NCBI RefSeq assembly: GCF_006345805.1
Contig: NC_042998.1
Location: forward strand, 51,150,001 to 51,214,000
Length of the DNA: 64,000 bases
Reading direction: 5' to 3'
From: Octopus sinensis
Taxonomy: Eukaryota
Part shown: piece by piece, positions 1 through 64,000 of the stretch
How positions within the stretch are numbered: the stretch's first letter is position 1
How the letters are laid out: every line of letters starts with the position of its first letter
Notes under the pieces: generated by a model
What the model was told of the DNA's origin: nothing
What the model saw: the letters and a program-made list of their open reading frames with translations, nothing else
Database searches by the model: none
Program-made: the position numbers and the translations under genes

Positions 1-54
1 TATATATGCACACATGCACACAAACATACATACATATATACATACATACATACA

Positions 55-85
<31 letters not shown>

Positions 86-619
86 GTATGTGTGTACATA
101 CATCATCATCATCATCTTTTAATAGCCACTTTTCTATGCTTGCATGGGTCATACAAGGTTTATTTGAGGCATATCTTCTACAGCTGGATGCTCTTCCTGT
201 CGACAATCCTCACCTGTTTCCACATGGCCAGACATGTTCTCACAGAATATTGGAAATCAATGACATTGCTTGTATGACAGTGACACTCATTTACAACTAC
301 CATGTGATGTCAAGAAAAGACACAAACACACACACACACACACACATACACACATGCACATGCATGAACATACACATGCATGCACATACACACACATGCA
401 CACACTCACATAGATATATATGTAATTATCTCCCTCTCTCTCTTTCCCTCTTTCTCTCTCTCTGTTAACCCATCTCTGATCCTTGCCACTATCACCACGT
501 CTCTAGCAGCCTTAACTTTATCACTCATGCCTCAAACATTCATGTCTCTATCGCTGCACAATATGCATTCAATTGTTCATTGAAATAAGAACACGCATAC
601 ACACACACACACATACACA

Positions 620-660
<41 letters not shown>

Positions 661-903
661 ACACACACATACAGTATTCCCTCACCCTGTTGCAGTTCAC
701 CTGGCACACACTCAGTACATCGCAGATTTTTCTGGCTAATATATGTAAATTTATATCACGGACTCCTCAGTATATCCGGGTCTCTGTAATCAACAGGTAT
801 TTATATTTTTTTTAGATTTTAATTATTTCTGTGTGAGGTTTAGGAACATAACACCTGCAATAGTCAAGGGATTACTATGTATATATATATATATATATAT
901 ATA

Positions 904-1292
904 CTAGCAGTATCGCCCGGCGTTGCTCGGGTTTGTTTCGACCCTTTAGAATTGGAATTTTTGAAAAGTAAAAATTTTGCACTATGTAGCTTGTTATTCT
1001 CTTTAAGTGAACATTTTTCTGGTTGAAATATACCGAAAAATGGCGACACAGCAGTCAAAAAATCGTAAAAAATAGGGATTTTCATAGAAAAAAACACTTT
1101 TTTGATGTAAATAATTTTTGGTGTTAACATGGTCCAATTTGAATTTTATCTTCTACGGAATGAAGAGCAAGCCTTCTGCTATCATACTCTCAATTTTGGT
1201 CAACTTGCATCGCGGGGTCTCAGAGGAGATAGTGTTAGTTGAAGGCTACCAAACCTGCCACACACAGACAACTTCATTTTTATATATACAGA
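904..1292 (-). mobile_element. Non-autonomous Helitron (389 bp)
   Basis: Minus strand starts A|TCTGTATATATAAAA and ends with hairpin CCCGAGCAACGCCGGG, 8 nt, then CTAG|T. Inserted in an AT dinucleotide within (TA)n, with no TSD. Confidence 0.8.
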
Positions 1293-1664
1293 TATATATA
1301 TATATATATATAAAGAAACATTGGTTATAGAACAAACATTAAATTTGGCTCAACGACTTTACATACAACACCACCCCTCAAACATTTAATCATATATAAA
1401 TATCACCATGGTTCCCTAACACATAAAAAATAATACATATGCATAAAATCACAGAAGGTAAAAATATATAATTGAATAAAATACAAATAGAACAGCCTAT
1501 CAAAAATGTTAAATATAAACGGCTAAAAATTCCCAAAAAACCTAATAGACAAATATAAAATAAGTAAAGGTAAAATAAAATAATATAAAATAAAATAAAA
1601 TAAATATCCACCGACTAAAAAAGTTTTATCAGACAGTTAAAATATTAAAATTTTTTTTTTTAAA

Positions 1665-2369
1665 CATGCAGTATTGCTTGGTATTCATGCCAGAAGTTCC
1701 AGAATGAACATTTTAGAATGTTTGAGTATCAATCTGAAGATGGTTTAAACTGAGGATGTGTTCCAAGCGAGATAAAAATCAAACATCCAGTCAACATCAT
1801 GGTGTTTGGAGTGATCACTAGTGATGGCAACGTTATGCCTCTATTCATCTTCCCACACAGCCTCACACTCAACACAGAGGCCTAACTCAAGTGCCTGGGG
1901 GAGATAGTGCTGCCCTGGGTCAAGAGGGTGGCTGCTGGAACACTCTATGTCTGGCAACAGGACTCTGCACCATGTCACACAAGCAGGAGAACCCAGTCAT
2001 GGCTGTCAAACAATTTCTGTGACTAAATCACCCCTAACATCTGGCCATTTAACTCCCCAGACTACAATCTCTTTGATTATTATGTGTGGGGTGCAATTGA
2101 GCGACAGACCAACAAAACCTCTTATAACACCAAAGATGAACTGAAGGCAAAGACTATGGCAGCATTCACCAACTTAAACAAGGAGACCATCCAGAAGAGT
2201 TGCAGGAGATTCTGAAGGCCATGATTGAAGTCAATGACGATTTCATTGAATAAATTCACTCTTTAGTATTTCAAGATATTTTTATGTAATTTTGGTAAAT
2301 ATATCTGTTAAAACGAGATGTCAGTGTTATTTTCATTTCTGCATAATTCTGATAAATCACTGCACCATG
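1665..2369 (+). mobile_element. maT/ITmD37D transposon relic (copy 1)
   Basis: Translates to MVFGVITSDG...VWQQDSAPCHTSRRTQSWL...IWPFNSPDYNLFDYYVWG with stops. Homologous to 40958-41786 and 45526-46392. Confidence 0.8.
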
Positions 2370-2483
2370 CATGCATGCATGCATGCATGCATGTATGTAT
2401 GTATGTATGTATGTATGTATGTATGTATGTATGTATGTATGTATGTATGTATGTATGTATGTATGTATGTATGTATGTATGTA
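2367..2483. repeat. (TGCA)n(TGTA)n microsatellite, representative of dozens of TA/CA/TACA/GA tracts (e.g. 5520-5740, 18935-19033, 30650-30846, 43366-43772, 48240-48450, 60472-60795)
   Basis: Direct inspection. Confidence 0.95.
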
Positions 2484-3389
2484 TTGGGTCATTCCATAAA
2501 TAATGCAGTTTTCTCAACTGCATGAACTAAAAGTCAGAGGGTACTAGATAAGCTACCTGCATCAACTTGCTACAAAACAGGTAATAATTTTACCTATTTC
2601 TAATTCTTAGTGCAAGTTTTGAAGAGTGCAGTTCGATTTTAACAATTATTTTTTCAGAGCTATAATGGAAGTGACAAAGGAACATATTCAACATATTTAA
2701 TTTTATAAGTTCAATAAAAGCAACAATGCAACGGAAAATGTGAGGAATGTTGATGCAGTATATAGGGATCAGACAATAAGCGTAAGCCAGTATCAACGGT
2801 GGTTCCAGAAATTCTGAGCTGGAAACTACAGCCTAGAAGACAAGCCTCATCCTGGAAGATCTGTAGAGCTCACACCCTGGTGGAAAAAAATCTCATCGTA
2901 ACTGTTGAGGAACTAGCAGAGAAGCTTGGTATTGGTCATTCAACCAGTCATTCAAGTCAACGCAAGAAGGAAAACGACCATCTTTGGTTTCAAGATGAAA
3001 GGTGTTCTTCCATCAGGATAATGCTCAGCCACATACACCAAGGATGACATTCTAAAGGCTGAAGCAGTTCGAATGGGAAACGATGTCCTACCCACCATAT
3101 TCACCAGGCATTGCCCCAACTGATTATCATTTACTCCAAAGTCTTCAAAATCATTTGGACAGAAAAAATATGAATTCTGTAGAAGAGGTCAGAACAGTAC
3201 TGGAGGAGTATTTTTCATCATGGACAAGGGAATTTTGGAAGAGAGGCCTTGCAAGTCTACCAGATAGATGGAAGAGTATTGTAGAAAATGGAAGAGAGTA
3301 TATTTCAGATTAAAAAACAAATTTGTTTATCTTAACTTTGAAAAACAAAAGAAGTATAAAAAAGCCGCATTATTTATGAGATGACCCAA
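2484..3389 (+). mobile_element. Internally deleted mariner (DD34D)
   Basis: TA-TTGGGTCATTCCATAAATAATGC ... GCATTATTTATGAGATGACCCAA-TA. HQDNAQPH...YSPGIAPTDYHL has 34-residue spacing. Confidence 0.9.
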
Positions 3390-3406
3390 TATATATATAT
3401 ATAAAT

Positions 3407-3720
3407 GTGGAGGTGCAATGGCCAAGTGGTTAGGGCAGCAGACTCGCGGTTGTAGAATCGTGGTTTCGATTCTCGGACCGGGCGTTCTGTGTGTTTATTG
3501 AGCGAAAACACCTGAAAAGCTCCACCAAGCTCCGGCAGGGGTTGGTGACGATCCCTGCTGTATTCTTTCACCACAACTTTCTCTCACTCTTTCTTCTGTT
3601 GGCCTGCTCGCTTAGCCAGCAGGGTGGCATTATTTGGAGGCTAAAACAATGCGAAGCGCATTGTGACCAGCGATGTGTAGAAACATCTGATAACCTGGTC
3701 GGTCACGGTGATCACGGTGA
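3407..3720 (+). mobile_element. tRNA-derived SINE, head D plus tail 1 (tail-only copy at about 4594-4704 on minus)
   Basis: TGGCCAAGTGG A-box and GTTTCGATTC B-box. The head is shared with 15766-16149. Confidence 0.85.
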
Positions 3721-3732
3721 TATATATAAATA

Positions 3733-3882
3733 TGCATCAAAACAGTTTGGTTCAAATTGGTTGGTACTCTTCAGTTTCAAATGTCAGCCATTTTCAATTT
3801 TCAAATTGAAAATGGCTGATGACTGGCAACATAATTGAAACTCAGGAGTACCAACAAATTTGAATCAAGCTGTTTTGATCCA
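3733..3882. mobile_element. 150-bp palindromic TA-flanked MITE
   Basis: Imperfect TIRs of about 47 bp plus an internal hairpin TCAGCCATTTTCAATTT/AAATTGAAAATGGCTGA. TA on both sides. Confidence 0.7.
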
Positions 3883-4199
3883 TACATGTAACTCCCAATA
3901 AATTGGTTGAGTGCCCTTCTTTCATTTGTCCACGTAAAAAGCACCATCCGATCATGGCCGTTTGCCAGCCTCATCTGGCAACTGTGCCGGTGGCACGTAA
4001 AAAGCACCCACTACACTCACGGAGTGGTTGGCATTAGGAAGGGCATCCAGCTGTAGAAACACTGCCAGATCAGACTGGGCCTGGTGCAATCTTCTGGCTT
4101 CCCAGACCCCAGTTGAACCGTCCAACCCATGCTAGCATGGAAAGCGGATGTTAAACAATGATGATGATGTGTCTGTGTGTGTGTGTGTGTGTGTGTATG

Positions 4200-4231
<32 letters not shown>

Positions 4232-4239
4232 ATATATAT

Positions 4240-4580
4240 AAAACAATTGCAGTGTGGAAGGTGTTAAAAAGTCATTTAAGAAACACACAAAAACCATTAG
4301 ATTCACTTCAACTTTTAAATTTAATTTGTTAAAATATTTTTGTCACATTAAGACCGTGACCTGTTCACTGACAAATTTCTGAGATGCAGCACAGAATTTT
4401 GTCAGTGAACAGGTCGCGGTCTCAAAGTGAAGAAAATATTTTGACAAATTAAATGTTGAAGTGAATCTAATGGTTTTTGTGTGCTTCTTAAATGGCTTAT
4501 AAACACCTTCCACGCTGCAATTGTTTTCGTTCCAGTACACGATCTCAGATCAGGTCACCTGCTAAGCAAGTACATCTCCA
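4240..4580. mobile_element. PLE-like fold-back insertion (arms about 4240-4381 and 4392-4527)
   Basis: Imperfect inverted repeat of about 140 bp with a 10-nt spacer. The right arm extends further. Flanked by (TA)n. Confidence 0.7.
4398..4448 (+). ncRNA. Non-canonical hammerhead-like motif (G3-C8 core); mirror copy at about 4325-4375 on minus
   Basis: UUUGUCA-GUGAACA-G-GUCGC..GUGAA-GAAA-AUAU-UU|UGACAAA. The mirror copy has GUCAC..GUGAC for stem II. Stem I is 7 bp and stem III is the palindrome AAUAUU. Confidence 0.45.
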
Positions 4581-4825
4581 TAATATATATATATCACATG
4601 ACCGACCAAGCTATCAGATGTTGCTACACATCGCTGGTCACAATGCACTTTGCATCGTTTTAGCCTTCAAATGATGCCACCCCGCTGGCTAAGCGAGCAG
4701 GCCATATATATAATATATATATATATATATAATATATATATATATATATAATATATAAATTCAGGGTGAATACCTGATAAATGTAAGTAGCTGTATATGC
4801 CAGCTAGTAGCATAGGTGAGAGGAT

Positions 4826-4991
4826 ATATGTATCAAAAGAAATAAAATGAAAAACACGACACAAAGGATGTCGCGGTACATATGTTTCGAGCTTTATAGA
4901 ACCACTTATTCTTACATCTATAAAGCTCGAAACATATGTACCGCGAAATCCTTTGTGTCCTGTTTTCCATTTTATTTCTTTTGATACATAT
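4826..4991. mobile_element. PLE-like fold-back (arms about 75 bp, 16-nt loop)
   Basis: Near-perfect inverted repeat. Each arm carries GCTC-GAAA-CATATG-TA, the 3' half of a hammerhead. Confidence 0.65.
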
Positions 4992-5564
4992 TTATATATA
5001 TATGTACATATATATGTATGTATGTATATTTGTGTGTTGAGTGTGTGTTTGTTTTGTGTCTCCTAGTCTTGACATCACATGATAGTTGTAAATGAGTGTT
5101 ACTGTCACAGAAACTGCGTCGTTCATTCTCAATGTTCTTCAAGAACATGTCTGGCCACGGAGAAAACATAATCTTGTTTGAAAACAGGCGAGGCTTAGCA
5201 ACAAGAAGAGATTCTGGTCACAGAAAGTCCATTTCAAATAAATTCCGTTCAACCCATGCAAGTATGGAAAAGTGGATATTAGATGATGATGATGATGACC
5301 ATGATGATGATGTTGAATGGGTACATAAATAGCAACCTCAACCAAATACTTGTCATGAAGAATGGCACCGGAAAGAGTAAGTATTGATCTCTAAAGCTTG
5401 AGTATGTATTTAAAGTTAAATTAAGCATGATGGCCTAATATTTAAATTTTGGCATTATCAGTATAATAGCTTGGTTTTTGCAAAAAACTTCACATTAACA
5501 TATTATCGACTTGATATAGATATATGCATACATACATATACATATATATATATATATGTATATA

Positions 5565-5620
<56 letters not shown>

Positions 5621-5653
5621 CATATAATATATGTAATATATATGTAATATGTA

Positions 5654-5697
<44 letters not shown>

Positions 5698-6742
5698 GAT
5701 ATGTATGTGTGTATATATATATAATATATATATATATATGAATGGCATCTAAGAAAAAAAGATACGTCTTTCATGCATTGTGTTTGTAATAAATTTAAAT
5801 TTAAAAGCCTATAAAGTATTTTTCTTTATTTTTTTCTTTTAATTCTTAGTGGTTCTTTTGATTGCTGAAAAAATAAAGAAACACATCAGAGCTGCTATAA
5901 TATATGATAATTTTCTGTGACTCATGCAACATTGTGTGTGTGTGTGTGTGTATACATAAGGTATGTTTATATATGTATGTCTTTCTCTATATGTATGTGT
6001 ATATATATGTGTGTGTGCATGCATGTGTGAGTGTTTGTGTGTGTGTTTGCATGTGTGTGTTGACTGTTAAATGAAGAGAATGAATGATTAATAGCAACAA
6101 TTTTTTTCTTTCAAATCCCACAGTGTGACACCTTGAGCAAGTGTCTGCTACTAAAACCACAGGCTGACCAATGCCTTAGAAGTGAATTTGCTAGATGGAA
6201 ACTGTGTGGAAGACCATTGTATACATTGTGTACTGTGTAGTAGAAAGATTGCATCCCAACCACATGGGTCCAGTTTCACTTCCACTGAATGGCAATTTGG
6301 ACAAGCGTCTTCTACTATAAACTCAGGCCAACCAAAGCTTTGTGAATGCATTTAGTGGACAAAAACTGAAAGAAGCCCATTGTATATATATATGTATCTA
6401 TGTGTATGTGTCTTTGTATTTGTGTTTGTCCCCTATTGCTGCTTGACAACCAATGTTGGTGCATTTACGCCCCCATAACTTAGTGGTTTGGAAAAAAAGA
6501 CCAACAGAAGAAGTACCAAACTTGAAAACAAATGTACAGAAAGCTAAAATGATGATTTGATGAGCTGTTACTATATGGACTGATAGTTGAATCCATAGAA
6601 AAATCTTACTATGATAGCTACATGATTCCCTAAATACACATCTCATACTACCTATTTATATATATATACATATATTCGCCATGTTGGAGAACTGAATTCA
6701 ACACATCTTTTTCATTCCCTCTCTATATATTTCTTCTTATTC

Positions 6743-6778
6743 CTTTCTGTTGAAGAGCATAGGCTCGAAACATAAAAG
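6743..6778 (+). ncRNA. Decayed minimal hammerhead in a PLE-like fragment (about 6730-6865)
   Basis: CUUU-CUGUUGA-A-GAGC-AUAG-GCUC-GAAA-CA-UA|AAAG. A homologous copy lies on minus at 12420-12455. Confidence 0.45.
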
Positions 6779-6879
6779 TCTTCTCTATTTTTCCTGAGCG
6801 TCAAACTAATACACTTGCTTGTTGTTCCTACACCTGTCTTCGTCTTTGTTTTTCTATAAATTTGAAATATGTATATATC

Positions 6880-7460
6880 ATCATCATCATCAAAGTATTT
6901 TGATGCTTGGCATTGTTCTTTTTTTTTTATTCAAAAAATTTCAGCCTCTTGAGATTATTCTTCATCATTTCATCCATGACTTCCTTAATCTTCTTCTTCC
7001 ATAGTTTCGATTTACTTACAGCACTTGGTGCTTCATTATTTCAGTACTCAGCATACAGCTGACATCTTCTAGATGTGTCATATGCTTATATCAATAAAGT
7101 ATCTCTTTTGCACACTGCATCCAAATTCCTTTCATAATCAGTTCTCTCAGCTCATATGTGTTCCATCATTCAATGACACTAACAATATGCAACCAGGGAG
7201 CATGCTCATCTCATATCTTTTCAGTCTTTGCAAACTCTTTGCATAGAAACCCACATCTCACTATAATCCTAAATTGCACTTTGTACACAAGGTTCATATA
7301 ATATTTCCTTCACTTGAAAAAAGGAAACCTTTTAACAGAAATAATTGCTCCCTGAACATTCTTCACCTCTTTCTTAATCTAATAACTATAATTTTGGAAC
7401 ATCTTCCTCTAGAACCAAACAGGAGACCAAGGCAACAAAAACTATCAACTACTTCAAGCA
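6880..7460 (-). mobile_element. Decayed RTE LINE 3' part
   Basis: LEVVDSFCCLG motif at about 7425-7460 on minus and a (GAT)n tail near 6880. Confidence 0.55.
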
Positions 7461-7462
7461 TA

Positions 7463-8310
7463 CATAGTCTGATCAACAAGTATCCGGACTGTTGCTATAG
7501 TAACAAAACTAAAGCACAGAGAGTGAAGCCTCTTAACACAGATTAACCTTGAACTCTGCTATGCATGCACACTAAGTTCTAACATTCTAGCTCACTCCTG
7601 CTATTTTTACAGCAGTGCTTGGAAGGAAAGTATGTAGCATGTGATTGTCACATTGACCATGGCACAGAAAGTTGAGCAGAGAATCTGCATCAAATTTTGC
7701 CAAAAGCTTGGTGACACCTACTCAGAGGTCTATGCAAAGTTTTCAAAATGTTTTCATTGTTCTCAACACAATCAAAATCTTGTGCAAATGAAACCCGAGT
7801 GTCATTTTGGTCAGCTGAAAGCAGTTTTGGCACAAGCTTGGCAGACACACGTCTCATACCCAAATCTTCAGTGATAATGGACTGAACTGAGTTTTAGCGA
7901 ATCTTCACACCCTCTGATAACTCATGGATGGTGATTCGATGATTTCCCTTCACAGATGCATGCACATCTGCAATGTTTTTCTCAGTTCTGCTGGATGCAG
8001 CTCTCTCAGAACATTCAACATTTATCAGCATTTTTTCGGCCATCTTGGAAATGTCTGAACCACTCATACACTTGTGTATGGCTCATACACTCCTCTCCAT
8101 ACACTTTCTGCAACTTTGCATAGGCCTCTGAGAAGGTATCTCTGTCATGGTCAATGCGACAATCACATGCTACACACCTTCCTTCCAAGCACTGCTGTAA
8201 ACAGCAGAAGTGAGTTAGAACATTAAAACTTAGTGCGCAAGCAGCTTTACTCTGCATGCTTTAGCTTCATGACTATGGCAACAGTTCAGACACTTATTGA
8301 TCAGACCTTG
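7463..8310. mobile_element. Mariner-derived non-autonomous element made of two inverted 5' ends (copy 1)
   Basis: TA-flanked with inverted ends of about 200 bp. N-terminal transposase pieces occur on both strands (EQRICIKFCQKLG on plus; AYAKLQKVYGEECMSHTQVYEWFRHF on minus). Confidence 0.85.
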
Positions 8311-8699
8311 TAAACATATATAATAATTCCAGTGAAATAAATCCACTGATCACAAAAAATAGAAATATTACATTTCTAAATATCTCAGAGAGATATAGGC
8401 AGTGGTGGTATGATAGAGCAGTTGTATACTATCAACTTAACGTGACACTCCCATAAAGGGAATCACACCACTGCTATTTAGTCCTAGGAAGCATCAACAC
8501 TTTATTTCACCAGCACTCTATTAGTTAACTATTCCTGTATAGCTGTATCTATCTCACATGAAGTTTACCTTCTCAGGTAGGCTGCTTGTGAGCCACGAGT
8601 AGAAGAGCATACAAGAGGATTTTCAAGCCTTGTGCAATCAATTAAAAAACTATATATACATGTGTGTGGGGGGGGGGGTTGAACCAAAACTTAAAACTA

Positions 8700-9900
8700 C
8701 ATGAAAATTTGTTTATAGTTATAAAATGAAATGTGAGTTTCATCAATCTGGGAAGGAAAGTACAAGAACTAATCAATGAGATGTAAAGATATTCTTGGAA
8801 TGTTAGAAGAACTGCTGAAAAAAGATGTACAAAATGGGGAGAATTTATGGCAGATAATAGGCATAAAATATGGTTTAGCAGCTGAAAAAAAAAACAAAGG
8901 TGTAGAAATGGTACATAAAAATAGCTGAAAGTCAGTAATACATATTACACTGAATTCTAGCAGAATATACCCAATAAGACTGACAGCCAAGTCATACAAC
9001 ATCATAATCATCCAGATTTATGCTCCAACCATCACTTACAATGATGAAGAAATGGAGAAATTCTACTGAGATCTAGAAACAAAAAATGACATGCAAAGCA
9101 AAGAAAACATACTTATAATTCAAGATGCTACACTGCAATGATTGGATTAGATATTTGTGATACTTGGAAAGGAATACTCAATAAATTTGACTTGTAAAAA
9201 TAAAACTTGTAAAAGGAAACCAGGATTATTAGAATTTGCAAAACAACACAAACTAATTATAGAAAATATACCAGCAGAAACTGTCATGAACAATAACATG
9301 GTATTCACCTTGAGGAATATATAAAGCAGATTGATTTTATTACCATCTCACCAAAATATATCAATGGAAGATAAAGGGACAAAAATATACTGATAGAACA
9401 TAAATACGGCTAAAACTCAAATTTTTCCAGGTATAGATATAAGCAATTATTGCTAACTTTTTTTTTTTATAATGACATTATAAGTTAAGCTCAAATCAGT
9501 CATGAAGAAATGAATGCAAGGATAAAATTTTATCTTGAAAAATTTTTAGACCTGAACACAGCAAAAGAATTTAAATCAGAGACAACAAGGAATCAAATCT
9601 ATGCAATTTTTATAAGATGCTAATGTTCAAGAATTAACAGGAGCCTTTGTAGAAATAATAATGACAACCACCAAAATTCTTAAAAAGAGAAAAAAAAGGA
9701 AATCAAGAACTCTTGGATAAATAGAGCTATTTCAGTCAGTTGTGATGAAGGAAAAGACCTGCAACAGAAATGATATAAAAAAAAAACCCAAAAAGTATAG
9801 AACGAATATAAGAAAGCAAAAATAAGAAGTAAAGTAGCCAAAGATATGAGGAAGTATGGAGATGTCAGATATCAAATAATTCAATTCAAGCACACCAAAT
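8700..9900 (+). mobile_element. Highly decayed RTE LINE (APE endonuclease region)
   Basis: NIIIIQIYAPTITYNDEEMEKFY at about 8998-9066, with many stops. Confidence 0.75.
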
Positions 9901-10667
9901 ATTTACAGAGTTAATCAAACTAAGGACATTGATATAAAAATATATACACCTACATATGAATATGATACACCCCTCATAATATTCATAATCCAGAGAAGCA
10001 AACCCAGAGTTACCCATCAGGAGAATTACAGCAGGATTGCTAATACCAAGTGATCATTGATGTTTATTACTACTTGATACAGTTAGCCATAAACTGGAAT
10101 ATACCTGAGAGCATTTACAGTACTCACATGGATAATTTATCCCTATATACTCACCTTACCTATATATATATATAATGCAATAGGGTGCATTAAAACGTTT
10201 GGACAGATAGCTGATACAAAGGCGGACAAGAGAAATAACAATTAGAAGTACAGGCAAAAAAAGACGGGTCATTCTTGGCTGTCTTTCATCAGTCAAATCC
10301 CAGAAGTCATGACCATTTTGGGCAGCTACATTTCAGATGGTTCGATCTAGTTGCCTCCAAAAAAGTCTAAGATAAGAGCATTAGACCTCTTTGTAAGAAA
10401 GCTAGCAAATGTGTATGGCAACAAAGACAAAAAAACAATTAAACAAAAAAATGGAGAACATGGTACACAATTACGAATACAAACAAGAAATAACAACAGG
10501 CATCTTTCGACTGAGAATGATTCAAATTGAGCTGGTGGGTATGAAGTGAAAGACTAAAGGCAAGAACATGGGAGATGGACACAAGAGGTGTTGATGGTCA
10601 GCAGTTAGGCCAAGAAAGAAAGATCATGACTGGCACACACACACACACACACACATATACATATATA

Positions 10668-10992
10668 CATGGTCTGATCGATAAGTATCTGGACTGTTGC
10701 CATAGTAACGAAGCTAAAGCAAGCAGAGTGAAGTCGATTGGCACAGAATGACCTTGAAATCTGCTATGCATGCGCACTAAATTTTTATGGTCTAGCTCAC
10801 TTCTCTTGTTTACAGCAGTGCTTCGAAGGAAGGTACGTAGTGTGTGCTCATCGCATTGACTATGACAAAAAGTTGAGCGGAGAATCTGCATCAAATTTTG
10901 CTAAAAGCTTGGCAACACCTGCTCAAAGGCCTACGCAAAGTTTTCATAAAGTTTTCGCCCCAGCATGGCCACAGCTCATAAGCTGAAACTAG

Positions 10993-11023
<31 letters not shown>

Positions 11024-11612
11024 ATCGATACAATCAAGATCTTGAGCAAATAAAACCCAAATGGCTCTTTGGTCAGCTGAAAGTAGTTTGGGCACAAACT
11101 TAGCAGACATGGGTCTCATACCCAAGTCTTCAGTGATAATGGACTGAACTGTAACTAATCTGCACATTCTCTAATAACTCACGAATGGTAATTTGATGAT
11201 TTTCTCTCATAGCTGCACACACATCTGCAATGTTTTTTTCAGTTCTGCTGGTTGCAGGTCTCCCAGAACATTCAACATTTATCATCATTTTTTCAGCCAT
11301 CTTGGAAATGTCTAAATCACTCATACACATGTGTGTGGCTCATACACTCCTCTCCATACACTTTCTGCAACTTTGCATAGGCCTCTGAGCAGCTACCCCA
11401 TGACAACTTTCTCTATCATTGTCAATGCAACAATCCCATGCTACACACCTTCCTTCTGAGCACTACTGTAAAAAACAAAATGAGCTAGAACATTAAAACT
11501 TAGTGCACATGCACAGCAGAGTTCAAGGTCAACCTTTGCTAAGCAGCTCCACTCTGCATGCTTTAGCTTCATTACTATGGCAACAGTCTGGATACTTACT
11601 GATCAGACCTCA
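10668..11612. mobile_element. Same two-5'-end mariner derivative (copy 2) with a 64-bp retro-tail insertion
   Basis: Colinear with 7463-8310 except for an extra segment 10957-11020 (gccccagcatggccacagctcataagctgaaac plus (AATC)n). Confidence 0.85.
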
Positions 11613-11777
11613 TGTGTGTGTGTGTATATATATATATATGTATGTATCTCTCTCTCTCTCTCTCTTTATATATATATATATATAAAGATATCTATATCAA
11701 AACACACACAGTCAGCAGATGAGAGGGAAATAAGTTCAGTATAAAGAACATATAGTGGAGCTTGAATGAACTTCAGC

Positions 11778-11827
11778 TTAAACTTTCACTTCTTCATCTA
11801 GAGCAAAGCCAACAGCATCAAGGGTGG
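11778..11827 (-). CDS. Terminal coding exon of the same gene: (A)TLDAVGFALDEEVKV*
   Basis: Acceptor gggtttctcttatAG|CC. The phase-1 G of the 13197 exon plus CC gives Ala, followed by 15 codons and TAA at 11780-11778. Phases match exactly. Confidence 0.7.
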
Positions 11828-12419
11828 CTATAAGAGAAACCCAAATCAAGCTGATATGGGGGTAATGATGTAGATAAACACAGCTAATCTTTGTACGTAT
11901 GTATTTATGTATACATACATACATACATACATACATACATACATACATAAATACATACCATACATATATTAGGTGCAGGAGTGGCTGTGTGGTAAGTAGC
12001 TTGCTTACCAACCACATGGTTCTGGGTTCATGCGGTTAGGAAGCAAGAGCTGATCAACAAATGAGGAGTATTAGCTAAATCTACTTCATGCTACCTTCTT
12101 ATCCCTTTTGATTATACCCCACTTGAGACTGCTCCTGCAGTGGCTTTATTTAGAATTTTCCATCAAAATTTCATGCTAGTTTATGTTCCAAACACCAGCC
12201 AAATAACAACAGAATTATTTTACTAAATTCTTCATCATTGCCAGAATTAATTGAAACAAAGACAATGTTCAAGAGAAATATGGCAACAAAAGAGTTAAAA
12301 AAAGAAGGACAGGACACACAGAATAAACTAGTTCTGAGTACAAAAACCAAAAGACTGAGACAGGTGAGGGAACAACAAACAAGGTGTATTAGTTTGACAC
12401 TCAGGAAGAAAGGAAAAGT

Positions 12420-12455
12420 CTTTGACATTTCGAGTCTATGCTCTTTGTTAGAAAG
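12420..12455 (-). ncRNA. Decayed minimal hammerhead in a PLE-like fragment (about 12340-12480)
   Basis: CUUU-CUAACAA-A-GAGC-AUAG-ACUC-GAAA-UG-UC|AAAG. Flanks are homologous to 6730-6865. The core is mutated. Confidence 0.35.
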
Positions 12456-13196
12456 GAATAAGGAAAAACAAAATGAAGAGAGGCAAAAAAACAGCGAGAG
12501 AAAAAATTGTGTCTGGATTAATGGTTTCACTTGCTGTATCTAAAATGATGATAAGATGGTCATTACTGGAATACCAGTGATCATTGATTCTGTTCCAACA
12601 GAGATGATCTAGTGCTAAGCAATAACAACAACAGCAATGATAAATTGATAATCTCTGAATGTCAGAGGACACTGAGGAACAGCATTTGAGGATTATATCA
12701 AGAACTTAGTTGAATACATATGAGAAATTATACTGTTCATTTAGTATAAAACAAGAACATGCCTCCAATATATTCAAGGAGGGAATCTTATATTACGAAA
12801 GAGAACTAGATCTCTATTTGTCTATTCACAACATTTATTAAAGGAGAGAAAAAAGGGGAGGAATCATAATATATGTACGTATAATGTATTTTTAGAAGAC
12901 GTGGAGGAGAAAAGTTGTTGTGAGAGAAAAATACAGTGTGAGTGAGAGAGAGAGAGAGTGTGTGTGTGTGAAAGATAGACAGAAAGAGAAAGAGAGAGGG
13001 GTAGGTAGTGTTGTCACCATAGTAATTAACAAACTTTGATTTAAAATATGCAAATTTTAAATGTAAAAACTGTCAACACAACACAACACACTTTAAAAGA
13101 TAACTTTCACTTTGTGAAAGTATGTACATTATTAACAAATATTTTTACTGGCAGCATAGTGATGGGAAATGACCTAGTTAAATATAAACCACTAAC

Positions 13197-13459
13197 CTTC
13201 AATCTCTCCTGGAAACTCATTTTTGATGGGCTTCAAGTATGGAATATCATCATCAATAAGGGTTAACATTTCCTCATTATCAGCAGTATTTAGATTGTCG
13301 ATGTCAGCATCATCTTCAGCTTCAGATTCTGTTAAGCTATCACTGTGGTCACTTCCCCCAGCTTCTGAGCAATTAGAATTGCAGCTTGAAGCTTCTGCTG
13401 ACAGCCTGTCTTCGTTGTCATAATTTTCAGCCATTGTAGAGTCACTAATATTTAAATCA
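13197..13459 (-). CDS. Internal coding exon of an unidentified host gene (acidic, Ser-rich, low complexity)
   Basis: Minus strand has acceptor ttttctgcttattttttgcAG, an open frame (x)DLNISDSTMAENYDNEDRLSAEASS...EFPGEIE, and donor GAAG|GTTAGT at 13197/13196. It is 263 nt, non-repetitive, and ends in phase 1. Confidence 0.75.
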
Positions 13460-13479
13460 CTGCAAAAAATAAGCAGAAA

Positions 13480-13805
13480 AAGTAATCATGAAATAAGTAG
13501 GAGAAATAACCATGAAATAAAGTAGAGAAAATATCCATAAATAAACGGCAAATATAACGATGATATCACAAGTAGCAAATGTAACCATGATATAAAAAGC
13601 AAATATAATCATGAAATGAATAGCAAACATAACCATGAAGGTACAAGTAACATAGCCATTAAACATGTAGTCGATATGACCATGAAATGAATAGCAAATA
13701 TAAGTAAAATATAAGTAGTAAATATAACTATGATATGAGTAGCAAATATGATAATGAACTTAGTGGTAAATATAACCAAGAAATAAATAGTAACTATAAG
13801 TGTGA
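13480..13805. repeat. Degenerate ~24-bp minisatellite (about 13 copies)
   Basis: Approximate consensus AAATATAACCATGAAATRAGTAGC. Confidence 0.7.
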
Positions 13806-13969
13806 TAAAAGAAGCATATATAATTTTATTTAGTTTAAAATTATCACCTGCAGTTTTCTTTTTTTTTTTTTTCAATATGGCTTTTTCTACAAGAGTGCCA
13901 ATAAGAATTACTAACACATAAAAAGACACACTCCCAGCTCAATGTAACTAGAAGAATTTTCATATTAAC

Positions 13970-14710
13970 AGTTATTGTGAGGGGGAGTGATAAAGTTTTG
14001 GGCATTGAAGAGAATCAGCTAAGCAGTCTATTTCAAAGTATATTCAGTTTGAGGACTATGAATAACTCTCAGAATTTTCTGGCAAAGTGAGGCAGTCTTT
14101 GCCAATTTGAGATCAAATTCTACAGGTATGGAAGTGTCATTACTGGGACCTTTCCAAAATACACAGAGTGCAACAAAACCATTGAACTGTGAAGTTATGT
14201 CAAACAGTTGTTGTCATGTATAGAATGGATTTGGCTATCAGTTAAGTCCATTACACAGATTGCAACTCTGCCTTCCATGAGCCAGGAAGAACAAGCAATT
14301 TTTCCCTGCCTGGCAGCTATAGTGAAAGAGGTTGTATAGTGGAGAAGATTGAAAATGCTGAGGACGGGCACTTCCCACTTGAGCTAAATCTTCAAAACCT
14401 TCATGGACTTTCTCACATTCCCCTTGTAGAGGAACATCAAATACAGAGAGGGAGGTGCTACCCTCGAGCAAATTTGTTTTAAAACATGAGCGGATTTGGT
14501 GAGAGTGGCTCTAGTGAGTGAGTCTACTTTCAGCATGCACATGAAAGCTGGAGAAAACAGCAAGGAAAGGGCACTTTTTGCAGTTAGGGTGATACAATGT
14601 TTAATGGATTTCTTTGATTGGGCTTAGGTGATTCGTGCCTCACTTCCCACTAGGAACCTTTCCCTTATTGATATTCCACAGTTTTATGTTTTGTCTTTGT
14701 ACCATCACCA
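13970..14710 (-). mobile_element. Decayed LINE APE-endonuclease fragment (CR1/Jockey-like)
   Basis: Broken frames give LSPNPLM..TNL.EG, AHG..A...V and KGPSNDTS. No intact ORF or splice pattern. Confidence 0.45.
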
Positions 14711-14986
14711 ATGTTTTGCAATTTTGTAGCGAAAAGAAAACAGATTATTATTATTATGCTTCTGCTTAGTATTAATGTTGTAATGGGGTAAATTACATTT
14801 CCCATCAGACCAAAAGCCATTGTCTAAGTTTTACTATTTGAAACCAAACATATGTTCTAGGTGCTTTGACAACAGCTAGCAAGCCAGAGGACTGCACCAG
14901 GCTGCACTGTCTGCTTTGGCAAGGTTTCTTTGGCTGGATACCTTTCCTAACACCAAATATACAAATATATTAAATCAATGTAGCTG

Positions 14987-15365
14987 TAGGAGTGGCTGTG
15001 TGGTATGTAGCTTGTTTACCAACCACATGGTTCCGGGTTCAGTCCCACTGTGTGGTACCTTGGGTAAGTGTCTCCTACTATAGCCTTGGGTTGACTAAAG
15101 CCTTGTGAGTGGATTTGGTTGACAGAAACTGAAAGAAGCCCATCGTATATATGTATATATATGTGTGTGTGTATATGTTTGTGTGTGTTTGTCCCCCCCA
15201 ACATCGCTTGACAACTGATGCTGGTGTGTTTACATCCCCGTAACTTAGCGGTTCAGCAAAAGAGACCAATAGAATAAGTCCTGGGGTCGATTTGCTTGAC
15301 TAAAGGCAGTGCTCCAGCATGGCCACAGTCAAATGACTGAAACAAATAAAAGAGTAAAAAGAGAA
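14987..15365 (+). mobile_element. tRNA-derived SINE family A (representative). Other copies or parts at about 6230-6530, 17287-17705, 18493-19245, 19267-19515, 21495-21715, 26745-27235, 28361-28735, 29775-30197, 30210-30648, 36465-37150, 52050-52972, 55120-55548, 59170-59580
   Basis: Head TGGCTGTGTGG..GGTTCAGTCCC (A/B-box-like), CTTGGGCAAGT CORE-like motif, internal TA/TG microsatellite, tail ..GACTGAAACAAGTAAAAGAG. Confidence 0.9.
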
Positions 15366-15734
15366 AAAGAGAAAGAATGTTCTTGAGCCAGTGCTCTATT
15401 TGAGTGTCACACACACGCAAGCAGATAATGGCCATAAGGGGAAAAGCAGAACATTATGTGTTTTTAGGTTCGTAGAAACAACAATTGACAAATCATTTCT
15501 TATTCAGCTTAACAAGACTTCTGATTTGAGACAGTTGAAAACAAAGCTACTTCAATTCTATGCTGCTGATTTTTTAAGGTCTGTGGAATAGGTAGTGACA
15601 AGATGAAACTCAGAAGAGCTAAGTTGCTGAGAGAAGATTCCTTTTTCGGTATTGCCTCCAAAAGGCAAAATTACTAACAGACTACTGCATTTTTAATGGC
15701 CCAAATAAAGCATGAGGACCAGTGAAAGACTTAA

Positions 15735-16349
15735 CCCTTTAGCATTCAGATTACTTGCTAAATGTGGATGGAAGCACTCCGTGGTTACGACGATGAGGGT
15801 TCCGGTTGATCCGAATCAACGGAACAGCCTGCTTGTGAAATTAACATGTAAGTGGCTGATCACTCCACAGACACGTGCACCCTTAACGTAGTTCTCGGGG
15901 ATATTCAGCGTGACACAGAGTGACAAGGCCGGCCCCTTGAAATACAGGTACAACAGAAACAGGAAGTAAGAGTGAGAGAAAGTTGTGGTGAAAGAGTACA
16001 GCAGGGATCACCACCATCCCCTGCTGGAGCCTCATGGAGCTTTTAGGTGTTTTCGCTCAATAAACACTCACAACGCCCAGTCTGGGAATCGAAACCGCGA
16101 TCCTATGACCGTGAGTCCGCTGCCCTAACCACTGGGCCATTGCGCCTCCTTGTTAAATGTAATGTTTATTTATTCACATTATTTTGAATTAATCCTGCAT
16201 TATCTCATAGCTTCAAGATTTTGATGATGTGATTGCTTAGTTTTAGAATGATGTTGTAGGGTAGGTGTGAGAGGCCAGATCTGGTAATTTTGAACATAAA
16301 ACAAGAAGAAAATTTTGGCCAGATTATAGCCAGTTTAAATGCTAAAGGG
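15735..16349. mobile_element. piggyBac-type MITE containing a SINE (15766-16149)
   Basis: TTAA-CCCTTTAGCATT ... AATGCTAAAGGG-TTAA. SINE TSD is CTTG(C/T)TAAATGT. Confidence 0.85.
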
Positions 16350-16504
16350 TTAAAATGTAATCTAATTATGAAGGTGAAACTCTAAAATGTAGCTTGTATA
16401 AGTCGAACTATAAATTTCCTTAGTTTCATCTCATTACTGAAAGGCAAGGGAAAATGAATGTAAAATTTCCTGCACCTGAAAAGGATTTCTGAAAGCTAGC
16501 TTAA

Positions 16505-16725
16505 CCCTTTTGCTACCATATTTCTATTGAGATGCTCTGTGTTTCTTTCAATTATTTTAGATATAACAAAGAATTTAGTAAAATAACTTAGTTATCATTA
16601 AGTTAGTGTTAAGAACATAAATTGTGACTAAGATTTGGCGGAAGATTTTAATTCAGAACTTTTGAAAAGAAGGCATTTATACTACAGAGCCAGAGCCGGT
16701 TTTAGCCAGGTTGGAAACGAAAGGG
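16505..16725. mobile_element. piggyBac-type MITE (related decayed copy at about 12103-12294)
   Basis: TTAA-CCCTTTTGCTACCA ... TGGAAACGAAAGGG-TTAA. Confidence 0.8.
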
Positions 16726-16803
16726 TTAAAAATATGAAACAAATAATAGATTGTTGTTCTTCCTTTGGATGCAGTGCCTGTCTAAAGCTTAACGGTCTGT
16801 TAC

Positions 16804-16831
16804 CTATTAGCAACAGCCAGGGAAACTAAAG
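16804..16831 (-). CDS. Candidate upstream micro-exon (22 or 28 nt; (L)VSLAVANS)
   Basis: Two tandem acceptors ctccattgctttAG ctttAG and donor AG|GTAACA. It ends in phase 2, as the 13459 exon requires, and the frame is open. Short enough to occur by chance. Confidence 0.25.
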
Positions 16832-17498
16832 CTAAAGCAATGGAGAATATAGTGTTTCATCCAGAAACAATAAATTGCAATCAAGATATAGTTCTTGTAA
16901 CTCATAATGTAAACAAAAGTTACCAGAAAATTACTTTATTCAAATCAAATAAAATAAATGTTCAATTTCATGCTTTTTTTCTGTTTTTACTCAAAACTGG
17001 AAAGTAATTTTATGCAATTAACCAAAATTGATGTTATTAGCATATGCAATAAACAAATCAATTTCACATAGTTTAGTGGTTAAACAAATCTGTGTTTGAG
17101 AAGTTATGCAATTAACTGAATTATACACTCATTCTGTATGTTGCTTAAGTAAAATCAATTGTGGCAGAGGAGATACAGAGAGAATCAGTATAGAATACAA
17201 GTTTACTTTGTGTAAAACCTATAGTTCATATGTAAATTTGAACTTCTGCATGTATCTCTGTGTAGCCATTTCTTTGTATTTGCTTACTCTCTTTTACTCT
17301 TTTACTTGTTTCAGTCATTTGACTGTGAACATGCTGGAGCACTGCCTTCAGTCAAGCAAATCAACCCCAGGACTTATTCTTTGTAAGCCAAGTACTTATT
17401 CTATCGGACTCTTATACCGAACCACTAAGTTAGGGTGACGTAAACACACCACCATCGGTTGTCAAGCGATGTTGGGGGGGACAAACACAGACACACAA

Positions 17499-17559
<61 letters not shown>

Positions 17560-18931
17560 CGACGGGCTTCTTTCAGTTTCCGTCTACCAAATCCACTCAC
17601 AAGGCTTTGGTCAACCCGAGGCTATAGTAGAAGACACTTGCCCAAGGTGCCACACAGTGGGACTGAACCCGGAACCATGTGGTTGGTAAACAAGCTACTT
17701 ACCACTGTCACTATTGTTACTATTCATTATCATCAACATCATCATTATCACTTAGCATCTGTTTTCTATGCTGGCATGGGTTGGACAATATGACCAGTGC
17801 AAGCATGTAGGAGAGCTGCACCAGGTTCCAGTCTGATTTTGGTTGGTTTCTACAGCTGGGTGCCCTTTCTAACACCAACCACTCTACAGAGTGTCCTTGG
17901 TGCTTTTTACATGGGACTGGTATGGCACTATTTAGCCAAAGGTCAAGGCAGTGAGCTAACAGAATCATTAGCATTTTGAGCTAAGTGCTTTGTAGCATTT
18001 CTTCTGCTGAGATTAACTTTGCCTTTCATCTTTTAGGAGTCAATAAAATAAAGTACCAGCCAAACACTGGTGCTGATGTAACCAGCTTGCACCCCGACCT
18101 CAAAATTTCTGGCTTTGTGTCAAAATTAGAAAGAATTATCAGAAAGCAACTAGCAGAAAGAATAATTAGCATGCAAGGCAAAATTCTTAGTGGTAATTGG
18201 CTTTAATGTTCTGAATTCAAATTCCACTGAGATCAATTCTGTCTTTCATAATTTCAGGATCAATAAAATAAGTACCAGTTGAACACAGTGGTCGATGTAA
18301 TTGACTAAGCTCCTCTTCCTCCTCCTAAAATTGCTGGTCTTGTGCCAAAATTTGAAATCATTATTTAGTGAAAGGCACTAGTGTAGCCAGAGTTTCCCTT
18401 AGATTCACTTTAATAATTAGTAATTTTATCATTGTATTTTGAGATCAAACCTGCTAAATCTCCCATAAATAAAGTACCAGTGATATAGAAGTAGGTGCAG
18501 GCATGGCTGTTTGGTAAGGTCTGTGGAATAGGTGGTGACAAGATCAAACTCAGAAGAGCTAAGTAGCTGAGAGAAAATTCATTTTTCAGTATTTCCTCAA
18601 AAAGTATTTCGTCTGCTGTTACATTCTGAGTTCAAATTCTGCCGAGGTCAACTTTGCTTTTCATCCTTTCGGAGTCGATAAATTAAGTACCAGTTGTGCA
18701 CTGGGGCTGATGTAATCAACTTAATCTCTTTGACTGTCCTTGTTTGTCCCCTCTATGTTTGGCCCTTTGTGGGCAATAAAGAAATAAGAAGTTTGCTTCC
18801 CAACCACATGATCCTGGGTTCAGTCCCACTGTGGCACCTTGGGCAATTGTCCTTTTCTTTCACCTCAAGCTGACCAAAGCCTTGTGAGTGGAATTGGTAC
18901 ATGGAAACTGAGAGAAACCAGTAGTGTGTGA

Positions 18932-19022
<91 letters not shown>

Positions 19023-19788
19023 TGTGTGTGTGTGCCTTTGTGCCTGTGTTTGTGCCCCACCACCACTTGATAAGCCATATTGGTTTATTTACATCCCTGT
19101 AACTTAGTGATTCAGCAAAAGAACTGATAGAATAAGTACAGGCTTTTAAAAAATAAATTAGTACTGCAGTTAATTCATGCGACTTAAATTTCTTCAAGGC
19201 AGTGCTCCAGCATGGCCACTGTCTAATGACTGAAACAAGTAAAAGATATGAGCTATATATGAATATAGGCACAAGTGTGGCTGTGTGGTAAGAAGTTTGC
19301 TTCTCATTATGTCCGTGTATAGCCTGCAGCTTCCTTTCTTTGTAAGGCCCTTGTGGTCAATTAAATGAATAAAAGAAGTTTGCTTCTCAGCCACATGGTT
19401 CCGGGTTCAGTCCCATTGTGTGGCAGCTTAGGCAAAGTGTCTTCTACTATAGCCTTGGGCCAACCAAAACCTTGTGAGTGGATTTGGTAGATGGAACTTG
19501 AAATAAGCCTGTCATATATATATATATATATATATAGTGTAATAAATAAAATATATGCATACATACAAACATATATGTACGTACCGACATCTACATGTAT
19601 ATATACATGCATATATAAATATATATATACGTACAGGACATAACAAGAAGACGAAAAAATCAATAAAATGAAAACGGAGAAGACATTTTGTTACAACAGA
19701 AGGACAGAGACGTGGAACAAGACGAAACGAAAACGAAAACGGGAAAAACAATTATGTGCAGCAGAAAAACGAAGTACATATATATATA

Positions 19789-21075
19789 CTGGATTAGCAA
19801 GAAAGTAATGTCAGCTTTTTAGTGTGAAATAAAAATCATTACTTTCCTTACAAAAATGAATTTTAATCAATTATATATTTTCCATTTTGTTCAATGACCT
19901 TTTGCAATCTTTCTGGCAACTTCATGATTCCACGCTCATAGAATTTCTGGTCCTTATCAACCAAAAATGAAGCAAGTGTGATTTCAGGTCATCATCATTA
20001 TTGAAAGTTTTACCATTCAAAGAATTTTGCAGACTTCGAAATAAATGGTAAACTGATGGTGCAAGGTCAGGGCTATATGGGGGATGTGACACCACTTCCC
20101 AACCAAGCTCCAATAATTTCTCAAAAGTTAGGAAAGATGTGTGTGGTCTAGCATTGTCATGGTGGAACACGATTGCTTTAGGATTTGCCAATTCTGGCTG
20201 TTTTTCTTTGATTGTGCCTCCAGTTTCATTAGTTGTTGACAGTAAACATCTGAATTGACTGTTTGGTTCCTTGGAAGCAGCTTAAAATACACAACACCTT
20301 TGTAATCTCACTAAATTGACAGTATGACCTTTTTTTGAAGCAATTCAGATTTGGATGTGGTCTGAGCTGGTTCATTATGCTTGGACTATGATTGTTTCCG
20401 ATTGATGCTATTGTAGACAATCCATTTTTCATCACCAGTGATGATTCATTTCAAAATCGGCCAATTTCATTGTGTTTGAGATGTATATCACAAATATTGA
20501 TTCATTGTGTTAAGTGAATTAAGTGAATCCCTTTGTGGAACCCAAATATCGAGCTTCTTAACAAGTCTAAGATGTTTTAAGTGATTTTTGATTGTTGTGT
20601 GTGATACATTTAACCTCTCTGCAATCTCTTGCACAGTTAAATGACAATCAGATTCAATTATGGCTTTGATTCAGTCATCATGAACTTCAGTAGGTCGACT
20701 AGAGTGTTTGTCAACTTTGAGTAGAAAATCTCCAAAACAGAATTTTTAAAACCATTTCTGACATGTGCATTCAGTTAAGCAATCAAGACCATAAACTTCA
20801 CATATCTCTTTGTGAGCCTCAGCAGCTTTCTTGTCCTTACAGAGATAAAAAAAACAAATTATGGCAAAAACGCTCGTTTTTGAACTCCATATTAAAATCG
20901 ACACTGAACTAACAGCTGTAAACAAAATTACACACAGTTTGCTTCTAAAGTAAGTTAAAAGTAATGGTTATCAAATGTCAAAAGAAAAAAAAATCATAAC
21001 ATTGACAAAAGTCGTTCAAAAAAATCCTTACTCTATCTATTTGCATGAAAAGAAATTACTTTCTTGCCAACCCAT
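19789..21075 (-). mobile_element. Full-length (1287 bp) decayed mariner
   Basis: TA-flanked TIRs (TGG.TT.GCAAGAAAGTAAT). FHHDNARPH...HPPYSPDLAPSVYHLFRSL, with the third catalytic Asp changed to Val, plus frameshifts. Confidence 0.9.
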
Positions 21076-23086
21076 TACATATATATATATATATTTATAT
21101 ATATATATCAAAATTAGCAACAAGGATATCCAAGGTAGTGTAGTACAATCGTTTCATGCTACTTCATTTTATTAAACAATGTAAGTACTACATCAGTTTT
21201 AAAATGTAGAGCAATCTTCAGCCACATAGAATTTTTTTTATTAAATGGACAATGTGCATTTTTATACTTATTTCATTTGCCAACATTACAAAGAAGGTAG
21301 ATATATAGACAGAGAGGTTAATTTCATCATTAGGAACATGGTAGTAGAAGGTCCTTCTCTATCTGTAGATTTTTTATCACTGAGTTCACTTTGTTATATA
21401 GATTTAGCAATGGGGAGGAGGTCTTTTTATTTGGTTCAATAGAGACAAACAAGAATTTTTTCTATTTATATATATATATATGTACAAATTTATGTGTGAG
21501 TGTCTTTGTGTCAGTGTTTGTGTCCCAGTGTCACTTGACAACCCGTGTTGATTTGTCTACATTCCGGTAACTTAGTGGTTCAGCAAAAGAGACCAACTAG
21601 AGTAAGCACCAGACTCTAAAATAAAATAAGTATTGGGGTTGATTCATTCGACTAAAATTCTTCAACATGGTCCCCCGGCATGGTCGCAGTCTAATGACTG
21701 AGCCAAGTAAAAGACAGAAGATTAAAAAATAACTAAATGAATTTGAATGACCATACCAAACACGGCTTTGTGCCTTCAGAGTAACAAAAAAAAGCATAAT
21801 TTTTACCATTCTTAATAATATGGCTATTCACAACGTGATTGTGAACAACTGAGCAGCTGTTATAGGTCCAATCAATATGAGCCGACAAAATTAAATATAT
21901 GGCCATAAGATAACTACTTTGACAATAGCCATTCCTCGATATATTTATAATAAATCATATATATTAGCTTTATATATTTGTGTGTGTATAATTCATATAT
22001 AGATATATAAACATATATGCATACAATATAGATATATGTATAAATATAATACATATATATATATATATTATAAATATAATATATATAACAATGTATAGAT
22101 ATAATACATACACATATACACAAATACATACATTCATATATATGCATCATGGGAGGGTCGTTTTCCTAATGAAATCACAAGCACTGGACACACACATATA
22201 TTGCAAGACACAAATACACACATATACCCAGTATATTCAGATACACATACTTTTTTTATTTTCTTATATTCTTTTTCTGGTTTCCATCATTATACAGACA
22301 CACACATAAAAATACGCAAGTACAGCCACACAGATACATATTTCTATGCATACAAGTCTACACACAGCACAAACACACACAAGCACACACACACACACAC
22401 ACACACACAACAAACACACGCATAACTATATATGATTATAAATATCTGACCAACCTATGCGAATATAGAAAACCAGACATTAAAACCAATAACATGGATG
22501 ATAATATACAAATTTTATTGCACCATCAATACACATGTGCAAACATATATATATATATACACTCAATTGTACATACGTACACACTTACATAATTACACAC
22601 ACACACACAAACACAGATAACCAGCAATCCGATGAGTGTTCCAGCTGATACAATCAACAGAACAGCTAGCTCATGACATTTACATGCAAGTGGCTGAGCA
22701 ATCTACAGACGCATGTAACTCTTAAAGTAGGTCTCAGTATACAGAATGTGACAAGGCCAGCTCTTTGGAATATAGTTACGGCTCATTCTTGCCAGCTGAG
22801 TGTGAGTGGAGTGGAGCAACACAAAATAAAGTGTCTTGCTCAAGGACACAATGTGCTGCTGATCTTACAACCTTATCATCATGAGCTGAATACCCGAACC
22901 ACTAAGCCATGCACCTTCACTATTTAGCCAAAGGTCAAGGCAGTGAGCTAACAGAATCATTAGCATGTTGAGTGCTTTGTAGCATTTCTTCTGCTGAGGT
23001 TAACTTTACCTTTCATCCACACACACACACACATGCATGCACACACTCAAACACATTATACACACACACACACATATATATAGAGA

Positions 23087-23426
23087 AAAATACAGTGTAC
23101 ATTTAAACGCATAAGAGATGGCCATAACTGGACATCTGACTCGCTAGAAAGAGTAGTTAAACTACAAACCACTAATTAGTTGTAATTACCCTTATTAGGG
23201 TAAATGTTTTTATTTTTCACTCCCTTTTGAAATTACAACTAATTAGTGGTTTGTAGTTTAACTACTCTTTCTAGCGAGTCAGATGTCCTGTTATGGCCAT
23301 CTCTTATGTGTTTAAATGTACACTGTATTTTCATATGAATAATATATAGTCTATTGACTAGTTTCCTTCTCGCTAGACCACTGGTAGCAAAGAATTTCTC
23401 TAAATTTTTTTGCTACCCTATGATTT
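23087..23426. mobile_element. PLE-like fold-back (arms about 23087-23192 and 23197-23331)
   Basis: Near-perfect inverted repeat of about 100 bp with an indel of about 30 bp in one arm. The right arm continues to about 23426. Microsatellite flanks. Confidence 0.6.
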
Positions 23427-23484
23427 ATATATATACTTACACACTAACGCACATATATATATATGTGTGTACATGCACACACAT

Positions 23485-23532
<48 letters not shown>

Positions 23533-24626
23533 TTACACACTAATACACACACACATCTTGTCATTCAGTTACTAATTTCATTTTCATTTTCTTCTTTTAA
23601 TATTTTCTTTTTTTTTTTTCCATTTTTACCTCCTACCACAAAAATCTCACAAAACTCCCAAATTATTTCAGAAAAAGAATAGGCGAAAAAAAAAAAGGAA
23701 TAAAAAACGAAAATAAAGAAACTAAAGAAAACTGACCAAAAGACTAAATGCAAAGTGTGGAGTTGAGGAATTTAGCTCCACCACCAATAAAGTCTTGGCA
23801 ATAATATGGAAGACAAAGAAGCTATAATAATGCAAATATCATATAAATTTTTTATTCGTGCTGTGGGACATCTCTAAAGAGGAGGTGTAAAAATCTGATG
23901 ACCATTTTTGTAATGGTAGCAATATTGTTTAGAATTTCGGTTGCCTTTCTTTCTACAGAGAATTCTTCGTTGACAGGTTTTATGACCTAATGTGTTTATT
24001 GTAACCTGTTAAGTTTGTCAATGCAGGAGGGTTTTCTTTACTTTTTTTGTGTGTTTTTGCTGTAGTTCTTCCAAGTTATTGTTGTTGCTAATGATAATGA
24101 TGATGTTGTTAGTCTTGCTGTTGTTGCTAGAGCTGTAGATGTTGTTGTTGTTGTTTTAGTTTAGCACACCAGCACTGCCCTCATTGAGCATACCTATAAT
24201 CAAAAGAATTCTAGGATTCAAACTATGACCATTCCATCTTCTCTCCTATGTGCAAGGGTCACAAAGATCAAATTCAACAGAGATTGAGTTGCTATTTCTA
24301 GCAGTTTGAATAACCATGTAGAGATACAGTTGTAGGCTTATGTAAGTACCAGTAATAATCTGATGAGTTGATTCAATCAACAATACCACTCTCATATAGA
24401 TTTATAGCCCCTTGCAAATGCAAGAAACCATTATTCCATAACTTTATTTATAAATATTAGGGAGGTAAGAGAGCAAATCTTGAAAAATGCAGGAACAACA
24501 AGTTTACTGTCAGTTTTAATTCATTCCTTTGTTTTCCCCGAAGAAGGACTCTCTCCAAAACATTGTATGTATGTTATTTAGATATAATTATGTGCCTATG
24601 TATATATATTCTTGTCTCACTTCGTA

Positions 24627-25170
24627 TTGGGTTGTCTGGAAAGTTTGTGCCAATTTTTAAAGGAAAGAAAATGGTCAATAAATACTTGCCATTACATTTT
24701 TAATCAACCAAATATGAACCATTTTGTTGCACAATGCGTCTCCATCTTTCCTTTAACTTGAAAATACCCTCTTCCCAGAATCATGGCAAAGAATTCATCA
24801 AGATATCTTTTTACATCATCCAAGGAATTGAAATTTTTACCATTAAGACTATTCTGCAGAGACCTGAATAAGTGGAAATCTGAAGGAGCAATAACTGGTA
24901 AATATGGATGGTTGGGTAACACATCCCAGCCGAGCTGCAGCAATTTTTGTCTGGTTCCCAAAGCATCAAGTGCCAAAAATGAACTTTCTTATCTTCCATT
25001 TTAAAGGGTTACGGAATTAACACAGGTTATAGGAACATAAATCTTCTTCCACGAGAAAGATAGCTTAAACTGTGCTCTAAATGGAGGTGTAGTCAAATCC
25101 TATTTTATGGACTAAAATAAGTCGAAAGCTAAGCTACTATAAATTGGCACAAACTTTCCGGACAACCCAA
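24627..25170 (-). mobile_element. Short deletion derivative of mariner (544 bp)
   Basis: 30-bp TIR TTGGGTTGTC(T/C)GGAAAGTTTGTGCCAATTT. LGWDVL..HPYLPVIAPSDFHLFRSLQN motif. Confidence 0.9.
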
Positions 25171-25472
25171 CAGATATATTTATGCATGTGTTTGTGTTTG
25201 TGTGTGTGTGTGTGTGTGTGCATGTGTGTATAAGTGAAACCATAATTATGCTTGTATGAGTGAATCTAAGGATGTTGGGCCTCACGGAGGTAATGACAGG
25301 AGACTGAGACCTTTGGTGATATGCTGTGATTGAGAAGACCCACCAACCAAGTGAAATTGTAGTCATGGCTTATGCCAGGGTTGCATAACCATAACTGGCG
25401 CATCCATGCTAGTGACATGTAAAATGCACTCTTTGAATGTTGGATGATATGCTGTGCTTGAGAAGACCCATT

Positions 25473-25798
25473 TAAAAGACTCCGCCAGTTACGACGACGA
25501 GGGTCCCAGCTGATACGATCAACGGAACAGCTTGCTCATGAAATTAACGTGCAAATGGCTGAGCATTCCACAGACACATGTACCCTTAACGTAGTTCTCG
25601 GGGATAATCAGCGTGACACAGAGAGTGACAAGGCTGACCCTTTGAAATACAAGTACAACTCATTTTTGCCAGCTGAGTGGACTGGAGCAACGTGAAATAA
25701 AGTGTCTTGCTCAAGGACACAACGCGTCGCCGGGAATCGAACTCACAACCTTACGATCATGAGCCGAATGCCCTAACCACTAAGCCACGCGCCCTCAC
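25473..25798 (-). mobile_element. Young tRNA-derived SINE, head E plus tail 2
   Basis: TGGCTTAGTGG / GAGTTCGATTCC boxes. 13-bp TSD GAGAA(G/A)ACCCATT. Four differences from 61270-61594. Confidence 0.9.
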
Positions 25799-26039
25799 GA
25801 GAAAACCCATTAAGCCAAGTGAAATTGTAGTCATGGCTCATGCCAGTGCTGTGTAACTGGCACCTGTGCCAGTGGCACGTAAAAAAAACACCCACTACAC
25901 TCTTGGAGTGGTTGGCATTAGGTAAGGCATCCAGCTGTAGAAAACATGCCAAATCAGATTGGAACCTTGTGCAATACCCAGCTTACCAGTTTTCTGTCTA
26001 ACCATCCAACCCATGCCAACATGGAAAGCGGATGTTAAA

Positions 26040-26197
26040 TGATGATGATGGTGGTGGTGGTGGTGGTGATGATGATGACGACATGATGATGATGGTGGTG
26101 GTGGTGGGTGGTGGTGGTGGTGGTGGTGTTGATTGTGATGATGTTGATGGTGGTGGTAGTGGTGGTGGTGGTGATGATGATGATGATGGTGATGATG

Positions 26198-26228
<31 letters not shown>

Positions 26229-26330
26229 GGTGGTGGTGGTGGTGATGGTAATGATGATGATGATGCGATGATGGTGATGATGATGCGATGATGGTGATGA
26301 TGATGATGGTGGTGGTGGTGGTGATGATGA
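26040..26330. repeat. (GAT)n/(GGT)n compound trinucleotide repeat expanded from a retroposon tail
   Basis: Directly follows a family-C 3' end. Confidence 0.9.
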
Positions 26331-27009
26331 TATATGCATGTATATATATACTGCATTTATATTCACCAGCGCTCCCATTTGTGTGTGTGAAAGAATGCAC
26401 TGATTTTCCTTATATTGTTTTTGTATGTATTTGTATACTGAACAACTTGATGGGCAAACTATTTGAAACAATATGAATTATCCATGTGACATTGTAATAG
26501 TTTTTATAATTTGTTCCAGAGCTATCCAGGGAAATACCATTATCACCAGAATGTAAATTTACAGCCCTTTGATTTGTAACTACTTTGCTAAGTGCTAACA
26601 CATGAAACTCTTGGCCCTGGAGTCACTCTGTTGTTTCTGCTAAATATTAATCTGTGTGTGTGGGTATGTGTGTGTATGTATATGTGTATGTGTATGTGTG
26701 TGTATGTGTGTGTGTATGTGTGTGTGTGTGTATGTATATATGTGTTTGTGTCTTTGTGTTTGCATCTTTGTGTATATGTTTGTAACAACCAATACACCCA
26801 CCGCTTGATGACCAATGCTGGTTTGTTTATATCCATGTAACTTACCAGTTCAGCAAAAGACACCGCCAAAATAACTACCAGACTTTTTAAAAAAGATAAT
26901 AAGTCATGCAGTGACCCAGAATGGCCACAGTCAAATGGCTGAAAAAGTAAATGATAAAAGATATGTGTATGCGTATGTGCGTGTGTGTGTGTGTGTGTGT
27001 GTGTTTGTG

Positions 27010-27048
<39 letters not shown>

Positions 27049-27259
27049 TTTGAATCTTTGTGTTTGTGTTTGCCCTCCCCCACCATTTGATGACCAGTGA
27101 TGATTTATTTACATCCCTGTGACTTAACAGTTCAGCAAAAGAGACCAATGAAACAACTACCAGGCTTTAAAAAAGAAAATAAGTCCTGCAGTGCTCCAGA
27201 ATGACCACAGTCAGATGACTGAAAAAGTAAAAGATAGAAGACAAATGATGCACGTATGT

Positions 27260-28070
27260 GTGTATGTGCTTGTGTGTGTGTGTGCATGTGTGTTTGTATG
27301 TGTGTTTGTGTGTATGTGTGTGTATGTGTGTGCATATGTGTTTGTGTGTGTGTGTGCATGTGTGTTTGTATGTGTGTTTGTGTGTATGTGTGTGTATGTG
27401 TGTGCATATGTGCTTGTGTGTGTGTGTGCATGTGTGTTTGTATGTGTGTTTGTGTGTATGTGTGTGTATGTGTGTGCATATGTGCTTGTGTGTGTGTGTG
27501 CATGTGTGTTTGTATGTGTGTTTGTGTGTATGTGTGTGTATGTGTGTGCATATGTGCTTGTGTGTGTGTGTGCGTGTGTGTTTGTATGTGTGTTTGTGTG
27601 TATGTGTGTGTATTGTGTGCATATGTGCTTGTGTGTGTGTGTGCGTGTTGTTTGTATGTGTGTTTGTGTGTATGTGTGTGTATGTGTGTGCATATGTGCT
27701 TGTGTGTGTGTGTGCATGTGTGTTCGTATGTGTGTTTGTGTGTATGTGTGTGTATGTGTGTGCATATGTGTTTGTGTGTGTGTGTGCGTGTGTGTTTGTA
27801 TGTGTGTTTGTGTGTATGTGTGTGTATGTGTGTGCATATGTGCTTGTGTGTGTGTGTGCGTGTGTGTTTGTATGTGTGTTTGTGTGTATGTGTGTGTATG
27901 TGTGTGCATATGTGTTTGTGTGTGTGTGTGCATGTGTGTTTGTATGTGTGTTTGTGTGTATGTGTGTGTATGTGTGTGCATATGTGCTTGTGTGTGTGTG
28001 TGTGCATGTGTGTTTGTATGTGTGTTTGTGTGTATGTGTGTGTATGTGTGTGCATATGTGCTTGTGTGTG
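27260..28070. repeat. 72-bp minisatellite (about 11 copies) built from interrupted (TG)n
   Basis: GCATATGTG recurs at 27332, 27404, 27476, 27548, 27619, 27690, 27762, 27834, 27906, 27978 and 28052. Confidence 0.9.
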
Positions 28071-29119
28071 AGTGTGTGTGTGTGTGTGTGTATGTGTGTG
28101 TGTGTGTGTATGGATATTGTCATATTGTTGTATTAAGCTTCTAATCAAAATAAAAATAGCTTTTCTCATTGTTTTCATTATGTTGCTACAAATAAGATGT
28201 GTGCTATAAAAGTTATTGCAGATCTAGCAATTACATAACTGATTTTTTTTTTGGGGTCACTTTTATTGTTGCAATAGATGCTTCCACTTTATTAAACTGT
28301 TTTACAGTTCATTGACCTTTTCCATTTTGAAGCTGATTCTAAATATCAATTATTACTTATGGGTGCAGGCATGGCTGTGTGGGAAGAAGCTTGCTTCGCA
28401 GTCACATGGTTCCAGGTTCAGTCCCACTGCATGGCTCCTTGGGCAAGTGTCTTCAACTGTAGCCTCCGCCAACCAAAGCCTGAAAGAGGCCCATCATGTG
28501 TATGTAATGTGTGTGTGTGTCTTTGTGTCTGTGTTTGTCCCCCACCCCACCCCACTGCTTGACGACCAATGTTGGTGTGTTTACATCCCTGTAACTTAGC
28601 GATTTGGCAAAAGACACCGATAGAATAAGTACCAGGTTTAAAATCAAAAAATAAGTCCTGGGGTCGATTTGTTTGACTAAAACCCTTCGAAGTGATGCGC
28701 CAGCATGACTGCAGTCAATTGACTGAAGTAAGTAAACGATTAATGTTCATTTCCAAAGGAATCAAATTTCTTCGCATTTGAAAGTCTATTTTTTACTTTT
28801 ATTTTTTTTTTATTTGTTTCAATCCTTGGACTGTGACCACACTGAGGAACCAACATGAAGGTGACACCAGACTTAGTTTTTTTTTTTTCTTTAAAGTGTA
28901 GAACTTATTCTATTAGTCTCCTTTGCCAAACCACAAAATTGCAGGGGCAGAAATAAACCAATACAATTTGCCAAACAGTGGGGGACAGACATAAACACAA
29001 ACGCGCACACAATCACACACATACGTGTGTGTATTTGTGTCTGTGAATTTTGGTCAGTAGAGTCAAAATGGCGCTTTTTACTTGTTATTGAGATATTCAG
29101 TGTTTAATTCTTACATGTA

Positions 29120-29183
29120 TTCACCTGATGAAAACGTTTTTCTAATCATCAGTAAAAAACACATCTGAAACAGCTGTAGGAAA
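29120..29183 (+). ncRNA. Decayed hammerhead in a PLE-like fragment
   Basis: CUGAUGA (29125-29131) ... GAAA-CAGCUG-UA (29167-29178) with palindromic stem III ACAGCUGU. Stems I and II are only partly paired. Confidence 0.4.
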
Positions 29184-29201
29184 CCACAATCCATCTGTTA
29201 T

Positions 29202-29232
<31 letters not shown>

Positions 29233-30684
29233 CAAGACTTCCTTCAGTCTTGAATGACTATGGGATTGTACCTTGAAAGTTGCCCCACAAGGCACAAGTC
29301 TGGGCAAGGTTGTTTTATAAAAGACCAGGAGTCACACATGCATACCGGCCTCCCTTCTTCACGCCACCGATGTTATCCAAGGAAAAGGCAAAGGCTGAAA
29401 CAGCTTGGCACCAGTGACACCACAACTCATTTCTACAGCTGAGTGGACTGGACCAACATGAAATAAACTCTGTTGCTCAAGAACACACCACAGAGCCCAG
29501 TCCAGGAATCGAACTCACTACCGCATGATTGTGAGCCTGATGCTCTAACCACTGAGCCATACACCTATTGCAGACAAGAAAGTAAATTTCAAACGCAATG
29601 AAGTTGCAAAGACTGCAGAGAAAGACTGGGTGTTTACTCTTATAAGATGTAACAAAGATACCAGAAGGCAGCAACAGGACTCATACCCCTCAGACACTGG
29701 CTGAGTGCTCTAACCATTACATTAAATGGCCCCCAAACCACAATTAAAGTCAATTTTAAATAAAAGGTATATACTCTTTTACTCTCTTTTTACTCTTTTA
29801 CTTGTTTCAGTCATTTGACTGCGGCCATGCTGGAGCACCGCCTTTAGTCGAGCAAATCGACTCCGGGACTTATTCTTTGTAAGCCCAGTACTTATTCTAT
29901 CGGTCTCTTTTGCCAAACTGCTAAGTAACGGGGACGTAAACACACCAGCATCGGTTGTCAAGCAATGCTAGGGGGACAAACACACATACACAAACACACA
30001 CCCATACACACACACATATATATACATATATACGACAGGCTTCTTTCAGTTTCCGTCTACCAAATCCACTCGCAAGGCATTGGTCGGCCCGGGGCTATAG
30101 CAGAAGACACTTGCCCAAGATGCCACGCAGTGGGACTGAACCCGGAACCATGTGGTTGGTTAGCAAGCTACTTACCACACAGCCACTCCTGTGCCTATAT
30201 ACATATATCTTTTATGTTTTACTTGTTTCAGTCATTTGACTGAGGTTATGCTGGGACACTGAAGGGTTTTAGTCAAACAAATCAATTCCAGAGCCTATTT
30301 ATTTAGTTTTTGTTTTTGTTTTAGTTTTTGAAGCCTAGTACTTGTTCCACTGGGCTCTTTTCTTGAACTACTAAGTTACAGGAATGTAAACACATCAACA
30401 CCATTTGTTAAGTTGTGGAGAAGAGAGACAAACACAGACACACACGCATATAGAAAGATATATACATATATATGTGCATATATATACAACAAGCTCCTTT
30501 CATTTTCTATCTACCAAATCCACTCACAAGGCTTTGGTCAGTCTGAGGCTGGAGTAGAAGACACTTGCACAAGGTGTCAAGCAGTGGGTCTGAACCTGGA
30601 ACCATGTGGTTGGGCAGCAAGCTTCTTACTACACAGCCACACCTGCACATATATGTATGTATATGTATATGTATATGTATATAT

Positions 30685-30733
<49 letters not shown>

Positions 30734-30734
30734 A

Positions 30735-30767
<33 letters not shown>

Positions 30768-30780
30768 GTATGTATATGTA

Positions 30781-30847
<67 letters not shown>

Positions 30848-32150
30848 ACCTATATAGTAGATTTATAAACAGGGCTAATTTAGCTATTTCTCCATAGAGT
30901 AAAAAAAACAATCAACAACCTTAATTGATTTTCAAATCATATTGGATTTTTAATCAAAGGCATCGACATCAATTTGACCAATCCTAGAGAAACCAGCTGC
31001 CAATTTGTTTACATACTGAACAATTTCAGTAGGTACAGGGAATTAGAGCTACTAATTTTCAAAGATAGAGAGGATGTGTAAGAGAGAGGGAGAGAGAGAG
31101 AGAGACAAATGTGTCATATTTAATGAAATAGCTTCCATAGTTACTATGAAGCTCTCCTCTTAAGATATAACAACGACTAACTCCAAACGCTGCTGTAACA
31201 GAAGACAATCACATTGAAGTCATTGGATTTCTTTGGCTTGCTTAATTATTGATGTCTTTTGACGAGACTTTGGACCAATTTATCACCATCATAATATTCA
31301 TTATCACCACGACCCCCTCCCCTACACACCACCACAACTAAACTACCATTACTACCACCATCGACAGCATCATGTCACATATTAATTTCATAGTTGTCAC
31401 CGTAAATGTTATTAATTGAAACCCAGTAACAAGAATTTCTTTCAAACTAATAATCTCTCTCAGAGTGCTTTGCAATATTAATAATGACAGTTTGAGTTGT
31501 AAATATCAATTTTTACAAGAATTGCCAGCTGAAGTCTTTTTTGCTGGCTTTTTTTGTTTTCTTCCCTGCTTTCCCTCTCAATGCTCATCCCTCAGTAAAT
31601 ATTTCTTTATCTTTTAGCAAAAAGACAATATTCTAATTGTTGACGTTGGTTCCACTGTCATTTGAAATAAGTAAAACACACACACACACACACACACATG
31701 CACACACACACACACAAAAAAAAAAAGGAATGATAGTCAATTCCTGAAACATGTACCGACATCAATATGAATCACAAAAGGGAACAAGTCCTTCAAGGCA
31801 GTGCTTCAACATGGTTACAGTACGATGACTAACACTACAAAACAGAGTTGAAAGAAAAATTACTAATTCATGTACATCTGATTTTATTTACAATTTTGGG
31901 TTACTGCTGCACTTCAATATTCGTTTTTACACTAGGCATAAGGCCTGAAATTTTTGGGGAGGAGGGGCAGCCGATTAGATCAACCCCAATACGAACTGGT
32001 ACTTAATTTACTGAACCCAAAAGGATGAAAGGCAAAGTCGACCTTGGCAGAATTTGAACTCAGAACGTAGTGACAGGCAAAATACTGCTAAGCATTTTGC
32101 CGCTTTGGCACTTCAACAATATTGTTGCTGTTTAGCTCCAGTTCAGTCTT

Positions 32151-32429
32151 AGATGTCTTGCAAACAACTTGCACATGCAAGTGCTAGCAGTCAATAGCTC
32201 CGCATACTGGTTGCCAGCAAGTGTATGGGGTCATCAGGAGAGAACGTGCACCATTTCAGGGCCTACCTCTCGACGGCATCAATGTGCACCAGCCCCCTCA
32301 CTGATATGAGGCCCTGCTTGCTAGATCAACTGGTTATTAAATAAAGCTCACTATTTCTCTAGCCATTGCTCATCGTCTCTTTTTAACCAAATCCAGTGGC
32401 TAGCCTTCTCCACTGTAGTTTGGATATCA
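32151..32429 (+). mobile_element. Possible solo LTR
   Basis: GC-richer block with AATAAA near 32340 and a ...GATATCA end. Imperfect terminal IR and imperfect 5-bp TSD GTCTT/GTCAT. Confidence 0.4.
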
Positions 32430-32615
32430 GTCATGGTGGTATTGACTTTACGATGAGTTAGCCCTAATCTGTTGTTAGAGATGTTTTGGATATAACCATC
32501 TTATAATTATGTATATAAATATATGACAACATGGTCAAATGAGGCCTTTTTTTAAAAACTCTTTAGCATTCACCCCAACCCCCACACAATTGCATCTTCA
32601 CCACCTTCTCTCCCT

Positions 32616-32656
<41 letters not shown>

Positions 32657-32767
32657 ATCTCTCTCTCCCACCATCTCTCTCTCTCTCTGATTCTGACTGA
32701 GTTGGACAGGTATCTCTTCTACTGCAAGACTCGTGTTTGACTGGTGCTTGAATTTTAGACTCTAGAA

Positions 32768-33091
32768 TGGTGGTTCTCAACCAGGGTCCATGTAACCCCT
32801 GTTGGTCTATATAAGAGTTTTAGAGGTCCATGCAAGCAAAATGGTAAATTGGGAACCCATTAAGGGTCATGTAAAAAAAAAAACTTTGCTTTAGATGTAT
32901 GTATTGCAAGAAACAGCTAGGTTTCTTTCTTTAATGTATTTCATAGTTCAAACTACAAAAGTTAATGTGAGATGAACAAAATAGGAATTCTGAAAGAAGT
33001 ATCTATAAAACTAGATAGGCTTTGGAGATTCACCGGAATAAAATACTAATCAAAGGGGTTTGTAAATAAAAAAAAACGTTGAAAACCACTG
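32768..33091. mobile_element. hAT (Charlie-like) MITE
   Basis: Ends tgGTGGTTCTCAAC / GTTGAAAACCACTG. 8-bp TSD CTCTAGAA/CTCTATAA. Confidence 0.8.
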
Positions 33092-34355
33092 CTCTATAAA
33101 GATGAAAGGTAAAGCTGATCATGTCAGTATTTGAACTGATAACATAAAGAGCCAGAACCGTATACTGCAAGGCATTTTTGTTTGAAGCACTAGTAATTCT
33201 ACCAATTCACCTCCACTGTCCTTATTCTGTGTTATTTATTGAATGGAATTCTTTGTCAGACATATATGTCGTTTGGACTCTATTATCTTTGCAAATCATT
33301 TTTAACCCTTTCTCTTAATTGCTTGTATGAATTTCTCTTGACCTTTTCAGCTGTAATTAGTCATTTTGTGGGCTAAATCAATATTAATGACCACATTCTT
33401 TAAAGTCTTCATTGTCTGTTTCTTTAGAGTAAGGAAAAAACCTATAAACATTATTTTTTTTTTGTTTCATTTTTAACATAATGCCTCATGCATTGTAAAC
33501 AGCCACAACAATCTTCAATTATTGTTATTTCCTTTTTTTTTTTTACCTTTTTTGGAAAAGTTTATGAAAGCAGCAGAATAATAAATTATTGCCAAACTAA
33601 AGTATTTATCAGATTTAAAACATATACTTCATTCAGCTAAGTGATAGCTTATTAAATCTATAGTAAACATGAAATGGAAAGGATCAAGAAGAGTCAATTG
33701 TTGTGCATTCACAAGAAAACAGATCAGTGATATGAGGTGAAAATGACTAAGCCAGATGAATGCCATACTGGTAAGAATGAGAAAGTAAACATTATTGTAT
33801 CAAGCGCATACACACATAGTTTAACAAACAACCTTGTGTGTGTGTGTGTGTGTGTGTATGTGTGTATGTGTGTGTATAGTGAGGAAGAGAAAGGGATGTG
33901 AAAGGGAATATGAGAAAGATCTAAGAACTGAACTAGAATCAATAAAGAATGATTTTGTAGACCAACAAAAGATCCTCACCTACCCAATAATAAAACTTAA
34001 TGGCCAAATAGCAACAATAAAAATATAAATGTAATGTAAACAGATATGCACATCAATATTGTTAGGGAAAAAATAAAAATCTAAATAATATATACAATAT
34101 ATACAGAAGCCACAGTAGTTATAAAAGAAAGTGTGAATTCCCTGAAGATTATCAAAAACCAAGGAAGCAGTTTGGGAAACAAGTCCTTATTTAATCAATA
34201 AGGATTATAGAAAAATATACAAAATAGAGACAAATGCTATAGAAATATAAAATAACCAATACATATACATACACGTGCACACACACACACACGTGCACAT
34301 ACATGCATACATAAATATATACATATTCATACATATGTGTGTGTGTGTGTGTGTG

Positions 34356-34790
34356 ATGAAGGTCACGGAGAGGGCCATAACTCAACTAATTAGGGAGAGA
34401 GTCTGCTTAGATGAGATGCAGTTCGGTTTTGTGCCAGGTAGAAGCACCACTGATGCTATATTCTTCGTGTGGCAACTGCACGAGAAATACCTAGCCAAAG
34501 ATAAACCCCTATACTTGGCTTTTGTGGACTTGGAGAAAGCCATTGACAGGGTCCTCCAATCCCTTATCTGGTGGGCAATATGGAAACTGGGGATTGACGA
34601 ATGGTTAAGGGCTGTACAAGCCCTATACAGAGATGCTATTAGTAAGGGTAGGGTTAGCAATGAGTATAGTGAAGAATTCCGGGTAGAAGTAAGGGTCCAC
34701 CAAGGATCATCCCTCAGTTCCCTTTTATTCATCATAGTCCTCCAGGCAATAAAAGAGGAATTCAAGACAGGTTGCCCCTGGGAGCTCTTT
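34356..34790 (+). mobile_element. RTE-clade LINE reverse-transcriptase fragment
   Basis: QFGFVPGRSTTDAIF...LAFVDLEKAIDRV...VHQGSSLSSLLF. Confidence 0.9.
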
Positions 34791-35410
34791 GCGTTCTGAG
34801 TTCAAATTTCACCAAGGTCAACTGAACCATTCATTCTTTCAGGGTCAATAAAGTAAGTACCAGTTGAGCACTGAAGTCAGTCTAATCAACTTACCCCCCA
34901 CCCTCAAAATTGTTGGCCTTGTGTCAAAGTTTGAAACCAATAATATTGGTTTCAAATTTAGGTACAAAGCCAGCAGTCTTGATGGGAGAAGCTACATCGA
35001 CCCCAGTACTCAACTGGTACTTATTTTTCAACCCTGAAAGGATGAAAGGCAAAGTTGACCTCATGGAATTTGAACACAGAATGTAAAGTTGGATGAGATG
35101 CCACTAAGCATTACACCCAGCGTGCTAACGATCCTGCCAGCTTGCACCTTTGAAACCAATAATAGACAGGATAAATAAACACCAGAAAAGTACCTGAGAA
35201 AACCCAAACTCATTTCCAGAATAACAGTAGGGATACTGTAAGGTCTCATATGGTTGTTAAGATCAATTACTCAATAAGTGAAAGCAATGGAATGAGAAAA
35301 AAGAGTCTGAACATAGCAGAGATTGACAACCAGAAAAATATTCCGGCACGTGTGGAAACATTAGCCATTAGTAAGAAAGCACCAGTAATAAACAGACATA
35401 TCACGTGTAT

Positions 35411-35903
35411 CAGTGGTTCTCAACCATTTTTTACCTGTGGGACTGCTTTGATTTCTATTTTACTCTACTGGACCCCCGTAGCCATTTGAAGTTTTAAGAA
35501 TTCCCATTATATTTTTATAATTAAATACTATTAAAATAAATAAATGCGCCCTTTTAAAGCCTAGCCAGGCTTATGGGCCTGGTTTCCTGATTTCTATGGT
35601 GTGTGTGTTCCCTAGCTGGATGGGACGCCAGTCCATCATAGCATTACTTATTTTTGCAAGCTGAATGGACTGGAGCAGCGTCTCCCGGTCCAGGAATCGA
35701 AACCACAATCTTACAATCATGGTGCTGACAGCCTAACCACTAAGCCACGCACCTCCACAAATACTATTAGGAATTGTATAAAAAACAGTTGTTAAAATAT
35801 TTTGTGTATTGTAGAAGTAGATTGCATATAATTTTTAAGAACTAAATCTTCTATGGATCCCCCACCCCCGCAGGGTCATGTGGATCCCAGTTGAGTACCA
35901 CTG
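35411..35903. mobile_element. hAT MITE containing a SINE (35534-35758)
   Basis: CAGTGGTTCTCAAC / GTTGAGTACCACTG. The SINE is flanked by an 11-bp TSD AAATACTATTA. Confidence 0.8.
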
Positions 35904-36099
35904 ATGTATATCATGAATAAATAGTAAATAATCCTGCAGGTATAAATGAAAGGAAGAATTAGATACTAGAAATCCTGCTTCTATTAGAAGAGACATGATA
36001 TTCCAAGGAGTTCCTCTCTCTTTTTTTGTTTACATTTTATCTATCTGGAATTAACATCTTTAACTAATATAAGAAACAAAACTGGACTTAATTCTATGG

Positions 36100-36460
36100 G
36101 AGGATAACCAAATATCTTTCATCTGTGGATAACCTCAAGTTGTATACTGCAAATGGTAAACAACTGGAAACAGCGCTACATGTAGCACTCAGATTTACTA
36201 GAGGAATTGATACGAAGTTCATCTTAAAAAATTGGCCTTGGCCATCTTGAAGAAAGAAAACTTGAATGAAATATTATATTAGATATAAAACAAACAAAAA
36301 AAACTGATACAGGAGAATTAAACTACCACAGACTTACAAAAGCTTCGATATAAAATGAAATAGATGGTGTATAGAACACTCAAATAACAGAAAAGATTTA
36401 GATGCTGCATTATAGATACATTAGAGTAATACTTAAAACAGTGCTAAATGCAAAAAATAT
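36100..36460 (+). mobile_element. Decayed R4-like non-LTR RT fragment (related pieces at about 37180-37230, 38130-38240 and 55570-55900)
   Basis: VDNLKLYTAN (YMDDLKLY-like) and ILKTVLNAKN motifs. Confidence 0.55.
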
Positions 36461-36785
36461 GTACATAGCTGTGAGGTTAAAAAGCTTGCTTTGAAATCAC
36501 ATGGTTTCAAGTTCAGTACCAGTGTGTGGTACCTTGGGCAAGTGTTTTCAACTATAGCCCAAGGCCAACCAATGCTTTGTGAGTGTATTTAGTTGATGGA
36601 AACTGAAAGAAGCCCATTGAATATGTGTGTCTGTGTTTGTGCTCCACATCCCCACTGCTTGACAACTGGTATTGGTTTGTTTACATCCCTGTAACTTAGC
36701 AATTTGGCAGTAGAGACCAATAGAATAAGTACCAGATGTTAAAGAAAAAGAACATAGGTACTAGAGTCACTTTGTTCGACTAAAG

Positions 36786-37094
36786 CAGGGCTGGCCGACC
36801 AGAGGCCTGCAGACTGAATATGGCCCGCTTAATACTTTCTTGAAATGGGTTTATTTAAACAAACATTTTTAGAATTTTATCAAAAATTAAAGATTGTAAT
36901 GAAAAGTGAAAAAGAACGATACTACTGTTTTTACAACAATAATATTTCATGTTGAATCAACGATCATTCATTCATTATTGTAATAAGAGCATGAGAAAGC
37001 AAAATGCTTTCAATTCTGTCAGTATACAAGTGACCCTAAAAAAACTTTCTGTGATTAAAGTGGTCCAGAATGTAATTCAAGCTGATCAGACCTG
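36786..37094. mobile_element. hAT MITE inserted in a family-A SINE
   Basis: CAGGGCTGGCCGAC / GCTGATCAGACCTG with 8-bp TSD GACTAAAG/GACTAAAC. Confidence 0.7.
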
Positions 37095-40000
37095 GACTAA
37101 ACCATTCAAGGAGATACTCCAGCATGGCCACAGTCCAATGACTGAAACATGTTAAAAATAAAATATAAAAGACAAGTGTCAATCGTTTACCTATCCCAGC
37201 AATAGCAGTAAGTTATAATTAAACTATTACATAATAACAATGGAGGCAGTATCATTACTGAGAAGTAATATTTATCTCCATTTAAACGTGGATGTTCTAT
37301 TAGAACAAACTATACTGTGGTAGATATCATGAGAGAAACTCTCATATTGGCATTCGGTGTAAAATGCACTCGTATTTATATATTGCTAGCAGGGAGATAA
37401 ATCCTTGCCACTTCCAAGGTCAAGACCACCTGATCATGTGATTTCGGTCTTCCTTGGTCTTGTCAATAATAGATAATTAAACCACTAGAGATAGCAGCGA
37501 TTCATCTTCTAGTCAGTGATATAGAGAATAACGGTTGATATATAGAATAACGGTGCCACTGAGCTTGTTAAATTATTTTCAGTTGGATGCTAAGCTGATT
37601 AAGAAGAACAGATAGAAAAGAAACAAATAATAACAATAATGACCACAGAATATACCACCCAAAATCTGGCACAGGAAAAAATATATTTACCACAGATGCA
37701 GCTATGTATCTCCTCAACAGCAAGACACCTGTGCCTATCCATAATCTTGCCTCTCAACACCTTGCATAAGCCACCTTCCGCAATACCACGCCCACATCAA
37801 CCAAGGGGTCTTGTCTTGCAAGCTACAAGGTGACTTTACTCGTGCCAGTGATATAGAAAAGTAACCAGTACACTTATGAAGTAGTTGCTGTTAGAAAGGA
37901 CATCCAACCAGAGAAAATAAGACAAAACAGACATTGGAGTTTGACACAGATTCCTGACCGGTTGGATCTTGTCCAGCCCATAGTAACATGAAATACTGAT
38001 GTTAAATAAAAATGATGATTGAATCATCATCATCATCATCATCATCATCTCCTCCTCCTCCTCCTCCTCCTCATCATCATCATCATCATCATCATCATCT
38101 CCTCCTCCTCCTCCTTATGCAACAAGAAAAATGATTGATAAAACAACAACCGAAGAACTACAAAATTTCTGGCAAAGAATAAAAGAAAATTAGCACAAAT
38201 GATCACAAAAACATTAACAATGGATTAAAAGCAAAGTAAGTTTGATTTTTCCTCTACAGAACCAGTGCTAGCCACTAAACGCTATAAATGATAAAGCAAA
38301 AGTTAGCATTAAGCACAGACTAAGCAATCAGTACCCTGAAATGCTTGACTATGTTATTTCTAACAGTCCAATTCTTGCAAACTCTGAGTATATCTAATAT
38401 AATAAATGTGAATGTCAGTGTGTCAGTGTATCACACTTTTTCAACTTTACTCCTAGAGGCCATAGTTCAACTTATCATACCATTTTGGGATCAGGCTGAC
38501 TCTGCAAGTAAATTAAAAACATTGCAGGTTGAATCCGGACCAGCAATCCTGAAATTTTGGATTCCCAAGTTTTCATGACTGCGATTGTTCCTGATGATTT
38601 TTTTACACAACATTTTGCAGCAAATTTTTTGGGGACAATAATAATTATTTTAATCTAAAGGTTGACTCTGTAAGTAAATTGAAAACATTCTGGGCCAAAT
38701 TCGAACCCGCAATCCTGGAATTGTGGATTCTCAGGTTTTCATTATTGCAATTGTTTCCAGCAATTTTTTTACATGATTTTTTGAGAGAAATTTTTTTTAT
38801 ATAATGACATTTTTTATAACTTTGAAATAAATTCTGGGAATAATTGAAATAAATAGCAAAATCCAGCAATTATTTTCAGCGATTCTTTTACGTGATCTAC
38901 GATGAATATCATCATCATTGGGATATGATTCTGGATGAAGCAATTGCAACAAATTCTCCAAATCAAGTCAGATATCTGTTAGCAGATCTTCCCATTCAGG
39001 TCAGTAGCTTAAAAGCCATTATACTAGCTTAAAAACTACCTGGTAAGGGCAGCTTTTAAGCTAGTCTACAAATATGTTCGAATCAGTAACAATATTCAGA
39101 AAAATGAGAAGTGGCATAAGACATGGAACATGAGCATGCAGAACGGTTTCATTACTCTGCTGGCATCGAAGACAGGCCCAGCCAAAGCACTTTCATGTAG
39201 AGTTTATCTCAAACCAACAATGCTTCCAAAGAGTCATGCTAAACCAGAAATGCCTAAATTCTATCCAAAGTCTTAAAGCCAAAACAACTCTGCAACAGAC
39301 TTCCCAATTGATTCTTATTGATACCTAGAGTTCCTCCAAGATTGTCAGAAATCACTCTCACCTGCCAATAGTTCTCTATAGAATACTAATGTTGAAGCTT
39401 CACCTAGCTAGGTAAAGGTTACCTTCTCGAGTCATGACAATTCATAATGACCAGTTTCCATGGCATGTAAATTCTCCACCTGGACGGGATGCCAGTCCGT
39501 CGCAGCGTTACTCATTTTTTTCAGCTAAGTGGACTGGAGCAATGTTAAATGAAGTGTCCTGCTTAAGAACACAATGCATCACCCAATCCAGGAATTGAAA
39601 CCACAACCTTACGATCATGAGTTCAACACTCTAACCACTAAGCTACACACATCCACAACCTGGTAGAGTACCAGACAATATCAACCATTCCACCAGACAA
39701 GCAATGCACTCAATGGAACTTCAATGCAATGACGGTCAGACGCATGTGAATATTTCTGACAGTATGGTAAGGTTGTATTTTAAATCAGAAATCTTGAGTC
39801 ACTTGCAAAAATAATTCTCAATTTAGTGCCAAATAAATTTACCATAGAAAGTTTTAGGAAGATATATTTTTTTTTTGTCTGAACTAAAAATGGCCTATAA
39901 GCCACTACATAAGTTTTATGTCAGCTGTTAATGATTTCAGATTGTATCCACATAAATACTATTATCTGAAGTCATCTAAAATAAAAGAACATATCAAAAA

Positions 40001-40957
40001 TCTTACAAGCTCAAAGTAAATGTAATGGCTATAAAATTTCTAATTTATCATGTCAGCACAAGCTGGAAGATTTTTTTATTCCTTGGCTTTTACTTTCCGT
40101 TTCATCTAATTCTCTTTATACCTTCTTATTTTTAAATCTCTTCTAGTTTTTCTTCACAAATTTCTAATCATTTTAATTTCTCACTTTTGTTCTTTCCCCA
40201 TAATAAATATGCCACTTCGTGTTTTTTTTAATATTTTTTTTATTTCTTATATATTCTAAGTTGTCTATCAGACATTTCTAACTATATAGATAGTTAAAGT
40301 GGAAGAAAATATAGAGAATGAGGACAAGGAAGAGAGAGAGAGAGAGGAGGTGGAAGAGAAAAGGAGACAGAGATAAACTATTGAAGCTCTTGCTGCTTAA
40401 CTTTGATGATCAGGTAGAAATCAATATTTTCTACAAGATAAATGAAAATAGAGGTGCATGGATGAATGAATAAGAATTCCAGGTCTGATCCTGCTATGAG
40501 CCTCAAGTCAATCCAAGACATACAAAGGAAATTTGGCAAGCAAAAATTAAGTGCATATTCATTGGTTATTTCTACACTAAATACTACATATTAACCTTCA
40601 GAAGAAGGATGAATTAATTTATCCATAATACATGGTTTCAAAATAGCACTGAAGTCGATCTAATTGCAAATTCTCTCAGCAGTAAACCATCACTGTTGAT
40701 GGGATCATCTAGGATTTATAGTGACCCTTTAGGTCTCCTTATCAATTGCAATGATCTGAATTGCTCTGTTGAGCTCCACCTCACTACATCATGTACGAAC
40801 AGGAACAATAATTTAAACTTTTCACTGCTGCCACTGCTACTACCACTGACACCACTGCCACCACCACCACCACCATATATATGTATATATATGAATATAT
40901 ATATGTATGTGTATATATATACAGGGAGAGAGCGAGAAAGAGACAGAGAGAGAGAGA

Positions 40958-41786
40958 AGGTATAGTGAATATATTATCATTTAAATGATATCTCATTTTA
41001 GCTAATACATTTACACAAATTACATAAAGATATCTTGAAATACTAAAGAGTAAATTTATTCAATAAAATTGCCATTGGTTTCAATAATGACCTCCAGACA
41101 ACTTTGGAATCTCCTGTAACTCTTCTGGATGGTCTCCTTGTTTAAGTTGGTGAATGCTGCCATAATCCTGGCCTTCAGTTTATCTTTGGTGTCACAAGAA
41201 GTTTTGTTGGTCTCTCACTCAGCTGTTCCCCACACATAACAATCAAGGGGGTTGCAGTCTGGGGAGTTAGGTGGCCAGATGTTAGGGGTGGTGTGGTCAC
41301 AGAAATTGCCTGACAGCCATGACTGGGTTCTCCTGCTTGTGTGGCATAGTGCCGAGTCCTCTTACCAGACATAGGGTCTTTCAGCAACCACCATCTTGAC
41401 CCAAGGCAGCACTACCTTCTCCAGACACTTAATATAGACCTCCATGTTTAGTGTGAGGCTGTGTGAGAAGATGAATGGAGGCATAACATCGCAATCACTA
41501 ATGATCACTCTCAGTACATGTTTTGGGGATACAGCAAGCCAATGGTTGTTCTGTGTGTTCACCATCAGTTCATATTGGTGCTTCCAGCATGAATGCTAAA
41601 CAGTACAACATGTCCAACATGTCATTTCCAAATTTCTGGCTGAGTAGATTGTCATGGTACTGTTTTTCTCACAGATGGTGCCCAACTGACCCTACTATAC
41701 TGTATAGTCAACAAAATCAAAAATAATGAATGTGCATGCACGAAATTAAAAATATAAAATGGTGACAATTTGCCCATTGCACCCTA
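40958..41786 (-). mobile_element. maT/ITmD37D internally deleted transposon (copy 2)
   Basis: EDSALCH...WPPNSPDCNPLD has 37 residues between the last two catalytic Asp. Degenerate TIRs at both ends. Confidence 0.85.
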
Positions 41787-42120
41787 TCAATAATATTAAA
41801 AGAACAAAATTAATTAATTAATTAATAATTAATAATTTTACCAAGTAGTCAGTACATTAAAAATAACCGTTTTAGGTAAAATTATACAAATATTCTATAA
41901 TTATATACATAATTATACTCAAGGGGTCAGCTAATAGCTTCGCCATGCACTGATTTTAGAAATAGGAGCTAAATGCCTTTTCTACTACCATAAAGATCTC
42001 CCAGACAGTAACACACTTTTTTACATAGGCAAAAAGAAAAAATAATGAATCCATACAACTTGGATTAGCTACATACATGTTTCGATATTAAAGATATTTG
42101 TATATATATATATATACACA

Positions 42121-43365
42121 CATGGTGTAACAAGTAAATTGAAACAAGTTTCAAATGGGTATATTTCTAATTGTACAGATTTTGTTGGAGTCTAAATTTT
42201 AAACATTACCAGCATGAATAAGCACTCGTATTATTTTCTATCTCTGACTGAACAAATTATGAATGGTAATAATGAATTAAACCGTGGAAGTGTAATTGCC
42301 AAATTATTCCATGCCAGTAAAAGTGCTGGGAAATTGTTAGAGCCACAAAGGAGCCAAATCTATTGTTTTTAGAGTTGCAACCAATTTAGAGAAACGTCAG
42401 GTTGTTCAGAGAAAATCTCACAATCTTTGCAGTGACCAAAAATGCATACCTTGCTTCTTAGCAGAACTTGCAAGATCGATTGAGTCAAGCCCATCAAAAC
42501 CGATGGTGAAGTTGGCTCAAGATTGAGGAATCAGTAAAATGACCATTTCTGGGACTGTGAGACAAGACCTCCATATGAAATTGTACATGAGCAGACATCA
42601 TAACATCCTAACTACCTGCTCCAAAGCCATTCAAACTGAAAGAAGTCCCAAATTTCTTAGTCATCTGAAACATCGTGGTGGAATCGTCCGCATCTTCATG
42701 GATGAAAAGAAGTTCACGGTAGATGAAGTTGCAAACTATCGAAACTCACGAGTGATAATGTACAACCCTTCCCTAGTTCCTTCAGCTATGCATAGCAAGA
42801 ATCTATGTTTCATTATGGTCTTTGGAGCTGTTGTAAGTAATGGGAATTTGCTACCTCTACATTTTATTGAAGCGAGTCTTAAAATCAACATAGGAGACTA
42901 TCTCAAAATCTTAGAAGTTTTGTTGCCTTGGATCACGAAGCATTATGATGGAAGTCATGTCATGTTTGTACAGGACACTCAACACCTACTCATTCTTCGA
43001 AAAGAAAGCAAGAATTTCTGAAGAAGGAATTGTTCGTCCCAAAAGATATCTGGCCCTCTAGCTCACCAGATTTGAATCTGTGTGATTTTTGGCTACGGAG
43101 CACAGTTGAAGCAATATCTAATGCAACTTCACATTACTGTGTATCTTCACTGATGGCTTCAATCAAGCAAGCATTCAGTAAAATGAGAAAGAAAGAAATA
43201 GTTAAGGCATGCGTATCATTTCATTAACAGACTGAACTGGAATAAGTGGTAAACATGCCACAATAAATTGGCATAAACATAAAATTTGCAGTGTTTGATT
43301 TTTTTCAAGTTATACCAATTATAATTAAGATATTTAAATGATCCCAATTTACCTGTTACACCCTG
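42121..43365 (+). mobile_element. Near full-length maT/DD37D-like transposon of a second family; transposase pseudogenised
   Basis: TIR CA(T/G)GGTGTAACA(A/G)GTAAATTG and a 3' TA. ORF pieces give FMDEKKFTVD, MVFGAV, FVQD and WPSSSPDLNLCDFW. A frameshift prevents an exact spacing count. Confidence 0.85.
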
Positions 43366-43416
43366 TATGTATATATATATATATATAATATATATATATA
43401 TATAGATATATATATA

Positions 43417-43457
<41 letters not shown>

Positions 43458-43475
43458 CATACATAATATATATAC

Positions 43476-43512
<37 letters not shown>

Positions 43513-43540
43513 TACATACATACATATACATACATACATA

Positions 43541-43576
<36 letters not shown>

Positions 43577-43603
43577 TATACATACATACATAAATATATA
43601 TAC

Positions 43604-43634
<31 letters not shown>

Positions 43635-43676
43635 ATATATATACATACATATATACATAAATACATACATACATAT

Positions 43677-43749
<73 letters not shown>

Positions 43750-44127
43750 CATACATATACATACATATATACATCATCATCATCATTTAACGTCCGTTTT
43801 CCATGCTAGCATGGGTTGGACGGTTCGACCGGGGTCTGGTAAGCCATGGAGGCTGCACCAGACTCCAGTTTGATTTGGCAGTGTTTCTACAGCTGGATGC
43901 CCTTCCTAACGCCAACCACTCTGTGAGTGGGTGTTTTTTACGTGCCACCGGCACAGGAGCCAGCGCAGGCTGGCAAACGGCCAAGATCGGTTGGTGTTTT
44001 TACATGACACGGACACCAGTCAGGTGACGCTGGTAACTGCTACACTTGAACGGTGCTTTTACGTGTCACCAGCACTGGTGTCTTAACTACAATTACCATT
44101 CGAATTTTTTATGTTGACGGAGAAAAA

Positions 44128-44372
44128 AGGAGGCAGTCAGAAATTTGGATAATTCTTTATTATTAGCACTTTTGTTTGTTTAAACGAACTCTTCACGATA
44201 AGAATTAAAATCAAAATTATAACAATAAAAATAGAACGTTTCCTTCTTTTATTATGTTATGTTTCTTGCTTTGTTCTTTTATGGATGTTTTTTGCTTTGT
44301 TTAGATGAGAAGAAAATATTTTTGTTGTTTTTATTTTGGAGAAAGGGAGGAAAAGCAAAGAGGGGGAGAAAT

Positions 44373-44418
<46 letters not shown>

Positions 44419-45489
44419 TAGTCTCTTTTCAATTACATTGTTTTGGAGACAAGAGAGGAAAAAGATAAAAATCACGTTATTAAAATTGGAACTACATTCA
44501 GAAATAACAGTAACAGTGTAATATAAATGTTTCCTCTTCAATTATCATCATTACTGTTAATTAAGAAAATAGTAAAATGACCGTGGACACTCTGACTGAT
44601 GAAATCCTCTTACAAAACAGTAGATACTAGCCAAAAATTTTCAAAAAACACCTCACAGGGGCAAAATTCACATCAGAGAATGAATCAGAATTCTCCATAA
44701 AAGAATGTAGAGATAGCAGATGTGGAACATGCAATAACAACAACAGCATCAAATATTTAGAAAGTGGTTCCTACATAAAGTTTAAGAGCGTATTCTCATT
44801 CAAAGTAAATGCAGATATTAACTGCAAAACACAGAATCTCATATACTGTATTACTTGCCCCAGTTGCAGAGAATTATATTAATGAAACAAACAATTCCCT
44901 TTGCAAGAGTCCACATCCGACAAGAGGAACTACACAAGATTCCACTGAGAAAGCATCTAGAAATATGCGGTGAAGGAAAATTCAAAATCTTCCCTTTTTA
45001 CAAATGTTCAAGAGATGACCCAAAGTTCTAAACAGGAATGGAGCTACATTTCATCAAAAAATTCTCTCCAAAATTAAATGTTTGAAAGAGAAGCCAAGGA
45101 ACTATGTTTTGCCAAATGGACTAGAAATGAAACAGAGACAATATGCATTAACACCCCTTCAAATGAAACAAACTATGAACACCGCAAATACTGTGCCCAG
45201 CTAATACGACTGCAGAGAAATAATGCAAATGAATGCTCTAATGAATGTTATATTGCTGTCTGACAATATTCACATACCATGCAGGGTGACATTAATATAT
45301 GCTAGATAGCTTTGGTGTCCACCAAGAGAGCTTCTTCATGGCAAAAAACAAATAAAAAAACGTCACATAACAGAACAAGGAAACTCTGATTTTATTGTTA
45401 TCATTTTGATTTTAATTCTTATCTTGAGTTCGTTTAACAGAACAAAAGCGCTAATAATAAAGAATTATTCAAAATTCTGACTGCTTCCT
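44128..45489 (+). mobile_element. 5'-truncated Penelope-like retroelement (Neptune-like) with degenerate GIY-YIG endonuclease and inverted pLTR
   Basis: About 44640-45085 translates (with breaks) to KECRDSRCGTC...INCKTQNLIYCITCPSCRELY..ETNNSL...HLEICG...ELHFIKKFSPKLN. Segment 44128-44262 is an inverted copy of 45360-45489, and both contain a decayed hammerhead. Confidence 0.8.
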
Positions 45490-45525
45490 GCACACAACTT
45501 CAAACACTCTGTACATGTATACTTA

Positions 45526-46392
45526 CAGAGTGTGATGGATAAATTGTCACCATGTTATATTTTTAATTTCATGCATGTGCTTTGTTTGTTTTTGATTTTG
45601 TTGACTATACAGTATAGTAGGGTCAGTTGGACACCGTCTGTAAGAAAAACATTACCATGATTCAATTCTCTCTGCCAGAAATTTGGAAATGATATGCTGT
45701 ACTGCTTGGCATTTGTGCCAGAAGCTCCAATACGAACTGATGGTGAACACACAGAACAACCATTGGCTTGCTGTGTCCCCAAAACATGTACCAAGAGTGA
45801 TAAAAATCAAACATGGCGTGATCACCAGTGATGGCAACATTATTCCTCCATTCATCTTCCTACATGGCCTCAGACTCCACATGGAAGACAACATCAAGTG
45901 CCTGGAGAAAGTAGTGCTGTCTTGGGTCAAGACAGTGGTTGCTAGAAGACTCTATGACTGGCAGCAGGATTCTGCCACCATGCCACACAAGCAGGAGAAC
46001 CCAGTCATGGCTGTCAGACAATTTCTGCGGCTACATCACATCTAACATCTGGCTACCTAACTCCTCAGACTGCAACCCTCTTGATTATGTGTGGGGTGCA
46101 ATTGCGTGAGAGACCAACAAAACTCCTTATAACACCAAAGATGAACTGAAGGCAAGGATCATGGCAGCATTCACCAATTTAAACAAAGGAAACCATCCAG
46201 AAGAATTGTAGGAGATTCCAAAGTTGTCTGGAGGTCATGGTTGAAACCAATGGCAGTTTTATTGAATAAATTTACTCTTTAGTATTTCAAGATATCTTTA
46301 TGTAATTTGGGTAAATGTATCAGCTAAAATGAGATATCAGTGTTATTTTCATTTTTGCGTAATTTAGATGACAATATATTCACCACATCTTG
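45526..46392 (+). mobile_element. maT/ITmD37D internally deleted transposon (copy 3)
   Basis: TA-CAGAGTGTGATGGATAAATTGTCAC ... TGACAATATATTCACCACATCTTG-TA. QQDSA and SSDCNPLDY motifs, frameshifted. Confidence 0.85.
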
Positions 46393-46410
46393 TATATATA
46401 TATATATATA

Positions 46411-47268
46411 ATTCATAAATAAGGGCAAAGGAAAAGAATTCTAATGCCAAATATGCCGAAAAATTGGACATATTGTCCATTAACCAAATAATTTTTTCAC
46501 AAAACGCATGCTACTCGAAAAGAGGTTGACAGAAATTTCTAAAAAATTCCATTATTACCATATCGGACCGATTTCAGAGTTAGCTACTAAGAGCTCTCTC
46601 TTCGTCAGTGATACATGTGGTAAAAGAAATAAATGAGATACTTACTCACACCCATGGAAGAAGCAAATACTAAGTCATGGGCACAACTAAGTACCCCAAA
46701 TACATCCAAAATAGAAATACTCCAGCCCATTCGAGGCACGTGCGATTTGAACTGAGGCTCTCATAGAGTGAGTTAGTTAGTTCGGAAGTGAACGCTTAAA
46801 TTTATATCAAATTGAGGATAAGATTCTTTTCGGAAAAAAAATTATTTTCTCGAAAAAAATTTTATCACTGGCCAGCATATTAAAAGATACCTTTAAAGGT
46901 TAAATTTATAAACAATTCATAAATGAGGGCAAAGGAAAAGAATTCTAATGCCAAATATGCCGAAAAATTGGACGAGAGGGCTCTTACTAGCTAACTCTGA
47001 AATCGGTCCGATATGGTAATAATGGAATTTTTTAGAAATTTCTGTCAACCTCTTTTCGAGTAGTGTGCGTATTGTGAAAAAATTATATGGTTAATGGACA
47101 ATATGTCCAATTTTTCGGCATATTTGGCATTAGAATTCTTTTCCTTTGCCCTCATTTATGAATTGTTTATAAATTTAACCGTTAAAGGTATCTTTTAATA
47201 TGCTGGCTATTGATAAAATTTTTTTCGAGAAAATAATTTTCTTTCGAAAAGAATCTTATCCTCACATT

Positions 47269-47272
<4 letters not shown>
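46411..47272. mobile_element. Non-coding PLE-related / retrozyme-like insertion: about 1.1 units of a 504-bp repeat (minus) plus an inverted ~300-bp copy (plus)
   Basis: attcataaat.agggcaaagg recurs at 46411 and 46915. Segment 46971-47272 is the reverse complement of 46411-46600 continuing into 46805-46915. It contains a hammerhead and is flanked by (TA)n on both sides. Confidence 0.8.
46555..46614 (-). ncRNA. Minimal type-I hammerhead ribozyme (intact core)
   Basis: Minus strand reads GUAUCA-CUGACGA-AGAG(loop)CUCU-GAAA-UCGG-U-CCGA-UA|UGGUAA. Stems I, II and III all pair. Predicted cut is between 46561 and 46560. Confidence 0.8.
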
Positions 47273-47303
<31 letters not shown>

Positions 47304-47304
<1 letters not shown>

Positions 47305-48040
47305 TTTTCAATGAGTCACAGTGGTAAAGGCTCTATCATGTTTTGGGGTACTTTCTCATACAAAGGAATTAGGGAAATTCAGGTTGCATGGGGGCATCAA
47401 ACAGCAACTGGCTGTTGGCATGTCGGAGCGGGTATCACTCTGGACTGAAGGCCGTCATTTGTGTGGGGAAGGCTGGATTTATCAACAGAATAATGCTACA
47501 ATCCATAAAGCTCATAGGCCAAAGGATTTCTTCAGAACAAAAAACGTTCATCTTTTGAATCATTCTCTATGTTCTCCTGACCTAAACCTCATCTTTGAGG
47601 ATGGATGGCAAAAGACATTTACAAAAGTGGAATGCAATTTGAGACGGCAGGTGCTCTTTGCCAGGCAATCTTCACCGCATGGCATAACATTCTGGACAAC
47701 CTCCTGCAAATGCTTGTGTCAAGTATTCCACAGGGAATTTTTAAAGTTATTTGCAGGAATGGGGGAGCTACTGACTATTGAGTCCCCTTGTTAACTATTT
47801 ATTCATTATTTTCATTTTTATTATTTATCATGGTTTTAAACTTCTGACCAGGCAAAATATTGTTAGTTTTCATACAATGCATATTTTGTGCCTTAAATGT
47901 TAAACATTTGTTTAAGTTTTCATATATGTTTTTCTATTTGCCAATAATGAATCTATAATGAAAAATAGTTAAATGTGTCAGTCTACAAGGAGTTAATTTC
48001 AGCAGCTTTTTCACTGGTCTTAAGATATTGTCCAGCAGTG
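47304..48040 (+). mobile_element. Tc1-like transposon 3' relic
   Basis: WIYQQNNATIH...CSPDLNL motifs in ORF 47321-47794. Ends ...TTGTCCAGCAGTG, like a Tc1 TIR. Confidence 0.7.
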
Positions 48041-48358
48041 TGTGTGTGTGTGTGTGCGCACAATGAGTTTCTTTCAGTCTATGCCAAATCCACTCACAAG
48101 GTTCTCATTGGCCCAGGATTATTGTAGAAGACACTTGCCCAAGTTGGCATCTCAAAAAAAATGTGATAATTGCAATCAAACACCTTTCATTATAGGGCTA
48201 AGCAATCTGGGCTGATCTAGGACATAAACAACAAAACCAACTACTACTACTACTACTACTACTACTAGTCCAACCCATGCTAGCATGGAAAGCGGACGTC
48301 AAACGATGATGATGATGATGATTACTACTACAACTACTACTACTACTACTACTACTAC

Positions 48359-48391
<33 letters not shown>

Positions 48392-49641
48392 TAATAATAA
48401 CAACAACAACAATAATAATAATAATAATAATGCTACCACCACTACTAATACTAAGAAGGTACCATTATGTGGCTGTTCAACCTGCTAGAAGTAGCTAGTT
48501 GCCAAATTCTGGCATCTCGGAAAACTGAAGATAAAAAAAAAAAGAAAATGTGATAATCACAGACAAAGAAACACCTTTCATCGCAGGTTTGCACAATCAA
48601 GACTGATCAAGGAGATAAACAACAACAACTGCAACTACTACTGCTGCTTTATTGTGGCCCCGAGCAAGATGCATAACTCTGCATGCTCAAGTCTTCCTGT
48701 CTGACATAATCAAAGTTTCCGATCCACACAATCTCCACTTTAACAGATGAGTGGTTAGCAGTAAGGAGAGCAACAAGCTGTAAAATTAATTGCTCCAAAA
48801 ATAATCATCACAACTGTCGCAAAAAAAAATACATCAAGTGAAATAGTGTAAAACAAGCCAAAAAAAAGATGGAATGAATTGTTAATAAAAATGGAAAGTT
48901 ATGAACATAGTTTTCTTTGTTTTTATTTTTGGGTTTTTTCCTTAATGTTTTTTAGTTAAAATCACAATTTTTATTTAATTAGGTACACAGTCACAAGATA
49001 TCATGATGGAGCATTTCTACACATAAACACAAACAAACATAAACACAGGTGTTCATACAAACACAGAAGCATTAATTCACACACACACATTCTCAAGTGC
49101 ATTCTTACACATTCACTCACACACAAGCACACACACACGTGCGTGCGCACACACACACACATGCGTGCGCACACACTCACACACACACACAGATTCTTCC
49201 CTACTAAACATAACAATTAGGCTTATTTTATTGTAAGCCAATAAAGAAGCATCTACATAGTGAATTGACTTGCTAGTAATAGAAACCAAATTCATTGCTA
49301 AAATACCTTCAATTCTATGTCCATTCCATTGGGGAAGAAACTGGGTCTAAACATTTACTGTAATGTATGCTGAAGAAGCTTCCACTTGTCATTTAACCTG
49401 CTAAAGACAGTAGCTAAACTTCCTTCAAACTACATCCTATTTTTTTTTCTTCAAGAAAATAAAGTATCCTTTGCAACCATGTGGTTTTAGGTTCAGTCCC
49501 AATGCATGGAACCTTGGGCAAGTGTTTTCTACTGTAGCTCCAGGCTGACCAATGCCTTGTGAGTGAATTTGGTAGAGGGAAACTGCATGGAAACCCATCA
49601 TATATGTACATATATACATATATATATATGATATGATATAA

Positions 49642-49680
<39 letters not shown>

Positions 49681-49681
<1 letters not shown>

Positions 49682-50241
49682 AGACATGTTGGGGCAAGCG
49701 AAATTCGAATCGAACCAGCCAGGTTCCCTGGTCTGGTGGTACATAAAAAGCACTATCCGACTCGTGGCCGATGCCAGTGCCGCCTCCACTGGCTTCCGTG
49801 CCGGTGGCACGTAAAATACACCAATCTGACCGTACAACAGGCACCCATGCCAACCCCCTTGCTTGCGAAGACATGTTGGGGCAAGCGAAATCGAAATCGA
49901 ATTGAACCAGCCAGGATCCCTGGTCTGGTGGTACGTAAAAAGCACCATCCGACTCGTGGCCGATGCCAGCACCGCCTCGTCTGGCTTCCGTGCCGGTGGC
50001 ACATAAAATACACCAATCCGACCGTGGCCGTTGCCAGCCTTGCCTGGCACCTGTGCAGGTGGCACGTAAAAAGCACCCACTACACTCACGGAGTGGTTGG
50101 CGTTAGGAAGGGCATCCAGCTGTAGAAACACTGCCAGATAAGACTGGAGCCTGGTGCAGCCTTCTGGCTTCCCAGATCCCCGGTCGAACCGTCCAACCCA
50201 TGCTAGCATGGAGAACGGACGTTAAACGACGATGATGATGA
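49681..50241 (+). mobile_element. Retroposon family C with (GAT)n tail and tandem GC-rich 5' subrepeats. Other copies at about 3931-4169, 17745-17915, 25850-26050, 37835-38040, 43773-44085, 54925-55107, 59820-60119, 63135-63272
   Basis: Shared GGTTGGCGTTAGGAAGGGCATCCAGCTGTAGAAA ... CATGGAAAGCGGACGTTAAACGATGATG. Internal duplication of about 188 bp at 49681/49869. Confidence 0.8.
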
Positions 50242-50255
50242 TATATATATATATA

Positions 50256-50318
<63 letters not shown>

Positions 50319-50323
50319 CAAAA

Positions 50324-51790
50324 TTGGGCGTAAGTTTGTTAATCCATTAATCATTAATTAATGAAGTTAACATTTCTGTGAATGATTTAACTTTTAAGTT
50401 AACTTTGAAAATCATTATCGGACCAATTAACTTCTGTTATATTTAGCTTCCATTAACTCAAATCCGTTAACCCAAAAGTCATCTACTGCAGCCGCTTTTA
50501 GTCAACACAATTTTGCCCCCTTGGTCGACGCAGTTTTGGACCCTTAGTCAATGCAGTTTTGGCAGACATTGACAAAAGAATTGTGACCCTCCTGGATGAT
50601 GAGGAATGCCACCTGGCTGCTGCCTTCCACCCCAGGCTTCATTTCATTTAGTTGGATAGATATGATAGCACCAAGATCACCAATGTGAGGAGAAGCATGA
50701 AGGATAAGATCAAGGAGACCATGAAGCAACAGTCTAAGGAAGTGAGCAGCAACAATGAAGAGGATGAGAGGATGACTTCTGTGGTGTCACCCAACAAAAA
50801 GAGAGCAGATACCACAGGTCACTGAAGGACAAGGCCCAGAATTCAGTAAAGACCTGGTTGGAGACCAACTCCAAAGATCTACTGACAGATGCTGTCTTCT
50901 TGAGTGAGCAAGTGTTGGTGGACTTGTTTACGAAGTTCAACACAGCCATCCCTTCAAGTGCTGCAATTGAACATTTATTTTCCATGGGCAAGGACATCTT
51001 GAGTGCCAAGAGATCGTCCTTGTTTGATGAAAATTTTAGTATGTTAAAAGATACAGAAATGATTTATTCTCAAATGCCTGATAATGCTAATACAATAGCA
51101 TGAACAGGATAAACTATTCATATAGTGCAGAAAAATTTGTTACTGGCCAGCCAGCCATGAGACTCAAACTCACATGCCTGTGACGCATAATCACAGGGAT
51201 ATGAGTTCAAATCTCATGGCTGACCAGTAACGAATTTTTCTGCAATATATGGATAGTTTATCCTGTTCATGCTATTGTATTAGCATTATCAGGCATTTGA
51301 GAATAAATTATTTCTTTACCTTTCAATACATCTCAATGCTTCTAAAGCAAATTTTGTTTACTTTCATCGTAAGTTGAATTTAGTATGTGAATTTTCATGA
51401 AGGCAACATGAATCTCATCAACAAAATGGAGAAGAGGAAAAATTAAATTATGCATATATTGTGTTTTTCATTTTTGTTTTATTTTTTCACAGCTACATTA
51501 TCAATAAACTTTGTTTAGTTTAATATTAATATTGTGTTTCATTTCATGTTTTTTATGTTTTTTTTTGCTTTTATCCTTTTCTAGGTCTAAAAGCCTTTGA
51601 AACCCTAAAAAGGGCCAAAACTATGAAATCAGCCTTTTTTAGGCCCTTTGAAATTTAAAACTATAAAAACAAAATTTTTTTAACTCTAAGCAAAAACAAA
51701 AACAAAAAGAACTAGTTTTTAGGTTCTAAAGCCCTCAAAAAGGCCAAAAAAGTTGATTTTATAGTTTTGGCACATTTTAACCCTTTAGTG
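50324..51790 (+). mobile_element. hAT transposon relic with C-terminal dimerisation domain (split by the 51045-51378 insert)
   Basis: KFNTAIPSSAAIEHLFSMGKDILSAKRSSLFDENFSM resumes as ..FM(K)GNMN after the insert. Outer boundaries are approximate. Confidence 0.75.
51045..51378. mobile_element. Fold-back retro-insertion centred on a tRNA-like 3' half, inserted in a hAT transposase relic
   Basis: Arms of about 140 bp. 10-bp TSD TTTAGTATGT (51035-51044, 51379-51388). Centre is TGTGA-CGCATAA-TCACA-GGGAT-ATGAG-TTCAAAT-CTCAT. Confidence 0.7.
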
Positions 51791-52519
51791 TTTAGGAAAA
51801 AAGCTGGTAAATATGTCAGTGTGAACACAAATAGCTGTTACATGGTAGTAGGGCATGCTAGAAACAGCAGCCAAATCTTTCCTTTTCTATATGAATGATA
51901 TATATGATATATATATATATGAATGATACAGTTCTTTCAGTTTCAGTCTACCACAAGGCTTTGGTCAGCTTGAGGCTATAGTATAAGGTACCATACAGTG
52001 GGATTGAACCCAGAACCATGCAGTTGGGAAACAAGCTTCTTACCGCACAGCCAGTCATTTGACTGCAGCCAAACTGGGGCACATCCTTGAAGGATTTTAG
52101 TCAAATAATCAACCCCAGTACTTATTTTTTAAAACCTGATACTTATTCTATCAGTCCCTTTTGCCAAATCACTATGTTATAGGAACATAAACAATCCAAC
52201 ACTGGTTGTCAAGGGGTAATCAAGACAAAGCACACACACAGACATGCATACAAATATACACATATACATACATACATACACACATACACATACACATATA
52301 TACATACATACACATATATACTTACATACATATGCACATACATATATACATACATACATACATACATACATATATTTATGACAAGCTACTTTCAGTTTCC
52401 ATCTACTAAATCCACTCACAAGGCTTTGGCTGCCCAGTGCTACAGTAGAGGACATTTGCCCAAGATTCCACACAGTAGAACTGAACCTCAAACCATGTGG
52501 TTGGGTAGCTTACTTCTTA

Positions 52520-52940
52520 TTTCTTTATTGCCCACAAGGGGCTAGACATAGAGGGGACAAACAAGGACATACAAAGGGTTTTTAAGTCAATTACATTAAC
52601 CCTACTGCGTAACTGTTACTTAATTTATTGACCCCAAAAGGATGAAAGGCAAAGTCAACCTCAGCAGAACTTGAACTCAGAAAGTAGCGGCAGGCAAAAA
52701 ACCTATTTCTTTACTACCCTCAAGGGATTAAACACAGAGAGGACAAACAAGGACAGACAAATGGATTAAGTTGATTATATCGACCCTAGTGTATAATTGG
52801 TACTTAATTTATTGACCCCGAAAAGATGAAAGGCAAAGTCGACCTCAGCGGAATTTGAACTCAGAATGTAGCGGCAGACAAAATACCGCTAAGCATTTCA
52901 TCTGGTGTGCTGATGTTTCTGCCAGCTCGCCACCTTTAAC
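52520..52940 (-). mobile_element. SINE family B tandem dimer. Other copies at about 17946-18360, 18603-18788, 31930-32105, 34791-35148, 57170-57620
   Basis: GAGTTCAAATTCC B-box and conserved GCCTTTCATCCTTTCGGGGTCGATAAA..AGTACCAG middle. 14-bp TSD TAGCTTACTTCTTA. Confidence 0.85.
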
Positions 52941-53107
52941 TAGCTTACTTCTTACCACACAGCCACACCTGCTTACCTTATAAAATTGTCTTTTTCTAAA
53001 ATTAGCCATGTGGGACTCTCTCTGTCAATCAAACCTCTAGAAATAGTAACCAGATCTATCTGCAAGTAACACTGTACTGTTTTACATAGAGAAATGATAC
53101 ATCAGAA

Positions 53108-53363
53108 CAGTAGCTTTCAACTATTTTTTACTTATGGACACCCATTAGTTTCTATTTTGCTCAGTTGGATCCTTATGGCCATTCAATGGCTAAAAACTTC
53201 TATTGTATTTTTACAAGTAAATATTAGGAACTGTATTTTTAAAAAATTGTTAAAATATTTTGTGTTTTGTAGAAATATAACCAGTTTATTGCACATAAAG
53301 TTTTAGCAACAAAATTTCATGTGGACCCCTAAAAGTCATATAGACCCTCATTGAGAACCACTG
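53108..53363. mobile_element. hAT MITE, same family as 35411-35903 (empty version)
   Basis: Colinear with the 35.4-kb copy once its SINE is removed. Ends TTGAGAACCACTG. Confidence 0.7.
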
Positions 53364-54703
53364 CGTTAGATGATGTAGTTCATGATTCACCAAAACAGAC
53401 AAGATGGTCAATAGCTGGAATACATTTCATAAATCTGTTCAATGGCTAACCTATGGCTAGACAAGAACAGCTTTTAAAATTTATCACATTACAGATAAGA
53501 TTTTAATATTTACTGAGCAAAATTTTGTTTCCAAATTATTTTGGCTTTTTGGTAATGCATTTGCATTGTACAGCAACTGGCAGCTAATCTAAGATTTTGA
53601 TAATTCTATTAATTATAAAGTTTTATGGCATTAGAAAAATTACATTAGGATTTCACAAATGCATGTGATTAAAAATTTAGGTTAAACCTGATTTCATTTG
53701 AAAATTATTTAAGATAAAAAAAAATTTTTAAGAGAGACTCTATGTGGTCACTTGACCAGCTAAATATAACAACCAAATCTCCATCATAATAATTACATTT
53801 CATGGGTTCAGACCCAATGTGCTGCACCTTGGGTAAGCATCTTCTACGATAGCTCCAGGTCAACCAAAGTTTTTTTATGAGTGGATTTGCTACACAGTGA
53901 TACAAAGATGCCCATGTGGAGATGTATGGCTTAGTGGTTATAGTGTTAAACTCATGATCATAAGAGTGTGGTTTCTATTCCTGGACTGGACAATGCATTG
54001 TGTTCTTGAGCAAAACACTTCATTTCACATTGCTCCAGTCCACTCAGTTTATAAAAATGAGTAATCCTGCGATGGACCAGCGTCCCATCCAAGTGGGGAA
54101 TATATATACTAGAAAACTGGGAAACCAGCCCTTATGAATCACCACAACTCGAGAAAGTAACTTAACCCTTTTTTTTTAAAGAAGCCCATTGTGTGTGTAC
54201 ATGTATGTGTGTGCACGCATGTGTGCACGCATGTGTGTGCACGCATGTGTGTGCACGCATGTGTGTGTGCACGCATGTGTGTGTGTGTTTACCTTGACAT
54301 CATGTGATGACTGTAAATGGGCATCACCATTATACAAATGACGTAATTTGTTTCCAGTCTCCCTTGAAAAGCCTGTCTAGCCATATGGAAATATACTTTA
54401 CATGGAAACAAATGAGGGTTGGCAACAGGAAGTATATCCAGCTGTTAAAAATCAGGCCTTGATGAATTCTGTCTCACCCTCACAAGCATGGATAAGTGGA
54501 CATTAAAATGATGATGATGATGATGATGGCAGTGATGATGATGACCATTATCATGATCGTGATCGTGATGTAAGTGTTAGGGTTAGTAACCCACTGGTGC
54601 TGGGGGCCACATAAAAAGCACCCAGTACGCTTATGTAAAGGGGTTGGTGTTAGGAAGGGCATCCACAGAAACCATGCCAGAACAGACATTGCTGGTGCTG
54701 GTG

Positions 54704-54908
54704 CTGTTGTTGTTGTTGTTAAGCAACAAGACAAGTAAGGGTGATTAGGTGATGGTCTAGGGCTTAGGGGCGGGAGACCCCAGACCTTGGGAAAAAAAAA
54801 ACTTTGGTCGTCTTGTAGTCGAGGGCTCATCATTGTCACCCGACACCACTGGGAGGTGGACCTCGAAGTCGCTGGAAATGGAGATCTCCAGGTCCAAATT
54901 CTTGGACG
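54704..54908 (-). mobile_element. Young 205-bp 5'-truncated retro-insertion with (CAA)n tail
   Basis: 13-bp perfect TSD GCTGGTGCTGGTG (54691-54703, 54909-54921). CpG-rich. Confidence 0.75.
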
Positions 54909-55339
54909 GCTGGTGCTGGTGTCACTTAAAAAGCACTCAGTCCTCATTGTAAGGCGGTTGGTGTTAGGAGGGGCATCCAGCCATAGAAATCAGGTCAGAA
55001 GAGACAATGGATCCTGGTGTTCCCCAGTCCCCAGCCTTACCAGCTCCTGTCAAACTGTCAAATCCATCCCAGCATGGAAAACAGATGTTAAATGATGATG
55101 ATGATGTTAACTCTTTTGCTATTTCACTTGTTTCAGTCATTTGACTGTGACCATGCTGGAGCACTGCTTTTTAGTCAAGCAAATCAACCCCAGGACTTAT
55201 TCTTTGTAAGCCTAGTACTTATTCTATCGGTCTCTTTTGCCGAACCGCTAAGTTATGGGGACATAAACACACCAGCATCGGTTGTCAAGTGATATTGGTG
55301 GGGAACAAACACAGACACACAAATATAATACACACACAC

Positions 55340-55383
<44 letters not shown>

Positions 55384-57889
55384 GACAGGCTTCTTCCAGT
55401 TTCCGTCTACCAAATTCACTCACAAGGCTTTGGTCGGCCCGAGGCTATAATAGAAGAAGACACTTGCCCAAGGTGCCATGCAGCGGGACTGAACCCAGAA
55501 CCATGTGGGTGGTCAGCAAGCTACTTACCACACAGCCATTCCTACGCCTATGATGATGATATGCTATGTATATGATTTTTATTCGCTCATCACTTACATT
55601 TGTACATTTGCATCCTCCTTTGTTCTTTCAGTCTCTTCATCCCTGTCTTAACACTTGCAACGTTGTCATTTGATCTTGTCAAATTTCTGCTTGTTCTGGC
55701 AATTGTGCAGCATGTCACTTTGGATTTTCTTATTCATTCTTTCCATCGCCTGGTTTTCTATGTTATTTTAAAGTTTCTCCCAGAGCATTATTAGTTCTTG
55801 TCTTCACAAAATCCCATTCTGCTTGATATATTCCAAATCTCTTTCATTTCTGCACCTTTGTTCCTTCGGGTAACTTCAGAAAAATATGGCGAATTTAGTT
55901 CTGCACAAAACAGATCTAGCTAACTCTGAAGAAGTGAGGGATGGTGTGGAGTCGGTCACGAGCCCTAAATCTCATGAGGCCAGAGCTTAACCTTCTTGGG
56001 ACACCCAGGCCGATTCATCAGTCCAAGTGATACAAGCTGAAAGGTCTTTGAGACCGATCCATCAGCCTGATGGAACAAATGTTGTAAATGGTTAGTTTTT
56101 AAGTGTAATAGCTAATCAGAGATTATCTTTCTGTAGATGGATCTCAATAGAAAAAGAATTTGGTCTTTTCAGGCTACACATACCAAAACACCATGTGTCT
56201 CAAAAGGGTTAATCTGATTCCCATGGCATATAAGCAACCGAGATTACAACATTTGCTGAAGAACTGGAGACTGATGTGTCACTGGGAAAACTTCCCAGCC
56301 ATTGCTGGAACTCATTTATGGCTGAGTGGACCTGGTGCAGAATGAAATGAAATGTTTTTTTTTTACTCAAAAATACACAACGCACCACCACCCTGCCAAG
56401 AATGGAAACCACAATCTTGTGATTATTAATGCAACACACTAACCACTAGGGTCATATGCCTTTACTGCTGAATCTGGATAAAAAATAAAGGATAAAGCAC
56501 TTTCATAAGTAATATAGGTTCATAAGGCCATTTTCCAAGTGTCTATGGTATATATATTCCCTCCACATGGCTCAGTGGTTAGAGCATCGAGCTCATAATA
56601 ATGTAGTGAGTTCAATTCCTTAATGGGCCAGTGTGTTGTATTTTGAGCCAAACACTTTATTTCACATTGCTCCAGTTCACTCAGCTGAAGAAGTGAGTCA
56701 CGATGTCACTGGTGCCAAGCTGTAACGGCCTTTGCCTTTCCCTTGGATAACATCAATGGCATGGAGAGAGGAGGTTGGTATGCATCAGCAGCTGCTGGTC
56801 TTCCACAAACAACCTTGCCCAGATTTGTGCCTCAGAGGGGAACTTTCTTGGTGCAATCCAATGGTCATTCATGACAGAAGGGCATCTTAGCTTTATATTC
56901 CCCACTTTTTGCTAACTGAGTGAACAGGAGCAACATGAAATGAAGCGTTTTACTCAAGAAAACAATGCATTGCTTAGTCCAGGGATCGAAACCACAATCT
57001 TACAATCATGAGTCAAACATATCTGACCACTAAGCCATGCACCTCTACTCTGAATCTGGACGACCCTATAAAGTACCAAACTTTTCTACATCCCTTGATT
57101 CTTAGTGGTTTGAAATATTTTTTGTGAACTATGCCTAATTTTAAATATCATTATATTTTCTTCAATTTAAAGGCAACAAGCTAGCAGAATCGTTAGCACG
57201 CCAGACAAAATGTTTAACGGTATGTCATCTGGTTTTACTTTCTGAGTTCAAATTCCACTGAGGTCGACTTTACCTTTCCCCCTTTCAGGGTCGATAAAAT
57301 AAGCACCAGTTATACACTGGGGGAAAAAAGGCGGGGTCAGTGTAATTGCCTAGCCCTCTACCCTCAAATTTCAGAAAGGATTACCTTATCTTCAACTTAA
57401 AGGTGGCAAGCTGGCAGAATCATTAGTGCAGCAGAAAAAATGCTCAGCAGCATTTCTTCTCAATGTTCATGTCATTCTGTGTTCAAATCCCACCATGGTC
57501 AACTTTGTCTTTTATTCTTCCAAGGTCAATAAAATAAAGCACCAATTAAGCGCTGGGGTTCACATAATAAACTTAGCCTTGCCCCTACTGTTGCTGGCCT
57601 TGTGGCAGAATTTTAAACATCACTTTATTATCTTTCATTTAACTATTTTGTAATGATTTTAATCAATTTCTGTCTCTGTCAAAAAACTCGAGACATAGCT
57701 TTTTCAATATTTATTTTATTCTCATTAGATTTTTGAATCTTCTGGATGTTTGTCAACCACTCTATTTTCTATTTTGCTTTACTCAATTGTTTATATATTT
57801 TAATTGTTTTTATGTTGTTGTGTAGGTTTTTTTTCACATTGTGTAATTGACAAGCTAAACAGATAGCAGGACAAACATTTGTATTAAAG

Positions 57890-58534
57890 ACACACACACA
57901 CCTACATTCATACATACATACATACACACACAAACACACAAATACATACATACACACTACATACATACATGTACACACACACACATACATACATACAAAT
58001 ACATGTACACAAATACACACATGCACCTGTACCTATAAGACACACACACATACACACCTGTACCTATAACACACACATACACACACACATAAGTATATAC
58101 ATACACACACAAACACACAAATACATACATACATGTACACACACACATACATACAAATATATGTACACAAATACACACATGCACCTGTACCTTTAAGACA
58201 CACACATACACACCTGTACCTATAACACACACATACACACACACACATAAGTATATACAAACACACTACATACACACACACACATAAATACATACATACT
58301 ACATACATACCGAAATACCCACATACACAAACAAATACATATATACATGCACACGCACACGCACACACACACACACACACACAAGTACACACCTGTACCT
58401 ATAACACACACATACACACACACACATAAGTATATACGTACACACTACATACACACACACACACACACATAAATACATACATACTACATACATACCTAAA
58501 TACCCACATACACAAACAAATACATATATACATG

Positions 58535-58570
<36 letters not shown>

Positions 58571-58585
58571 CACACATACATACAT
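57890..58585. repeat. Complex CA-rich repeat with 170-180-bp higher-order duplications
   Basis: CACCTGTACCT recurs five times among (CA)n/(TACA)n tracts. Confidence 0.7.
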
Positions 58586-60173
58586 ATCTATATACAGAAT
58601 AATAGATATTGAAGCTCTATTATATAAATTTTAAAATTTGCTGAGCATGATGACAAATGTTAAAAGCAACAAAAAGAAAAGTTTAAAAATTACGCCAGCA
58701 ATTTGTAAGAGAAACTTCCAAGTGTCAAAATTTAGTGAAATACAACAAATTCATATCAAAGAAAATTGTATTATGATGAAGATAGATTAACATATATGAG
58801 AAAAGAAAAATAAATAAAAGGTAATGACTTTAGTTGAAATAGTTTCAAGACATTTGAAAAACAAAGCACACCGCTTCTCAATTAACTTGCTGTACAATAG
58901 ATTTTATTTACCAAAGTTGTAGATGGACTGACATACAGACAGTTGACTTTAAAACACATCATTGTCATCATCATCATCATCATCATCATTATCATCGTTG
59001 TCATTATCAGTGTTTCTACATCTGTTTCTTCGATGCCAGCATGGATCAAATGAGAGTTACTGAGGCTGTATTTTACGGCTGGATGCCTCTCCTGTCACCC
59101 ATCATTAATTGTGTTTCAAATAAGGTATGTTCTATACGAATGGCTTTCACATATCTTCTATCATTTACCTCTTACCTGTTTCAGTCATTTGATTGCAATC
59201 TTCCAGGGGTACCACCTTGAAAAATGTTTAGTCAAATGAATTGCCTCCAATACTTATTATTATTTTTTAAGCCTGGTACCCACTCTATTGATCTCTTTTA
59301 CCAAACCACTAAGTTACAGGGAAATAAACACACCAGCAATGATTGTCAAACGGTGGTGGGAGACAAACACAGACACAAAGACACTCACAAACACATACAT
59401 ACACACACACAAACATAATAGGCTTCTTTCAGTTTTCATCTACAAAAGCTGCTCATAAAGCATTGGTTGGCATAAGGCTGTAGTAGAAGATGCTTGCCCA
59501 AGATCCCATGCAGTGGAACTGAACCCAGAACCACGTGGTTGGGAAGCAAGCTTCTTACCAGACACCCACGTCTGTGCCTATAACAAAAACTGCTAAATAA
59601 TGGGATATTTTGTTTATGAATTATAGACAAACTGTTACCATTTTTGCTTGTAAGGGGACAATGTGAAGAATCATGCATACATATGTACTAACATATAGGG
59701 GAGGAGTTTCCATGTGGTTACTATATAGCAAATTTCTCTCACAAAAGCATTGGTCAGCCTGAAACAAGTAAAAGAGTAAGGAGTATATATATTTGCAAGT
59801 ACTTGGTGACCTTGTCAGTGCAGGTGCCACTTAAAAGCACCCAGTCCACACTGTAAAGTGGTTGGTGTTTGGAAGGGCATCCAGCTGTAAAAACTGGACC
59901 TCGCCAAAACTGACCTCTCCTGTGCTTGTGCCACGTAAAAAGCACTAAGTCCTCTCTGATGAGTGGTTGGTGTTAGGAGGGGGAATGAAGCAGCAAAATT
60001 CCTGCCAAAACAGTTACAGAAGTCTGGTGCAGGCTTCCGCCTGGTCGGCTCTTGTCAAAACATCCCACCCATTCCAGCATGGAAGGCAGATGTTAAACAA
60101 TGATGATGATGATGATGATATATATAGTAGAAGCTTGGTTTACCAATGTGCATATATATATATATATATATAT

Positions 60174-60468
60174 AGCAATTAAGGGTTTAGCAACGAATTG
60201 CCTCACCACACACCGAATTTAGAAATAGCAGTCAAAGAGTTATAGCTATTCTTTCTACTAAAAGGGAGATCTCCCTTTTAGTAGAAAGAATAGCTATAAC
60301 TCTTTGACTGCTATTTCTAAATTCGGTGTGTGGTGAGGCAATTTGTTGCTAAACCCTTAATTGCTTAGTATTACTTAAATTTTCCTCGAATGAGGCTTTT
60401 ACATGCCGAAATCTACTTGGTGTAATTAATAATTATTCCAAATTAATTAATTTCACCCTTTATTGTTA

Positions 60469-60472
<4 letters not shown>
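60174..60472. mobile_element. PLE-like fold-back with a spacer-less 192-bp palindrome (60174-60365)
   Basis: 96-bp arms centred on AGATCT (60267-60272) with one mismatch (60195/60344). Flanked by (TA)n. A diverged non-palindromic relative lies at about 41790-42090. Confidence 0.75.
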
Positions 60473-60553
<81 letters not shown>

Positions 60554-60703
60554 GTATATGTATAGGTATATATATACATATATATATATAATATATATAT
60601 ATATTCATGCATGTATGTATATATGTATATATATATGTATATATATATATACATATATGTATGTATATATATGTATATGCATAAATATATATATACATAT
60701 GTA

Positions 60704-60745
<42 letters not shown>

Positions 60746-60918
60746 ATATATATATACATATGTAAGTATATATATATAAGTATATATATATATACAAATG
60801 GCGGTGCCCCAGCATGGCCACAGCTCATAAGCTGAAACTGGAAAAATCAAAAATCAAAATCATATATGTATATATATATATGCATGCATGTATGTATATA
60901 TATGTGTGTGTGTGTGTG

Positions 60919-60965
<47 letters not shown>

Positions 60966-61155
60966 ATTAATGATTATATAAGTTGCTGCTTTATATTGCA
61001 GTCATTTTTATCTTTTGATGACTTAGAGAATTGTATTGAAATGACCATAGATTTGTTGTCAGTCGTAAATGAAAGAAATATTGACTACTTTTTGTAAGGT
61101 ATTGAATAATTTTTCAAATTATAGCCTACGCAATATGAGTGTGTATGTGTTAGTG

Positions 61156-61208
<53 letters not shown>

Positions 61209-61269
61209 ATATATATACACACACATATATATATACACACATACATATACACATATACATACATACATA

Positions 61270-61594
61270 TAAAGACTCCGCCGGTTACGACGACGAGGGT
61301 CCCAGCTGATACGATCAACGGAACAGCTTGCTCGTGAAATTAACGTGCAAATGGCTGAGCATTCCACAGACACGTGTACCCTTAACGTAGTTCTCGGGGA
61401 TAATCAGCGTGACACAGAGAGTGACAAGGCTGACCCTTTGAAATACAAGTACAACTCATTTTTGCCAGCTGAGTGGACTGGAGCAACGTGAAATAAAGTG
61501 TCTTGCTCAAGGACACAACGCGTTGCCGGGAATCGAACTCACAACCTTACGATCATGAGCCGAATGCCCTAACCACTAAGCCACGCGCCCTCAC
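61270..61594 (-). mobile_element. Young tRNA-derived SINE, head E plus tail 2. Older head-E copies at about 22625-22920, 29234-29567, 39405-39657, 53916-54170, 56566-56892
   Basis: Near-identical to 25473-25798. Confidence 0.9.
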
Positions 61595-62180
61595 TTTACA
61601 TACATATATATATATATACACACACACACACATATACATACATACATACATACATATATATACTCACATATATATATAGTGTGTAGGTGTGTATAGATAT
61701 ATGTATGTATGCATAAACATATATATATTTAGGTTTAGTGATGCAAATAAAGAAAATAGAACACAGAACATGAATATATATGTTTTTCATTAATAATTGA
61801 CAGAAGTTACACAATGGCTCAAGGGCCAAGTGTCTCAGACATAGCAGGTGCATAAAAAAGTGCTGATCACTTAAAACAGGTGGAACTTGTTGAGGAGGAA
61901 GACCCAGGAAGCACTGAAGGTCAATCTCAAGATGCTGGGTCCCATAGAGGAGATGACAGACGACTGAGATATTTGGTGCCTTGCTGTGCTTGGGAAGACC
62001 CATCCACCAAGATAGAATTAATATCCTAAAACCATCTTGGTAAATGTTTGTATGTGCGAAGGTCTTCCCCACCTCAATTCTCATTGCCCTGTCAAGTTTC
62101 ATCTATATTACATTCCTTAACACTCATCACTTCCTTATCTCAGGTATTATTTAACTACCACAATCACCTGAGAGCAGATA

Positions 62181-62410
62181 TGACTTGACTTGACTTGACA
62201 GCATTCACCCTGGGTGGGTTGAGCTGGCTTCATTCATCCTCAATGCTGCATCTCTCACAAATGCCGACCAGGTCTGGCAATTTGAGGCTAACAACCGCGT
62301 GATCTCCAGCCACTCCTTATTCCAGCGGTGAACGCCGTAGATATGGGGGCCTAGGTTGGGTTCCAGATAAGCCTTGACTGTCATCAGCCAGGTTTTTTCT
62401 TGTCCTTCAA
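62181..62410 (-). mobile_element. RTE-like LINE 3' end with (CAAGT)n tail
   Basis: GQEKTWLMTVKAYLEPNLGPHIYGVHRWNKEWLEITRLLASNCQTWSAFVRD followed by a short tandem tail. Confidence 0.7.
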
Positions 62411-62622
62411 ATATTCTTCATGTATATTGCAGATATGGCACATACTACATCCCCTCCCTTTTGTTACCTTTGTCTTTCCTCCCCCACTCCAGAACCACTT
62501 CCATTCCTCATAATCTTCCTCCAGCCATGTTCTCTCTTTTCTGCCATATTCCATCATCCATGCATAACACCTCTTTTATCACACAGCCTTGTCCACAGTA
62601 AGTTCTTACATTTATATATGTG

Positions 62623-62662
<40 letters not shown>

Positions 62663-62756
62663 CATATATATATATATATACATAAACATATATATGTATA
62701 TATATATACACACACATATTATACATATAGATATAGACATAGATATATAGATATAG

Positions 62757-63065
62757 ACAACTTATAAATAAATGTGAAGGGACAAAATTACATATTTACC
62801 GCTGATGACGAGAAAATTCTTTATGAATTAACTCAGAAATCGGACCAATTCGGTAATAACAGAATTTTTTAGAAATTTCTGTCAGCTTGCTTCGAGACAG
62901 ATGATGAATTAATTATATGTGGTCGTTAACGATTATTTAAAGTCTTTTCTCAGCATGTTAGGCATCGAAATGTTTTTCTTTTGCCATTATTTATAAGTTG
63001 TTTATAAATTTCACCTTAAAAGGTATTTTTTAATATGCTAGCCACTGACAAAATTTTTTGAAATG
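62757..63065 (+). mobile_element. Diverged relative of the 46.4-kb hammerhead element
   Basis: Shares gaattttttagaaatttctgtca and ttgtttataaattt.acc..aaaggtat.ttttaatatgct with 46990-47220. A 15-bp inverted 5' piece (62757-62771) is the reverse complement of 62987-63001. Confidence 0.7.
62796..62856 (+). ncRNA. Minimal type-I hammerhead ribozyme (slightly decayed)
   Basis: UUACCG-CUGAUGA-CGAG..AAUUC/GAAUU..CUCA-GAAA-UCGG-A-CCAA-UU|CGGUAA. Stem I is a perfect 6 bp; stems II and III each have one mismatch. Confidence 0.7.
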
Positions 63066-63300
63066 TTATCTATATTAGATGATATATATAGATATGCATA
63101 CACACACACACACACATATGGTGCTGATGCCAAATAAAAAGCACCCAGTCCACTCTGTAAAGTGGTTGGTCTTAGAAGGTGCATCCAGCACTTGGAGCAA
63201 TCCTCTAGCTTACCAACTGTTCAGCTGATGCTAGCATGAAAGATGGACATTAAATGACGACGATGATGATGATATATATGAGTATGTGTGTGAGTGTATA

Positions 63301-63342
<42 letters not shown>

Positions 63343-63435
63343 TAAATTCATATATATATATATATATATACACACATAAATTCATATATATATATATATA
63401 TATATACATATAAATATATCTGTGTGTGTGTGTGT

Positions 63436-63471
<36 letters not shown>

Positions 63472-64000
63472 CGTGTGTGTGTATTTCTATAGACATGTGT
63501 GTTCATGATGTGAATGATGTGTGTAAATGCTAGCAGTAGATAAATAATTAGATAATTAGAAAGAAAAAAGAAAGAAAGAATGAAAGAGAGGGACCAGCAG
63601 ACAAATAGCCAGACACAGACCGAATATGTTGACATGTTATGAAAAAGAAATAATCACTTTCCCAGACGTTTTAAAATGAATTCATAAATTTTTCATCTCA
63701 GCCTAATAAGAAAAATGTGATCTGAATTCTGTCTGAGTTGGGTTTGACTTTCAACCAGACATTGAAAGTGAAACTCATCAATTGCTCCAAGGAAAAAAGA
63801 AATATTAAAGATCACTTTCATGTATATTGCTTGTCCTTTGATTTCAGTTTTTTTTTTTTTCTTCCTTACGAACAAAAAGAAACAAATTCTCTCCTTAGTT
63901 CTCAGCAGGATTTTATTTCCAGAAGCAAATTTAACTCTATTAGTATCAAAAATATTTTTCTTTCAAATTTAATTTTTTTTGTGTGTGTGTATGTCTTTTC

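Follow-up and report, generated by a model that had tools for sequence, protein, structure and literature searches.

A dispersed non-coding hammerhead element of 504 nt, inserted as fold-backs and very probably mobilised by Penelope-like elements

The window analysed here is a 64-kb stretch of DNA, placed at G000:C2:51150001-51214000 of a 2.72-Gb animal genome. At 46411-47272 it contains an insert (GC content of the region 0.34) that is one copy of a dispersed, non-coding element with a unit of 504 nt. Arm 1 of the insert (46411-46973, minus strand) is 563 nt long and comprises a single unit, delimited by the period (46411-46914, minus strand), and 59 nt of a second round of the unit (46915-46973, minus strand). 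The 504-bp period proposed in the initial annotation was borne out, with 46397-46469 recurring at 46901-46973; the actual terminal redundancy is the 59 nt of 46915-46973 aligned against 46411-46469 (98% identical). Arm 2 (46974-47272, plus strand) is, as had also been proposed, an inverted copy that starts inside the hammerhead by 5′ truncation, and is 93-96% identical to arm 1. The (TA)n at both ends was confirmed too: one target repeat lies to the left (46393-46410) and a (TA)16 target repeat to the right (47271-47302). Since the ends sit within these repeats, target-site duplications of more than 4 bp are masked. The longest stop-to-stop frame, that of a natural two-unit arm, is 51 codons, with no ORF for a reverse transcriptase (RT) and GIY-YIG endonuclease, in keeping with the non-coding character first ascribed to the insert.

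Positions within the element are counted from the predicted cleavage site, with +1 at 46560. Arm 1 has its 3′ end at about +150 (site A) and arm 2 at about +260 (site B), both of which are fixed sites in the family. The stretch from site A to site B forms a tail on arm 2 of the type seen in Penelope-like elements (PLEs), about 110 nt long (47164-47272, plus strand) and with a long predicted hairpin at about 47211-47265. The two arms had been suggested to join through a GAC microhomology at 46971-46973. The family reads GACGAAGAGAGGG at this point and the window GACGAGAGGG, and the microhomology is not needed, because it would require a 3-nt deletion that is absent from every full-length hammerhead row aligned. 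It is simpler to suppose that the arms meet bluntly at 46973/46974 or overlap by 2 nt (GA).

Other mobile elements lie nearby. A broken, 5′-truncated fold-back PLE of a different family occupies 44128-45489 of the window, with inverted arms at 44128-44235 and 45385-45489, a CECRDSRCGTC-type linker and GIY-YIG C-terminus, and frameshifts at about 44560-45085. The flanks of the insert at 45644-46390 and 47315-47794, which gave no Pfam hit at E 0.01, resemble decayed Tc1/mariner transposase remnants. An RVT_1 fragment of a LINE-like element is found at 34251-34799. A copy of an older subfamily of the element, 74% identical and with a short tail, is present at 62791-63075 (plus strand), its hammerhead at about 62796-62856.

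The hammerhead of arm 1 (46614-46555, minus strand) is a type-I motif consisting of stem I (UAUCA/UGGUA), CUGACGA, a long stem II with an internal loop, GAAA and a self-complementary stem III (AUCG/CGAU). From hammerhead numbering, cleavage is predicted at AUA/U, between the GAUA and UGG at 46561/46560 (minus strand). The intact motif first reported for this position therefore stands in arm 1, whilst the inverted arm holds a remnant only (46974-47022, plus strand), which lacks the stem I 5′ strand and CUGACGA and would be inactive alone. There are no two complete motifs in tandem. With a single intact hammerhead the window copy is unable itself to give a cut-to-cut monomer, so release of a monomer from this locus is impossible; the copy is a dead-end product and not a source.

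Rfam models gave no hammerhead match; the assignment is based on the motif together with covariation. The commonest letter differs between the older and the young subfamily at 0/11 core positions, compared with 10/26 in stem II and 3/10 in stem I. Across 37 distinct sequences 92.5% of cells are paired, and the covariation amounts to three subfamily-level double changes, such that the stems change in compensating pairs and the catalytic core is kept. Two of the five covariation measures, those based on pair counts, were no better than shuffles (197/500 and 272/500), and relatedness among the 37 sequences inflates the remaining ones. The ribozyme motif appears to be under selection, and its cleavage is predicted. 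According to folding predictions, the lowest-energy fold of the monomer is an inactive alternative (-15.7 kcal/mol, against -9.3 kcal/mol for the active form), and two stem III strands pair at -15.9 kcal/mol. This would fit the dimer model described in Cervera 2014 (PMC4209133), where circles were already proposed as more-than-unit templates for PLEs. Compared with shuffles, a natural cut-to-cut monomer has a much more stable predicted fold (z=-8.2). A donor-like GTAAGT (46644-46649, about +417) and an acceptor-like TTTTTTAG (46540-46547, about +21) bracket the hammerhead on the minus strand. An intron between them would remove the hammerhead; no joint matching it was present in contigs assembled from runs presumed to be RNA.

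Searching with the forward arm returned 2784 first-look candidates, the best 40 of which were scored. Exact patterns matched 256 hammerhead 26-mers and 361 end motifs genome-wide. The young copies deviate by about 3% from the column majority and are evenly dispersed, since counts on C1-C6 scale to 259 expected against the 256 found. An older subfamily, about 74% identical and with a unit of about 475 nt, is represented by 1629 candidates. After removal of 33 duplicates, 133 distinct young loci were examined. They were chosen by top BLAST score, by a match to the hammerhead pattern or by a match to the end pattern, and length bias is avoided only in the last of these sets. In four cases (L008, L165, L168 and L256) a young copy shares its (TA)n with an older-subfamily copy, being inserted into it or next to it, and an older-subfamily locus (L175:1463-2802) contains repeated pieces spaced about 625 nt apart. 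A phage collection gave no match to the element. A tRNA or Pol III origin was rejected: ARAGORN finds no tRNA, and the B-box-like GTTCAAATC is missing in the older subfamily. CGGAAGT (46783-46789) and CACGTG (46737-46742), which we take to be ETS-like and E-box-like, respectively, lie shortly beyond site B, on the upstream side of a zone in which 5′ ends pile up. These motifs possibly form an internal promoter, and the ACTTCCG motif is mostly retained in the older subfamily.

Pairs of hammerheads in tandem number 26, at 23 places in the genome, and were found in 10 arms among the 133 loci; at least three hammerheads occur together at only two places. The sequence features of non-LTR retrozymes are thus found at family level, as the initial annotation had suspected. 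The long tandem arrays that it anticipated are absent from the assembly, which may have lost an array through collapse. The family occurs as contigs in four runs presumed to be RNA. A joint in these contigs that goes back 504 nt does no more than span site A, and any tailed copy would produce it. The low cover at 46751-46835 was not counted as evidence.

Copies are not randomly permuted, contrary to what the circular permutation first suggested would have led one to expect. The sense 3′ ends lie instead at one of two fixed positions. Site A is at about +150 and follows TTTATGAAT; site B is at about +260 and follows CACATTTGAT, and BLAST carries it on to +268 through TA-like bases. TA repeats follow 187/203 of the 3′ ends, compared with a background of 10%. 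Fold-backs make up 84 of the 133 loci. Their ends were A/B in 65 cases by script and in seven more by eye (L008, L012, L033, L044, L051, L062 and L075), B/B in one (L073) and A/A in none, with one end unreadable in the remaining 11. One end of each kind is therefore present in 72/73 fold-backs with both ends readable (p=8e-21), and the window copy obeys the same rule. When 23 loci were added later, all 13 clear fold-backs were A/B by eye. The 49 single-arm copies divide almost equally between A (24) and B (23), with two trimmed; hidden short second arms were found in only a few of the 49. Inner junctions are variable; the gap has a median of 0, and most junctions show an overlap of 0-5 nt or short filler. 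A possible collision of the B arm with site A was considered because six ends fall within +136 to +141 (p=0.004, post hoc); in a 30-nt window p=0.14, and this is a lead only.

The near-strict A/B pairing suggests that the two starts are coupled, and both arms of a fold-back probably derive from one RNA. In L1 twin priming, a single RNA is target-primed twice, which yields an inverted 5′ part and a microhomology join. Two starts on one RNA would likewise serve here. However, the second L1 start is variable and its arms do not overlap, whereas this family has two fixed starts and widely overlapping arms.

The PLE-type insertion proposed in the initial annotation is upheld by the fold-backs, the two fixed 3′ ends and the (TA)n bias. 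A partial tandem together with an inverted 5′-truncated copy, two start sites and a microsatellite bias are traits of PLE insertion, and the anatomy of the insert is that of a PLE footprint with a longer tail (about 110 nt, as opposed to the 30-40 nt reported). Craig 2021 (PMC8557442) describes partial tandems, inverted truncated copies and (TA)n bias for PLEs, along with a tail of 30-40 bp that is often at one end only. Frangieh 2024 (PMC11167929) reports two internal start sites for the PLE RT, a predicted dimer; these sites delimit the tail, and both strands are extended. Non-autonomous derivatives of PLEs are also known (PMC8557442, PMC6765202). We are highly confident that the present family is a non-autonomous element mobilised by a PLE.

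The nature of the RNA template is less certain. Arms cross the predicted cut site freely (66/72 in the length-unbiased set; overall, 101 pass and six stop), which argues against cut linear RNA as the main template. A pile-up of 5′ ends at the cut, apparent by eye, was rejected as not significant, the rate ratio being 1.0 for the unbiased set and p=0.06 for the interval +1 to +6. The template of more than unit length that had been postulated is supported by 17/108 arms in the unbiased set that exceed 504 nt, the longest reaching 1950 nt or 3.9 units. A constant stop rate of 0.0044 per nt would let 11% survive each further unit, which is near the observed counts of pairs and triples; together with the lack of an assembled long array, this is as expected from an endless template. 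Rare variants (in no more than three loci) are shared at 3.3 per 1000 sites in register and 2.2-3.0 one unit apart, against 0.09 between loci, so that sharing is about 25-35x more frequent among segments of the same locus than among those of different loci; this comparison left out seven duplicated or nested loci. With more loci sharing is equal (0.076 in register, 0.077 one unit apart), a comparison that also dropped L012, L018 and L021 and in which only 7-8 locus-private shared sites remain. On balance we lean towards a circle as the main template. Several observations count against it. A single master locus, or gene conversion at a later stage, could produce the shared variants. The predicted monomer fold is inactive, and in Li 2026 (bioRxiv 10.64898/2026.07.22.740005) cleavage was seen in only 1/9 tested dimers. 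According to Frangieh 2024 (PMC11167929), insertion in vitro needs no hammerhead cleavage, uncut RNA is the dominant substrate and the start site is the same for both strands.

The strongest alternative, though a distinctly less probable one, retains the same element and the same PLE twin priming but takes as template a linear uncut multimer, or read-through from tandem source loci, with the hammerhead merely trimming transcripts occasionally. PAc inserts from unprocessed RNA in vitro (PMC11167929). The 5′ ends of the family pile up at +402 to +421 (46644-46663, minus strand; 21 against 8.5 expected, found by scanning), a zone that could be the edge of a hairpin or a transcription start upstream of an uncut hammerhead; its resemblance to the latter suggests that some templates may be linear and uncut. 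Moreover, L012 carries a 28-nt deletion in units 1 and 3, and not in unit 2, an alternation that a simple monomer circle does not explain and a linear multimer could. A homogeneous tandem source would likewise give equal sharing of variants. However, just two assembled places have three or more hammerheads to act as such a source, and evenly dispersed copies suffice to account for the total in the genome (256, against 259 expected). It can also be argued that daughters would be no longer than a linear source and that an upstream promoter would be lost in each round. Finally, no shared 5′ flank carried from a source locus was seen among 476 flanks.

An improbable second alternative is that arms of more than one unit are made from linear monomer RNA by repeated template jumps or re-entry of the RT, or by later duplication or conversion of the DNA. 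Later duplication is evident at L005, L025 and L078, L021 has near-identical units and L012 mosaic variants, and there are six ends at +3 to +5 (2.7 expected in +1 to +6, p=0.06). Against this, junctions at the cut site are exact in nearly all copies, and redundant segments usually differ from each other like the two arms do (34-37 against 33 per 1000), which makes them as old as the insertion.

It is very improbable that the copies are 5′-truncated pLTR ends of an autonomous PLE outside those sampled (42 loci examined, from the best 150 of 5029 GIY-YIG candidates scored), for although their anatomy matches PLE ends, arms longer than 504 nt re-enter the unit and never coding sequence, which largely refutes this reading, no PLE protein match abuts a copy and no coding flank is shared. 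No examined copy is attached as a pLTR to an RT-coding PLE, so the outcome that the initial annotation had named as fatal to its own proposal did not arise. By blastn and nhmmer, the 42 PLE loci have no sequence in common with the unit, host duplication aside, and the 476 family flanks have in common only simple repeats, other short repeats and duplications. The sole PLE flanked by family copies (L213) was rejected as a parent because those copies belong to a tandem duplication of host DNA. This duplication (L213:1-1066 and 5934-7001) is 5.9 kb long, is bounded by a young PLE and was possibly PLE-mediated.

Potential partners are present in the same genome in the form of intact RT and GIY-YIG ORFs of 775-781 aa with a CxxC-type linker, and one of these PLE families also ends in (TA)n at two positions. 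A young PLE family (L207 and L211-L213, on G000 C3, C6, C19 and C1; 98-99% identical) has a 479-aa upstream ORF followed by a 781-aa RT/GIY-YIG ORF, a two-ORF arrangement not generally known from canonical PLEs; it also carries a hammerhead-like motif whose core is altered (TTGATAA...GAAACATG).

The explanation that we marginally favour overall is that the element is a non-LTR retrozyme, and that a borrowed Penelope-like RT/endonuclease, the likely reason for two fixed 3′ ends in (TA)n, primes one RNA twice, this RNA being somewhat more probably a circle than linear. Rare tandem copies with two hammerheads would be transcribed, the ribozymes, dimerised through their self-complementary stem III, would cut, and ligation of the monomer would follow. 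By analogy with PAc biochemistry, the PLE protein, probably a dimer, would then cut both strands of a (TA)n site, and reverse transcription would begin at two internal sites, about +150 and about +260. As the copies show, the two cDNAs are of variable length, run through the cut site and often exceed one unit; they are joined head to head by 0-5 nt of overlap or short filler, with a tail on one arm only. About one in ten copies would gain two hammerheads and could feed the cycle. More tentatively, a dimeric PLE enzyme may hold one ribozyme-made circle at two fixed sites, prime both (TA)n strands at once and roll around it. If so, every fold-back would consist of one tailed and one tail-less arm, and genomic footprints would link retrozyme circles directly to target-primed reverse transcription by PLEs.

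The non-LTR retrozymes are an already known class, of which this family is a new member. As in metazoan non-LTR retrozymes (Cervera and de la Pena 2020, PMC7229834; Li 2026), the unit is non-coding, low in GC and some hundreds of nt long, it contains a single type-I hammerhead, copies range from monomers to multimers, and PLEs inhabit the same genomes; mobilisation by PLEs via circular RNA has been proposed for them. The unit of 504 nt is larger than the 170-400 nt of PMC7229834 and within the 51-972 of Li 2026. In contrast to the arrays described in those accounts, the present family consists mostly of dispersed fold-backs, and it has documented PLE-type fixed start sites. Circles have been shown for metazoan retrozymes, whereas here they are proposed. 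No homologous pLTR was found among the loci examined here, unlike the 24/57 Xenopus families that were matched to known elements (Li 2026). With endonuclease PLEs (Poseidon PAc, PMC11167929; Neptune/Naiad, PMC8557442) the family shares the partial tandem, the inverted 5′-truncated copy, the tail at one end, two internal RT start sites and the (TA)n bias, and with PLE hammerheads (PMC4209133) the long helix II and palindromic helix III. It differs from those PLEs in having no ORF, a tail of about 110 rather than 30-40 nt, and a near-strict pairing of tailed and tail-less arms that is counted here. Non-autonomous Chlamys elements such as MRC1 (PMC8557442) are likewise PLE derivatives with pLTRs and head-to-tail multicopy insertions; they are from a green alga, however, and resemble their autonomous partners at the 3′ end, and most Chlamys elements are without canonical hammerheads.

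The literature covered contains no description of the family or of the one-of-each rule; the family may be catalogued in Dfam, Repbase or paper supplements, which lay outside its scope. As the class is known, the value lies in the mechanism and not in the element. Published accounts, as represented by the papers cited above, pose two questions: what enzyme is responsible for the mobilisation of animal retrozymes, and by what route PLEs come to insert as tandem and inverted copies. The present family offers a short ORF-free template on which the start sites are mapped, a one-of-each rule backed by counts, and intact RT and GIY-YIG candidates in the same genome, which makes both questions testable in vitro with circular versus linear RNA. 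The family is therefore mainly valuable as a clean test system for the mobilisation of retrozymes.

Follow-up and report, generated by a model that had tools for sequence, protein, structure and literature searches.

A dispersed tRNA-bearing repeat of Octopus sinensis as a likely non-autonomous passenger of PLE retroelements

The window analysed here, a stretch of 64,000 nucleotides of Octopus sinensis (NC_042998.1, positions 51,150,001 to 51,214,000), contains a palindromic insertion in a transposase-like ORF. The left part of the target, a decayed region resembling the C-terminal part of a hAT transposase, runs on the plus strand from approximately 50520 to 51047, and the frame resumes after the insertion at 51392-51440, on the same strand. 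The interrupted ORF is hAT-like, as its relatives show: one sister copy lies above the PF05699 cut-off (E 4.7e-5) and a second matches weakly (E 0.037), while the decayed 68-aa piece at the locus itself gave no Pfam match. An imperfect inverted repeat at 51600-51775, downstream of the ORF, is probably its subterminal region. The insertion is flanked by an exact 10-bp duplication (51035-51044 and 51379-51388), as a sequence-only reading of this DNA had reported. In sister copies of the host element that lack the insertion, the 10-mer is present once and the sequence reads on through, so that the insertion was one event; the earlier claim that a hAT-like ORF had been split in a single step therefore stands. 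The same comparison extends the target-site duplication (TSD) to 13 bp with one mismatch (51035-51047, of which the first 10 are exact, and 51379-51391, plus strand), and four of these bases match the element's own 3′ end too.

Between the two TSD copies lie two pieces of one repeat, arranged head to head. The inverted arms at 51044-51153 and 51217-51326 match at 93% over 110 nt; aligned in full they give 140 columns with one 4-nt gap, for an arm length of about 136-140 nt. This alignment, together with a DNA fold of z = -24 against 100 shuffles, confirms the palindrome of roughly 140-bp arms previously seen around CGCATAA, the 7-nt anticodon loop at 51184-51190 (plus strand), which reads CAT here, CGT in the family, and has a G at position 33. 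The T-loop TTCAAAT lies at 51206-51212. The right-hand piece is a direct, 5′-truncated copy (51181-51378, plus strand, unit 92-289) in which 186 of 198 bases are those of the subfamily A majority, and its right end is the long 3′ site. On the left, an inverted 5′-truncated copy (51048-51183, minus strand, unit 102-233) has as its outer end the short ('no tail') fixed 3′ site, unit 233 being the modal position of that site. Both arms contain the 3-bp microhomology at 51181-51183, which is the anticodon stem. All on the plus strand, the direct copy further holds the 3′ half of the internal tRNA-like module, with B box and T arm (51181-51226, unit 92-137), the trailer arm of a stem enclosing that module (51227-51247), which contains the only run of four or more Ts (51235-51239), and the 'tail', present on one side only, that separates the two fixed 3′ ends (51323-51378, unit 234-289). 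Between the arms there are 12 differences in 132 positions and a 4-nt duplication, while three departures from the majority are common to both.

These arms are pieces of a dispersed non-coding repeat of about 290-310 nt. Comparing the right arm with the 2.7-Gb assembly gave 1593 first-look candidates, and seven genome searches yielded a set of 210 loci, 167 of them distinct, falling into subfamilies A (89), B (33) and C (45); the unit measures 289 nt in the first, about 300 nt in the second and about 312 nt in the third. Copies diverge from their own subfamily majority by a median of 6-9%, which indicates an old family. A 25-base word from the tail occurs 222 times exactly in the genome (control, 0) and is exact in 19 of 74 good copies, from which we estimate that the genome likely holds one to a few thousand tail-bearing segments. 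The repeat is also present in sequencing runs of five organisms. Among the RNA sequencing runs listed, none had a useful share of it; in two RNA runs of a related organism, repeat reads fell on both strands and mostly continued into other sequence, with no start or end sites and no discrete RNA. Those reads came from copies inside longer transcripts, and the two runs are uninformative on a master RNA. At one locus (L156:500-1700) a subfamily A copy adjoins a subfamily C partial tandem, and one may have inserted into the other.

Full units carry a whole tRNA-like gene with A and B boxes at unit 64-137; the tRNA 5′ half, A box included, is thus present in full copies. With a relaxed threshold, ARAGORN calls a tRNA-Thr(CGT) on the majority sequences of all three subfamilies, and with default settings neither the window nor a set of 30 loci yields a tRNA call. 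Rfam scores one natural copy at 38.7 bits, above the tRNA cut-off, and the tRNA half of this locus at E 4.4 only. The middle base of the anticodon is G in 54 of 64 segments and A in 9, so that the CAT of this locus is the product of CpG decay, and the label tRNA-Met is not supported, CGT being the anticodon of each of the three subfamilies. The non-canonical G33 is a true family trait (54/64 segments). As for the 5-bp anticodon stem, it does exist at this locus, but it is partly a product of the inversion; the family stem has 3 Watson-Crick pairs and is imperfect in subfamilies A and B. The CCA is no encoded tail: it consists of acceptor-stem bases and the discriminator, one G having changed to A. 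The host Thr(TGT), Thr(CGT) and Lys tRNAs and a Met-like SINE head all have 45-50 identities with the module over about 75 positions, in a comparison set that includes no true host tRNA-Met; a Met ancestry is possible.

Other tRNA-like sequences were met along the way. A separate, abundant group of ordinary SINEs (L261-L290) has a tRNA-Met(CAT)-like 5′ head on at least two different bodies, and a pattern search gave 304 matches (control, 14). Over 58 nt this head shows 76% likeness to the subfamily C module, of which it may be the source. Three minus-strand stretches of the window (25732-25787, 29505-29559 and 61528-61581) are weak profile matches to the tRNA module only, and are probably heads of ordinary SINEs. 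Elsewhere in the genome, about 20 identical tRNA-Ile(AAT)-like matches lie within 51 kb (G000:C4:115571554-115622560), and an apparent intron-containing tRNA-Leu-like gene, recognised by eye, sits between microsatellites at L137:612-713.

Around the module lies an inverted repeat (unit 43-63 and 137-157) that prolongs the acceptor helix. Subfamilies A and B differ by 19 substitutions, 12 of which fall in this enclosing stem; 8 of the 12 make up four Watson-Crick swaps, and one pair is broken. In subfamily C the acceptor pair 68/132 and the pair 181/203 are also swapped, and pairing is poorer in some stretches of the enclosing stem. Such compensatory swaps could come from selection on RNA structure or from arm-to-arm copying. 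The only run of at least four Ts in each unit (T5-T6) lies directly 3′ of the tRNA, about three such runs being expected by composition. The anticodon loop with its preceding base forms a self-complementary ACGCGT (unit 94-99; window 51183-51188, where it is decayed), which is kept in all three subfamilies despite its two CpGs and could be a kissing loop.

Among 88 subfamily A loci, 35 of the 3′ ends lie at unit 222-247, 46 at 278-296 and 7 elsewhere, so that 81 fall in two clusters about 55 nt apart, while the 5′ starts are spread from 1 to 267; which of the two sites appeared as the main end was biased by the search queries. The stretch between them forms a tail of about 55 nt, found at one end only. 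Both kinds of arrangement that the hairpin had led one to look for in other copies are frequent: head-to-tail partial tandems (pseudo-LTRs) in 39 of the 88 loci, and an adjacent inverted copy, itself truncated at its 5′ end, in 41 of 88 loci in A (where it lies on the 5′ side), 16 of 27 in B and 2 of 29 in C. Direct junctions are colinear, end to start, in 34 cases out of 40, the other 6 not, and two loci (L207 and L311) span three units. When both ends of an inverted A insertion can be classified, a short end is paired with a long one in 27 of 29 cases (Fisher p 1e-5; the 29 include this locus, and 12 of the 41 loci have an unclassed end and are left out). In B, an independent set, all 12 classifiable inverted insertions combine a short and a long end, with 4 of 16 unclassed. 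A microsatellite lies within 40 nt downstream of 40 of the 88 copies, against a background of 10%, with a bias for (TA)n, and 17 of the 88 show a TSD of 7-20 bp, some of these being ambiguous in (TA)n, whereas mismatched controls give 6%. A test for a MITE found no fixed palindrome, no fixed terminal inverted repeats and no constant TSD among the family copies. With its truncation, tandems, inverted copies, one-sided tail and (TA)n bias, the family bears out the earlier proposal of PLE-style integration in place of that of an ordinary SINE.

How do the two arms come to be joined? The inner ends are spread along the unit, and both lie in the anticodon arm in only one of 41 junctions, that of this locus. 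Junctions overlap by 1-3 bases in 17 of 41 cases and are near-symmetric in 15 of 41 (permutation p 6.5e-4), an excess over chance from which we conclude that local stems guide the joining. Non-consensus bases are in common between the arms of one locus at 0.0098 per base, compared with 0.0033 between loci, and this threefold sharing points to one source template for both arms. In six loci (L006, L038, L100, L117, L145 and L155), however, each arm contains sequence that is absent from the other, so two priming events are needed. The idea of a cDNA snapping back at the anticodon stem therefore survives in part: the 3-bp stem is indeed the microhomology at this junction, where snap-back is possible, but the anticodon is no special axis, and snap-back gives no reason for the position of the left arm's end, at unit 233, the second fixed end of the family. 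Neither this single locus nor its anticodon pivot is special within the family.

The template can be narrowed down from the same data. The label 'tRNA-headed' does not fit, the tRNA being internal: 2 of the 88 5′ ends lie near its +1 (unit 59-70), and no junction does. As 5′ ends and junctions are not at unit 64, and as the T-run, which should stop Pol III, precedes both 3′ initiation sites, the template was either multimeric or circular, the colinear multimers being as compatible with a circle as with a long transcript. Among the 147 query-unselected 5′ stops, 22 fall at +1 to +14 on the 3′ side of tRNA position 58 (p 8e-6, for a stretch that was selected once the data had been seen). Subfamily C has 12 stops in this stretch and none in the 14 positions before it, the A stops are spread from +1 to +28 (p 0.06), and B has no peak (p 0.3). 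The modified base m1A58 is a block to reverse transcriptases, and a stall at a long helix instead of m1A58 also fits the pile-up. It is likely that the RNA was folded as a tRNA when copied.

Neither strand of the three subfamily majorities contains CUGAnGA, the sense strand is also devoid of GAAA, and Rfam scans of the family returned no ribozyme family. All hammerhead permutations need both motifs, according to PMC10085705, and the unit thus has no hammerhead core; a ribozyme of undescribed type is possible. One hammerhead-like three-way junction on the antisense strand was rejected as a candidate, as it has no CUGAnGA and is lost in subfamily C. The genome holds many PLEs with open RT and GIY-YIG frames. 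The 3′ homology to a PLE that the earlier reading had proposed to look for did not appear: the unit matched none of 30 GIY-YIG loci and 20 longer PLE stretches, sampled from the 147 of 5029 GIY-YIG candidates listed with Naiads left out, nor one neighbouring PLE (L210). The unit itself has no RT or GIY-YIG frame and no match to PLE proteins, and a frame of about 78 codons without a stop, which spans the junction between units, likewise matches no PLE protein. The best nhmmer partner match (in L074/L137) was discarded, as it looked like an unrelated tRNA gene. PLE-protein matches occur in 6 of the 210 loci, separate from the unit, and the one inspected was an unrelated neighbour.

Several of the elements met in these searches deserve mention. 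One family copy is followed, some 90 bp further downstream, by a decayed, GC-rich and 5′-truncated Neptune-like PLE (L210:2090-3265 / L341), which is only 21-31% like the common PLE proteins here, has a hammerhead-like end and has no homology to the unit. A young Neptune-like PLE family (L125, L127, L128, L122) has two open, overlapping frames of about 480 and 780 aa in a unit near 5.9 kb. In the window, transposon-like frames were seen by eye at 34251-34799, 42527-43021, 45644-46045 and 47315-47794, one of which resembles a piece of an RTE-type RT and three of which resemble pieces of Tc1/mariner-type transposases.

The insertion layout of this family is that described for PLEs in PMC8557442, and PMC3846280 gives inverted pLTRs, 8-10 bp TSDs, an optional tail and trans mobilisation as PLE properties. 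In vitro work on one lizard PLE traces the tail to the sequence that separates two internal RT start sites, and shows cleavage and extension of both strands of the target (PMC11167929). As these three sources portray the endonuclease-bearing PLEs (Penelope/Poseidon, Neptune, Naiad), they have in common with our family the 5′ truncation, the partial tandems and the adjacent inverted copy, as well as the one-sided tail, a TSD of 8-13 bp or none, the (TA)n bias and the palindromic junctions. The family differs from them in having no ORF, a unit of about 290 nt, a tail of about 55 nt and an internal tRNA-like module, and it has no homology to the autonomous PLEs sampled. Metazoan non-LTR retrozymes are likewise non-coding tandem units, of 170-400 nt, presumed to be PLE passengers with a multimeric or circular template (PMC7229834; bioRxiv 10.64898/2026.07.22.740005); as presented there they are defined by the hammerhead, whereas our family has no hammerhead core, carries a tRNA-like fold instead, and has a circular RNA that is only putative. 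The Chlamys elements, e.g. MRC1, are also non-autonomous, pLTR-forming, head-to-tail and generally without a canonical hammerhead; they have 3′ sequence in common with an autonomous partner, of which we found none here, and the available text of PMC8557442 mentions no tRNA module in them.

Like the family, tRNA-derived SINEs have A and B boxes and a tRNA ancestry. Here, in contrast, the tRNA is internal and complete and is followed by a T-run, the ends are of PLE type, and the 3′ junctions examined show no LINE tail. The Schistosoma repeat SMalpha has a tRNA origin. It too is a short, tandem-prone, SINE-like repeat of the PLE and retrozyme world, with an active type I hammerhead that our family does not have (PMC8490949). 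The octopus repeat surveys PMC13282606 and PMC8967140 report Penelope elements and many unclassified SINEs, with no link between them in the available text, and short non-autonomous Penelope elements of butterflies are mentioned without detail in PMC6685494. In the literature searched, with Repbase/Dfam, most subscription journals and supplements outside its reach, no PLE passenger that bears a tRNA and is free of a hammerhead is described, and the supplements or repeat libraries of the octopus and butterfly surveys may hold the family under another name. All in all, the family is likely a type of non-autonomous PLE passenger, and not a retrozyme, an ordinary SINE or a MITE.

We consider it probable that this repeat of about 290 nt, with its tRNA, is copied in trans by the RT/GIY-YIG enzyme of a PLE from multimeric or circular RNA. 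The enzyme would cut the two strands of AT-rich DNA 9-13 bp apart; one 3′-OH would prime reverse transcription at the long site (unit about 289) and the other at the short site (about 233). Both cDNAs would stop early and then be linked head to head through a short complementarity. In so hairpin-rich a unit, the bases involved would often be those of a stem, at this locus the anticodon stem. More tentatively, the tRNA may have been captured as an internal Pol III promoter, and its fold, kept in the template RNA, may have stalled the enzyme. It is the footprint that makes the family a probable non-autonomous PLE passenger. Against this explanation, no partner turned up among the PLEs sampled, no discrete RNA was detected, the tail of about 55 nt is longer than the 30-40 bp of the papers, the near-symmetric junctions also fit self-priming, and subfamily C rarely inverts.

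The same footprint would be left if the copies were truncated terminal-repeat stubs of an autonomous PLE such as a Naiad, with the unit as tandem repeats in its untranslated end. Strong 5′ truncation could then hide the ORF, and Naiads do occur in Octopus, have no canonical HHRs and prefer (TA)n, as described in PMC8557442. We find this unlikely: at 34 of 40 junctions the sequence that follows upstream is the unit once more, the 88 loci have no upstream flank in common other than common SINEs and microsatellites, 30 of 30 position-ordered matches of the tail 25-mer are plain family copies, and the PLE-protein matches in 6 of 210 loci are separate from the unit. Far less credible is a Pol III monomer headed by a tRNA, with the anticodon stem as the specific place where its cDNA folds back. 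The A and B boxes, the overlap of this junction by the 3-bp stem and the 15 near-symmetric junctions would suit it, and PMC3846280 reads palindromes at PLE junctions as self-priming. However, the tRNA is internal, with 2 of 88 5′ ends near its +1, the pivot lies in the anticodon arm once in 41 junctions, the outer ends are at fixed sites, and in the six loci with mutually absent sequence neither arm can be a copy of the other. As a family rule snap-back is largely refuted, whatever its local role at this junction.

We hold it to be very improbable, too, that the family is an ordinary LINE-dependent SINE or a DNA element (a MITE, or a Helitron/Helentron derivative) rearranged by twin priming or repair, in spite of its tRNA-derived part, the abundance of tRNA-headed SINEs in this genome and the palindromic form of this copy with a TSD of Mutator-like length. 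The 3′ junctions examined, in a comparison that left LINE libraries out, show no poly(A) or simple-repeat tail of the repeat's own, there are two fixed ends, and neither a fixed palindrome nor a constant TSD exists. Furthermore, the twin-priming pattern of LINEs differs from a head-to-head duplication of the 3′ part, which counts against a LINE.

Copying in trans by a PLE enzyme thus remains our preferred explanation, and it can be carried further, to a ribozyme-free class of PLE passengers in which host tRNA processing replaces the hammerhead and the RNA is circularised and read from two sites; taken jointly, these claims are doubtful. RNase P would cut a tandem transcript at each tRNA +1, and the leader/trailer stem, extending the acceptor helix, would hold the ends of the unit-length RNA as a nick to be ligated into a circle. 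The PLE enzyme would go round this circle from two fixed sites and stall at the modified T loop, and the self-complementary ACGCGU of the anticodon loop could pair two templates.

Normally, SINE-like passengers are linked to LINEs, and for the animal PLE passengers described so far the hammerhead is the defining feature. In the family studied here, the tail signature of a lizard PLE in vitro would also mark cargo moved in trans, and the end-pairing counts argue that PLE inversions arise from priming at both target strands. The repeat offers a minimal 290-nt template for asking what a PLE enzyme recognises, and some of the 'unclassified SINEs' of such genomes may be PLE-dependent.
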